Assembly: GCA_046563655.1 (NCBI GenBank)
Contig: CM102287.1
Coordinates: forward strand, 9,052,001-9,116,000
Origin: Yuukianura sp. NJ FZ-2021
Taxonomy: Eukaryota
Direction of reading: 5' to 3'
DNA length: 64,000 nucleotides
The number at the start of each line of letters is the position of its first letter. The first letter of the stretch is position 1. Of the stretch, positions 1-64,000 are shown one piece after another. The translations under genes were made by a program, and so were the position numbers. The notes below the pieces were generated by a model that worked only from the letters and a program-made list of their open reading frames with translations, had not been told where the DNA came from and searched no databases.

Positions 1-37
1 AAGAACTGAAATTGAAATGTAAAATTGAATTTACAGG

Positions 38-428
38 ATCGGTCAAATTTGATATGATGGACGGAACGCTGACTAAAAAACTTTGGGCTTGGTTTAAAGG
101 TAATTTAATTGGCAAAACGAAAACCAAAATTAGGAAGTCACGTTTTATAATGCAGGAAAGTTTTAAAAAGTTTTAAAACGTGCTTTTTATTTTGCCAGAT
201 TTGAGCATTGCCAAGCAAATTGTGGTGGTAATTGGACTATCAATTGTGATCGCTGCTGTTGGATTTTTGACTATGTACCTTCTATCATTGAGTAAGAATA
301 ACTTTTTTCTCTTTATCGTGGTCTGGGTCAGAGGTCATCATTGTTTTGTTCTGCTAAATTTTAGTTTGGCCTGTAATGCTCGGTGTAGGCACTTCTGGAG
401 AAGCTGCTCTTGTGGAAATCGCTGTTGA
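38..428 (+). CDS. 3' end of a spliced gene for a single-pass membrane protein with a Cys-rich tail (5' part outside window)
   Basis: Exons ~38-99, ~199-274 and ~365-428 with AG/GT boundaries join in frame to ...KKLWAWFKDLSIAKQIVVVIGLSIVIAAVGFLTILACNARCRHFWRSCSCGNRC*. Confidence 0.6.
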
Positions 429-1176
429 AGGGTCCAAAATTAGGCAAGAGCCGGCATTTCATTTACTTCAGCTTCACGCCGAGCAAGCGAAGCCGATGAG
501 CCATGCTTGGGCGAACCAATTTTTTCTTTGGAAATACTGCAGAACTCGTTGACCTCTGACCTGCTCATTTTTGTTACAACGTATGTAACAGTAACACCTT
601 GCCGTACCGACTACCGAATTATTAATTAATTATGATTGTGTAACAATAAAGTTTATACGTCAGTTTCCAAAAGTTCAAAATGAATGTCAACACGCGAAAG
701 GCGGCGAATTTTATTTGAATTTGACATTTCAATTTTGTATTTGTTAACTGAAGTGCAATTTGACGAAAGCAAAATGCCATTGCTTTTTCGAAATTGCATT
801 TTATTTGGACATAATAAGTAAGTTCCATAATAACCTTGTGTTTTTAAATCTCTGCTGTTAAATTAGTCAATACTAAATTAATTCTTGATATTAATTTTGC
901 GTAAGTTAGTGCTTTAGAAAAATTCCACTTCTATATTTTTATTTTTTTTTGTTTTGCAATTGCAATGGCAATATTAACGTCGAAATACGTCACCGTTGCC
1001 ATTGTAGTTGCAAAATTCCAATCGTCATCATCTGCTGAAGGAGAGGCTCTTCATTTTTTTGTTATCAATCAAAACAGAAACTATGGAGGGATTTTAGTAG
1101 CAAAACTAATTAAAGTTTCCCCCGCCAATTAACGTTTCCCCAATTAAAAAATTTAACTTTCGCCAATTTATGAATT

Positions 1177-1351
1177 GGCGAAAATTTAAACGGCGAAAAG
1201 TTAATTGGGGGGATTTTAAACGGCGAAAAGTTAATTGGGGGGATTTTAAACGGCGAAAAGTTAATTGGGGGGAATTTAAACGGCGAAAAGTTAATTGGGG
1301 GGATTTTAAACGGGGAGAAGTTAATCGGCGAAACTTTAACCGGCGAAAAGT
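1177..1351. repeat. 30-bp subterminal tandem array in the left arm
   Basis: CGGCGAAAAGTTAATTGGGGGGATTTTAAA, 4 core copies plus degenerate flanking units. Confidence 0.9.
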
Positions 1352-2324
1352 GAGTGTTTCCCGCAAGCTTTTGTTTCCCGTCAATAGATTTCTCCCCCCA
1401 ATTGATTTGACAAAAATACTCAGGAGTGACACCGGGCACCTGTAATATATGGGCACCCAAATTATTTCATATTTATTTTAAACATTATATAAATTAAATT
1501 AAACTAATTTTAAAACTAATTAAAATCTCCAATTATTTTTAATTAATATTTAGCACACTTAGTTTATCATTAATTAACTTATAATACATGAATGATTGAA
1601 TTTAATGTTGCCCATGTATGATGTAGGCGTTGTGACATGGTAAATGACTTTTTCATTTACCATTTTGTTTTGAAATCATATAGAATCATACAAGTTCTCA
1701 GGTTTCAAACCAATTTAACCAATTTAAATTAAGTTTAAGTTTCTAAGTTGAAGTCAGGTGCCTGGTCTAAAGAAAGTCATGTCAGTGGAAGCAACTGCTG
1801 CTGCAAGCAATTTCTGGATACCATTTTCTCAACTACCTAAAGGTCAGTGCATAATGAATTTGTAAAGGGCCCCCTAATTTTCAATCGTGTTCTTGAGCTT
1901 AACCAAAGTCAAACTTAATGCAGTATATTAATTAACTTTTCAGAGCAGCAAACTTGAATCATTATTTGATTAACCTGAGAACTTGTATGATTCTATATGA
2001 TTTCAAAACAAAATGGTAAATGAAAAAGTCATTTACCATGTCACAACGCCTACATCATACATGGGCAACATTAAATTCAATCATTCATGTATTATAAGTT
2101 AATTAATGATAAACTAAGTGTGCTAAATATTAATTAAAAATAATTGGAGATTTTAATTAGTTTTAAAATTAGTTTAATTTAATTTATATAATGTTTAAAA
2201 TAAATATGAAATAATTTGGGTGCCCATATATTACAGGTGCCCGGTGTCACTCCTGAGTATTTTTGTCAAATCAATTGGGGGGAGAAATCTATTGACGGGA
2301 AACAAAAGCTTGCGGGAAACACTC

Positions 2325-2529
2325 ACTTTTCGCCGGTTAAAGTTTCGCCGATTAACTTCTCCCCGTTTAAAATTCCCCCAATTAACTTTTCGCCGTTTAA
2401 AATCCCCCCAATTAACTTTTCGCCGTTTAAAATCCCCCCAATTAACTTTTCGCCGTTTAAAATCCCCCCAATTAACTTTTCGCCGTTTAAAATCCCCCCA
2501 ATTAACTTTTCGCCGTTTAAATTTTCGCC
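2325..2529. repeat. 30-bp subterminal tandem array in the right arm (reverse complement, one extra unit)
   Basis: CGCCGTTTAAAATCCCCCCAATTAACTTTT repeats; right arm is 30 bp longer than left. Confidence 0.9.
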
Positions 2530-5141
2530 AATTCATAAATTGGCGAAAGTTAAATTTTTTAATTGGGGAAACGTTAATTGGCGGGGGAAAGTTAAATTAG
2601 TTTTGCTACTAAAATCCCTCCATAAGAAACACAGTGTGGCAGTGACGTCTACGTGAAGAAGGTAAACAACACTGGCAACTGGCCGTGCCTGCGATTGAAG
2701 TGACAATAATAACTGTAGAAACAACACACTACGAACTGGTGAGTCGTAAATTGTACTATTTTAAGGTGACTGTAAACTTAAATTGACGCACAAGCCAGGC
2801 TGATGATTGAGGTTTTTTATCTTCATGATCATGACTGTTTTTTTTTTTTTTGGATTGTTAGATTGCTAATTGCATTGCATTGTATGGGAATGAGAACCGG
2901 ATAAGGAATACAACAATCACGATTTAGTACAGATGTGAATTTAGTATGAATCATAAGTGGTCTATGTATGGTGAGTTGTTACATAAATAGTTCCGGTGAA
3001 TCGTTCTAATTTACAACTGTACAAATGACCGGCCAAGTATGTTACATTTTACATTGTTATTTCAAGTCAGAAATAGATCCAAGAGCAGGAACAATGAATC
3101 AGCAGCATGTCGGTAGGGCAAAACGTTGTCGGCAGAGTAAAAGTAAATTCTACTTTTAAATTCTCTCATTTAAATGTCAGTCAAACGATTTACGTTAAAG
3201 AGGGGCATGGCATAATGACCTACAGCACGCAATGCAAGACCTCTTCTACAAGAGGAAACATTTAATTCCCAAATTAACCCCACGACACGCCCATTGCCCT
3301 GGATCTAGTTTTCTACATTTCAAATTCATCTTTCTAATGTTACACTGTAGGTACACCATGAAATGTTTTAGAAAGCAAAAGTCAACACATTGATAGCCTT
3401 TGATATTTAGACTGTTGACTGTTTTTGCTCAAACGAAAACGTGAATCATTTCATCAGTTTGTGGACTACTGTTCAGTTGTAATTTGCACTTGAATGACTC
3501 AGTTTCTTCCTCATTCTTGTTGTTACTCTCAGTTAATTTCTTAATTTTTAGGAACACTTAAAAGTAAAACGTGTTTGCCCACTACTCGACTTGACAGTTT
3601 TCAGTTAAAAACCACAAAAGTTAAGGAAAACCATAAACGTTAAGTTTTAGGGGTACACGATGCAGCATCGATCGAGGCAAGGACCTCATTGTTTCAACTG
3701 ATATGGGACGGAAACAATGCAATTTGCATCATAAAATGATCTCACGAATGAAAACCATTGTTATGAACTGTGAAGGATGTGAGAAATCTTTGTGACTTTT
3801 TTCTTTTGCATTTGATGTACTATCAAGGTTTGACAACCGTGGAGATTGAAGTCAAATTCAAGCAAAAAAAATTGCAAAAACGTAACCTAAGTGCATGAAA
3901 AGTATAGGAAGGAAACGGAATGACGTTGGCAAAAAAGTTTCTGCTGATTGCTGAATGTAACCCACGAGGTTGTAAAAACTTAGTTTAATTTTCAGCGATG
4001 ACATGGCTGTAATACTTTTGTTCTAAAAATATTCGAAATCCTGCTGAGATGTTGAAAAATAGAAAAGCAATTTGGCCGGTTCCAGCTTAATGAGTTTCGG
4101 TGTTAATTAATTTTGCACATTTTGAGCCACGCTAAATGCTGCTGCTGAAATTTGCTTTTTTCATCGTCACAAGTCACAAGTCGGTTTTTTGCACGCTTCC
4201 AGAATTCAATTAAGCTTTCCTTATTATGCATGTAAAAATATACTGAATGTCAGTTCAAGGTCACCAGAACTGGAATTTACAATTCCCACGTTAACCTTCA
4301 CTTTGGCACTAAAAGTTAAGTTGTAAAAGGTTTACGTAAGAAACTCCAATTTGCGAAAATAATTATCCAACACGCGATACGCCAAGACGCTTCAGTGTCC
4401 AGTAGGAGATAGCCAAACTAAGTCTTTAAATTTCAGCTTAGGAGCTAACGCTAACCAAATTTAGAAAAAGTATGTGGGTTAGCTTGATTTTTTAGTTAGA
4501 AAAAAAAACACTTTATTCTGGTTCCGCTCGGTAGATTTATATAAACTTTTATACTTTAAGATTTTTTATGACTTTAGTTAAGGATAACGACTCTCGCGTT
4601 GTGCAAGTTTCTGCTTCAGTAAATATTTGCATAACAAGTATACTTCTTCCTCTATAAAACTTGAACTGCTGCTGACGCTAAAAGTACAAAAAATCAGCTA
4701 TCGCAAACAAAAATTGCAAATATTTGCAGAAGCAATAAATTTGCAACAACAACACAATTTTCCATCAGTGTCACTAAAAGGCCTTAATTAAAGCCATTCC
4801 AAGGCTGCCTAAAAGTATTTTAGTACTTCGCTCTGATTAATACAGTCATCACTCACGATACTATAAAGTACTATAAAACATTTCAAGGTACTGGCAGTAC
4901 TTTTTGATATACTTGAGGTACTTGTATCTAATAAGTGTTTTTTTCACCTTGTTTTTACAGAGAGCGGATAACAAAAGGGAAGTGCTTTGAAGCGGAAAAC
5001 AAGTGGACTATTATTGGACGAGTTTATTGCGTACACTGTGCCTAATACTTGAAGAGCTAAAAAGTTCGAAGAGACAGCAGTTTTGTCATTCGGAGTGTTA
5101 CACTTTTTATGAGGAGTTAATCGACTAAGGAGGGCGTTGCC

Positions 5142-7650
5142 ATGGATATGGCCCAGGTTCCTGTTCTTCCTAATGCTACTAGTACATGTGAGAAGATATC
5201 GAATCAACCTCCACCACTAGTACCGTTACCGTGTTCTGTCACTTTGAGTTCAGGCGATGATGACTCAGGAGTCAGATTAGGTACGGTTTGTTCTTATTTT
5301 ATGGCGGAGCACTTTACAAAATTAAGTTTTACTACTAAAGTAAAGTAATTTTTTCTTGTCTTTTTTAGATCCCAATGGTCACACTAAAGTAGAAAGTGAG
5401 ATTGAAGCTGAAGAACCAAAACCAAACTTTCGTTTTGAGAATCATGCGTCTCGTGGTGACGTAAACGATGAAGAACCGTGTGGTGTAACGGTAAACTCGG
5501 GAATTCCAGGAGATGCTGGCAATGCTGGAATCAGCGATTCAATGTTTTCAACTCCACCACAGTCAGAAGACTATCCACTTTCGCTGATCAGTTGGTACAG
5601 TGAACCAGGCGATGCTGGACCAGTATTAAGATCTTGTTGTGCTGCCCGGACGAGTTGTTTACAAAATGAAGTCATTGCACAGTCACCTCTCCCGGGTCAA
5701 TTTTCATACGGAGAAGAGTCAGATGAAAAGTCGGATGAAAAAGAAAACAAAACACCGCCGCCACCGAGTGCTATAAAATCTGGGTCATCAATTTCCAATT
5801 CAAGAACTGAAAAGTGCCTTGCAATAAAAATGAAGTTGGAGAGTGCCGATAAGTGTCGGATCGGCAGAAGATTAGATAGGAAGTGTGATGGAAGTGGGAT
5901 TGAGCGCAGTCGAAGTGTTGGCAATCCAACTAGAAGTGCCAATACTAGAATCAGAAAAGCATCAACAGATGACCATGAGCCCTCATCTCTGGAATGTCCA
6001 CGCTGTTCCAGAAAGACTAAATCTGGACACTCCACGCCACTGGTCACGGCTGCCCGGATTCCTAAAAGAACAATTGCCGTGAAAAGTACTGGAAATACAA
6101 AGTCAGCTGATTCTAGAAAACCAATCAAGTCCATACTCAAAAGTGATCTTCGTGGTTGCAGTTCTGGAAGTGAAAAGCAGAGTTCAATGGACAGTTTAGG
6201 GAGTAATCATACTTCAGGAGGCTCAAATGCTGGACAAATGACATGTTCCGATCTTGGACCAAGACTGAAAACCAAGTTTTCAAAGGAATTCAATGGGAAA
6301 CAATGGACTGAAAGTGATTTCGTTGGACTCAAACGGATCGAACGCTACGCTACGGTACGAATCAACCGTCCAAAGGATTCCAAAACTTCGATTCCGACTT
6401 TACAGGGTCAAAGTTCAGCTCAAGAATGTGGTGGGAAACTGTCTTTTGAGAATCTGGAGCGACAACGTTCTGGATCTTCTGACCTCATGACCAAAAGTAT
6501 GCCGCATGTCAAAACTCATGACATGGATACTGGACACACTTCGCAACTTCAACGAAATGGATCACTCCGAGGTCGAAGAGCAACTCCTACAACAACACCG
6601 TGTGCCACGAGGACATCGGTGTTAAGACTTCAGAAAATGCAAGAAAAGAAAGGTTTAGTTCCTCCAAGTACTCCGGCAGCATCAGACAAAACAACGACTA
6701 CTGGACAGCATTCGGACAGCGGCGAATCGTCAGCCACTCCAGCTCAACTTCATTCTTCAAGTAAAGCGGCCATGAGTAAAGTATTTTCAAAATTGTCGTC
6801 AGCCGTTGGCCAAACAGCTTCCAGTGCTCAAAAACGACAACGACAAGAACGTGGAATTCAGACTGAACCGATTTTAATTTTAGAGAAACCAGCAACTACT
6901 AATGGGCATGCCCAACCAGGAATTCGTGCAAGTGGAATTTCCCGCTCACCAACACCAATGTCACCAGATGAAGGTGCTTCACAAACAGAAAATAAACTGG
7001 ATCCGGGAATTGAAATACTGCGTTTGCGTCAGGAATTAAAAAAGTACAAAGCTAGAGTAATCAAGTACGAGCATATTTATAATGCTGCGGAACAAGAAAA
7101 CGTTTTGCTCGGAAATCATCTGCGGGACGTTGAAAACGAATCGAAGGAAACAATTAGTTTTTTGCAAGATGAAAAACTAATGTTGGCTGAGTCTCTGGCT
7201 GAATCTGAAGCAGAGGTATGAACTTCAATCAACTTTTTCAAAAAAAAAGAACCGTAAAAATTTTTCATTAAAAATGTTTTATTTTTTCTTGTATTTCAGA
7301 AAAAAGCTCTGCTACTAAAATTGGAAACGCAGATGAAGATAGTGCAGAAACTGGAGGATAAATTGAATTTAGGTAGTTTTTAAAATCGGATTCCGTTCAC
7401 TTTTGATTTTGTGTAAATTTTTCGAAAAACGACTATTTTTTATTAAAAAATTAGGGCAGGGTTGTGTAATTTGTAAAGTTTCAACACGTTGTTGTTGATT
7501 TCAGGACGATCGAAAGTGAGAGAAGCGCATCAAGACGTTGCAAGTTACACGACTGACCTGGAGTCGGAGTCTTTGAAAACAAAGACACTGCAAGATGAAG
7601 TAGCGACGCTGAGAAAACGAGTTGAAAAGTTAAACGAAGAACAACAGTGA
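5142..7650 (+). CDS. Uncharacterised Ser/Thr-rich disordered protein with C-terminal coiled coil (4 exons)
   Basis: Exons 5142-5280, 5369-7215, 7300-~7372 and ~7505-7650 join in frame; 621-aa ORF; heptad-like EILRLRQELKKYK...LQDEVATLRKRVEKLNEEQQ*. Confidence 0.75.
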
Positions 7651-8283
7651 AGGGCATTCACACAAAAAATCGCTGAAATCGCTTCTCTTCATGTTCCGGA
7701 CAAAACAAATGAGCTTCTTTTAAACAGGGCTGCTATTAATTAGTTTTAATCAACGTTTCACCTTTTGACCTCGCCAAGTTCTTGCCAATCATGTTGACAA
7801 AAACTTGTTGACAACGCGAAAACTGTTCATGAAATGTACCGCTACGCTTTCAAAAATTTTGCCTTTCTACTGTAACTAAAAATTTAGCAGCTATTTAGTC
7901 TTTTAGTTTCTATTTTTCTTTTTCCTGTTTTGAATTTTTACTGTTTGTTGGCAGCGAAAAGTTTTGTATATTTTGACGCGTTCCATGCTGAAACTAATCG
8001 TAAGTTTTGTGACGCATGGAATAAAAACAACCGTCTAAATACTGTATCACTTTTTCTGTCACGTGACCTTGACCTCTCATTTTGGCATGACCTTTGACCT
8101 TTGACCTCTCATGTGATACTTTAAGATACAGGTTCTGTCGGAGGTTTTGGAGCCAAGTATAAGCGATGACCAAATGCCATTGTTGGCACAACGCCAAAGT
8201 ACCCCATGCGGGGAACGCCGTTCTGAAATTTTGAAAATTTAAAGTGTTTTTGTGAAAACCAAATTTAGTTTTTTGGATTTTTA

Positions 8284-9067
8284 ATGTTCGTCTAAAAACG
8301 CAAGGCACTTTGTTTACAGAAATTTACACTGATTTTTTACTTGTTGCCATACGTTACTCAAATGTTGCGCACAATCCGCGCTACATCATTTGTAACCACT
8401 AATCATCTGAATCTGAATCTAAATCATCAAAGCTAATATCGGAATCAGAGGAATCATTCCCAAGTTCAATAATTATTGGTTGAATTGCGTTCGTCATAAA
8501 CTCCTCAGCGATTTTCTCTTTTTCCATGATCATGTCTTCCAGTTCCTCCACATGTCGACAGCACGCAGGCCAAAGTTGAACAATTTCGTCAGAATTCATT
8601 ACCTCCTTTGTAAGTGATAGCAAATCCTTACGTTTAGAGTAACCGATGTCCTTTTGCTAACATTTTCCCATTGGAAAGGTATACTTCCTGGATCCAACTT
8701 GCCTGACTTAATGTTGTCTTGAATCATAATTTTTTCTACTGTAAGTTTTCTATGAGTCGATTCGATTAATTCTTTCTCTTCTTTGCTCTTTGCTTTAGGC
8801 ATTGTAGTAATTGTAGTAATTAACACGACTAATCTTAAGTGGAATTACAAGGAGAAAAAAGTGAACCAGAAAACGGTAAAAGAGTAAAAAGTGACAAAGA
8901 AATGATTTTTGTCAAATGACACTGCAGCGATGGGAAGTTTTAGAATAACCGACTCATGCGCCGGTGTATACATGATTCTGCGCTTGCGCATCCCAACCCG
9001 CGCCGAACAAGTCAAAAATATTAAATTTTGAGAATAAACAAAGTGCCTTGCGTTTTTAGACGAACAT
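8284..9067 (-). mobile_element. Internally deleted IS630/Tc1/mariner-type element in the last MGAT1-A intron
   Basis: 33-bp perfect TIRs ATGTTCGTCTAAAAACGCAAGGCACTTTGTTTA (8284-8316, 9035-9067); TA on both sides; transposase-like N-terminal (MPKAKSKEEK, from 8802) and C-terminal (WPACCRHVEELE...DSDSDD) pieces with no catalytic core. Confidence 0.8.
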
Positions 9068-9286
9068 TAGTCTTTTTACCCAAAAATCCTCCATAATTTT
9101 AAGTTCGCCGGCCAATTTTTGGAATTGAAGGGGCCAGTCAAAGAAGTGCCTCTACCAAATTTTGGTATTTAGAAAATCGCGTCGCCAGGGCAATTTTTGA
9201 AAAAATTAACACTTTAATCGTAAAAGCCGGCCACAAAATACGTTCTCCGAGTGAAATTCCATTTACTGAACAGATTTTTATCAAAG

Positions 9287-11802
9287 TTAGTTGGACATAA
9301 CAGTATCATAAAAAACTTTTTCTGGAGAAATTACGAAGTTTTTCAAAAGTTCCTGAATGTTCTCAAATTTCGAATTTTTTACTGGAATAAATCCAGAATA
9401 AGCTGACGGAACCAAATTAAGTGTGTTACGTAGAAGACCAATGGTGACATTTCTGTTTCTAATGTCGAAAGGAGTGTTGAAAGGCCCGGAAGTTGCGTTT
9501 CTACAAGTTATGTCGCCATTGGCGTCGCTCCTAAACCCCTTGAAAGCGCGAATCCCGACGGGAGGCCGAAGTAGAGGCTCCAAAACTGACTTGAAGTCAA
9601 GAACGGTTACGATTTCTGTGCCGTCAGCACAAAGGTTGTCAGTAAGTGGATGCTCAATGTACGCAATTTGAAACGGCAGGGATGGCTGGGCCTTCTTCAG
9701 CAGCGTAATCCAGTCCGATGGAAATAGAAATTTGTCTTCTTTCTTCTTTAGTTTTTCAATCCTTGCAAAGTCACGGTCACACGGCATACGGCTGTGTCCG
9801 ACAATAGGAAACGAAATTGTGACTTCTTGAAATCGAGTTCCTAAAGAAGACAGATAGGCAAGCAGGTATTTGTTTTTGTTTTGCCCACCAGAATTATCGG
9901 AATACAGGTTGAGTTTTGTAATTCCCGGATCAAGTTTGGTGTCAATGTAGTTCTGCAGGGCTGAAATTACTTCGTTTGGACCTTTTTTTGCATATGTTTC
10001 TGCATAAATGTACATTGTCGCTGTTCCAGTCCTGAGGTTGTGAATACAAAGATTGTAAATCCAAAGTTGTCTGCTGAAGAATTCCCGTGTGACGTTGGTT
10101 ACTGGCAATGGTAAATTTTTTTCAAAATCGAAACATAGACACGCTGTGTCATTTGGGAGCTGAGATACTTCTTGTTTGGAAATTAACTTGTAGAATTCTT
10201 CTGCCGCGGTCAAGTGATCTTCATGTGCCAATTTGAGCAAAGCTAATTTCTGCTGGTCATTTTCTATTTCCGCTGATTTTTGCTCCGCGGCATTGCGCTC
10301 ACAAGTTTCACATATGTCAGATCTGGGATATCCAAACGAAATATTGAATTCCGTATTGAAAATTTTTTCAAATAGCCACTTCTTCGCTCGAATACGTCCT
10401 GTGTTGGGCAGTTGGACAGCAGTTGGACTGTGTTCTGGATGTTGAGTGATGAACTCATTGTACAACGCCGAAATTGACAGATTTGACTCCAAATACGTTC
10501 TGCTGGGATTTTCTTGTCTTGAATAATGAGATGTTCTAGGTTCTAGACTTCCTAAAAACGAGCGAATGGCTATTTTGACATCTGCGGGTACACTTTCATG
10601 ATGACCATGCTTTCCTCTTCCGTCTCGAACATTAGCTTCCACATTCAGCACCTGAAATCAACACACTATGTATAAATATAATGTCCTTTAGTTGTTAGGT
10701 TAAGGTTAACCATTACTTTAAATCTTAACGTATAAACATAACTATGCTATTCATTGCATTAAACTTATGGCAGGTGTTAAATTAACGCCATTTATGTTAA
10801 GTTAAGCTTAGCTTATAAGTTAAGCTAAAGTTATGTTATGTTGAAAGTTGAGTTAATGTTAGGTTATACGTTAAGTTAAAATTATGTTGTTGAACGTTAT
10901 GTTAAGGTTAGGTTATACACTTAGTTAAGATTATGTTATGTTGAACGTTATGTTAAGGTTAGGTTATACAATTATGTTATGTTATGTTATATAAAATTAT
11001 GTTATGTTAAATTATAAGTTATTGGTAGGTCAAAGTTTAGTTAAGGCTACTTTATGTTGTATGTTAAGTAAACATTATCTTATACATATACATATATGTA
11101 TGTGTGTACACATATACATATGTATATGCATAACATAATTCTAACATATGTTAAACATATGTTAAACTGCTCAGTGCGGCAGAAAGGTCATCTGATAGTT
11201 ATAAAATAGTTAAACACTGGTCATTATAACATTGACTTGCCTTTCGTCTGAGCCTTGAACGTTTGATGTCCAGCAGGGCGAGAAGGAACTTTTGACATAC
11301 TTGGGTTGTACCACTGCCAGGATTGAGATGATAGACATTAGAATGTGCGTTATTGCCAATTCCGGTATTTACAACGCAGCCTCTCAAGAAAAGTGTTTGT
11401 TCTTCATTGTTTTGTAGTGCTCGGTAGGCCTGAAACATTGCGTCCATCTCATGTTGCGTAAACTTGTCCAGGCATCTGGGGTCACACGTACACTGGTACT
11501 CTCTTCGCTCTTTGGCTGGAACAACGTCACCATGCTTGTCAATGTAAGCGTTTCCTATAAACCGTGAGAGACATCGTTAATTTTTTTAAAGCGAACTTTT
11601 AAAATAATATTCTCACCTCCAATTCTAGCGAGTTTATTGGTGGTTTGTTTCCAAAGTTGTGGTTGTCGGACTCGCTTTTTGGGTCTTTGAATCGGGTATT
11701 GTGGAGGTAAACCGGCGGCATTTTGTACCTGTTTGTGGCAAGTTTTCATATCAGCATTGTTATTGCAGGTTATGGTTAAGTTTTCAGGCTTACGTTGGCC
11801 AT
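9287..11802 (-). CDS. DDE/DDD transposase, about 600 aa, spliced
   Basis: Motifs CFDFEKNL, KGPNEV, YSDNSGGQNKN, GHSRMPCDRDF; in-frame introns 11555-11616 (GT-AG) and 10652-11240 (GC-AG); the 3-codon first exon at 11794-11802 is tentative (alternative start 11749). Confidence 0.8.
10780..11165. repeat. Low-complexity (GTTAT/GTTAA)n and (TA/CA)n tract in the transposase intron
   Basis: Repeated TTATG/GTTAAG units, duplicated GTTGAACGTTATGTTAAGGTTAGGTTATAC block, TATACATA quasi-palindrome. Confidence 0.8.
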
Positions 11803-14619
11803 AACTTCAAGAGTAGTGGTCCTAGTGCGATCGGTAGTCCTTTTCCGCTAAGGCGGACGCAAAACGATAACCATTAACTTGCTAAACTTTCAAATTGTCA
11901 ATCGAAACCCGCAAAAGCTAATCGAATTTTACAAATTTGAAATGATAAGAAACGAAGTGGTTTAAGGCTAGTCTACCAAAAACATACTTCCACTCGTATC
12001 GCATATCCGTTTCCAGTGAATTACGGCTGGGCAGAACTCTGAAATCTATTTGGAATTCGGTAAAATAATCGTTTCAGCGTTTCGTTTACTCACTGATGAT
12101 TAATTAGTGCTTTAATATATTATTATTGTAATTCTCAAGCGTAAGTGATGAATACGCAAAATTTTAATTGTTGCTATCAACAACTAAAATTAGTAATCAA
12201 CAAAATTCTAGAGGCACTTCTTTGACTGGCCCCTTCAATTCTTTGTTGTCTCGGTACGTAATTCGAAATTCCTTTTTTGGTTTTAGATCTAACGATTGAG
12301 GAAATCGTCCGTAGCGTTTTAAAAGTTTAATTGCTTCTACAACTTCTGAATTTTCGTCCAAGTTTTGTTCAATTTCGGATATCGAATGTATAGGAGTAGC
12401 AAGTTCAACGCGGGCACGAAAAGCGGAGTTGTAATCTGACTGCTGCATGAAACAAAATGAGTCAAAAATTCAAAAACTTTTCAAAATTTTAAAATGGTTC
12501 AAAATGGATTTACTCATGGATTCTTACCTTGAGCAAGTAGGACAAGTCTAATTTTGTAAAGTTGACAAGTTTGTCGTTGAGTTTGATAAATTTGAGATGC
12601 GATTCGAAGTACATGCCGCTGGTAGTAAAAAAAAAACGTTCAGAATTTGTTTATAAGTTTTTGTTTAAAATTTTGAATTTTGAAATTTTTTGAAATCTCG
12701 CTCACTTGCTGGCTCCCGATTTTCCAAACGTATACGTCCGTGAAATTTCTGGACGGATACATGCTCGATCTTTTCGTTGATCCGGTTCTCTCATCCAGCT
12801 ATCCCAGAATCTTCAAAAATCCAAATTTTGAATTCAATTTTTGAATTCAAATTTTTAATTCAATTTCAAAATCTTATTGCTTACCTAATTGGCCATTTTG
12901 GACCCAGTTCCTCCCAAATGTTTTTCGTCATCATCCAGCCAAGTCCTGGAAAAAAGTCTGTTCGATGCAGCATCTCTGAAGCGTTGACGTCAATTCGTTC
13001 TGGTCGTCCGTTGTCGTTCCACGCAGAAACGCACCAGAGAGATTCGTCTTTTTTGAGTAACGGTAAAGTAGCTGCGAAGTATTCGTAAAAATCAGGAGCC
13101 ACTTCAAGGTCATCTGAAACGTAAACATCACAATTTCACAACTTTGAATATTTGTTTAAAAAATTGAAATTTTGCGTCTATGTACTGTGTACCTTCTACA
13201 ATTATGACAGTAGAGTAGCCAAAGACATTGAAAACGTGATCAAGAGCCCAGCCGTAGTGACGTGCAATGTAGTAGTAACCGGAGATGTGTTTGTGACCAG
13301 ATTGTACGTCAATTTGTGATTGATCTGGTTGCTAAAATTTCAAAATCAAAGACGAAATTTTGAGTTTTTGAAATTTTTCAAAAATTTGTCCACTTATTAC
13401 GTAAATATGTATGATTTTTGGTTCGTAGGGGGCAATAGCTTCAGTTGTTTGATCATGATGCCCGCAGTCCTGTGACACGATAATTGGAAACTGCGTACTG
13501 GATGGTCGATACTCCAAAAGTTTGTCCAAGCATTTTGTCACCGTTGGACGATTACAAACCAAAACCAAAACAGCTATGAAAAGAAAAGTGTTGAATTTTA
13601 AAATTTAGATTTTTTGGAAAAAAGTTAAATTTCGTGACCCCTGACACTTTACCTATTACTGACTGCATGATTTCCCGGTGAGAGATTTGTTGCGTCTGTG
13701 CGTCCTCGGAGAGTTTTTCGGTGACCTTGACCTGATCGTCGTTACTTGCTTCATCCTTTCTCAAAATTGATTGGAATTCGAACAGTGAACTTTTGACCTC
13801 TTCGATAGTGGTTGACAGTTGCTCGAATAGAGAGAAGTAGCGATCCAGTGAACTGTTGATTTTCACAAGCATAATTGACTCTTGTATAGACCGGGGGTCC
13901 GGCACCGGTAGAGACGTTGATGCTTCTCGTATTTGCAGATTCTAAATTTAAAAAAAATATGCAACACAATATAAAAATTATGAAAAAAATTCATTTTTAA
14001 TTTTTTTTTTTTTTTTTTGCTTTTGTGATTTTGCTTTACCAGTTCTGAAGACTCTTCCACTGCAAAAAGTGCTTTGCGATGAACTTGGAGCATCAAGAAG
14101 AAAACTCCGGCGGAGAGACAAATCAAAACAAAATGGTGCCTATGGCACACTTTTCTCATTTTAGTCAACTTGACCTCACTTTTGCATTAGTCCAACCTCA
14201 CTGAGAGGAAAAACAATAAAGTTCATGTCAATTTAAAAAAAAAGTGATAGGATATGGCCTAATATGGCATTAAAAATTTAGAGGAAAGTTTAAAATATGT
14301 CGTGAATAGTAGTCGATCAAATGTTGGTCAATAGAGTAGACAGGTTTTCGATAATCCAAGGACTTCTTTTCCAACATTTCGTGTCAAGCGTGTCCTTTTT
14401 ATGATCAAGGTTGCGTTATAACCTTGTTGCATGTCTAATTTGTTCAAACTTTTGCTCAAATTTATGTCCTTGAAATAATGAAACTTAAAAAAAAGAAGCA
14501 AGTTGAACCTTTTACATCGAAAGTGTTTCTAGTCACAGAATTTCAGTGCAGTTTTTAGATTTAGTAGAATTTATAGCTTTTAGTTAAATTAATTACTCTA
14601 AACTAAAATATTTTAAATT

Positions 14620-16171
14620 TTAAGCTCGTGGCAGTATTTTCCCGCCTCCAAGTCCCCCACGGTTGTAACCGAATGCATTGACCAGAAGTTGTCTAATGAC
14701 GCTTATCGTTCTCTGCACATCCCGTTCCGTGCCGAGTTTCGGATTGACTTCGACAAAGTCCATGGACACCATGAGTCCACTGCGGTGCACTTCTTCCAGA
14801 ATGGTGTTGGCTTCTCTCAAGGTCAGCCCGCCAGGAACTAAACAAGAACAATTTTTTAAAAGTTTAAAATTTCAAAGTTCTAAAATTTTAAAAACTAAGT
14901 TTTAAAAAAGTTTGCAGCACCAGCAGTTCCAGTCGAGACTACTTCAATGTCATCCAATGAGTCAATGTCAAAACTCAAATGAACTGGACGGATTCCCCCG
15001 GGGGAAATTTTGTCCAGAGCCATTCTCGTTGCCGTTCTAACTCCAAGTTGATCTACTTCTCTCATACTGTAAGCCATGATGTCCAAAGTGTCAATTGCAG
15101 TTCGGTTGTACTGGCCTAAGTACCTAGTTTAGAAAACAAAATTTAGAAAAACCAAGTTTTCATCAAAAATTTTGAAACTTTTTTAAGCGTACCGTTCACC
15201 AAAATCGACATCGCGTAGACCAATATAGGCTAGATTTCTGGCGCTGATTGTTGGTGTGAACCAATCAAATTCTGGGAATTTGTGCATGTATGGTTGGAGT
15301 TCTTTGAGGATGAAAGATGCTGGCATTCCGTGCATGTTGCCAGTCAAGGTTGTCGCAGAAGTGTTGATGTCTGCGTGAGCATCGACCCACAAAACGGCTA
15401 AATCTTGATGTACTTGTGATGCTCCATGAATTGATCCAATTGTAATTGAATGGTCGCCGCCAAGCGTCAGGCTTGTTCTGCCATCACGAAGGATTTTACT
15501 CACAGATTCTGAAATCTAAAAAAAACACGAAAGCTTTGTAAATAAAAGTTAAATCAAATATTTTTTGAAATTTTTAAAATTTGAAATGTACTCGGTTTAC
15601 CTTTTTATTTGCGTAGGACACTTCTTTTAAATTTTTCAGTTTTTGTACTTTGCGTTCAGCATGTGAATCTTCTGAAAGCGTCGGTGGAATTGAATCCATG
15701 GATCTCTTGGGTAGACCAAAGTCAATGTCACCATAATCCTTGACGTCAAGTCCCACTAAATTTTCAAAATTTGAATTCAAAAACAAGGAAATCATAATTT
15801 TTGCAAGGTACACAGCACTTTTTATGTCGTTTTCAGGATTTCAACTTACAAGCTTTTGTCAAAACGGCAATAAATCCGGACTCTCTGCATGTTCTTGGTC
15901 CTTCTTCGACTCCAGGTTTTGGCTACATTTGAAAATTCAAAAATTTTAAATTTTAAAACGTTCTAACTTTGAAATTTTGGTTAGCACAGCAGAATTTTCA
16001 AAAAAAGTTTACCTGCCCTCTGTCAAGCGGAGCTCCAACGACACCAATTTTTGCTCTCGTTTCATGATTACTGAACCGCTGCGGTACTTTTGTGGAAAAT
16101 TTTTTCACACTTTGATTATTGTGAAAAAATTTGAGCAGCTTGGTTCCGTAAATTTTTCCAACCAAGGACAT
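14620..16171 (-). CDS. Arg: Arginase, possibly with a mitochondrial transit peptide
   Basis: GAPLDRGQ, LGGDHS, WVDAHADINT, GNMHGMP, YIGLRDVD, SFDIDSLD, DFVEVNP across multiple exons. Confidence 0.95.
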
Positions 16172-16956
16172 TTTGTAAAACAAAAGTCACTTGAAACTGA
16201 ACCTGAAATAGCTCTAGATGCTAAGTTTTAGTTAATGACGATTTTCGAGCTGATTAACTTTTGCATTTAAAGCAAATCCACAAGGGGATGAAGGCTAGGT
16301 TATGTGACACAGCATCATTATACTTTTTGCATAGTACTTGAAAGAGATCGATTAGATTGCAATAAAGTGGCGATTTTCACACCTTGGAGTGTGGATTAAT
16401 TAGTAAAGTGTCAACAGGTCGTAGTTGGAACAGCGTACTAAAAAAATAAGGTTTTAGATTGTGATACCACGCTGGAGGAATGAGCTGTTGTGCTAACTTT
16501 TTCAATTGTAACGCATAGTAAATAATAATCTTATTCATATATCTTATACTAATCTTATTAAAATAAGGTAAATTAAATACAAATTGCTTTGGACTAGGAT
16601 ATTAAATTAGTATATCTCTTCAGAGGTTAGGCTAACCTAGTTAAAGCTAGTAATATCGCAAGAAAAGAGAAAAGTTTAACAAGAGTGCAAAATCAAGTAT
16701 GACCTTGACCTTACGAACAGCGAAATGTAACATGAATCACCGGATTGAAACTGGAATGACATGTACGCACTAAAATTTGTAACAACGTTAAGTCAAAGTC
16801 ACTGATTCAAAAGTCATGGAAAATTGGGCTTTTCAAGAGGAAAACTGAAAAGTGAAGGATTTAGCAGGGTTCGATAGGAAAAGCATCAGGTTTGGAAGGA
16901 ACTGAAAAAAAATTACGCAAGTTGCAAGTTCACGTGACGAAGTTCGTGAAGTAACT

Positions 16957-19048
16957 TCAGCTCTTGTATCCTGGCCATTTGGCGTTGGGTTGCAAATAAA
17001 CTCTATGGTTAGACAACATTGTGGACACAATTCCGAGGTAGGCTGTACGAGGAACGCCGGCCTGAAGTGACAAACAACTTGAAATTAGTCAGGAAAATTA
17101 CTTTTACAAAGTGTATGAGGTTTTGAATTGCTTGAACTTACTCTAAGATCGTCCATGATTTGTAGTTGTTTGGCTAGTTTGTAAAATTGAGCATCGTTTC
17201 CATACTGGAGTCTGTACTCCTTCTTTTCTCCGTCATCAGACGTAGGCAAGTCGTTGATTGAACGGAGCAATGTCGCTGAATTGACGTGAGCCAGGAATTG
17301 CTTGTCATAGTTTTCCTGTAAGAATTTTACAATTTCAGTCTACTATTGAAGAACTTCGACAATTTTTTAGTTTGCACTTACTTTGATTAAATATGACAAA
17401 TCCTTAGAGGTAAACGGCACAGACTTGTCATTGAGCTTGATGAATTTCAGATGTGACTGATAGTAAGTTCCGCTGAATGAAAAGCCAATAATGTTATTTT
17501 GCAAGGCAGAGATTATTTGCAAATTCTAAAATTGTGGAACCGACTTACCGGCTGACTCCAACTTTCCCAAAAGTACTCGTTCGGGAAATCTCGGGTCGTA
17601 TACATGCCCTACCCTGTCGCTGCTCTGGTTCTCTCATCCAATCGTCCCAAAAACTGCAAACCATAATGCAAAATGTACAGATATTATACAGACATAAGCG
17701 GAAATGATATCGGAGCTAACCCTGGTGGCCACTTTGGACCGAGCTCCTGCCACAACTCCTTAGTAAGCATCCATCCCAGTCCAGGGAAAAAGTCAGTTCG
17801 GTAGAGCAAGTCTGGGGCACCAAGGTCGATTCGATTTGCTTTTCCATTGTCGTTCCAGGCAGAAACGCACCAGAGAGACGGATCTTTCCGGAGCACCGGA
17901 AGAGTGGCGGAAAAATATTCAAAAAAATCTGGAGCCACTTCAATGTCATCTGGAAATAATATATTGTTGTCCACAAGAAAATCACGGGTTAGTTTTAGGT
18001 GCTTCTTGTCTTTCACTGAATGAATTTCTAACAGGAAGGAAGGGACGTTGGTTTACCTTCGACAATCACGACAGTTGAGTAATTGAGCTTGTTGAAGGCA
18101 TAGTTGAGAGCCCAACCATAGTGTCGTGCTATTTTGTAGTAACCTTCGTACTGCAAATGATCTTGTTCCACTTGAATATGAGACAGATCCGGTTGCTAAA
18201 AGTAGCAAGCAAAAATCTATCATCAAATGCTGGAACTGTTAGTTGAAGTTGTAATGCATAGTTCTTACGAAGATATGAGTCAACTCAGATTCATAAGGCT
18301 TGAGGGCCTCCATCGTTTTGGCATGTTGGCCGCAATCTTGAGTAAGAATAATTGGAAATTTTTGTTTTGAAGGCCGATACTGGAGGAGTTTATCCAAACA
18401 TCTTGTAACAGTAGGTCGATTGCAAACAAAAACTAGGACGGCTGAAGGAGAGAAGTTTAATAGTCAGGAGCTATAAGTTTGAGTTAATTGATTGATGACT
18501 TCCTTGAGCGTAACAAACCTATCACTGACTCTTTACTTTGGTCCTCCATTACTTCGTGAGCACCATTTTCATCTTCTTCGGCTGGAACTGCAACATGTCC
18601 CTTGTCCAATTCTTGGTCACCCTCACTATGTACCTCGCCGATGTGAGTTTCTTGTTCCAAAACATGGCGGAGCTCCGCGAATCTTTCGCGGTCATTTTGA
18701 ATTTTCTTGCGTAGTTCCTCTTCCAGAGTGGAATTGGAAGCTTTATTGGCGTCTTTGAGCTTTTTTAATAAAATGCTCGAGTCATGAACCTGAGACTCAA
18801 TTTCATTCTCAATTGCTGTCATTCTATGATTCAGCTCTTCATAGTTAGGTTTCTAGAAATCAAACAAATTGAGTAATTTTTGTACTACATTCTTTCTTGA
18901 CTCGTTTATATAAAAACGTTATTCTTACCGGTATCCGGGTATCTCCTTGGCCAAGAGGTGACATTCGATTATGTAGGACAAACATAAGGAAGAGAAGACC
19001 TCCGAACACGCAAACCAGGAAAAAGTACTGTCTGTTGACCCGCCTCAT
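16957..19048 (-). CDS. MGAT1: GnT-I / MGAT1 paralogue B, intact
   Basis: TM N-terminus, stem, [56 protein letters not shown]...WPGYKS*. Confidence 0.95.
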
Positions 19049-20260
19049 TGTTAATTAGTGATTCAGAAATTGGACTGGACGCCACGTGGTTTTCAGCATT
19101 AGCAGTATCGGTTACAGGCATCCACCCATGCCTAACCCCCTTCCATAAAGTAAAACCAAAATATTAGTTTCAATCCTTTGATTATTAGCTTTAAGCTTGA
19201 ATAGGTTAAAACCAAATTGAACGTGTTATTATTAACAAGCCGACTTCCGGGTTACGAAAGTTAATACCTTTGACTTTTGTGAACAACTAAAGAAGATGTT
19301 CAGTTGGATCAGTTGGATCAGCTCAATCAGCTGAATGAATACAAAATTTGAATAAATTTCGGTAAATTTACAATGATGGAAGGAAATAACGAACGACGAA
19401 GTGAAAGAAGCAGATCATGCACTGGGAGGAGACTGATGTGAAGTGAATATGTACTTGTCTTGTCGCTTAATTAATCACATCAAAAATTAACGCACTTTAA
19501 TTGAATTAACTGATCACAAATTATTGACTTTTTCCACCTTATGCCTTTTGCTTATTGTTGTGCACGAAACATTTGGTCAATTGCCAATCTTACAAATTCC
19601 AAAACTTAAATGGCAATAACAAAACTACGTTGCACATTTTCCTTCAACTTCATTTTATTAAGTTTTTAAATAGTAGCAGTACTTTGAAAGGCTTCGCAAT
19701 TAAACTGAAACACAAAAAAAAACCTGAAACCGAAATAAAAAATAACACCTATTATTGAAGTTAATTGATAGTTTAATTGAAGTTAGTTTATAGTTCACTT
19801 CTAATTGGAATGAATTTTCTTTTGTGTTTCTTTGTTTCTATCTGTACAGCAACTGCCAATTGCAACAATACACCACTTCAATGGCAATTGCATTTGCCAG
19901 AGCAAGCTAAGTTCCTTTGCTTTTTTTTCTTCGATTTATTTTCAGTTATTTTCAGCGTTTTGTTTTTGTGGGTGGCGTTGATTCATATAATGCATTTTTT
20001 AGTGTATTAATTTTTTACTATTTATAAAAAAATTACACAAAAATTCAATCCTGTGTTATACATTCATCTTTGCTGTTCTTCAGTTGTTTCATAAAATTAA
20101 CACAAAGTCGTAAAGGTCAAAGGTCAAACTGGATTTTTCATTTCAAAATTTTGAACATCGCGGTAGTGCCAACGCCAACCAAACCACCCATTGAATTTTT
20201 GATTTGATGCTTGACATTAAAGTTTTCACAAGTGCAGAAGTGTATGATGTGAGGAATTGC

Positions 20261-22308
20261 TCAGATACTGAATCTCCGGAATCCACGGGTCTCTCCAACG
20301 ACGACTTCATGGTGGAATTTTTTGAGCATGCGCATATAATCATCCTGGTCCTACAAGTGACAGAAGTTTTTAGACTTCCCGTTTTATGTAGTACGAAAAT
20401 TAACAACAATAATGTAAAACTTACGTCTGGATCAATTGAGTTTCCAGGAGTGAATTTCACATGTAGTTTTTGCAGTGGAAGCATACATTCGGGACGAGCC
20501 ATGAACGCCAGTGCACCCAACTGAGTAGCCAGCGACAGCGTGATTTTCAAAACTTGCAAACCTTTTTCAAAATTTTAGAATATCATAATTTTAGAAAAAC
20601 AAAGTTTCAAAACATTCAAGGTCACATCCAAGACTAACTTCTGAGATTGCCCAATGATGGAAGTTTCCTGCTTGTGTTCCACTCTGTATCTCGCTCCTCC
20701 CGGACAATTGGCTCCCTTGGCTGAGAGTGACAAACAAATGTAATTAAGATTAATTGAATATTTAACTAATTGTCTTTTCTGATTTGCTGTTTAGTTGACT
20801 TTACCCGACGATTACACAGTTTCAAAATGGCTCGTTTGGGCAGTCGGAAGCGTTTTCCAGCAAAAGTTTTCCAGAAAGCATTTCCACCACGATGCTTCAG
20901 GGTGAAGCTGGTGTTGAGAACAAGAATTTCCAGGTTGACCAAGTAATTCAAAACGTAGTCGACTCGTTTCAAATTCATGAAACTACTGTCATGAAGTTCC
21001 AGTCTTTTCAAATTTGGAAAATGAATGTGAATTGTATTTGTAGACTCTGCGTCTTCCACTTGTGAGACATTGAAGATGTCAAAGTTCAGAATAAGCGACT
21101 TGACCGACGGCAGTGTATTTGATGAGCCAAGAAATTCCTGGTACACATTATGTCCTGAAATTGCCAGCGTGTCCAAATTTGGAAATTGGTTCGGCATGAG
21201 AGTCTGGATAGCACTTTGGCGGAAACTAAACCCACTAAAAACTTCGAGCATTTTCAAATTCGGAAGTTCTGGAAGTTGTAGAGGATGACGAACATCTTCT
21301 CCCGCAGTGATGATGCTCAAGTCTCGGAGCGACGAAGCCTGGAACTTGAGGAATTTTGAAAGTCGCTGCAGAAGATCTCTATCAGTTTGATTGTCAAATT
21401 GTAGCACAAAGAAGAAACTGCGCAGTCGGTTGTACTTTACTCTCATGAGAGTTTCAAGTGAATGGATATCTTGTTGCAGCATCAGGCGAGTGCGCAATCG
21501 CAGAAACGGTGGATTCGGTCTATCCAGAACTTGAACAAGACGTGGCCAAAAGAGAGCGTTGTACTCCCAGACATTGTTCCAATAGAAATTGAATACTTCC
21601 AGCAAATGAAGTTTCGGAGCTCTGGAAACGATAGTTGACACGATGTCACTGGTCAACTGGAATCCATTTGAGTAGTAATGGGCCTTCAATACTCGAAGAT
21701 TTCGAAACTCTTCTGGAAATTCTTCCAACTTTGAATTCTCAACGGGAATGTCCCGGCTGGAGCGGATTAAAATCGTCTGGAGTTGAGTGGATCCTTTTTT
21801 CAATACTGCCAGTATTTTGGAACAGAATTGGCCAGAAGCAATTTGTTGGTCCAGGATTTCTGGAGCCAGATGCTCATTAAATTCTGAGTCCAAATAATGG
21901 AACTTGAATTCAAGTAGGTCAGATGAACTGCTGGAGGCGAACTGCTCAACGCTTTGGAGTGAAGTCGACGCAAGGGCCAAGTTGAAGCAGCAGAATCCAG
22001 GAAGTTCCTGATTGGTGCGATTGGACATGACATTGAGAAAGGCTGAAATGTCGCCGTCAGTTTCAAAATGAGTCGTTGGACGGTGGCCATTTTGCTTCAT
22101 GAACAAAAGGACAGCATAGTTGGTGGCTTGGTTAACAAATCTCAGTCTTTTCAGGTGTTCATGATTCAAAAAGAGACAAATGTTGCTCACGACCTGAAAA
22201 AATTACTTGCATTAATCGTGATTCTAAATTAACTTAAGTGTAACATCTCACCACATGCGTATTGAACACAATATTTCCGGGATTCTGACGCAAGGGATTA
22301 GTATTCAT
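20261..22308 (-). CDS. F-box-like / LRR-like protein (lineage-expanded family)
   Basis: N-terminal VFNTHVVVSNICLFLNHEHLKRLRFVN resembles an F-box; LPNLKMLEV, FPNLDTLAI, FPNLKRLEL, LVNLEILVL repeats; 5 exons join in frame. Confidence 0.7.
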
Positions 22309-22805
22309 TTTGTCCAGAGTGATTGATCTTACGGAAGTTTGGATGAGGAAGATAATGATGAGATTGATGATCAAAACGGATTTGCCCAACGCCTGATTTT
22401 TTTTCGGCGCAAAAATTCAAACAGCAAAAATATAAACATGGTGCGAACTTTTTCCAATAGACTATCACTATGGTTACAACGTTGATTTCCAAAAGTGTAC
22501 ATTTTTTATTTCGAGCAACACACGATTACATATACTAATTGAAATTTCATAATTTCGTTACACTCCATGAAATTCTGAGGTCAGTCTGAGCCTGAGGTCA
22601 TTTATCCAACTCTTAACGTGTTTTGATTGATAAAATATTTACGTTATTAGCAATTACATTTTATCAGGATTTCGCAATTTGGAACTTGATTCGGGAAACA
22701 ACATTTCATGGAAGCTAAAATTTTTAATTTTTTTTTAATTCGTACTAGTACAAAATTGATGGAAAATAATTTACAGAATTTTATTAACAGATCCGTATCG
22801 ACTTT

Positions 22806-23775
22806 TTAATAAATTCCAATGTCCGCACATCCTCTGAACACTTCTTGTTGGCCACACCCAATCGCTCCCGAACCATCTTCACATGTTCCCCAGTTGTTTC
22901 CTGAAATGGACACAAAGTAGTAAAGGTCAAAGGTCAACACTGGATTTTGATTTCAAAATTTTGAACCATACCTGCACGGTAGTGCCATTGCAGAACACAT
23001 TGTGTGCATGTGACCCCCTGGGGCAATTTGACCTTGAAGTTGTAGTTGTTGACTTTATCAAAGACGCGAACCTTTGTAGTTCCTGGGTTAGCTGGGTTAA
23101 CAACTTCCAGCAAATGCTTGTCTAAGCAACTTTGATCTTCTGGAATTCCAGGATTGTTGTGCTCACAAAGCCGGAATTCAAAATGGCCCCTGAGAAAATT
23201 TAAAAAAAAATTTCAAGAATCATGTTCAAAATTTAAAAAAGTAAGTCAGGGAGGACTTTTTCGAAAGAATTTTGTACTTACAAATGATTTGCTGTGAGTT
23301 CAATCCAGATATCAATTTCCTAATAAAAAAAAATTCAAAATTTAACATTTTTTTTAAAAACTTGTTTGAACTTTGACCCGTACCTGTCCGGAAGTGTAGT
23401 TGGCTACAATAATTCGCTTGTCAAATTCACCGCCGCCTTCGTTTGGTCGTGGTCTTGGAGTAGCCCAGTTATCACCGCATTCTCCGCATTTCCCTCCATT
23501 TTGTTCATATTGAACCTACAAAATGAAAACGTTTAGTTTCAAAATTTAAACGAACTTTTTTGGAAAAAGCGTTTTACAAACTTTTCGAAACGTACCGCTT
23601 GACCTCCGCAGTTGAGTTCATTGTCATTGTAGTTTGGAATTGGATGCTGATCGGCAAATTCCGGTTCGCGCCAAATCGTTCCACGAGCTGGTGGCGTCCT
23701 TAGGCGTCCGTGACCTTTGACCTCAAAAATCACAGCCAAAACTACAAAACTGATCAGTGCAAGGCGGAGGGCCAT
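22806..23775 (-). CDS. Secreted lytic polysaccharide monooxygenase, AA15-type
   Basis: Signal peptide ending VKG then His1 HGRLRTPPARG; NELNCGG, KCGECGD, ANHLGHFEFRLC, CVLQWHYRAGNNWG, QEVFRGCADI. Confidence 0.92.
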
Positions 23776-25536
23776 TGTGAAATTCACTTTTTTGAAAATT
23801 GCGCAATAAACGAAACCGAAAAAGTACTACACTGTGTAATCTGTCCGATTAATCGGATATAAATTTCAAAATCTGTTGACAATTTCGAATTGAAGTCGTA
23901 GAATTTGATTTCCGTATTTATATCATAAGTTTGGGATTGATATTTGTCACGATTTGGCGTCATGTTATACGTTATGGATAACTTATCACATCTGGCTGGA
24001 AAATTAGCAATCATTAAAATTCTGGGAATAAATAGTACTTCAATTTCAATTACAGTTAACCAGGAAGGCTTAAAATCAGATTAAAATCAATTAACTTCTA
24101 GCAAATAACTTTTTGTTCTAAATGTTTCACGCAATTTCCAAATGACAAATCAAAAAATTCCAAAATCCAAATGTCAATTGGTTATCAAACGTGACTTTAA
24201 TCCTTGTTTTACAAACCAAAACCACTTAACTAATTTAATAAGTTTTTCGACAATGTGACATTTCATGTGATTCATCTTGTTTACTTCAAAAAATTTCGCA
24301 CTTGCTTTTTCAAACGTCGAGTATGCCACTTGATCAGAAAATATTTTTCAAAAAACAAGAATTTGGAATTTTGAAAAATGGAGCTCACAGCTGCAGTAAG
24401 TGGCTTGAACGAACATAGCATAGCAACAAACGCGTGCGCATTGTAAAGTATAATTTCTCATGTTTTCGAGTTTCTAAAATTTAAAATTTCTTGGTAAAGT
24501 TTCTATCTACATTTTTATTACAGGTGACGCAAACTGTAAAAATTTGCGTAAATGAATTAAATCCATTTTTCCATGAAGCTTTAATTCAACAAATCAACTT
24601 CTAAAGGCGTCAATCGTGAAAATTTTCTGTTTTCAGGGGATCTTCAGTACATGATGATTTCAATTTTCAATTTTTCAGGTAAAGTACGTAGAAATTTTTA
24701 AACTGCGAAAAGATTAATCCTAGTTAAGCTCAAATACTTTGGAATTCGCGTCTCGCTGCAGTCATGTCTAGGAAATTATGAAGCGCTGATTCCTAAAACA
24801 GATATGAGGTCATGCCATAACTTGATGCCTTGAAAATAGACAAATCCAGGCTCAACTTCCGGTAATTGGAATACCTATATAGTCTACAAATGATTTGTGA
24901 CAATGGACGTGTGACCTTTGACCTGGCATTCTTTGAGAGAATTTCTTCCAACAGAAACTCTGGACACACGACATGTATAAAATTTAAACGATTGAATTTA
25001 AACATCGCCTTTCGATTTTCCAAATTTCTTATTTTATTATGCAACAATGTTCGTGTGTGGTGAATAAATTGTCTTAATTGTAATTAGTAATTCAATGCTA
25101 TCAAGTTGATTGTTTATTAGCATCGATTGGAACCGGATGCCCATGTCATGTCCTAGCTGAAATGTCATGTGTAGGATGTGAGGGAATGTTAGAAGGACGC
25201 AAAAAAAAACTATGAATATTATAGTCATGTCTATCAGTCTATAGCCTATCTTATAGGTTAAAACCTAATTTTAGAAGATCGTATTGTTTGTTTACAAAGT
25301 TGCACTTAAATTTGCAAAGACTGCTGTCGGGTAAAATCGGTAATCGATAGTCGATTGGACCAGTTAAGAGTCCATTATGTTCGTCATGATAATCTAATTC
25401 GGATCTAACAGGAATTAGGTAAACAGAATTTGAAAACTATCTTGGAATGTAGGAATCTTGGTATGTTTCTTTAATGAGAAATTTGTTTTTTGATTCCTTT
25501 ACAGCAGTTGGACAGAGTGACAGAGTTACTTCCACA

Positions 25537-28500
25537 ATGGATGACGTTTACCGATTGCGGAATGAGTGTCTCTCGAGGGGTCCGCTAATTCAATTGTCGA
25601 GACTAGAAGATGTCAGTATCGAAAGTTTATATGCTACAGACGATTCATCCGATTACGAATCTGGGCGTAGATACGTTCTACGGGAGAGAAAGAAGGCTCA
25701 TATTGTATCAAATACATTTGGTAAGTCTCTAGTATCGTTTAGTACTTAACAAGTATTGCCAGGAAAAAAGGATGGCCTGATCTTCATAACCCTCATTGTT
25801 ACGTTTTCCTATCAATTTTTTTTATACAGACTCAGATACATCTGAGGCAGAGTCCGATGATTCCGATTTGGGAGATGCAAAGAGCGATAACTTGCAGAGC
25901 AGCGAAGAAGAGCCCGAAAAAATCACCAAAAAAGTAAAACATGTAAAACAGCATGGCAAAACGAAAGGAAGCACGTCGAAGTCGAAACCGAAATCAGGAT
26001 CAGGACCGAAAACAGAACAACGTTACTATCCGAGACTCGTGACATCCGAAATGACGTGTCAGGATTGTGGGGAATTTTTCAAATCAGTTTACGCCTTCAG
26101 CCAGCATGCAAAGGAAGTACATGGCAATGACAAGCCCTTCGTCTGCCATACCTGCAAGTTACCATTTGGGAGAAAGCCAGAACTGGTTAGGCATAAGATG
26201 GACGATCATAACATGGTCACGCCTGTAAGACCCAAAGCGTTGGAAAAGAATCGACGAAACGCCAAAGTTTCATTCACGCCTGCGGATATACTTTGTTACT
26301 ACTGTGGGAAAAAGTTTGAGTCGGTACTGGAATTGAAGCGGCATACACTGCTTCATTATTCCAGAACAGCCAACCACCAATGTGAGATGTGCGATCTTAA
26401 TTGCAAGAGTGCCGAAACTCTGCGTCATCATTTCTACCTTGTTCATCTTGGATTTAAGCATTTAGGTAAGAAAAGAATTAGCAAATTAATTCTGTAAAAG
26501 TTTGTCAATGTTCTGTTTATTTTTTTGGCAGGATCGGCTAAGAAAATGAGTCAAATGTTGAAGGAGCATGCTGTGCTACCCGAAGCAGCGCGTAAAGCTC
26601 CTCAGTACGTGTCATGTGACGTATGCTGTAAAATATTTTGGTGGGAATGGAAACTGAACGAACATAAACTAAAAATCCATGGAATCGGCAAGGACGAACG
26701 GCACAGAAAGCCTGGAAAACCGGGAAAGCCTTACTACTGTCCAGATTGCGATATTTACTTCAAAGCCAGAAATATGTTGCATCAACATATGAATTCTAAG
26801 AAGCATACAACAGATAAACGTTTTATTTGCGAAACATGCGGAAAGACTTTTCGCAAGAGTGATGGGATGAGGAAACATATTGCGAAAAGGCATCCTGGTA
26901 AGTTCAACTATATTTTCAAATTGATCAGATTTCAATTGTGAAGTTTTATTGAAGTACTCTGTACTTTTAATTTCAGAGGTGGTTTTGCCGAGACGATATG
27001 AATATGGTCTGGATATTCTCGAAACAACGCATGCTCAGTACGCCATTAAAGACGTATTTGCTGGCTTCAATTTTGATGAAACTCCAGATGAAGAAGAAAT
27101 GGTCTCCCTAGCAGCGGTGGCTCCAGCGGAAGGAAGATCTGAAGGTCAACTTCAAACTCAGCCACTTACAGATCCGTTGGCAGTGGTGTCAGAGGCACCA
27201 GTAGCACCACCAGCCGTTATAGCACCAGTACCAGCAGCACCACCAGCCGTTATAGCACCAGATACAACAACATCATCAAGAACGCTGATTGAAACCCCAG
27301 TCCCACCGGCTTATCCCCCAACTGTATCTGGGCCAATATGTCAACAACAAATCACGAGTCCCGTACAACTTCACAGTCCAGAAGAACTGTTTGGAGGCGA
27401 CGAAATCGAATCGTTTGGAGATGATTTTGCAATGGAAGATCATGATGTTGACACGAAGCCGATTCTCCCTGACCTTGGCGATGATAACGTCGATGATTAT
27501 GACGAACAAGTTAAACCGTCCGCACTTACTCCTAAAGCTGGGAAAGAAGATTTACAAAGTAGTGACCAAGGTTCAGAATCGAACCATGGTTTTGATAAAT
27601 CCAGACTGGAGCGCCTCCGGCGAGCTTGTAAACGTCGTGAATTAAGAGAAAAATATGCCGAGGACGAGGACAACTACCACGAAGTTTCTGTGACAGTTAA
27701 AATCGAACAAGGTTTCTTTGATGAAAACAAAGACGAGGAGTGGATACCACCAGAAGATGCTGAAGTAGAAGACCTAGTGAAAACTAAAAAGAAATCAAGA
27801 CGAACAAAGTTTAACAAAAAACGAAAACCCACGACAGACATAGTTTGTCGTTTGGGTGGTTGTCGCTATCGAGCACGCGATCGTCCACAGCTGATTCGCC
27901 ATCGATCAGAAATCCATGGAAAGGAGGAAATGCGATCCTATGATTTCAAATGTACAAAATGTTCATTCAAAGCCACATCAGCTGAGTCTCTCGAGTTTCA
28001 TCAAGTTACGCATGAAAGTCCTACTAAAACGCCAGTTGCGAAGAGACATCGACGAAGCCAACTGAACTCCAGTTTGGAGAAATCTTTAGACAAATCGGAG
28101 TCTACTGGAACGGGAAGTTCAAAACGGAAACGAAAACCGGATCGTAAAATTAAGTGTCGACTGGCTGGATGTCGATTTCGAGCGAACGATAAAGAGGAAT
28201 TGGCTGCTCATCGCTTAAAAGCTCATGGACGGAGTGACGGTGTAAGATCTTACGAATTTAAATGTGAAGAACCAAATTGTACTTTTCGAGCGAGGTATCA
28301 AGAATCATATGACTCTCATAAACTTACGCACCAAAATCGTGATGTCACCCCCGTGGTAAGTGACGGAAAGCAACCGGCAGTGACCAGTGCTCAGGAAACT
28401 CCCGTTTCCGCAGTCAAAGTAGACAAACGACCTTATCCATGCACTTATCCAGGATGTCCAAAAGCCTTTTCCCATCGAATTCGTCTTGTCCAGCACATTC

Positions 28501-29972
28501 AAAATATCCACACTTCTAATTTCCCGGGTACCAGTCAAGCAACACCTCGCACTCCAACAACTAGAACGACAGCGACACCTATGAGCGACATTTATACAAA
28601 TGCAAGACAGTGTCGGATGAACGGATGTACGTTTCTGCTAAAGTCACGTACGGAACGTGAGGCTCATCGGAGAGAAGTTCATGGAAGAGTTTGCATACCG
28701 AGAATCAGAAAGCGACGTTACAGAACTGGCTTTACGCGGGACAAGAACTGGCTTTACTGTGGAATCCAAGGTTGCAATTTTCGTGCTCTCCTGCCAGAAA
28801 CCATTGCTGGACACAAGAGAACAGCACATGATCAACTACCACGTATCAAAGAGTATCCTTGTCCACATTGTGACAAAGTATTTTCATCTAATGCTTATCG
28901 TCACACTCACGTTCTACTCAAACACACTGGAGCACCGAAAAGTTTACCACGAATTCCGTGTATGCATTGCACCAGAACGTTTTCTTGTCGATGGGCACTA
29001 TTTGGACACATTCAACGAGCTCATCCAGACGCACCTACTTTTCCTTGTACAATCTGTACAAAAATTTTCTTCTATGAAGATGAAAAAACGTTGCACGAAG
29101 ATAGACACACAAGGCTCGGTTTGAATCCGGAAACGAAGTACAAATGTGCTGTACAAGCATGTACAGAAGTTTGTGAGACGGTGGATTTACTTCAAGCCCA
29201 TGTCAAGGCTGTTCATGACGTCCCGATCGACGCAACAACGATTTGCCCAATCTGTGGAAAAGAGACGTTGGCTTATGGTTATGCTGCTCATACCAGAACA
29301 CACTTGGAAAAAGTTCGTAAGCACAAATGCGACTACTGCGACCAGGCTTACGTAAAACCGATTTTGTTAGAGAGACATCAAGAAATAAGTCATCCAGAAC
29401 TTTTTGAAGGTCAAGAAAAGTCGTTCATCTGTGATGCTTGTGGAATGAGCTTTTATCAACAAGGAACTTTCAACATTCACCGATACACAATGCATGGAAA
29501 AGCGAAGCAGAAACGATTAGAAAATTCAGGGCAACAGAAACGCAGAAGAGGTCGAGGAAAAGCAACCAAAAATAAAGATGGAGAAACTAAGCAGAGGAGG
29601 AAACGACGAACAAAGGAGGAAATGATTCGAGCCAGGGAAGCAGCAGCGCATGAGCGAAAAATTCAAGAAGAAAAAGTTACACAACTTGGAATTGCAGCAG
29701 CAGTAGCATCATTCAGTTATGAAGAAAAACCGGAAACGGAAAGTTTGAATACGAACTCGGTGGGATCAGCGGAATCGGAAATATTTACACCACCACCACT
29801 CCCGCCACCAGCTCATCGCAGCAACCCTGGTCATAGTCATGGCCACTTTCCCCATCCGCAGTACCATAATAATCCGCAGGGTGATCCCCACGCCCAATTT
29901 CGTTCGTACTTCTTACAAAATCCGCAACTGAATTACCCAACATATGATCCTCACTACTTGTATCATCATTGA
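25537..29972 (+). CDS. Large multi-C2H2 zinc-finger protein
   Basis: Many CxxC/CxxxxC...HxxxH fingers across ORFs 25796-26497, 26525-26941 and 26949-29972, joined by short GT-AG introns. Confidence 0.9.
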
Positions 29973-30404
29973 ATTGGCGAAGAAATTTGCCCATGAACTT
30001 CTTCTATAGAAACATACTTTTCCGAGGTTTAGTCACCTCCTCCCCCGAATTAATCACGCGTTGGTAAAAGTGCATTTAATTGTTTACTATTTTTAGAATA
30101 CTAGTTCACTCAAAATCTAAATCCTATGTTTAGGATACTGTAACATTTCTTTTGAAAGTCCCAGGCTCGTCCAAGGTCCAATTACTAATTACTTTGTGTA
30201 GTCAATTATGAATTAGTTAACCTAAACTCATGTGCGCCATATTTACCCTTTTTTCTTAAGGTATGATTACATGTATCGTGTAATTACACTGCACATTTTG
30301 TTTGTATTATACACGAATGTACATAGAATTAGAACAGAAGTATTAAAATGTATATAGTGAATATACACATTTTACTGCTAACCTATCATAACTTGGTGCT
30401 TTTT

Positions 30405-31702
30405 TTAGAATGCTAGGAGTAGATCCACAATATTTTTGAGTATGATGTCGCAGTAGATGAACAAGATGAATTCCTTGGAGTCGAGGGTGAAGAAATTTCC
30501 CATTTTGACCTTGACTGGGGCCATTGCCTTCCAGAGTTTATGGTTGAATTTTGAGGTCAATGCGTACTTGTTTCGTGACATTTGGATCAATTCTTTTGAG
30601 GCGAGATGAGACTCTGTGATCATTATGAAGAGATTCGGACCGATGATGAGAAAGCACAGTTCGGCAAAAAGAATGCATAACAGCACAATTAATGAAAGGT
30701 GCTTGAAATTCATTACTGCATAACTATGCATAATAGTTATGAGTATGACGAGGATAATGAGGTATGACTGCAATTTACTGAATGTTTGCGCAAACGCATT
30801 GCTCAGACAAGTCAAATTCAAGTACTCGATCCAATTTGCATCAAGTCCGTTTTCTCGAACATAGTTTCGCCACCTATTAATACATAACATGAATGTTATG
30901 TACAATGTGCATTATACATAGTATGCATGATGTAATAGTTTAAATTGTAATAAATTGAACGTATTACTGTTACACATTAAAGGGTGTGCAAATCTTACGG
31001 CTCTTGAGATTCCAACGTGGATTGAAAGTAGGCGTCCAAAGTAAAGTGGTAGGCGAATATCCAGTGACCAACAATGCACAGGCACACGAGTCCATGTGCT
31101 AGCGACATTGAAATGATCAAGAAAGTTATAAATTTGAGTAGCTCGTATACCTGATATTGCATTGAGGGGTCAGAGGTCAGCAGGTCAGCCGCAGTTTTGA
31201 CCAGACTCAGAAGCCATTCCAAGGTCATCGGAAAGTACCATGATAAGCTGTATAGTAGAGGAAAGTACAACAGAGTGTATACTGTGGTAAAGAAAGCGAT
31301 GATCCCGCAGCAAATTTCATATACGTTGTTTAAACCGCGTAAGTATTTGAATTGGTATGCCAATACCACATTGACAACTTGTCTCCCGCTTTCTCTACGG
31401 TCTTCCCCAAGGAAAAACCATTGTGAAAGTATAAGGGAAATGAAAACGTTATTTGCGCATATGGTCAGCAGACTCTCAATTTGACTAACGTTACCATACA
31501 ATGCCTGTGCATACAAATACAGCACAAATACACTTAAGATGAAACTTAGCACCCAGGAAATTATGTCTACAATCCAAGCTTTTTTGGATAGTAAGATGCT
31601 GTCGGGTCCTGATTCGCCACATTTGTATTCGTATGGCGTGAAGTTCAAAAATCCCGCAAATCCATATGTACATTTGTTAAAAAATTGGATTTTTGAAACC
31701 AT
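30405..31702 (-). CDS. Divergent multi-TM chemoreceptor-like protein, about 390 aa, 2 exons
   Basis: Multiple hydrophobic helices; intron ~30874-30999; C-terminus WKAMAPVKVKMGNFFTLDSKEFILFIYCDIILKNIVDLLLAF; paralogous to 34519-35999. Confidence 0.65.
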
Positions 31703-32481
31703 TTTAAAGAATGATACTGACTACTGCAAATGCTTAGATAAAAATGCACAACTTTCTCGACTGTACTAGATTTTAGATACCCCCAATTTTTATGTCAGAA
31801 AATTTTTGTGACCTATGCCGTGAAATATTTCAGCAACTGGAAGGAATTAGGCGAAATTCTTTCCAGTATTGTTGAAGAGCGACAAAACTATTTCTGGGCT
31901 CCTCGTTTCGAATTTTGTTTTAAAATAAAGTAATGGATTAAGTCGTTATCTTTTGGTTGTTAAAAACTGTTTTCAAAATTTCCATTTAAAATTTATGCTT
32001 TCCATGAAGGCTGTTTATGCTTCTAGCACGTTTAAAATGTTTATGTTTTATTCTACATTAAAACTCAAAACGCCTCTAACTTTAGAAGGCTGTTTGTCTT
32101 AATGTCTACTTCGGTTGTTTTTCTGTTATGAAAATAATATTTTGAACCAAAGTGAAAGTGACTAAGCTACTCAACCATTAAATTGAATTGAAGCAACTTT
32201 TAGATTCAATTGAGATTATTATAGTTTTAAGTGCTTACATCAGAAAAGTGAATCCATTTGCTTGTTTTCCAGCGTGAGAGGTTACTTACCTGAGTTACCT
32301 GATATCATGCAAAGGCTTTGAGAGACATGGAAAGGTTAAGCGAATGTTATGAAAAACGAAATGGAACTGCCGCAAATGAAATGAAAGTAAAACGATTAGA
32401 AGCACTTCCAATTGCGTCACTTTTGTCTCTTGATTTCCTTGAATTGGATTTATGGACAAACCTGTTTCGTTTTACGGCGGG

Positions 32482-33536
32482 ATGACTGGACGACGGAAAA
32501 GCTTCAATCCGGGCTACGTTAATTCTGGCGCTGGAGCACTAAGGATTTTCATTGTTGTAAGAAATACTTCATTGTTGCCTGTTATGTTTGCTCTCCAAAT
32601 CCAAATTTGGGAATTGTGCGTTGTAAATTTGCTGTTTTTACAATTTGCTTGGTTTGTTGTTGCGCATTTTGTAGTTGGTGGGTATTGTTGCGATAATTTT
32701 GGCATCAGTGGGCTCACCAAGTGACACGGGGTCATTGAACTCCCTTCCTGAAACCAACAGCGAAAAGTACTATGGATACGGAACGGGATACGACGTTGAG
32801 CCATTTAATGTCGTGTTCATTGTTACCCTCGTCGTAGTCTGGATTGTTTCTCTTGTGTTTTTACTGACTCTGGGATTCGAAGCGACACATGGATGGGCAG
32901 CCAAGGCGGTAAAATGTCGTTTTTTGAAAATTTTTAAATTTTAAGAAATTTATTTGACCATTTTATGTAGAATCGAGTTCTACATTTGGTCTGTGGACTG
33001 ATTTTGTTGGCGGCAATTGGATGTGGATGTATGGGAACCTATTACTTTTGGCGCGGATGTTGCCGCGTAAAAATTCCAAATACGAGGGTTCCAGGAAACA
33101 TTGTGACATTGGCTCCTAGTACAGACGGCAAAGGTTACCCAACTTGGTGCCGGTGCATCGTAACGCACAACGGAGACGTTGAAGGTCAAACAATAACAAA
33201 AGAAGTATTTACGGTAATTAATATATTAAGCATAAATTATTTTAATGTACTTACTTTCGGTAATTATTTATGAAATATTATGGTATTATTTGTAATATTT
33301 GAATTTAAATGCTTACTTTTGTTTGTAGTACGACAATAGTCTATTGTCCGGTAAAATACTTTACAGTGCATGGCCCCATCATTTCATGATCCACTGTGCT
33401 AGTTTGGTTTGTTAATTATCGAAAGTTTTGGTTTAATAATTTATACATGACTACATGTAATGAGGTTTCGTTTTTTTTACAGGTACTTGCATTTCTGGAT
33501 GCCATTTTATGCCTGATCGCCGTCTGTGTCGTTTGA
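32482..33536 (+). CDS. MARVEL-like multi-TM membrane protein
   Basis: FNPGYVNSGAGALRIFIV|LVGIVAIIL N-terminus resembles MARVEL; about four hydrophobic segments; about 5 exons, last splice phase uncertain. Confidence 0.55.
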
Positions 33537-34518
33537 ATCTGCTCGTCACAGAACAATAGGTTTCTCTACAATTTAGTATTCAAAAATTTTAGGTTTGTTT
33601 AGGAACTATAAGTATTGTGAAATTTTGGCAATTTAAAAAATGTTTTCAAATTTTGGAAGTTTAAACATGTGTGAGGTGTTTTATACAAATTGTTGCATAC
33701 TGTATTCGGTATATTTTGTTTTTATTTATATTTGTAATGCTGTAATAACATTTAAACCTTTATGACGACGGAGTATCATACACATGATGCTTAAGTAGAG
33801 TTCTTTAACACTTTAACTCGCGTTTTACCAGGCTTCTCTTACAAATGAAGAAACTTGCAATTGTTAGAAACTTTACAAATCAAGCGGTTAGGTTGGTTAG
33901 ATTTAGGAAAACCGGCTTCTAAAAATAGACAAACTACAATAATTTGTATAATAATGTATAATGAATTTTGAATTTTTCATCTGCAACGTAGTTGTCAAAA
34001 AACCCTCATAGAACTGCTATTAGCATTTAAAAAAACACTTTTCAATTTTACTTTACTTTTTCTGTCTTTGTTTTTCCTGGAAAAATAGAACGATTATTAT
34101 GCTGTTGTTCCAAAAAAAACATGTTTTATTGACAGATAAGTTTGTCTTCCTTTTTAAGCGTTTTTGTCGCTTTTTACTTTCTAAAAAATTCGGTTTTTTG
34201 GAACATTTGACATTGTTTTTAATAATTTATTTAGTAAATTTTAGGCAATAAACGCTATAACGTCTTTTCTCACTTCTAAACTTCATGCATATGGGATTAC
34301 TTACTTACTTAAATATTCCTCCGCTTCAAGTCTTCTAATTAACTTTTTTTAAGTTGCTTGAAAAAGACCATATAAAACTGAAAGCTCAAAAATTCAAAAG
34401 TGGCACTCTGAAAACCAAAAAAATATCCTACACACAAAGAACTTGGAGAGTAGAGTTTTAAAATATTGGAGAGAAGAGAGCTTTTTAAATTGGACACAAA
34501 AAATTTTTAAGGCCCAAA

Positions 34519-35999
34519 ATGAAGAAAGAGAAAATCCAAAATTTTGTTGACTCGGTAGTCAAAAGTTTGTATGATTTTGGAAATTTTTGTTGTTGTACGA
34601 AGTTGAGTTACGTAAGTGAAAAAGACAGACCAAAACAGTTAGTTATAAAACAAAAACAAATTGAGTACATTGGAGTTCCAATGTTCCTTATTTTATCTGC
34701 CTACGTAGCCTACATGTACGTAGAGTCAATGTTAGGCCAAGTTACACAATTTGAGAAATTTGTCATTTTTGGAATCAATTTTGCCTTTTCACTCCTCTGT
34801 GTTACTCAACTATTTTTTCTTTTTGAGTCCAAGTGGATTCCTGCTAGAAACGTACTAAATTGTGCCCTGCAACTTCGATACGAAGAACAAATGGAACCAC
34901 CAGTTGTGTACCAACTGCTTTGTATAGTTGTTGGATCATCGGGAATTACATATCCGTTTACGTTTTTACCGGCATTGTACCTTACCGCCTGGTTTTTACC
35001 TGGAATACAACGGAATCTACTCAATGGACTGAAGATTATGGCCGTACTAGTTGCAGAGGGTGATGAAGTTAACGCAAAAGTAATTTTTTCGGTACTGCAA
35101 TTCATTGTATTCCTTATCATCGCGTGCGCAATGAGTCATGGTCTGATAAACTTCTCAATCTTGATACACTGGATATATACGTATCACTTCACCCTGGTCC
35201 AACAAGTTGGACAAATCCGGTAAATTTTCTTAGCAATTTCATTGTATAAGACGCGATTTTGTATAACGCGCACTTGGTGTTTGCCCTGTATTTTGGTAAA
35301 ATTTGCACAATACACATTTGGTAACATTTGCATAATATACATTTGACAAAATTTGCACGACTTACATTTGCCAAAATCTGTAGAACATGCATCAGCACAC
35401 TTTTGCATTACTACAAAGTAAGTTGTTTCTTATATCCTAGTCGACTTGACCTTGATATTGACCTTGCCATTGGTTTTAGGAAACTCATTGACCCGACAGT
35501 TACTGCTGGAAGTGAAGGCTGGATAAATTTTGGCTTGAATCAGCAATTCCGTACTGCTGATGATGCTGCGATCAAGAAATACTTGCGCCTCAAAACACTG
35601 AATCGATCGTACAACGCAAGTTTCAACCTCATCTTTTCCTTAATCTACTATGACGGTGTTGGCTTTACCATAACATTTACGTACATGGTCCTCCGAGCCA
35701 ATGAACTACCAGTTCCCCTTATGCTGGCAGTAGTTGGGGCTTTACTGTGTGGTGCAACTATCATCAACTTTCTACTCAACCTGGTCACAAATTCACATAT
35801 TGCATCTAAAGCCTTCCTCAGAATGGCAGTTCTCAAGTATCAGCAAATCTCCAAGTATCGAGTAGCATTTTGGAGTTCAATGACCCCACTTAGAGTTCAA
35901 GTCGGTGATTTTTTCACATTTGAAACTAGAGAGCTACTGCTGGTAATTTTCGGGGAAGTTATTATTAAAACTGTAATTGACATGCTTGTATCCTTCTAA
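34519..35999 (+). CDS. Divergent multi-TM chemoreceptor-like protein, about 420 aa, 2 exons
   Basis: Intron 35220-35440; shares SHGL..HWI..YHFTL, SH.ASK and FWSSMTPLRVQVGDFFTF...IIKTVIDMLVSF-type motifs with 30405-31702. Confidence 0.65.
35288..35410. repeat. Degenerate ~25-bp intronic minisatellite
   Basis: ACATTTG(G/A/C)(T/C)AA(A/C)ATTTGCA units, 4-5 copies. Confidence 0.7.
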
Positions 36000-36382
36000 A
36001 TTTGAACAAAAATTCAAAAAATTCTTGTTGGTATGCCCAAAAATAAAATCTAAATTTTGAACTCTGAAAATATAGAATTTGTTAGGCTAGGTTTCTAATT
36101 AAAATGCATCTAAGTTATTTTTCCCTGCTAAAAAGAGGTGTAGGTGACCTCGGTGAATAATTTAAATGAGTTGTGGCGATTGTGAGGTGTGAAATTGGCA
36201 GCGTCTAATTACTAAACTTTTTACACCTAAAATTTAGTAAAACCATGAAAATAATTGAGGTTAATTAGTAATTAATTTGTTTAATATAAAAACAAAACGC
36301 GCTTCCTCAAGTCGCTCTTACGCTTCAAACTTTCGTCTAAATCCAGCTTTTGCAATTCGAATCAAAAACAGCAGCATAAAAA

Positions 36383-38967
36383 ATGGCCTACTCTGCATTT
36401 GGCAACAACGTTTACTATGTAATTTCAATAATTTCAAATTATTTTACAATTAAAACTAATTACTTAAGTAATTGTAATTAGTTTGTAATTGTAATTAGAT
36501 TGAAGTAATTACCTGTAATTACACTTGGTTCTTATTGTAATTAGTATGGGGATCCATCTTTGGAGCAAATCACTGACCTCAAGAGTCAGTACGGCCAACC
36601 CCAAGTATTTGCTGACATCTACAACAATGCTGTGAATACCGGAACTAACTTTGTTGATCCGGAATTCCCACATAATGATTCCAGCATTGGAGATTACGGC
36701 AAGTTGTTTGATACTGCTGATGCTACTATGATGCAACAAGTACAACAATGGAAACAAAATGGCTGGAGTGGATCTGCCACTTGGATTCGGATTTCTGTAA
36801 GAAGAAACAAAATTTAAAAAATTCAAAATACAACATGATTTTTGAAAAAAAAAATTACCTATTGTATTGTTAGGATCTGTGTACAACTCAGTACAAAGGA
36901 CAGAACACGCCGTGCTTCAGTTGCGGCGACATTGGAAGCACCATAGGAAGAAACGACATTGAGCAGGGATGTACTGGCGACTGTTGGTTTCTGTCGTCAA
37001 TCTCTGATGTTGCGATGCTTCCCAAATTAATTGACAATGTTGTCCCAGATGACAACAGCACAAACGACGGCGGAGTGTACCATTTCAGGTGATGTCGCCA
37101 CTAATGTCGCCATCGCGCTCGGAATGCTCAGTGTCCGAAGTTTCAAAAGGAGTAGTCCGGGTTTGCTGAAGAAAGGGATAGGAGCTGGGCCCAATGGGAG
37201 TTTTACACAGTGCGAGATGGGAGATTTACACGGAGTTTTGCTCCCATTCATTTCTCTCATCTCATCTCCTATCTCGCGCAATGCATTGCTTCGCGAGGGC
37301 CCAGACCCATCCAAACCCGGACTTGTCCGGAGAAAATTTTTCAAAAGGACAAGTCCGCATTTGAACAGGCCTGGGCCCTCGCGAGGAAATGCATTACGCC
37401 AGATAGGAGATGAGATGAGAGAAATGAATGGGAGAAAAACTCTATGTTATTCTCCCATCTCGCACAATGCAAAACTCCCATTGGGCCCAGAGGAATCCAA
37501 AGCATAGGCAAATGCGGACATGTCCTTTCAATTTGTTTCAGATTTTGGTACCAGGGTGCTTGGGTTGACGTGGTGGTGGATGACTACTTGCCATGCGTTG
37601 TTCTCACCTACCAAACATTCACGGTTGGATCCAACTTTTATCCAAACAACGGAAAAGCCGAATTTTGGCCCATGCTGCTGGAGAAAGCTTATGCAAAGTA
37701 AATCTAAAGTTATGCTAACGTTAGTTAATTGAAGTTAACCTTTTAATTGTTTTACTTACCTCATTCTAGATTGAACGGAGGTTACTCCAACATTTCCTCC
37801 AACATTATAATGAATGCCCTTGAGAGCTTGACCGGTGGATTCGGAATTTACATTTCAATCGACAGCAATCTTCCATCGGACGCGTATCAAGAAATCCTGA
37901 AATGGCTTGACAAGGGGTGCGTCGTCGGTGCAGGAACAAATGCTGGAGTAAATCCCTGGAATTCAAAAAAGATTCAAAAAATAATAACTTTTTTTTCAAA
38001 ATTTCAAAAGAAATTGTTATGACATTGCTAGGGACGCGGAGTGGTTGGCGGTCACGCTTACTCTGTGACTGGAGTTCATGTCGTAACTACTACTGATGGA
38101 ACCCAACACAATTTGCTGCGATGTCGTAATCCCTGGGGCAATACTGAGTTTACTGGCGACTGGAGTGACCAGTCTCCATTGTGGAACGACGTTAGCCAAA
38201 CTCAGAAGTCTGCTATTGGATTCCTATCTAAAGATGAAGGTGAATTTTGGATTGGATACAATGACTTCATCACGTACTTCTCCGACATTAACGGATGCTT
38301 CTACTATGATGCTACTGTCGTCAGTCAACCTGGATCCACCTACCAGTTTGCCCAATTCAATTCTTCGTGGAGTGTCACTGACAACACGGCAGGAGGCTTC
38401 GGTGAGTCCTTGAAAAATTTTGAGAACCATTTCTAGAAAATTTTGAAGTATCCATTTCGAAAAAGTGAAAAGTTTTGCTCATGCGTGTGAAAATTTTTAC
38501 CATTATTAGGAAGCCCTTGGCAGAATCCAATGTTTTTGGTCGAAATTTCAAGTGCGAATCCAACCGGGTTGCTGGCCGTTGGACTCCAGGTTCAGTGCAA
38601 GATCAACGAGGATTTGAGCCAAGGGGACTGTATTCGTGTCTTTCCGGTAATTTTGAAAAATAGTTTTTAAGAAAAAGAAAAGAAACTATAAAAATTTGTT
38701 CTTTGAAATAATGGAAACTTGTAGACCGGTGGAGCTACTACTTTTGATGAAAACTTTTTTGAAAGCAATTACGGAAATGAGAAGTTCCCATCAGGAAAAA
38801 CGGAAGTTGCTGGAAATTCCAGTTTCAGCTTCAGTCAATTCTATGGCTTGAAACCTGGCCAGTACTTGGTCGTTCCATCGTCACTCGAAGCGGGATTTGA
38901 AAAGAAAATCCTTGTTCGAATTTACAACGAAGGAAAAGCCGCTGCAACTCAGGTTGCTTCCAATTAA
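36383..38967 (+). CDS. Calpain-family cysteine protease (CysPc plus domain III, no EF-hand domain)
   Basis: [17 protein letters not shown] (Cys), VDDYLP, LEKAYAK, GHAYSV (His), RNPWG (Asn), [11 protein letters not shown] then stop. Confidence 0.92.
37185..37490. mobile_element. ~306-bp palindromic MITE-like element in a calpain intron
   Basis: CTGGGCCCAATGGGAGTTTT...AAAACTCCCATTGGGCCCAG; arms pair imperfectly almost to the centre; GC-rich relative to neighbouring introns. Confidence 0.75.
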
Positions 38968-40315
38968 AAAATGAATCTTCATTTCCGTTTTTTCAAATCA
39001 GACGATTCGAAAACCACAAAAATTGAATTCATGGAAATAAATCGGATTTGATTGGCGATAAACAGGTTACTATCTGTATTCCTGCATTTCGGATTTCCAA
39101 ATTTTCAAAAAATTTCAATCAATCAAAAAACAATCGAGTATAAAACTGATTGATTATAGTCATCGCTTACGCTACAGTCCAATTTCGACGCAATAAAAAA
39201 AAAACTATTAGAAATTTCCAGTTTGCTGGCAATTTGATTTCACAATTTGTTTTTGTAAAAAATCTTTCTGTAGGGTTTATCGGATCTTCTATCTGTGCTT
39301 CAAAACAGTTCCCAAGCAGCGCTTTCCGTAGCTAATATATTGAAAAAAAAATTAGCAAAACAAAATTAAGAAAAAATCGGTGACCTTGCATGAACATCTT
39401 CAAAATTTTTTCCCATAAGAAAGTCCAGGACAAATCGCACGCTAAAATATGTACTTCTTTAAAACTCGTTTTCCTTCAACTGTTAACCAAAAAAAATATC
39501 ATATGACAAATGTAGCAAACAGGTTGCCTTCATGTTTGAATTCATTTTTCAAAATAAATAAAAAAAATTATGTTTTTAAAGCCATCTCTATTTTTATCTT
39601 CTCTTCCAGAGTAAAAGTTGCATTTTTTATGTGTGTAGAAAGTGAAGAATGAAAGTTTAAAATAAAAATACTGACAAGGCACGTTGATTTGTTTTCTGCA
39701 AACCTTAAACCATTAAAATGCAACGACGCCGCAAGTTATGAAAAACAAGGACGCTTTTGCTTATTAAATCTAAACACGATTTAGTTTAGTGGTTATTAGT
39801 GTGTTATAATGTTAAGTATGTTGCAGAACAACAAACAACTTAACTAATTGCTTTCTAGGTAATTGAAAATTGAGTAATTTTCCAACTTAAGCACTTAAGT
39901 TAGGCACAATGACACGAACAAAGCTTGATAATAACATCCCACTTAAAATGATGAAATGAAAGGCAAATACAAAATGCAGCATGTTATTTGCTTTTCTTTA
40001 GTATCTATTGCAGAGAAAACTACTGGAAAAAACTAAGCCAAGGTCACGGAACCACTTTTTAATCGACTTAAACACTTAGCCACTTGTGAATTTTTTTTAC
40101 GTAATGTCCGTGCCATTAATACACATGAAGTGTTCTTTGATATCAACTTAAGAGCTAACTCTGTTAGTTTCCACTTAGGATTTAAGAGTCAGAGGCACTC
40201 CTTAAAATTCTCCAAATAAGTTGAACAAAAGTTGCTAAAACTTCTGCAAGATTTGTTAAGGTGTAGTAAGATTTAAGAATCTTAGTAAGTTGGATTTGTT
40301 TTTTAAAAAATCAAA

Positions 40316-43022
40316 ATGGCCGACGTTTTGGCCGTAGTCATTCACCTTCTGCAGTTACTTAAATTTCCACTACCAATTCCGCAACATGCTGGAAATCTGG
40401 TTTCTCTTATTGCAACTTTAACTGCAATGCTGTCCAATCAAAATTACGTAAATGATATGAAAATCAATCCAAATCCGTCACTTACTGCGCCACCGCAAGT
40501 CTACGACTTTATTATTGGTAAGCAAGCACTAAAGTAGAAAAAAATATGAAAATTGTTCTTCTTTTTTTTAAAACTTGGAATTTTTGGAAATAGTTGGAGC
40601 AGGTACTGCTGGAGCTGTTGTGGCAAACCGTCTTTCTGCAAATCCAAAATTCAATGTTTTGCTACTGGAAGCTGGCGGAGATCCGTCATTTTTGAATACC
40701 ATTCCAGCCCTAGCTGCGCTAAATATGCATCAACAGGACACAGATTGGCACTACAAATCGACTCCAGGCATTAACTATGGACTTGGAATGACTAACAATG
40801 TAAGGCATATAGAAACATATAGATTTACAATTAATTAATCTTAATTAAAGTTAACCAAAGAGTAATAATAATAGAATATTTTATGTTTTAGTGTATTTCA
40901 ACTTTTTACCAACAAATTGTTATAATTTCAGACGATACGATTGTCCAGGTTCAAAGGGTTGGGTGGATGCTCGTCACACAATTGGCTAGTAAATGCAAAT
41001 TTTTGAAAAATTGAAAAACAACTTTTTTGAGCTTTTTTGAAATTACCTTTGACCTAGGTGTACAACCGAGGTCATCCGAAGGACTTCGACAACTGGGCTA
41101 AACTTACTGGAGACGAGAGTTGGAACTACGAGCATGCGCTTAAGTATTTCAAAAAATTTGAAAACTACAGAGGCAAATACCCGGATGGTAAAGTTTTTGA
41201 GGAAAAATGACAAAATTTGAAAAAATTAATTTAAGTTTTAGTTATTTAACTTAGCAATATTGTTATATTATATTAATTTTTAGCCCGCTATCATGGTAAG
41301 GACGGCCCATTTGCAGTGGCTGACAACAACGATTGGTCGGTTCCCAGCATGGAAGCGTGGAACGACGCAGGGGCCGAACTGGGTTACGAAGTTGGAAGAG
41401 ACTTTAATTCAAGGCAAAGCCAAAGTAAGAATTCCAAATTTTAAAATGTTTACAAAATGTCTAGCAAATTAGTTCTTTTCAAGAAAAATTTCATTAAAGG
41501 TTTTGGAAAAACCGACCTAAAGCGAACAGTTGACGGCAGAAGATCGGATACTTACACTACCTACATCAAACCGATTTTGAATAGACCCAATTTCAAGGTC
41601 ATTCGATTCGCTCACGTTGAGAAGGTCATTTTGGACGAAAGCAAGAGAGCCGTAGGCGTTATTTACAAAAGACATGACGAAAAAATTGAAGTTCGTGCGT
41701 CAAAAGAAGTCATTTTGAGTGCCGGCACGATTGGTACGACACAACTCATGCTTCTTTCTGGTATCGGACCCAAGGCACACCTCAAATCCGTAAATGTAAG
41801 TATACCGTGCTACTGGTATTCTACACTGTTTTACCGGTATACGGTACCGTACTACTGGTATGCTATATTGTTTTACCGCTATACGATACCGTGCTACTGG
41901 TATGCTGTACTGTTTTACCGGTATACGATACCGTGCTACTGGTATGCTATAGTGTTTTACCGGTATACGATACCGTGCTACTGGTATGTTGTACTGTTTT
42001 ACCGGTACATTGCACCTTGACCGGTTGTAAATACTCATATTGAAATCTTGATGCTTTTTTGAATCTGGCGCTAGGTGGAGTCACTAGTTGACCTGCCAGG
42101 AGTTGGTGAGAAACTTGAGGATCATGCTGTAACTATTCTGGGCCCTATTTTATTTGACAAACCGGTATCGTTTATGCCAAGCCGAGACATCAACATGAAG
42201 GATGCTGAAGAGTATGCACAGAAAGGCACCGGCTATTTCGCTGCAAATTCACTCGGTGGCTTTACTCACATTGCTTCCAGCGTATCAGACGATCCGAACT
42301 GGGGTGACGTCCAAGTATTTCAGTTTCCCTTTGGCAATGACCCTTTGACCCCTTACCTCCTCAATACTGTTTTCGGACTCAAAGATGGATTACTGGAGGA
42401 GTATCTAAAACCATACATGGGCATGGATGGAAACTTTCCGGCCTTGAACGTTGGACGGCCGAAGAGTACCGGAACAATCCGACTCGCTTCGAACAATCCC
42501 GATGATCATCCACTCATTGATCCAAATTACTATGATCATCCGGATGACATGAAGGCACAAGTTGACGGATTTAAATTAATTGAGAAAATGTATGAACATA
42601 CAAAGGCTTTCGGTAAATACGGATCTCGACTGCCTCCAACGAAATTTCCGGGGTGCGAAAATTTTGAATTGAGAACTGACGCTTATTACGAATGTTTCGC
42701 CCGTCATACCACTACATCCTTGTTTCATCTTTCTGGAACTTGTAAAATGGGACGAGCAGATGACCCCAAAGCGGTGGTTGACTCACGACTCAGGTCAGCT
42801 CAAAACACAATCATCAAAAGTTTCAGAATTTCACAAAAAAATTTTTTTTTTTTTTGTTTTGCTAGAGTGTTCAAGGTCAAAGGACTGCGAATTGCTGATG
42901 CTTCCATCATGCCAAAAATTACAAACGCAAATATTAATACCCCGACGCTCATGATTGGAGAAAAGGCTGCCGATATGATTCTGAGTGACTATGCGGACGC
43001 ATCACATCGAGCAGAACTTTAA
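40316..43022 (+). CDS. GMC oxidoreductase (glucose dehydrogenase-like), C-terminal RAEL
   Basis: YDFIIVGAGTAGAVVANRLS, LLLEAGG, KGLGGCSSHN, EVILSAGTIGT, LFHLSGTCKMG, LRIADASIMP, NINTPTLMIGEKAAD. Confidence 0.95.
41802..42007. repeat. 42-bp minisatellite, about 5 copies, in a GMC intron
   Basis: ATACCGTGCTACTGGTATGCTRYAYTGTTTTACCGGTATACG repeated just after the GTAAG donor at 41796. Confidence 0.9.
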
Positions 43023-43656
43023 GCAAAGTAAAAAAAAAGTAGTACTAAACCTAAATGAGAAGCAATTTAGCAGAAATTTGAGCCAAAATAAAGAAGTTAC
43101 TACTTGGTAGTTACACAATAATTATTGAGTAAACAACCCATTTACAACAAGATGAATTGAAAAAGGCAATTTAAAAAAAACTATCATTAGAATAAAATTC
43201 GGAAGCTCGTGAACCAGTCCTATTATTTTTTTGTGGAAAACTCAACAGCACACAGTCCAATACAGAGGCTTTTTTTTGACACGTCTGAACGATGACCTTG
43301 AAAATTCCGTTTCATCATTGCAGAATAAATTGGAGTGACCAAACGCAAAAAACACAATAAACGAAACCGAAATATAATTGTTAATTGAATTTTTTTGTTG
43401 TTAAAAACATGAAAATTGCGGAGACACATAGAATGGTGCACAAGTCTGGACAAAGAACGAGGCCACAGATCATTTAGTACCACTTAACATTTGCCTTGAT
43501 AAGAAACAGCACAATGTCTTGTTTGATATAGTATGTGAGACTGACTGAACTACACTTCAGTTTCCATTTGGAACTTAACTAAACAGTGTAAGTGGGTTTG
43601 ATTAAAAAAGAACTGAACTTTCGATATTCACACAGTCATTACAAAAAATCTTTGTA

Positions 43657-45744
43657 ATGGACAACACTGCTAAAATGGAAAACAAAGTCACGTCCTTTGG
43701 AGGTAGCACGAACAAGGTATACAAAACAATCAACAAAATGTTTCTCAACTAGGTACTTAAAATTTTTAATTTCTTTATGAATTGTTCGTTTTACTTAAAA
43801 ACTTGAATATTTTCATTGTAGGATACAAATCACGACGGGGATTTACCGCCGGAACTTGGAATTACTCTTGACCGAAAAAATTTACTTCGCGAATCGTTTC
43901 CCGCCGATTTCAAGTTCGGCATGGGCGGATCGGCTGTGCAAATCGAAGGCGGTTGGAACGCTGACGGAAAAGGCCCGTCAGTTTGGGATACTTTATGTAT
44001 TGAAAATCCAAAAGCAATCGAAGATGGGTCAACTTGTTTTGTAACCTGCGACTCCTACAACCAATGGAAGGAAGACGTTCAACTCTTAACTCAACTTGGG
44101 GTAAAATGAGATTTTTTTAATGGTTTTACGTCAGGATTTTGTAATTCGCGGGACAATTTTTCATCGTTTTAGTGCAACAGTTACAAGTTTTCTTTGTCCT
44201 GGTCACGGATTTTACCCAACGGAGACCTATCGGTCGTAAACCAATCAGGAATTGACTACTACAATCAGCTGATAGACGCTTTGCTCCAAGCTGGAATCGA
44301 ACCCTTGGTTGTCCTTTGGCACTTTGATCTCCCGACGGCACTTGCACAGAAGTTTACTTGGAAAGATGAAGGACTCATTCCACATTTCGTCAATTACGCA
44401 CAACTCTGTTTTGAAGAATTTGGTGACCGTGTAAAGCTGTGGATGACGATAAATGAACCTTGGGTTCACGTAGTGGCAAGCTACGACCTAGCACTCCATC
44501 CACCGAAACTCAGCGAACCAGAAGCGGTTTACATTGCTTTACATAATTTGATTCTTGCTCATGCGCAGATTTACAGACTTTACCAACAAGAGTTCAGGAA
44601 TAAGCAAAACGGTCAAGTTGGTATTAGTTTGGACTCTTTTGGATTGGAACCGGCAACGGATTCGGCGGAAGACGAAGCAGCGACACAAATTTCTTTTGAA
44701 TTTCGGTTTGGCATAGTTGCTTCCCCGCTCATTTTCGGGAAATATCCCGATTGTGTCCGAGAACGGGTAGACCGAAACAGCAAACTCGAAGGGCGGGAAA
44801 AATCAAGGTTGCCGGTAATCACTCCTGAACTGTCGGCACTGCTCAAAGGTAATCAGGCTTAATAAACAGGGTTGTCAAAAATATGTAAAAACGGGCAAAG
44901 TATTGATGAATATGTTTTGTTTTTAAAAATGGTCCAAATATTTACGAATTAAGGGAAATAAATATTTAATCACAAAATCCATAAACATTTTTGATTAACA
45001 TTACGGGCGTGGAGACTAAATATTTTGGACACCCCTGTTAATAAATCATTTTATCTAAATTTTAAAAAAATAGTTTAGTATTCATATAATTCAGTTTGTT
45101 TATGCAGGAACTGTGGATTTTATTGGTTTGAATTACTATTCTTGCGAAAAAGTTTCTGTAACACAAGCCGCAATGCCGGAAGGGGTTGCACGAGTTGTTT
45201 TTTCGAGTTCGGACAAACTCGGATTTTACGGAGACACGGGTAATTACCACTTTCATGACCCCGCCTGGGGCGGGTCATCTGTTTGGTGGCTCAAGGTCAC
45301 CCCGCCAGCTCTACGCTCTCTCCTCAACAGAATCAGAACGACATACGGGAATCCCGAAATTTTGATATCCGAAAACGGGTTCCCGGACAAAATTGAGCGG
45401 GTAGAAGACCATGACCGATTGAACTACCTGCAGGCTCATCTCAACGAAACGCTCAAGGCAATTAAATTAGATGGATGCAATGTGACCGGCTACTACGCCT
45501 GGAGCCTTCTCGATGGCTGGGAGTGGACAACCGGACATTCGTAAGTCGCGAAAAAAAATTGTGAAAAAAAATTTCCAAAATTTTCACAAAATTTCAAAAT
45601 TTCCTGTAATTTTTTTTTCATAGTTGTACGTTCGGCGTGTTCCATGTGGACAGAACGCATCCCGATAAAATCCGAACTCCGAGATGGTCTGCCAAGGCTT
45701 TGGAAATAATTTACAAAAATCGTGGTTTTGAATCCTTTGAATAA
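43657..45744 (+). CDS. GH1 beta-glucosidase / myrosinase-like, copy 1 (no evident signal peptide)
   Basis: FPADFKFG, QIEGGWNADGKGPSVWD, SWSRILP, HFDLP, TINEP, ISENG, AWSLLDGWEW. Confidence 0.95.
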
Positions 45745-45831
45745 AGTGTTTCGATTTTAATGGATTTTTTGAATTTGGAATTCTGTTTTTCGAAATTTTG
45801 AACAAATGACATTTTTTGGACTTGGACGGTT

Positions 45832-46176
45832 CTATGGATGGATAATGACTTTTATGGCTCCATCAATTCCGTCCCGCGCAGTTTCAAAAGCCTTGATTGA
45901 TTCTTCCAGTTTAAAGTGATGCGTAATCAGTTTCTTTACGTTGACTTTTCCAGAAGCAACCATCGCCAGTGCCATGGGGTAGCAGGAAGTACAACGTAAA
46001 TTCAAACGTAAAACGTAAATCCGTAAAAATTTATTTCCTTTTCTAAAAATTTACCAATTTGCGTATCGAAATACACCGCGAATATCCACTTCTCGACAAG
46101 CAGCATTAACCATTGGCATATTAATGTCTGGAGGCCCAAGTCCAACTAACATGACACATCCACCGGACTTTGTACC
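45832..46176 (-). pseudogene. SORD: Duplicated 3' fragment (last two exons) of sorbitol dehydrogenase
   Basis: Matches ~48820-49165; no 5' exons; last acceptor changed from CCAG to CCTG. Confidence 0.88.
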
Positions 46177-46687
46177 CTAAAACGCAACAATTTCAAAATT
46201 ATTAATATTTTCAAATAACCAAACTTTCTGTAATTCAGAACCTCAATCATATAGAATCTAGTAACCGATGATCTAATTGTTTTGAAACTTCTGACAATCA
46301 CCGTGAAAATTCCGTTCCATCATTGCGCATAAATTGAAATAACAAACAAAAAACGCAATAAATGAAACCGAAATATAATTGACTTTTTTTGTTGCTACAA
46401 ACATTGAAATTGGGGAGACAAAGAGAACGGTGCACGAGTCTGAACAAAGAACAAGGTCATTGATCATTTGTATCACTTAACATTTGCTTTGATAAGAAAC
46501 TGTACAAACTTTGCACTATAAAAGTCTATTTTGATATAGAATGACTAAACTACCTACTTCAGTTTCCGTTTGGATCTGAACTAAAACAGTTCGTCAAAAG
46601 GTGGTGCATGAAGAAACAAAAAAGTTGCAACTTTTGATATTTGAGTAGTTTTTACAAAAATTCATTGCAACGGAAAGAATTGATAAA

Positions 46688-48750
46688 ATGGAGCGCAAAA
46701 TTACGTCGGTTGGAGGCAGCAAGAATAAGGTACACAAAATATAAAAAAAATTATGTATTTATGAATTATTTGCGCTTGAATGTTTCTGTTTTAGAATGCA
46801 AATCGTAACGGGGAAATACGACCGGAACGGGGAATTACCCTTGACCGAAAAAATTTACTTCGGGAATCGTTTCCCGCCGATTTCAAGTTCGGGGCAGGCG
46901 GATCGGCTGTGCAAATCGAAGGAAGCTGGAATGCTGACGGAAAAGGCCCGTCAGTTTGGGACACTTTGTGTATTGAACACCCAGAAGCAATCGAAGACGG
47001 ATCAACTTGTTTTGTAGCCTGCGATTCCTATAACCAATGGAGGCAAGACGTTCAACTCTTAACTCAACTTGGGGTAAAATGAAATTTTCATTTTTTTTTG
47101 TTTTGTATCCAACTTTTATAATTCGCGGGCACTTTTTCGTTTTAGTGCAATAGTTACAAGTTCTCTTTGTCCTGGTCACGGATTTTACCCAACGGAGACC
47201 TATCGGTCGTCAACCAATCAGGAATTGACTATTACAATCAGCTGATAGACGCCTTGCTCCGAGCTGGAATCGAACCCTTGGTAGTCCTTTGGCACTTTGA
47301 CCTCCCTACGGCGCTTGCCCAAAAGTTTACTTGGAAAGACGAGGGCCTCACTCCGCATTTCGTCAACTACGCACAACTCTGCTTTGAAGAATTTGGTGAC
47401 CGCGTCAAGCGGTGGATGACAATAAATGAACCTTGGGGTAGCTACGACCTGGCGCTTCAACCACCGGGACTCAGCGAAATAGATGCAGTTTACATTGTTT
47501 TGCATAATATGATTCTTGCTCATGCGCAGATTTACAGACTTTACGAACAAGAGTTCAGGGATAAACAAAACGGTCAAATCGGTATCAGTTTGGACTGTTT
47601 CGGATTGGAACCGGCAACGGATTCGACTCAAGACGAAGCAGCGACACAAATTTCTTTTGAATTTCGGTTTGGCATAGTTGCTGCCCCGCTTCTTTTCGGG
47701 AAATATCCCGATTGTGTCCGAGAACGGGTAGACGGGACCAGCAAGTCCGAAGGGCGGGATAATTCAAGGTTGCCGGTAATCACTCCTGAACTGTCGGCAC
47801 TGCTCAAAGGTAATCAGGCTTAATAAACAGGGTTGTCAAAAATATGTAAAAACGCTCAACGTATTGATGAAAAATATGTTCTTTTTTTTAAATGACCCAA
47901 ATATTTACGAATTTAACATTAAGGATATGGGCAAATAAATAAATAATTTCGTAACCTGAAACCCGTAAATATTTTTTCTTTATTAACATTACGGACATGG
48001 AGACTAAATATTTTTGAAACCCCTGTTAATAAATCATAAACCATCTTTGCTAAAAGAAAAAAAAATAGTTTAGTATTTGTAATTTGTAATTGTTTATGCA
48101 GGAACTTTGGATTTTATTGGCCTGAATTACTACTCTTGCGAAAAAGTTTCTGCGACACAAGCCGGAATACCGGACGGAGTTGCACGACTTGTTTTTTCGA
48201 GTTCGGACAAACTCGGATTTTACGGAGACACGGGTAATTATCACTTTCATGACCCCGCTTGGGGCGGGTCATCTGTTTGGTGGCTCAAGGTCACCCCGCC
48301 AGCTCTACGCTCCCTTCTGAACAGAATCAGAACGACATACGGGAATCCAGAAATTTTGATATCCGAAAACGGGTTCCCCGACAACGTTGAACGGGTAGAA
48401 GACCACGACCGGGCGAACTACCTACAGGCTCATCTCAACGAAACGCTCAAAGCTATCAACCTAGATGGATGTAATGTGACCGGGTACTACGCATGGAGCC
48501 TTCTCGACGGCTGGGAGTGGACAACCGGACATGAGTAAGTCTCAAAATAAAAATTTGCGAAATTTTTTTTTCCCAAAATGTCAAAAGTTCTTACTTTTTT
48601 TTTCGTAGTTGTACATTTGGGGTATTCCATGTGGACAGAACGCATCCTGATAAAATCCGAACTCCGAGATTGTCTGCCAAAGCTTTAGAAAAAATTTACA
48701 AAAATCGAGGTTTCGAAAACTTTGAACAAAGTGTTTCGACTTTAATGTAA
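46688..48750 (+). CDS. GH1 beta-glucosidase / myrosinase-like, copy 2
   Basis: Same exon structure as copy 1; 12-bp in-frame deletion after NEPW; stop TAA changed to CAA adds QSVSTLM. Confidence 0.9.
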
Positions 48751-48819
48751 TTCTTGAATTTGGAATTCTGTTTTTCGAAATTTTGAACAAATAACATTTT
48801 TTTTTTGGTTTGGATGGTT

Positions 48820-50425
48820 CTATGGATGGATCATGACTTTGATGGCTCCGCCAGTTCCGTCCCGCGCAGTTTCAAAAGCTTTGACTGATTCTTCCAGTTT
48901 AAAGTGATGCGTGATCAGTTTCTTTACGTTTACTTTTCCAGAGGCAACCATAGCCAGTGCCGTGGGGTAGCTGGAAATAAAACGTAAACTCAATTGTAAA
49001 ACGTAAATCCGTAAAAATTTACTCCTTTTTGTAAACATTTACCAATTGGCATATCGAAATACACCGCGAATGTCAACTTCTCGACAAGCAGCATTTACCA
49101 TTGGCAAATTAATGTCTGGAGGCCCAAGTCCAACTAACATGACACATCCGCCGGACTTTGTACCCTAAAACGCAACAATTTCAAAAATGTTAACATTTTC
49201 AAAAACCAAACTTACACATTTTTCGTTTTTGAAAAACTACCAGAATAGCTGCTCGAATACTGGCTTCTGCTCCAGAGCACTCGATCGTAATGGTTGGCAT
49301 TTCACCCAATGTAGATTCAATTCCCTTTGCAATTTCATCTGCACTTTGACCTCTCTCAATTTTGTAAACTTCATCTGCCCCCACAGTTTTGGCTACTTCA
49401 AGACGACTCTCAACCAGATCTAAAACATCCAAATATTCACTTATGACCTTGACCTGGTGACCTTTAACCTTAACCGTGACCTTTGACCTGTAGCATAGAA
49501 AACTTTGACCTTGACTGACCTGTGACAATAACCCTTGAGGCACCCATGGCCTTAGCAACCATGATACTGACCAATCCTATTGGTCCAGCACCACAGACGA
49601 ACACGACACTTCCGAGCGTAACTCCCGCACGACGACAAGCATGGACTCCGACAGAAAGCGGTTCTAGCAAAGCGCCCTCTTCTAAAGAAACATTGTCTGG
49701 AAGCCTGTTTAAAATGAAAAAAAATTAATTTTCGAAAATTTTCCAATTTTTTTTTTGTTTTGGAAAATTTTTAACTCACTTGAAACAGAAATCAGCTGCA
49801 TGATTGTACAGTCGACACAAGTTGCCATGATATGGTGGAGTGGCACAAAACACAACGTCTTTACATAGATTGTATTTCCCGGTTTTGCAGAATTGGCAAT
49901 ACCGACATGGCACTCCGGGTTCAATGGCCACACGATCGCCCACTTTGAGGTCATTGACCTTCCGACCCACTTTGGCCACTACTCCAGCAGCCTCGTGACC
50001 CAGAACCATCGGAGCCTTCACGATAAAGTCTCCGATACGTCCACGTTCCCTTAAAGTCCAACCAATCCAAATTCAACACTTGTTTTGAATTAATACAGTA
50101 TTTTCTGGCATATAACGCGAGAAAATAGGGTGAAAATTAATCAATAACGCAAATATTTTTCCGCAAGATTACCAGTAATGAACATCCGATCCGCAGATTC
50201 CAACTGCTGCCATCCGAATTTGGACTTCTGTTGATACAATGAACACAGCATTTTAGTAAAAGTTTGACAAAAAAAAATTCAAATTCACTTTTTGATCCAG
50301 GTTTTTCAAAATTTTGAAAAAGACGTTTACTTACCATGATCATCTGGTTCTGAAACAGGCCTGTCTTCCAATCTCAAGTCTCCAATTTTGTACAAAATCG
50401 CTGACAAGTTGTCACTACCGGCCAT
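48820..50425 (-). CDS. SORD: Sorbitol dehydrogenase (Zn-dependent MDR)
   Basis: [65 protein letters not shown]. Confidence 0.95.
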
Positions 50426-51066
50426 TTTCAATAGTTTTCAAAAATTATGGAACTCTTTTTGGAAAATGAAGAAATTTTATGTAGTAGTGCTGGAGAATAC
50501 TGCGGTTGAGCAGCTGAAATCCAAGTGGATGTGTAAATTGAGAAAGTTAGACTAGGGTAGGGGATATAACGCTACGTGTCTAACCTTCACTTTATGTTAT
50601 GCACAAGCAGAAGTTAAGATTTGGAAAGTTTTTGAGTCAAAAGTGACCATGACGTCTTTCAAAATCCAAGGTCAACAACATTGACCTTTGAAAAGACGAT
50701 GACTTGCATATAACTTCAAAATCTAAAACTGTTGTAGCTTATATCCCAGCATCTTCAGATGAAGACCTTACAAGGTCAAAAACTGTCAGAATTTAGACAA
50801 ACAGACAAAAGCGCTTCGTAGATATAGAAAACCATAATATTACTATGTAATATCATGAAATTTTAATGCTTGAACGACTAAAAAGTATAGTGAGATAACT
50901 TACATTAGTTAAAATGTACATTTGTGGTTGTTGTGTTTTTGATTATGGTTAATTAATGGTTAAAGTTAAACTAAATTTAACAGTCTAAATACACTTTGTA
51001 GTTGGCACTTTAAGTTCAGCCGAATTCGAACTACATGCTGTATTTATCAGTTACGAAATTTGAAAC

Positions 51067-51696
51067 ATGGCGGACTCTACCGTATTTTTTGACGTGACGG
51101 CCAATGGAAACGCAATAGGGAAAATAAAAATTCAGGTACTCATATCATCAAACTTTCTAAAATTTTGAAAATTTAACGTTTTCCTACAAGAAAAAACCAT
51201 TTTTTTTAGCTTTTTGGCAAAGTTGTACCAAAAACGGCTGAAAATTTTCGCGCTCTGTGTACTGGCGAGAAGGGATACGGCTACAAGGGCTCCATTTTTC
51301 ACCGTATCATTCCACAATTTATGTGTCAAGGCGGTGATTTTACAAAATTTAACGGAACTGGCGGTCGTTCCATCTACGGTGAAAAATTTGCTGATGAAAA
51401 CTTTACGTTGAAGCATACCGAACCAGGTTTTTGCTACTAACCTAATGCAACAAATCGCTAGCTAAAATTTCATAATTGTTTTTCTAGGCTATCTCTCCAT
51501 GGCCAATGCTGGTCCGAATACAAACGGATCACAATTTTTCATTACGACTGCTAAAACACCGTGGTTGGATGGGAAACACGTCGTTTTTGGACGCGTAATT
51601 GAAGGAATGGACGTCGTCAAACGTATCGAATCTTTCGGCAGTATGTCCGGAAAGCCAAGTCAGAGAATTGAAATTGCAGATTGCGGTCAATGTTAA
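51067..51696 (+). CDS. Cyclophilin A-type peptidyl-prolyl isomerase
   Basis: [58 protein letters not shown]; 3 exons. Confidence 0.95.
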
Positions 51697-52203
51697 AACG
51701 TTTTTATGCTAAAAAGCGCTATGCTAAAACTGTTCTGAATTAAAATCAAAATTAAATTAGGGTTCAAGAACTTTCGGTATGGAATTTCAATTAATATTTC
51801 AATTTCTAAACTTCTAACGCTCGTAAGTTTCGTTAGCGTGAGAATGTACTTTGCTAAGTTTAACTAACTTTGCTATAGGTATTAGTTATGTTATTAATTA
51901 AAAAATTGGGGTACATTGCGAAATTTTAAAAATTTAAAATTAATTTGAAATTTCATAAATTCTGGCATAAATTTCGTGATCATTACGGAGTGTTGTAGCG
52001 TCATTGAAAAGCGGGCTAAAAGCCCGCGAATTTTGAACTTATATTAATTTTTTTTTTAAAGAAAAAGTAAAATTTTAATTTTCTCCTCCCATTCCCATTT
52101 CTTTTGGTAAGTCTGCTTTTAATTGAATCAATTAATTATGAATCAATCAATCACCTAGACCTAATTGGGCTAATTTGTTGTATTTTTGTAGAATCGTTGA
52201 CAA

Positions 52204-54887
52204 ATGGAGAAAGAGAAAGAATCGTTGCCTGCTGGAGGAAGTGGCACCGGCGAATTGTTAGGCGGATCATCATATGTTATTGAAGAAGTAATGGAAGTGG
52301 ACGAAGAAGTTGTGGAAATTGTTGAAGAGCAGGAAGTAATTGAAAGTGGACTATCGGAATTTGATGTAATAGAAGGTGTTGATAGCAACGAAGCATTCCT
52401 AACGGCAGAAGAAACGGAAGATGGCGAAGTAGTTGAGATTTCGGGAGAGATGGATCCATTGTCATCGCAAGTTGAATCCGGGGGAACACTGGATGCTGGA
52501 AGTGCTGCTAGCAGTGCTGAAGAAGGTTATCATCTTCCACCAGACGTTGGACGCGAAGATGTTATTGACGATACGGCAGCAACTGATGAACTGGGGTTGC
52601 AGGAACCTGCTGCCTTTGAAGAAGTGGAGGATGAAGACAAGGAAAATGGAGGCCAGGGTTCACAGCAATCGGATTTTGCTGAGGAAGTCGAAACCGAGAC
52701 AGTTATGGAGATAACAAGGCGAAGGCTTTCCCATGAAGGAATCTGCTACTGGTATACATCTAACTCCGGCTTAATCGTTTCATTTTGGTTCGTTAATTGA
52801 ACTTGAATACTTCTCTATTCATTTCAGCGGAAAAGACCGGAATCTGAACATTGCAGAACTTCTCTGCGCCTCATGTCATCGATGGTACCACGAGTCCTGT
52901 ATTGGCTACCAACTTGGCAAATTGGTTCCCTTTATGATGAATTACATCTTCATTTGCAAAAACTGCTCTGCAACTGGACTGGAGTCTTTCAAACGAAGCC
53001 CGGCACGTGAGTAAATCAATCTTTCCAATGAATTTCTTTATTCATTGATATACATCAAATGATTTTTTGTCGTTTCTTCATTAGCCTTCGTCCAGATCTG
53101 TGTCACTGCCATTGCAAATTTGCAGCAAGCTAGTGTAAAGGACGGCTCAAATCGACAACGTTTTTCAAAGGACGGAGAGATCATTCCATTTATTGACATG
53201 CACTGGGAGGGTATGACCCCGACGCGGCGTAGTTCTTTAGCTTGGCAAACAACTGTAAGTATTTTGAATTTTGACAAAACTAATGTAACTTATTTTCCAT
53301 TTGTACCGCAATGTGATTCAAATTCATTTTTTCGGCGTCAAAGGTATCCAGAACACTACTCAAAGAAAATAATCTTTTTGCTCGGCTGAACGATGCGGCG
53401 GATCCAGCATCTCCGTATTTTGGTCTTTTGGATCTCGACCTTACTCAAATTAGACCAAACTACGAAGCTATGATTCAGTCCGGAATTTTGAAGTTGGGAG
53501 ACTACACGAGTAAGAAAGTTTCACTAAATCAACCAATCCCGGTGATTATCTTAGCGCTGCCTTCTGATTTTTTTGTTCTTCAAAGGTGGCAACCTTCGTC
53601 GTGGAGGAACAAAACGAAGAACTGTCGATGGCAGCAGTATTTTTGCTCAGAGTCAAGCAGCAGTTGCAAAGAAAACAAAGGGAGACGTATTCATAGCCAA
53701 GTCGTACGGTATGGGATTTGGGTACCCTTCTGAGCATCCCTTCAACAAAGATGGCTACCGATACATTTTGGCTGAACCGGATTCGAATGCTCCGTTTCGT
53801 CAAGACTTTGACGAGAGCAGTGACTGGGCGGGGAAACCAATTCCAAGTTTTCTGTACCGAGTTTTAATTCCACCTTATGTTTTCCTTGCTGTTCATGACC
53901 GAGCACCACAACTCAAAGTGTCCGATGATAAGCTGACTGTCACTGGTGAAAAGGGGTACTGCATGATTCGAGCGAGTCACTGTAAGCGCTTTTTTAAAAA
54001 CTTATCCAAATTCAAATTCATGTTTTAAATATTTGTTTTGAATTTCCAGTTGTTACAAAGGGCTCGTGGTTTTGGGAAGTGAAAGTAATTGACCTTCCGG
54101 ACACCGCCGCCTGTCGGATAGGATGGGGTCAATGTTATGCCAATTTACAAGCACCTTTGGGATTTGACAAGTTTGGATACAGTTGGAGATCTCGGCTTGG
54201 AACAAAATTTCATCAAGCCATTGGGAAAACATACTGTCCCGGAGGATACACAGTCGGTGACGTCCTTGGCTTCATGATTATCCTTCCAGAACCTTTGTCT
54301 CATGTCAAAAATATCTACGGACCAATGGATCCCCTGTCCGTGGCAGAATCGTTCAAGGAGAAGGTAAACTCAATTAATCAAACGCGTTTGTTTGTATGTA
54401 AGAAGTGCAGTAATTTACGTCTCTTCCTTCCTTCTTGTTCTGCATAGCCTTTAGTACGATTCAAGTCTCATCTCTACTATGAAGACAAAGACATTTCTGC
54501 CGAGGTAGAAGTAAATGATGTTCGGCATGGTTCCAAAATCATCTGTTTCAAGAACGGCGTTTGTCAAGGCGTTGCGTACGAAGATCTGTTTGAAGGAGTC
54601 TACTATCCCTCTATATCACTGTACAAAAATGCAGTAGTAAAGGCCAATTTTGGACCTAACTTTGATTTTCCACCTTCCAAGACCGATTTTGATTACAAAC
54701 CGGTAAGTACTCAAGAAACAATTTCCTAACTACTTTAATTTAAAACCTAATGTCAATTGGTTGTTTTGATTAGTTTCAAGATCGTGCAGAAGAAGCCATC
54801 ATCGAACAAACAATGTCCGACATTCTGTTTCTGACTGAGAACGATGGAAAACTAAGTTTAGACTGCCCTATCGCTGTGCCCAACTAA
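52204..54887 (+). CDS. ash2: Set1/COMPASS subunit Ash2
   Basis: PHD-like CASCHRWYHESC, FIDMHWEG, YPSEHPFNKDGYRYILAEPD, DRAPQLK, QAPLGFDKFGYSWRSR (SPRY), EQTMSDILFL. Confidence 0.95.
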
Positions 54888-55034
54888 TTAATTTATGAAC
54901 TTTCTTTTTGTATGTTTTATTGTAATTTAATTTATCTTTGACTGTTATTTGTAATGGATTTAAGACTTTTATCTAAAAATAACACTAGAGGACAGCACGA
55001 TGTTCAGAGGTGCAGTAGAATTTATCAGAGGAAC

Positions 55035-55473
55035 TTACGATAACTTCGGTTTGGGCCCAAGGTTTGGAAGTTGTACTTCATGGGCCTTAGCAGCAGCTAT
55101 TTTGTTAATTGCTTTGAATGTCCGAGGTTCCCAGATTGCAAGATCAGCCAACGTATGTCGATCGACTAAGATATTTTGCTGAGCTAGGCCTTCCAGGATT
55201 GTCGGAGTTCCCTGTGGCATGTAACCAAGTTCCTGTGCTGCAGCAGTAATCCTGTTTTCCCAGACGTGTCTAAACTGGGAGTCTCCTGTCCTTCTTAACA
55301 ATGTCTGCAACTGAAGAGACTTCTGGACGGCACGGATTGCTAAACTTCTACAATTTCCTTGTTCGACCGTAGAAATGGGCTGACAGTTTGAGCATCTGAC
55401 GACGTCTCCAAACCGTGTCCGGTTGGCAGTTAAACGTAGCTCGACGGAACAACCAGCCCGTAAGATTCACCAT
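55035..55473 (-). CDS. mRpL20: Mitochondrial ribosomal protein L20, with a 1-nt frameshift near 55354-55363
   Basis: WRRRQMLKLSAHFYGR in one frame; NCRSLAIRAVQKSLQ...WENRITAA...LADLAIWEPRTF in the next frame. Confidence 0.88.
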
Positions 55474-56036
55474 TGTTGAATTTCGTTTATGTCAATCTAA
55501 AAAACAATATCAGAAAAAGAACAAGTTTAGGTCTCAAATAAACGTCGTGAATTAACGAGTTACGTACAGTAAAAAAGATAGTCCCGGTAGTAGTAGATAG
55601 ACCCGCAGTCTGAGTAAATTGATTTACAGTTGCGTGACTGTTAACCTACCTTGCCACCTTTGGTAATTAATCGTTAATTAATTTAAATTATTCAACAAAT
55701 TACTCTGCTTCGATTTGTTTACAAATTGCAAAATTGTAAAAACACGTCGGGTATGACAAAAGCACTCAAACACACACACACCGATGGTCTTGGCTCGTAT
55801 GTTGTTCAAATATGGGCATGAATTGATGAATTAGTAATTAATTGAAACATTAGTTAATTAATTCAAGTTGATAGTTAACTAATTCAACTAAAAACTATGT
55901 AAACAAATTTAAATTTTGTTACAATGTAATAATGTTTATTTACTAGGATTGTTTCCTATTGTTTTTGGTCATACACTTCAAATTCAATTTCAATTTGGTG
56001 TTGAATGACCTTTGACCTCTGACCTGAGGTCAACAT

Positions 56037-56865
56037 TCAGCCATAGAATTTACAAGAAAATTTTGTTTTGCTTCTTGCTTTTAAATCCACTGAGCCAGCT
56101 TCTACACGCCAGCGTTGTGCTTCATCAGTAGCATCACAAGCGACGTAAGTAATCCGAGTATGAGGTCTGTACACAACAAATTTTTAAACAACTTGCCAAT
56201 TTCAAAAATACTGTCTTTTTGAGCTAACCCGTGACTTGTCACACATTGATTCAAAATGGTGCTTCGAATTTGGACTTCGGTGACCTCTGACCCCGGAACG
56301 TAAACTAATTCTACCATGTTTTTCATAGGAATTGGAAAGTCGTTGACATGCTGTGCGGTAATTTCATTGAGTGCTGCCCCCTTGGGGACTAGCCAAAACT
56401 CATTGACTATAAAATACAAGTAAAATAATATGAACATTAATATAAATTATGTAATTATATATATTATTTTATTCAAAACCTCTTACCCGAAGTATTTGGA
56501 AACCGTATTGCATCCCAAATTTGATTGGGTGCTCCATCAAACTCTGGATGAGACAAAACAGCTCCAACGAATATGCCGTACTCGGGTCTCATTATCGGTT
56601 CAGTTGCCGTCAAGTACTGCAATTTTGTCAATGTTCAATTAATTTAATAAACTTAAACGTTTAATATATATATATCTATATAATGAAATATATATTGTCA
56701 TGTAAAATAATAGTTTCTTACACTCACAAGTCAGTTAGAACTTACCGTTGAATCTTTGACGTTGACAAATTTGACAGATTCTCCATGTTTAACTACATTA
56801 GTACAAACCGAGTTACATACTACCAGGAGCAGTACGAACAAGGCGCTTGGGTAGTTGGTTGTCAT
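56037..56865 (-). CDS. Secreted ricin-B (beta-trefoil) lectin-like protein
   Basis: Signal peptide; PNQIW; QCVTSHG|PHTRITYVACDATDEAQRW after removing intron ~56168-56228. Confidence 0.65.
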
Positions 56866-57345
56866 ATTTTTGATTAGCTTATACAATATTGCAATGTATG
56901 AAATTAAAAACAGTATGAGTAAGATTGTGTATTCACTACTTATATAGACTTTGTCGACGAATGTTTTATGCCAAATCATGAAAAAGTATGGTTGAATACA
57001 TAAATTTTCCTAACTTATTCCTAGTTCTAACCACTTGAGTTAATGAAATTGTTAATTAAGTCTTAACTGCTGGAAGGTGGCAAAATTAATTGATTTTCGT
57101 AACTTCGAACAACTTGTGACCCTGCGACCTCCAAAATTTATTTTGGGTAATTTTGTTTCTGTATTCTATGTTAATATTCCAATCGGAGGGTTAAGAAATT
57201 TCGGAACCTGTAAATTTAATGTTGTACATTAGTATGAAATTTAAAACTCCGACATGTGAAATTTCAAAATTCTGAAAAATTTTTGAAGAAAGGAATTTAC
57301 TCACTGTAATTTTGCTACTTTGTATTCAAATTTACAGTTCAAATG

Positions 57346-59545
57346 TTAATCGAGACACTGAGCATAAGCAGAGCATTCTACTGCTCCACTTCCAATTTCA
57401 AGCGGCAAAAAATTTTGAACATGACGCCGTATACGCATATTTTCACTGTCGGTCATCTTTCGTGGTCGATTCACACTCCATGGAAATTTTGTTTCTAAAC
57501 CAGTCGACATTGCACAGAGAGTCACGTACTCTGTAATTTCCTTCATGTTTCCCAAAAATCCTCCAAACATTTTCCCTTGTGTCTTTCCAGTCATCCTAGT
57601 ATAAGCGCGGGAACACTTAAAATTTAAAAACCAAAGTGGTAAAAAGTTAAATTTTTAGTTTCTTACCATAGGTCATGAATTTGTCCTTGAAATAGGGACT
57701 CCATGATGGTTGCGTAGCGAAAGACGTCGGTATGTGTAGGATCAAACCATTCATAGCATTGTTGATACGCATTGACAAAAATTTTCCAAACCACGTCAAT
57801 AATTGCGTCATATTCATAGGACTCCATGATTTCGTGTACGGCAAGTTCCGATTCGTTGTCAAATTTTTTATAAGCTCCAGGGTTCGTTTTCTAGAAATTT
57901 TTGAATTTTTAAAACCAATAAGAAACACAAAACAAAAATTCCAAGGTTCGTAGACAAAAAAAATGTTTTCTCTACACCAGGTTGTCCAATAACTCAATGT
58001 TTTGGAAATTGTTAAAAAATTCGTAAAAAATTTTCTCCTGTAGCTTTCTATGGTAATTATATTTACATGTTATGTAAAGTGGAAAAAAATTATTTTTTTT
58101 TCCAGATTTTTGAAAATCGCGAGTTATTGGATAACCTGTTGTAGGAATACAATTCGGTTGTCAAGGAACCTTGAAAAATTCCTTGAAACGTTACTTGGAA
58201 TTTTCTTTTTACCGGGTGACTCTTGTCACACTCGTCATGAGATGATTCGTCTATAAACGGAAACGCAGTTGCGTTTGACGCACACTGAGCAAGCGCAGTC
58301 AATATTCTGTTCGTTCCAGCGTAGTCGTTGTTAAATTCATTCAAATAATTTCGTTTCATAAGAACTGCGGTAAAAGTGTCCACAGCTAGATCCAAAACTT
58401 CTGGTTTGACGTAGTATGATGGACAAGTTTTCAACATCACTTGTTTACTTGCATCTAAAATTTTGAAAACAGGATAGTCCTGCATAGATGCTGGTGGAGT
58501 TCCAGGATTTCCGAGTCCAAGGACTTCGTCGAGCTGTTGGTCCAAGTAATTCCAAATTTCCGAAACGATTATCAGACTTTCAACGGATTTTGCATCGGCT
58601 GCATCGGCGGGAATGTCGGGCCCAAACGGCTCAGCTCCGGTTGGATCCCAAAAATCTTCGTCATCCGGATCAGATGCATCGGCTATCGGATTTTTTACAA
58701 CAGCTAGTGGCGTTAACATACGCCGATGCCTAGTGAGGTCGTCCAAACTGTTTCTCGGTTCGAAACTTTCAGGACACGTATCTTGATCTGGAAAATTCAA
58801 TGAAAAGTTAAATTTCCGAAATGAACCGAAAACCAAACCGGTACTGCTAGGTGCCGGTTTTAGAATTCCGGTACTGCTTACCTTGAACAACTTCGTAACA
58901 CTCTACCGGTAAGATTCTTTTGTCTATACTTCTGCAGCCATCGAAGACTTTTCGGATGGCCTTGAGGTCGTTGAACTCGTAAAGACAGTAAACGTTCTTG
59001 GCCTCTGAATGATTTTGACCAAGGCAAATTTTTGACATTCCATCCGAGATTGTTACGGGTTGGGTTGTAACGAGAAAGTCTCCGGCGTCTACTCTTAGTT
59101 CTTGGCTTACTTCGTACTGTTCCCGCCGTTTTTCACCAATCAGAGACAGTTGTGTACCGCTCTTAGCAGCTTGTTCAACTCTTCGTATCTTGTTTTAAAA
59201 AAAGTTAGAAAAATGTATTTGCAATACAAAGTTTCAGATTTATTAGAGTTGACTGTAAACTATAACTGTACCATTTCTCTGGGACTGAAACAATGCTGAT
59301 TTTCCACGGCGACGTAGCTATACTCAAGGCAAGAACTGTAAATTTTCCACCTACAAAAAAAAAGCAGTCAAAGTTCAAGTTTTGCAAGGTTTTTGGAATT
59401 CTTTTTCAAAACTTTTTTGAAGAACTTACAATCCAGAATGAAGACAGGTACAAGAAAACGGTTCTGCAATGTCTACATCACATGAGTACGAGCTCTTACT
59501 CTCTCCTTTGTACAAATCAAGTTGCCCAACTACTAAGAACATCAT
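57346..59545 (-). CDS. Uncharacterised multi-exon protein (start uncertain)
   Basis: About six exons; the upstream ones join in frame via GT-AG introns (ORFs 58847-59038, 58090-58890, 57647-57997, 57346-57594); no recognised domain. Confidence 0.6.
57935..58180. mobile_element. Degenerate intronic inverted-repeat (MITE-like) element
   Basis: TCTACACCAGGTTGTCCAATAACTC (57971) pairs with GAGTTATTGGATAACCTGTTGTAGG (58121); CAAGGTTCGTAGACAA pairs with TTGTCAAGGAACCTTG. Confidence 0.55.
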
Positions 59546-59982
59546 TTTAAAAAATATACCTATAAACACTAGCTCCTTTACCACGCTCATAGTTGCCTTT
59601 AGATATTTTTTCCAACGTTTTTGCAACCTTTTCTTTAGTAGTCTGCTTTTTTAACAGTTTTTTCAGTTTAACAGTTTCAGCTACACCAGATATTGCTAAA
59701 CGTCTTTTTGTGTACTCTCAACAAATTTCACTTTTCAAGTAAATACAAAGTAACAATTAAACTTACTTTCGTTTTTATCAATGCCCATTGTCTTCTTTTC
59801 ACAAGGAGAATATTACTACCATAATAGGTTATAACGATCGAGAACCACTATTTACATGTAATAATGTTGAACATAAAATATTTATTATGCATAACTAATT
59901 ATAAGTTAATTATAAATATCCTAACCTGTTTTTCTCTGTTTTCTTCTAACTTTTGAGTAGGTACTCTTAGATGTATAGGTTC

Positions 59983-61378
59983 TTAGCTCAAGTTGAATTG
60001 CACCAGCACGATAGTATACGTAATAGCGGCTCCAAGAATCTGGAAAGTTATTAACGTTTTTAGAAAGCCATAAAAAATTGAAACTTTAAAAAGAAAGTTT
60101 TGGAAAACTTGTTGCATACTGCAGTCATGGCTGATCTTCCAAATGTAAAAAAGCCGCAAACGTTGACTTCAAAATTTGTATTTGTAACGAACATCTTCAA
60201 GTCCCTGACGGCGCGTTCATCTCTCTTTGTCTCAAAGCCAAGGACGGCTAGCTTTAGTCTGCTGTACTGTATAGGTCATAGGTCAAATTTTCAAAACACC
60301 ATTTTTTCGAATTTGAAAACTTCCTAAAATACATTATTCGTACGCTCTGTTGAAGGTTGTGGCCAATATGGGCCTTGGAACCAATGTAGAAGGACATCCT
60401 AGCAGTTGCATCCAACATTGCAAGACCTCGCAAGGTCAAGAGGTCATCTCCGTTCAGAAGTATGTGACACGTTATAAAACTGATGTTAGATACCATGGCT
60501 GTACTAGTAGGTACGAAGAACAGAAGAGGCGGTTGTAAAGCAGACGAGAAGGCCAAAAATATTCCATGAATAGCCTTGACCTCCTGAAATATTTGGCCAA
60601 TCTGGTTTGCTGCGTTCGAATCCCCGTCCGGCCGAACTCTGATGTTGAAAGCGGGGTCAAAGGTCATATGCTGACCAAGTTTAGCAGAAATTGAGTCAAC
60701 CCGCTTAGAAATGGCGTTAGACAGGAGAAGTGCTAGCACATGATGCATGGCTGTTGTTGTTAGGACGTTCCAAAAGTGAATGATAAATACAAAACGAAGG
60801 AAAATATCTATTTTGGAAATTCGAACATTTTTACAAAAATTTCCGCAAAGGGCGGAAATTGTTGGACTTTCAAACACCATGTCATAAGATACGTTTGTCC
60901 AGTAAATATTTACTACACAATATGTAGCCCAAAAAATGAAGACAAGCGTTTGATTCCAACCAATCAACGCACTTAAACTTTTGCTGGTTGGAGATCCGCC
61001 GTTTCCAAAATTTTGATCGTAGATTGTCAAATTTTTGGAGATTAAAGTGAGTTTTGGAATTGCACGGACACAGAGAGAGTAGTTGACTGATACCAAAAGG
61101 ATTAAAGAAATTCTCAACATTGTGTCAGCTTTGTTCAAAAATTCGTTTTTGGACATCAGAGATTCTTTTACCAACAAGGCAGAAATTGGTAAAAACATGA
61201 TGACAAAAATCACGCGAAATCCTGAAACTAGGAAACTCCAAAATATTGACACTTTTTGAACAATTTGTGAGACTTTGTTGGTGTTCTTGTGATTTTCTTT
61301 AGAGTGAACTGGGAGTTGACCCAACACACGAAACAACCGAAGCAAATGCTGTATTGCTGCCAATTCGCCCATTTTCAT
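59983..61378 (-). CDS. Gustatory receptor
   Basis: Long multi-TM first exon, then NVCGFFTFGRSAMTA|ILGAAITYTIVLVQFNLS* with the canonical TYxxxxxQF motif. Confidence 0.9.
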
Positions 61379-61766
61379 ACTCTGACAATTTTACCGGAGT
61401 TTGAACGTTAACAGGTTGAACTACTAAAGATGACTATTTGACAATTTGTGACGAGATGTTTATATAAGTATTCAATAAAGTAAATTGCTCTTACACAAAA
61501 AAGTGTCATTTTTGTGATCACTAAACTAATTTATCAAATTGACTTTTTGCATTAGGTAAAAATTAATTTCCTTAATAACCCAACCGTATGCAGGCAGTAA
61601 CGCGGAACACTGTTTTAAAAAATTTGTTTGTCAACATTTATTGATCTAATTTATAAATTACATTAAGGGTGCATATACCTTATGCTAGTTCTAAGTTTTT
61701 AGGTAGTTTAACCAATAGCGTTAAAATTATGTTATAATGTAAGATAGCTTACAGTAATTTAACATA

Positions 61767-62643
61767 CCGTATGTTCGGCTGCCAACTTTAAAAACTTTTT
61801 TTCCCTCCTTCCCCTCCCACCCCCAATTCCGAGATTTGCCAAGCGGCAGCTACGCTCCGCAAGACTACTGGCACTTTTCGAGCTCTGTCGCCAAATTCGA
61901 CTTTTCTCAAATAACCTAAAGTAAATTCACTTCAAACCAATGTAATAATTAACGCAACATAATTAATTAATGTTTAAATTAACCTAACCTAGTTAATTAG
62001 CGTAATACCCTATCCTAAAATAAATTTAATTCTAAATTATTATGAATTGACCTAAAATTAGAACAAACTAACCTTTTTTGAACTAGTTTTGAACTTTTCC
62101 CAAAATTTTGAACTTTTTTCAAAATTTTGAAAAAAAAAGTTTAAAACCGAAAAAGTTCAAAACTTTTGAAAAAAGTTCAAAATTTTGAAAAAAGTTCAAA
62201 ATTTTGGGAAAAGTTCAAAATTTTGAAAAAAGTTCAAAATTTTGGGAAAAGTTCAAAATTTTGAAAAAAGTTCAAAATTTTGGGAAAAGTTCAAAATTTT
62301 GAAAAAAGTTCAAAATTTTGGGAAAAGTTCAAAAAAAGATAGTTTGTTCTAATTTTAGGTCAATTCATAATAATTTAGAATTAAATTTATTTTAGGATAG
62401 GGTATTACGCTAATTAACTAGGTTAGGTTAATTTAAACATTAATTAATTATGTTGCGTTAATTATTACATTGGTTTGAAGTGAATTTACTTTAGGTTATT
62501 TGAGAAAAGTCGAATTTGGCGACAGAGCTCGAAAAGTGCCAGTAGTCTTGCGGAGCGTAGCTGCCGCTTGGCAAATCTCGGAATTGGGGGTGGGAGGGGA
62601 AGGAGGGAAAAAAAGTTTTTAAAGTTGGCAGCCGAACATACGG
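61767..62643. mobile_element. 877-bp foldback MITE, Tc1/mariner (Tc2/pogo-like)
   Basis: About 300-bp essentially perfect inverted arms; termini CCGTATG...CATACGG; TA at 61765-61766 and 62644-62645; central 19-bp array. Confidence 0.88.
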
Positions 62644-62754
62644 TAGTTCAGCACCCTTATCATAAATAAATTGTAATACATGATTAATTGTATTACATGA
62701 TTCTAAACTATTCTAACAAAATTTATCTCAAACGTCGAAATTTTCTGAAGGCTT

Positions 62755-63968
62755 TTAAATCTCAAACTCTTTTGGGTTGTGCTGAATTTCGACATTTTTA
62801 TTCTTGATATCCAAGTCCACATTGTTATCACTTGCCGTTTGACCTCTGACTTTTTCTTGTCGTGTGATGACATAAATTGTGCAAAATGCCACCGAACAAA
62901 TGACCAAACTAAAATAGTTGGTGTACATCAGAATGAACGGATGACTTTCAATTTTCAGTCCAATGATCAAAGGGTATACGGTGGGTGCTAAACCTGAAGC
63001 TACGCTCATAACTGCTCCAACGTTATTACAAACCTTCATTTGTTTTTCAATAAAACCGTAAAAGGATGGCACAATTGTTGAAAATCCGACTCCCAGAATG
63101 AGAATTCCACTCCAGAGAGCGGCAACAGAAGAATTTGCAAATATTAGCAAAAGGGAGTTCCCGAGTAACACGAGAGCGAAGTTTGTAACGAGAAGAAATT
63201 GCGGTCGGATTTTCAAAATTACCAAAATTCCAACGGCTCTGCCCAATGTAAACGCTACTGCTAGAGCAGACAAAACCAAGCTGCCTTCCGGTTGTGACAA
63301 GTTGAGGTCAATGAAATGAGTAAATGTCGGTACAAATTGGAACGAACAGACTTCCATACCCTGGTAAGCTCCCAATACACAAGCAGATAGCAGAATGAGT
63401 AGAGTTCTCTTTGCATTTGTGGCCTTCGCGGGTTCGAGTCCACCTTCCGTTGCGGGTTTTTCGATTTCTTTTTCACACTTTTTCTGATTCTGGTGGATTC
63501 TACATGTGTAAAAATAGAGCGCCAAAAATAGAATTCCACCGAACATTGTTGCCATACCGCCCATAAGGAATGGAACGTAGAAGTCTGGGGGTGGAGGCAG
63601 AAGGTCATTGACCTCAGTGGTTGAATCTAACATAAGATCAGTAGCGTTGGAGGCGGTAAATTTGAATTCTTCGGTGGTAGTACGTTCAGGCAGGTAAAAC
63701 TTCATGACAAGGGGGCTAAAAATTGTGCCGAGGGCAAAACTGAAATGTTGAATTTGAATGTAAAAGGCGGCATTCCGTTGCCAGAGGTCAATGATCCAGA
63801 CGACCTGGGCAGTACTGAAGATTGCGCAAGTTGCCCCAACAATACTGGCCAAAATGAAGAAAACTGGCAACGATGGACACATTGGAACTAATGTGGCTAC
63901 AGTTCCGAGGGTGATCAGCATAAGCGGAGAGGCAATTTGCCTATTGAGGAAATTCAGTACAAACCCCG
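62755..63968 (-). CDS. MFS transporter (MFSD4 / sodium-dependent glucose transporter 1-like), 5' exons outside window
   Basis: Multi-TM ORF with QHFSFALGTIFSPL, YQGMEV, AFTLGR, GVGFSTIVP. Confidence 0.85.
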
Positions 63969-64000
63969 CTAAAATTAAAAATAAACCAAACTTATTGAAA

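Follow-up and report, generated by a model that had tools for sequence, protein, structure and literature searches.

Was a GnT-I gene whose eighth exon is split by a transposon a working gene that the transposon broke, or had it lost its function before the element arrived? GnT-I is the gateway enzyme for hybrid, complex and paucimannosidic N-glycans. The question is raised by a gene that we call A, which lies on the minus strand at 8121-14159 of the window (the whole 64-kb stretch of animal DNA analysed, within which all coordinates given here are positions), and whose exon 8 is split by a 3110-bp element, TE1, at 9127-12236.

Our model of the exons and splice sites of A places exons 1-4 at 14159-14040, 13941-13653, 13573-13401 and 13331-13193, and exons 5-8a at 13113-12885, 12810-12706, 12618-12528 and 12442-12237. 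The part of exon 8 severed by TE1 (exon 8b, ..QKLAGELKIMEDFW, minus strand, 9080-9122) was located by exon joining and by alignment to a paralogue, B. Downstream of it come the last intron (minus strand, 8223-9079) and the last exon (minus strand, 8121-8222), which reads NGVPRMGYFG...LYLAPKPPTEPVS followed by the stop, is present in the list of open reading frames and aligns to rabbit GnT-I chain 1fo9_A. The initial annotation had misread this exon as ending in ...APKP; its real end is ...APKPPTEPVS. In the assembly, the frame of exon 8 runs ...RITYRDNKELKGPVKEVPLEFC and then stops: the ORF at 12197-12469, which ends ...DNKELKGPVKEVPLEFC, meets a premature stop at 12197-12199 (minus strand), 14 codons into TE1. 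The truncation of a GNT-I gene by an exonic transposon, proposed in the initial annotation, is thus borne out. Joining the ten exon pieces without TE1 and without one AATT yields 1497 nt: 498 codons, a stop at the end and none before it. Across the rebuilt junction (...DNKEF/QKLAGELKIMEDFW/NGVPR...) the alignment to B is gapless, and the inferred splice sites of A are all GT-AG. The claim that the ORF as it stood before the insertion can be restored exactly holds, the result being open and colinear with intact B, and the predicted loss of about 48 C-terminal residues proved accurate: the frame as assembled lacks the last 48 residues of the rebuilt one.

TE1 is in the same orientation as A (minus strand) and has perfect ends. 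Its 28-nt terminal inverted repeat at 9127-9154 (plus strand) has its partner arm at 12209-12236, and the complementarity extends outward so that the arms at 9122-9154 and 12209-12241 are 100% complementary over 33 nt, second longest among the 62 inverted pairs found in 7800-14500. Allowing up to three mismatches, the 28-nt end has exactly two matches in the 64-kb window, a number reached in 0 of 100 shuffles. One copy of AATT forms the last four nucleotides of exon 8a (12237-12240, minus strand) and the second, identified by frame arithmetic, lies at 9123-9126. Removing TE1 and keeping no AATT copy or both would leave 1493 or 1501 nt, respectively, out of frame; since the frame is kept only with exactly one AATT, we regard AATT as a true 4-bp target duplication. 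An assembly artefact was ruled out, because a mis-join would not give rise to a perfect target duplication together with perfect inverted ends. No second copy of TE1 was found in the 64-kb window by blastn, tblastn or an end-repeat search with up to three mismatches. In our reading TE1, a cut-and-paste DNA transposon, entered an AATT in exon 8 and duplicated these 4 bp; the host frame now enters the end repeat of the element and stops after 14 foreign codons. The sequence itself shows both the insertion and the truncation.

By family model, motif and nearest structure, A is a predicted GNT-I gene of the MGAT1 type, encoding Golgi GlcNAc-transferase I. The Pfam GNT-I model matches exon 5 (127.2 bits, E 9.5e-37) and exon 3 (52.9 bits, E 3.4e-14) well above its cut-off of 25.4, and the solved structure nearest to exon 5 is rabbit GnT-I (1.1e-32, versus 7.9e-16 for POMGnT1). 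A homologue search with exon 5 gave 1791 matches among 1805 candidates; the best named matches among the 120 best listed are alpha-1,3-mannosyl-glycoprotein 2-beta-GlcNAc-transferases, and none among these 120 best of 1791 exceeds 77% identity, even though exon 5 is the most conserved exon. The window's own proteins are absent from the matches of this search and of that with the TE1 protein. A also carries an N-terminal hydrophobic anchor, as read from its sequence, and the EDD (DxD) metal-binding motif (VEDDLEVAPDF), which is also found in B and is described for GnT-I in a passage of PMC11065688. Rabbit GnT-I (PDB 1FO8/1FO9/1FOA) has in common with A the Pfam GNT-I domain, the EDD motif and the C-terminal GVPR block. 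Unlike its MGAT1 relatives, copy A is interrupted.

B is the intact tandem neighbour of A (16957-19048, minus strand; nine exons, 489 codons; Pfam GNT-I E 3.2e-39). Exons 1, 3, 4, 5, 6 and 7 have equal lengths in the two genes, and A and B group as a pair of their own with an SH-aLRT value of 98.7 in a quick tree with long branches. The two proteins are identical at 244 of 459 aligned residues (53%); dN between them is 0.40 overall, or 0.29 if only the catalytic part is taken. At synonymous sites the comparison is saturated (pS 0.79, at which dS is undefined by Jukes-Cantor), which makes dN/dS of A versus B uninformative. A and B are, on this comparison, old paralogues and not the product of a fresh redundant duplication. 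The description of A as a duplicate of MGAT1 thus stands as far as its being a paralogue of B is concerned, but the accompanying hint of redundancy does not fit such divergence. [quoted passage not shown]

To gauge how well each copy has been preserved, we used 109 family-conserved columns, each at least 95% conserved across 92 other GnT-I proteins. Rebuilt A departs from six of them and so does B, and the mean identity to the 92 outgroups is 0.458 for both. Because A departs at so few of these columns, exactly as B does, it was by this measure kept under constraint before the insertion, and TE1 would have arrived in a long-maintained GNT-I paralogue. The exons hold no further lesion, in agreement with the initial annotation: all 498 codons are open, every inferred splice site is of the GT-AG type, and A keeps 103 of the 109 conserved columns.

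The last intron of A has a length of 857 nt because a second element, TE2, lies inside it; without TE2 it would measure 71 nt. The layout of exon, intron and last exon given in the initial annotation was right about the intron and overlooked this element. TE2 spans 788 bp (8282-9069), has 35-nt perfect inverted arms that include a TA at each end, starts 11 nt past the intron donor and lies 53 nt from the TE1 insertion site. It contains broken short ORFs only, with no intact transposase. No homologue of TE2 was found among 115 candidates, its Pfam matches all fall below the cut-offs, and no further copy is present in the 64-kb window (blastn and tblastn; end-repeat search, up to three mismatches). 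An Atlas comparison gave a weak, Tc1-like lead, with values of 0.87-0.88 to clusters in which 10-13% of members carry DDE_3. TE2 is a non-autonomous element that arrived either before or after TE1.

The presence of two independent elements no more than 53 nt apart at the 3' end of A is what one might expect if TE1 had come into a gene that was already a pseudogene, or no longer needed and in decay, with the insertion a consequence of lost constraint and not its cause. Two further features would suit that reading: the end branch of A is 1.4 times that of B (0.92 versus 0.64 in the same quick tree), and the linker of A holds a 24-residue insert relative to B. Against it stand the fully open frame and regular splice sites, the number of departures from conserved columns and the outgroup identity, neither of which differs from that of intact B, and the position of TE2, which is intronic and outside the splice signals. 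We therefore consider prior decay very improbable, while noting that the longer branch may be the trace of a function that had changed, or of constraint that had been somewhat relaxed, in A at an earlier time. Since nothing else in A has decayed, the TE1 insertion is probably recent.

How much the break costs the enzyme depends on what lies beyond it. Thirteen of the 109 conserved columns fall after the break, GVPR, Y, G, R and P among them. In rabbit chain 1fo9_A the counterpart of the last exon is residues 312-337 of 348, inside the ordered, crystallised part. The 48 lost residues form part of the folded C-terminal domain and take in the conserved GVPR block. A complete C-terminal domain in one frame is absent from assembled A and present in B and in A rebuilt in silico. 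An interrupted allele might still function if TE1 were spliced out in frame, wholly or for the most part, or if a protein of 451 residues with a foreign tail of 14 residues were active; the break does spare the catalytic N-terminal domain and the EDD motif, which are upstream of it, and on paper 23 in-frame, stop-free pairs of cryptic donors and acceptors surround TE1. The best of these pairs, however, scores a sum of -1.8, versus 4.9-11.8 for donors and 5.4-13.3 for acceptors among the inferred real sites used for comparison, on a scoring scheme built on 18 such sites only. No rescue of A by splicing out TE1 is evident from the sequence, and the conserved columns in the lost tail, placed within the ordered rabbit structure, argue against an active truncated protein, so that we give a functional interrupted allele very little credence. 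To judge by conservation, the activity of A has probably been lost and the allele is most likely null. Taken together, we think it highly likely that a long-maintained GNT-I gene was broken by a mobile-looking transposon, probably recently, and that a null allele is the most likely outcome.

That TE1 deserves to be called mobile-looking depends in part on the gene it carries. This gene (9287-11749, minus strand) has three exons, at 11749-11617, 11554-11241 and 10651-9287 including the stop, and would encode about 603 residues. The first intron, of the GT-AG type, measures 62 nt; intron 2 is 589 nt long, of the GC-AG type, AT-rich, and contains a 51-nt minisatellite at 10796-10990. It is conceivable that this 589-nt segment is no intron at all and breaks the transposase gene, in which case TE1 would be non-autonomous and its movement would need other copies. 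It has ten times the length of the other introns here, GC donors are rare, and the distant homologues P0004 and P0007-P0009 are single ORFs that run straight through the intron 2 point. Its boundaries (AAG/GCAAGT...TTTCAG/G), on the other hand, restore both frame and homology exactly, and L001, the closest relative with flanking DNA (52% identical), is interrupted at the same codon by an intron of about 58 nt with GT-AG ends; we thus regard a non-autonomous TE1 as unlikely. In a blastp alignment the joined protein matches P0008 in one colinear stretch, covering residues 9-568 of 582. The three-exon ORF is thus colinear with uninterrupted homologues, which supports the earlier description of TE1 as apparently autonomous. 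This predicted autonomy hinges on splicing of the GC-AG intron, retention of which would stop the ORF at about 157 residues. TE1 looks able to move: its ends are identical, its target duplication is exact and its three-exon gene is complete.

The encoded protein matches Pfam DUF7869 (PF25273; 43.1 bits versus a cut-off of 26, E 4.5e-11) over residues 212-377 of a 456-residue ORF, and no other Pfam family at E up to 10. It has 79 homologues, which are 27-60% identical to it. In an alignment of 46 sequences, D177, D254 and D294 are invariant, with a spacing of D-76-D-39-D. In the predicted structure (pLDDT 90.2), D177 ends a strand at 171-178, D254 follows a strand at 248-253 and D294 lies in a helix at 292-304. 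The model finds its best structural matches, at Z 9.8-9.5, in integrases and Mos1/Metnase, and every one of the 25 best listed is an integrase or a transposase; Foldseek returned IstA (6e-4) and PFV integrase (8e-4). An Atlas comparison placed the protein with DUF7869 clusters, and one cluster in which 11% of members carry DDE_Tnp_ISAZ013 serves as a lead only. Literature searches found no mention of the term DUF7869 and nothing relevant to ISAzo13 together with Sola. From its invariant residues and modelled fold, the TE1 protein is a predicted DDD-type transposase with an RNase H fold like that of integrases and Mos1.

To which superfamily TE1 belongs is best approached through its target duplication. 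Tc1/mariner transposases (Mos1, Metnase) and retroviral integrases resemble the TE1 protein in their compact RNase-H-like core and short spacing, yet their sequence identity to it is only 8-12%, no Pfam match of TE1 to Tc1/mariner or integrase families was found at E up to 10, and Tc1/mariner elements duplicate TA, unlike the 4-bp AATT that the host frame reveals for TE1. Sola elements share with TE1 a DDD-type transposase, terminal inverted repeats and a 4-bp target duplication. The duplications of Sola2 elements are AT-rich, of the form AWWT, as described in parts of PMC3627910 and PMC10741241. Distant relatives of TE1 show similar flanks: ATAT adjoins the perfect ends of L003 and L004, and AATT occurs just inside the imperfect ends of L008. 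A 4-bp AWWT duplication would fit a Sola-like cut-and-paste transposon, a likeness by features; Pfam files the TE1 protein only under DUF7869. Kolobok elements likewise duplicate 4 bp at their target and end in 5'-RR...YY-3' (an excerpt of PMC9587614), as TE1 does (its ends are GA...TC), but the sequence that they duplicate is specifically TTAA. As the duplication of TE1 is AATT and not TTAA, both piggyBac and Kolobok were rejected.

A fuller reading can be offered tentatively, as one we would put at somewhat below even: TE1 would be a currently active, autonomous DUF7869 element, Sola-like or a sister of Sola, freshly inserted in an exon and belonging to a widespread transposase family labelled so far only as a domain of unknown function, and the knockout of A a segregating null. 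If this is true, DUF7869 would be tied to a defined cut-and-paste mechanism and the intact element could be used in transposition assays. The insertion may, quite plausibly if not probably, occur only in the haplotype or individual that was sequenced (heterozygous or segregating), with the species retaining a working A; the undecayed state of both A and TE1 has the look of a young, unfixed insertion. Such a private insertion is compatible with the breakage of a long-maintained gene by TE1 and refines that explanation.

Transposons that land in exons are familiar, as are GnT-I genes in several copies, and the event at A is ordinary in kind, a clean and probably recent knockout and not a surprising one. 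In automated annotation the locus will probably appear as a truncated A and a 'hypothetical protein'. What transposon biology gains is a DUF7869 element whose ends and target duplication are known exactly and whose gene model is complete, together with a small piece of evidence that the catalytic core of a DDD transposase is what DUF7869 represents. In the host, one of the two GnT-I genes has a naturally arisen allele that is null or a candidate for it, and if the allele segregates, its carriers would be a ready test of the role of the second paralogue.

The window is animal-type nuclear DNA (about 37% G+C, with short GT-AG introns) and carries, besides genes for a calpain, a GMC oxidoreductase, two tandem GH1 glycosidases, C2H2 zinc fingers and an MFS carrier, two minus-strand GNT-I (MGAT1-type) genes in head-to-tail order: copy A (14159-8121) and copy B (19048-16957). 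Pfam GNT-I matches were obtained for exon 5 (E = 9.5e-37) and exon 3 (3.4e-14) of A and for exon 5 of B (3.2e-39), and the closest solved structure is rabbit GnT-I (1.1e-32), with POMGnT1 far behind at 7.9e-16. Among the best 120 of 1791 matches (from 1805 candidates) the top named proteins are alpha-1,3-mannosyl-glycoprotein 2-beta-GlcNAc-transferases of arthropods and other animals, and none of these 120 exceeds 77% identity to the query; the searched protein collection therefore includes neither the source species nor its close relatives.

Copy A is interrupted in exon 8 by a 3110-bp inverted-repeat element, TE1 (9127-12236). Perfect inverted arms of 33 nt (9122-9154 and 12209-12241) comprise 28-nt arms proper (9127-9154 and 12209-12236), and AATT adjoins the element on either side. 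Allowing up to three mismatches, the 28-nt arm has only these two sites in the window, and two matches occurred in none of 100 shuffles. As assembled, exon 8 reads ...RITYRDNKE-LKGPVKEVPLEFC-stop. Joining the exon pieces by coordinate, minus 9127-12236 and one AATT, yields a 1497-nt reading frame of 498 codons plus stop with no internal stops, and its junction aligns with B without gaps. Retaining either no AATT or two makes the length no longer a multiple of three. Since the host frame demands a single AATT, we reject element ends that simply begin with AATT and regard a 4-bp target duplication as proven. The exonic insertion and exactly rebuildable frame proposed in the initial annotation thus hold, as does its count of 48 lost residues; its reading of the last exon does not, the actual end being ...APKPPTEPVS*. 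That observation was correct and carefully made, and the insertion is an ordinary event in kind.

The last intron of A is present as first read, and its length of 857 nt is owed to a second, overlooked element, TE2 (8282-9069, 788 bp), which starts 11 nt past the donor site and has perfect 35-nt arms, TA included at each end. Without TE2 the intron is 71 nt, and in the ancestral sequence the TE1 and TE2 insertion sites lie 53 nt apart. The minus strand of TE2 holds two short overlapping ORFs of 81 and 85 aa, which look like the remains of a single frame-broken gene with an acidic tail. A search for TE2 homologues found none, and Atlas gave a weak Tc1-like lead and nothing more.

Apart from TE1 the exons of A show no further lesion, as had been claimed: the 498 codons are open, all inferred splice sites are GT-AG, and exons 1, 3, 4, 5, 6 and 7 match those of B in length (120, 173, 139, 229, 105 and 91 nt). 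We compared both copies with 92 further GnT-I proteins, each 400-520 residues long, drawn from the best 120 of 1791 matches, other lengths being dropped. A and B each depart from six of the 109 columns that are at least 95% conserved, and each has a mean identity of 0.458 to the set. Between the two, 244 of 459 aligned positions are identical (53%) and synonymous sites are saturated (pS 0.79), so that dN/dS between them is unusable. A quick maximum-likelihood tree of 94 rows places A and B as sisters (SH-aLRT 98.7) on long branches (0.92 and 0.64, respectively), and the grouping is therefore possibly a long-branch effect. From these comparisons we conclude that A is an old paralogue maintained under constraint, not a fresh redundant copy, and that it shows no decay other than the TE1 insertion. 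At its core the initial interpretation, in which an apparently autonomous transposon knocks out a GnT-I paralogue, stands; the redundancy of A was overstated.

By contrast with the GNT-I pair, the GH1 genes (44173-45544 and 47146-48538, plus strand; Pfam Glyco_hydro_1 1e-62 and 1.3e-57) have near-identical exon ORFs and are thus a much younger duplication. Long ORFs in two divergently oriented pairs, 30405-31720 (minus) and 34489-35999 (plus), encode similar multi-pass hydrophobic proteins without a Pfam match; with a third ORF of the same sort at 60254-61390, they may represent a lineage-specific receptor or transporter family. Coding-looking tandem repeats occur on the plus strand at 2199-2656 (units of about 10 residues, ..LTFRRLKSPQ..) and at 41445-42020 (14-residue units, ..IPCYWYAVLFYRYT..), the latter directly upstream of the GMC oxidoreductase exon.

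Thirteen of the 109 highly conserved columns fall past the TE1 break, among them M, D, GVPR, Y, G, R and P, and the last exon of A aligns with residues 312-337 of the crystallised rabbit enzyme (348 residues). Because part of the folded C-terminal domain is missing, the interruption should abolish the activity of A. Simple position weight matrices built from the 18 splice sites inferred in A, B and TE1 gave no hint of rescue by splicing, weak evidence given so small a training set: the 23 in-frame, stop-free cryptic donor/acceptor pairs around TE1 reach a best sum of -1.8, as against 4.9-11.8 for real donors and 5.4-13.3 for real acceptors.

TE1 contains a three-exon gene on the strand of A (11749-11617, 11554-11241 and 10651-9287) encoding 603 residues, exon 3 being begun after an AG acceptor. 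Residues 44-602 align in a single stretch with residues 9-568 of an uninterrupted 582-residue homologue, P0008. Intron 2 (589 nt) starts with GC, in the classic donor context AAG|GCAAGT, and is swollen by a minisatellite (10796-10990; 51-nt unit, 3.9 copies, 82% match) and neighbouring AT-rich palindromic stretches. At the same codon a 52%-identical relative, L001, has a GT-AG intron of only some 58 nt, which identifies the 589-nt segment as an expanded intron and not a disruption. This shared position and the colinearity with uninterrupted homologues bear out the description of TE1 as apparently autonomous. The large exon matches Pfam DUF7869 (PF25273) at 43.1 bits (cut-off 26). Its 79 homologues, 27-60% identical, belong to insects, an oomycete and many contigs; none of the 79 is named a transposase, and the term DUF7869 was not found in the literature searched.

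Residues D177, D254 and D294 are invariant in a 46-sequence alignment. In an AlphaFold model (pLDDT 90.2) they lie at the end of the first strand, past the fourth strand and in the next helix of an RNase-H-like core. SIV integrase (Z 9.8, rmsd 3.2 over 134 residues) heads the structural matches, followed by Mos1 and Metnase (both Z 9.5), prototype foamy virus (PFV) integrase and IstA; all of the best 25 rows are integrases or transposases, and Foldseek is in accord (IstA 6e-4, PFV integrase 8e-4). The triad, the modelled core and these matches together identify the predicted product as a DDD-type cut-and-paste transposase.

Six of 15 metagenome loci related to TE1 were inspected for inverted repeats, and in three the match is enclosed by inverted ends. 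Two are complete-looking relatives of 2.4-2.8 kb: L003 (2478-5293), whose arms are perfect over 29 nt, with ATAT on either side outside GACTGG..., and L004 (363-2811), whose perfect 46-nt arms start CATATG, with ATAT at both ends. In L008 the arms match at 85%, with AATT immediately inside. The perfect arms and terminal ATAT of L003 and L004 suggest that other DUF7869 elements, too, are young. Together with the AATT of TE1, the ends of these loci, in which the palindromic 4-mer is indistinguishable from the repeat end, suggest that the family targets 4-bp AWWT sites. Kolobok elements are described as having 4-bp duplications, RR...YY termini, TTAA specificity and a C/DxxH signature (PMC9587614); TE1 shares the duplication length and the termini but duplicates AATT and lacks the signature, which rules against placing it there. 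The Sola superfamily is defined by DDD transposases with 4-bp duplications, with AWWT reported for Sola2 (PMC10741241, PMC3627910), and TE1 likewise combines a DDD triad with a 4-bp duplication that fits AWWT. On these described features we call TE1 Sola-like in its mechanism, short of assigning it to the superfamily.

The insertion into A is probably recent, judging from the identical ends of TE1, its exact target duplication, its intact gene and a host gene that is undamaged elsewhere. It may be polymorphic, as the initial annotation suggested. Three active GnT-I enzymes are described in C. elegans and one in Drosophila (PMC11065688), which makes it reasonable to ask what a second copy does; this locus by itself gives no answer. 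Its added value is modest: a DUF7869 element specified in full, its 4-bp target duplication proven; TE2 as a second, nested-neighbour insertion; and a candidate natural null allele of A.
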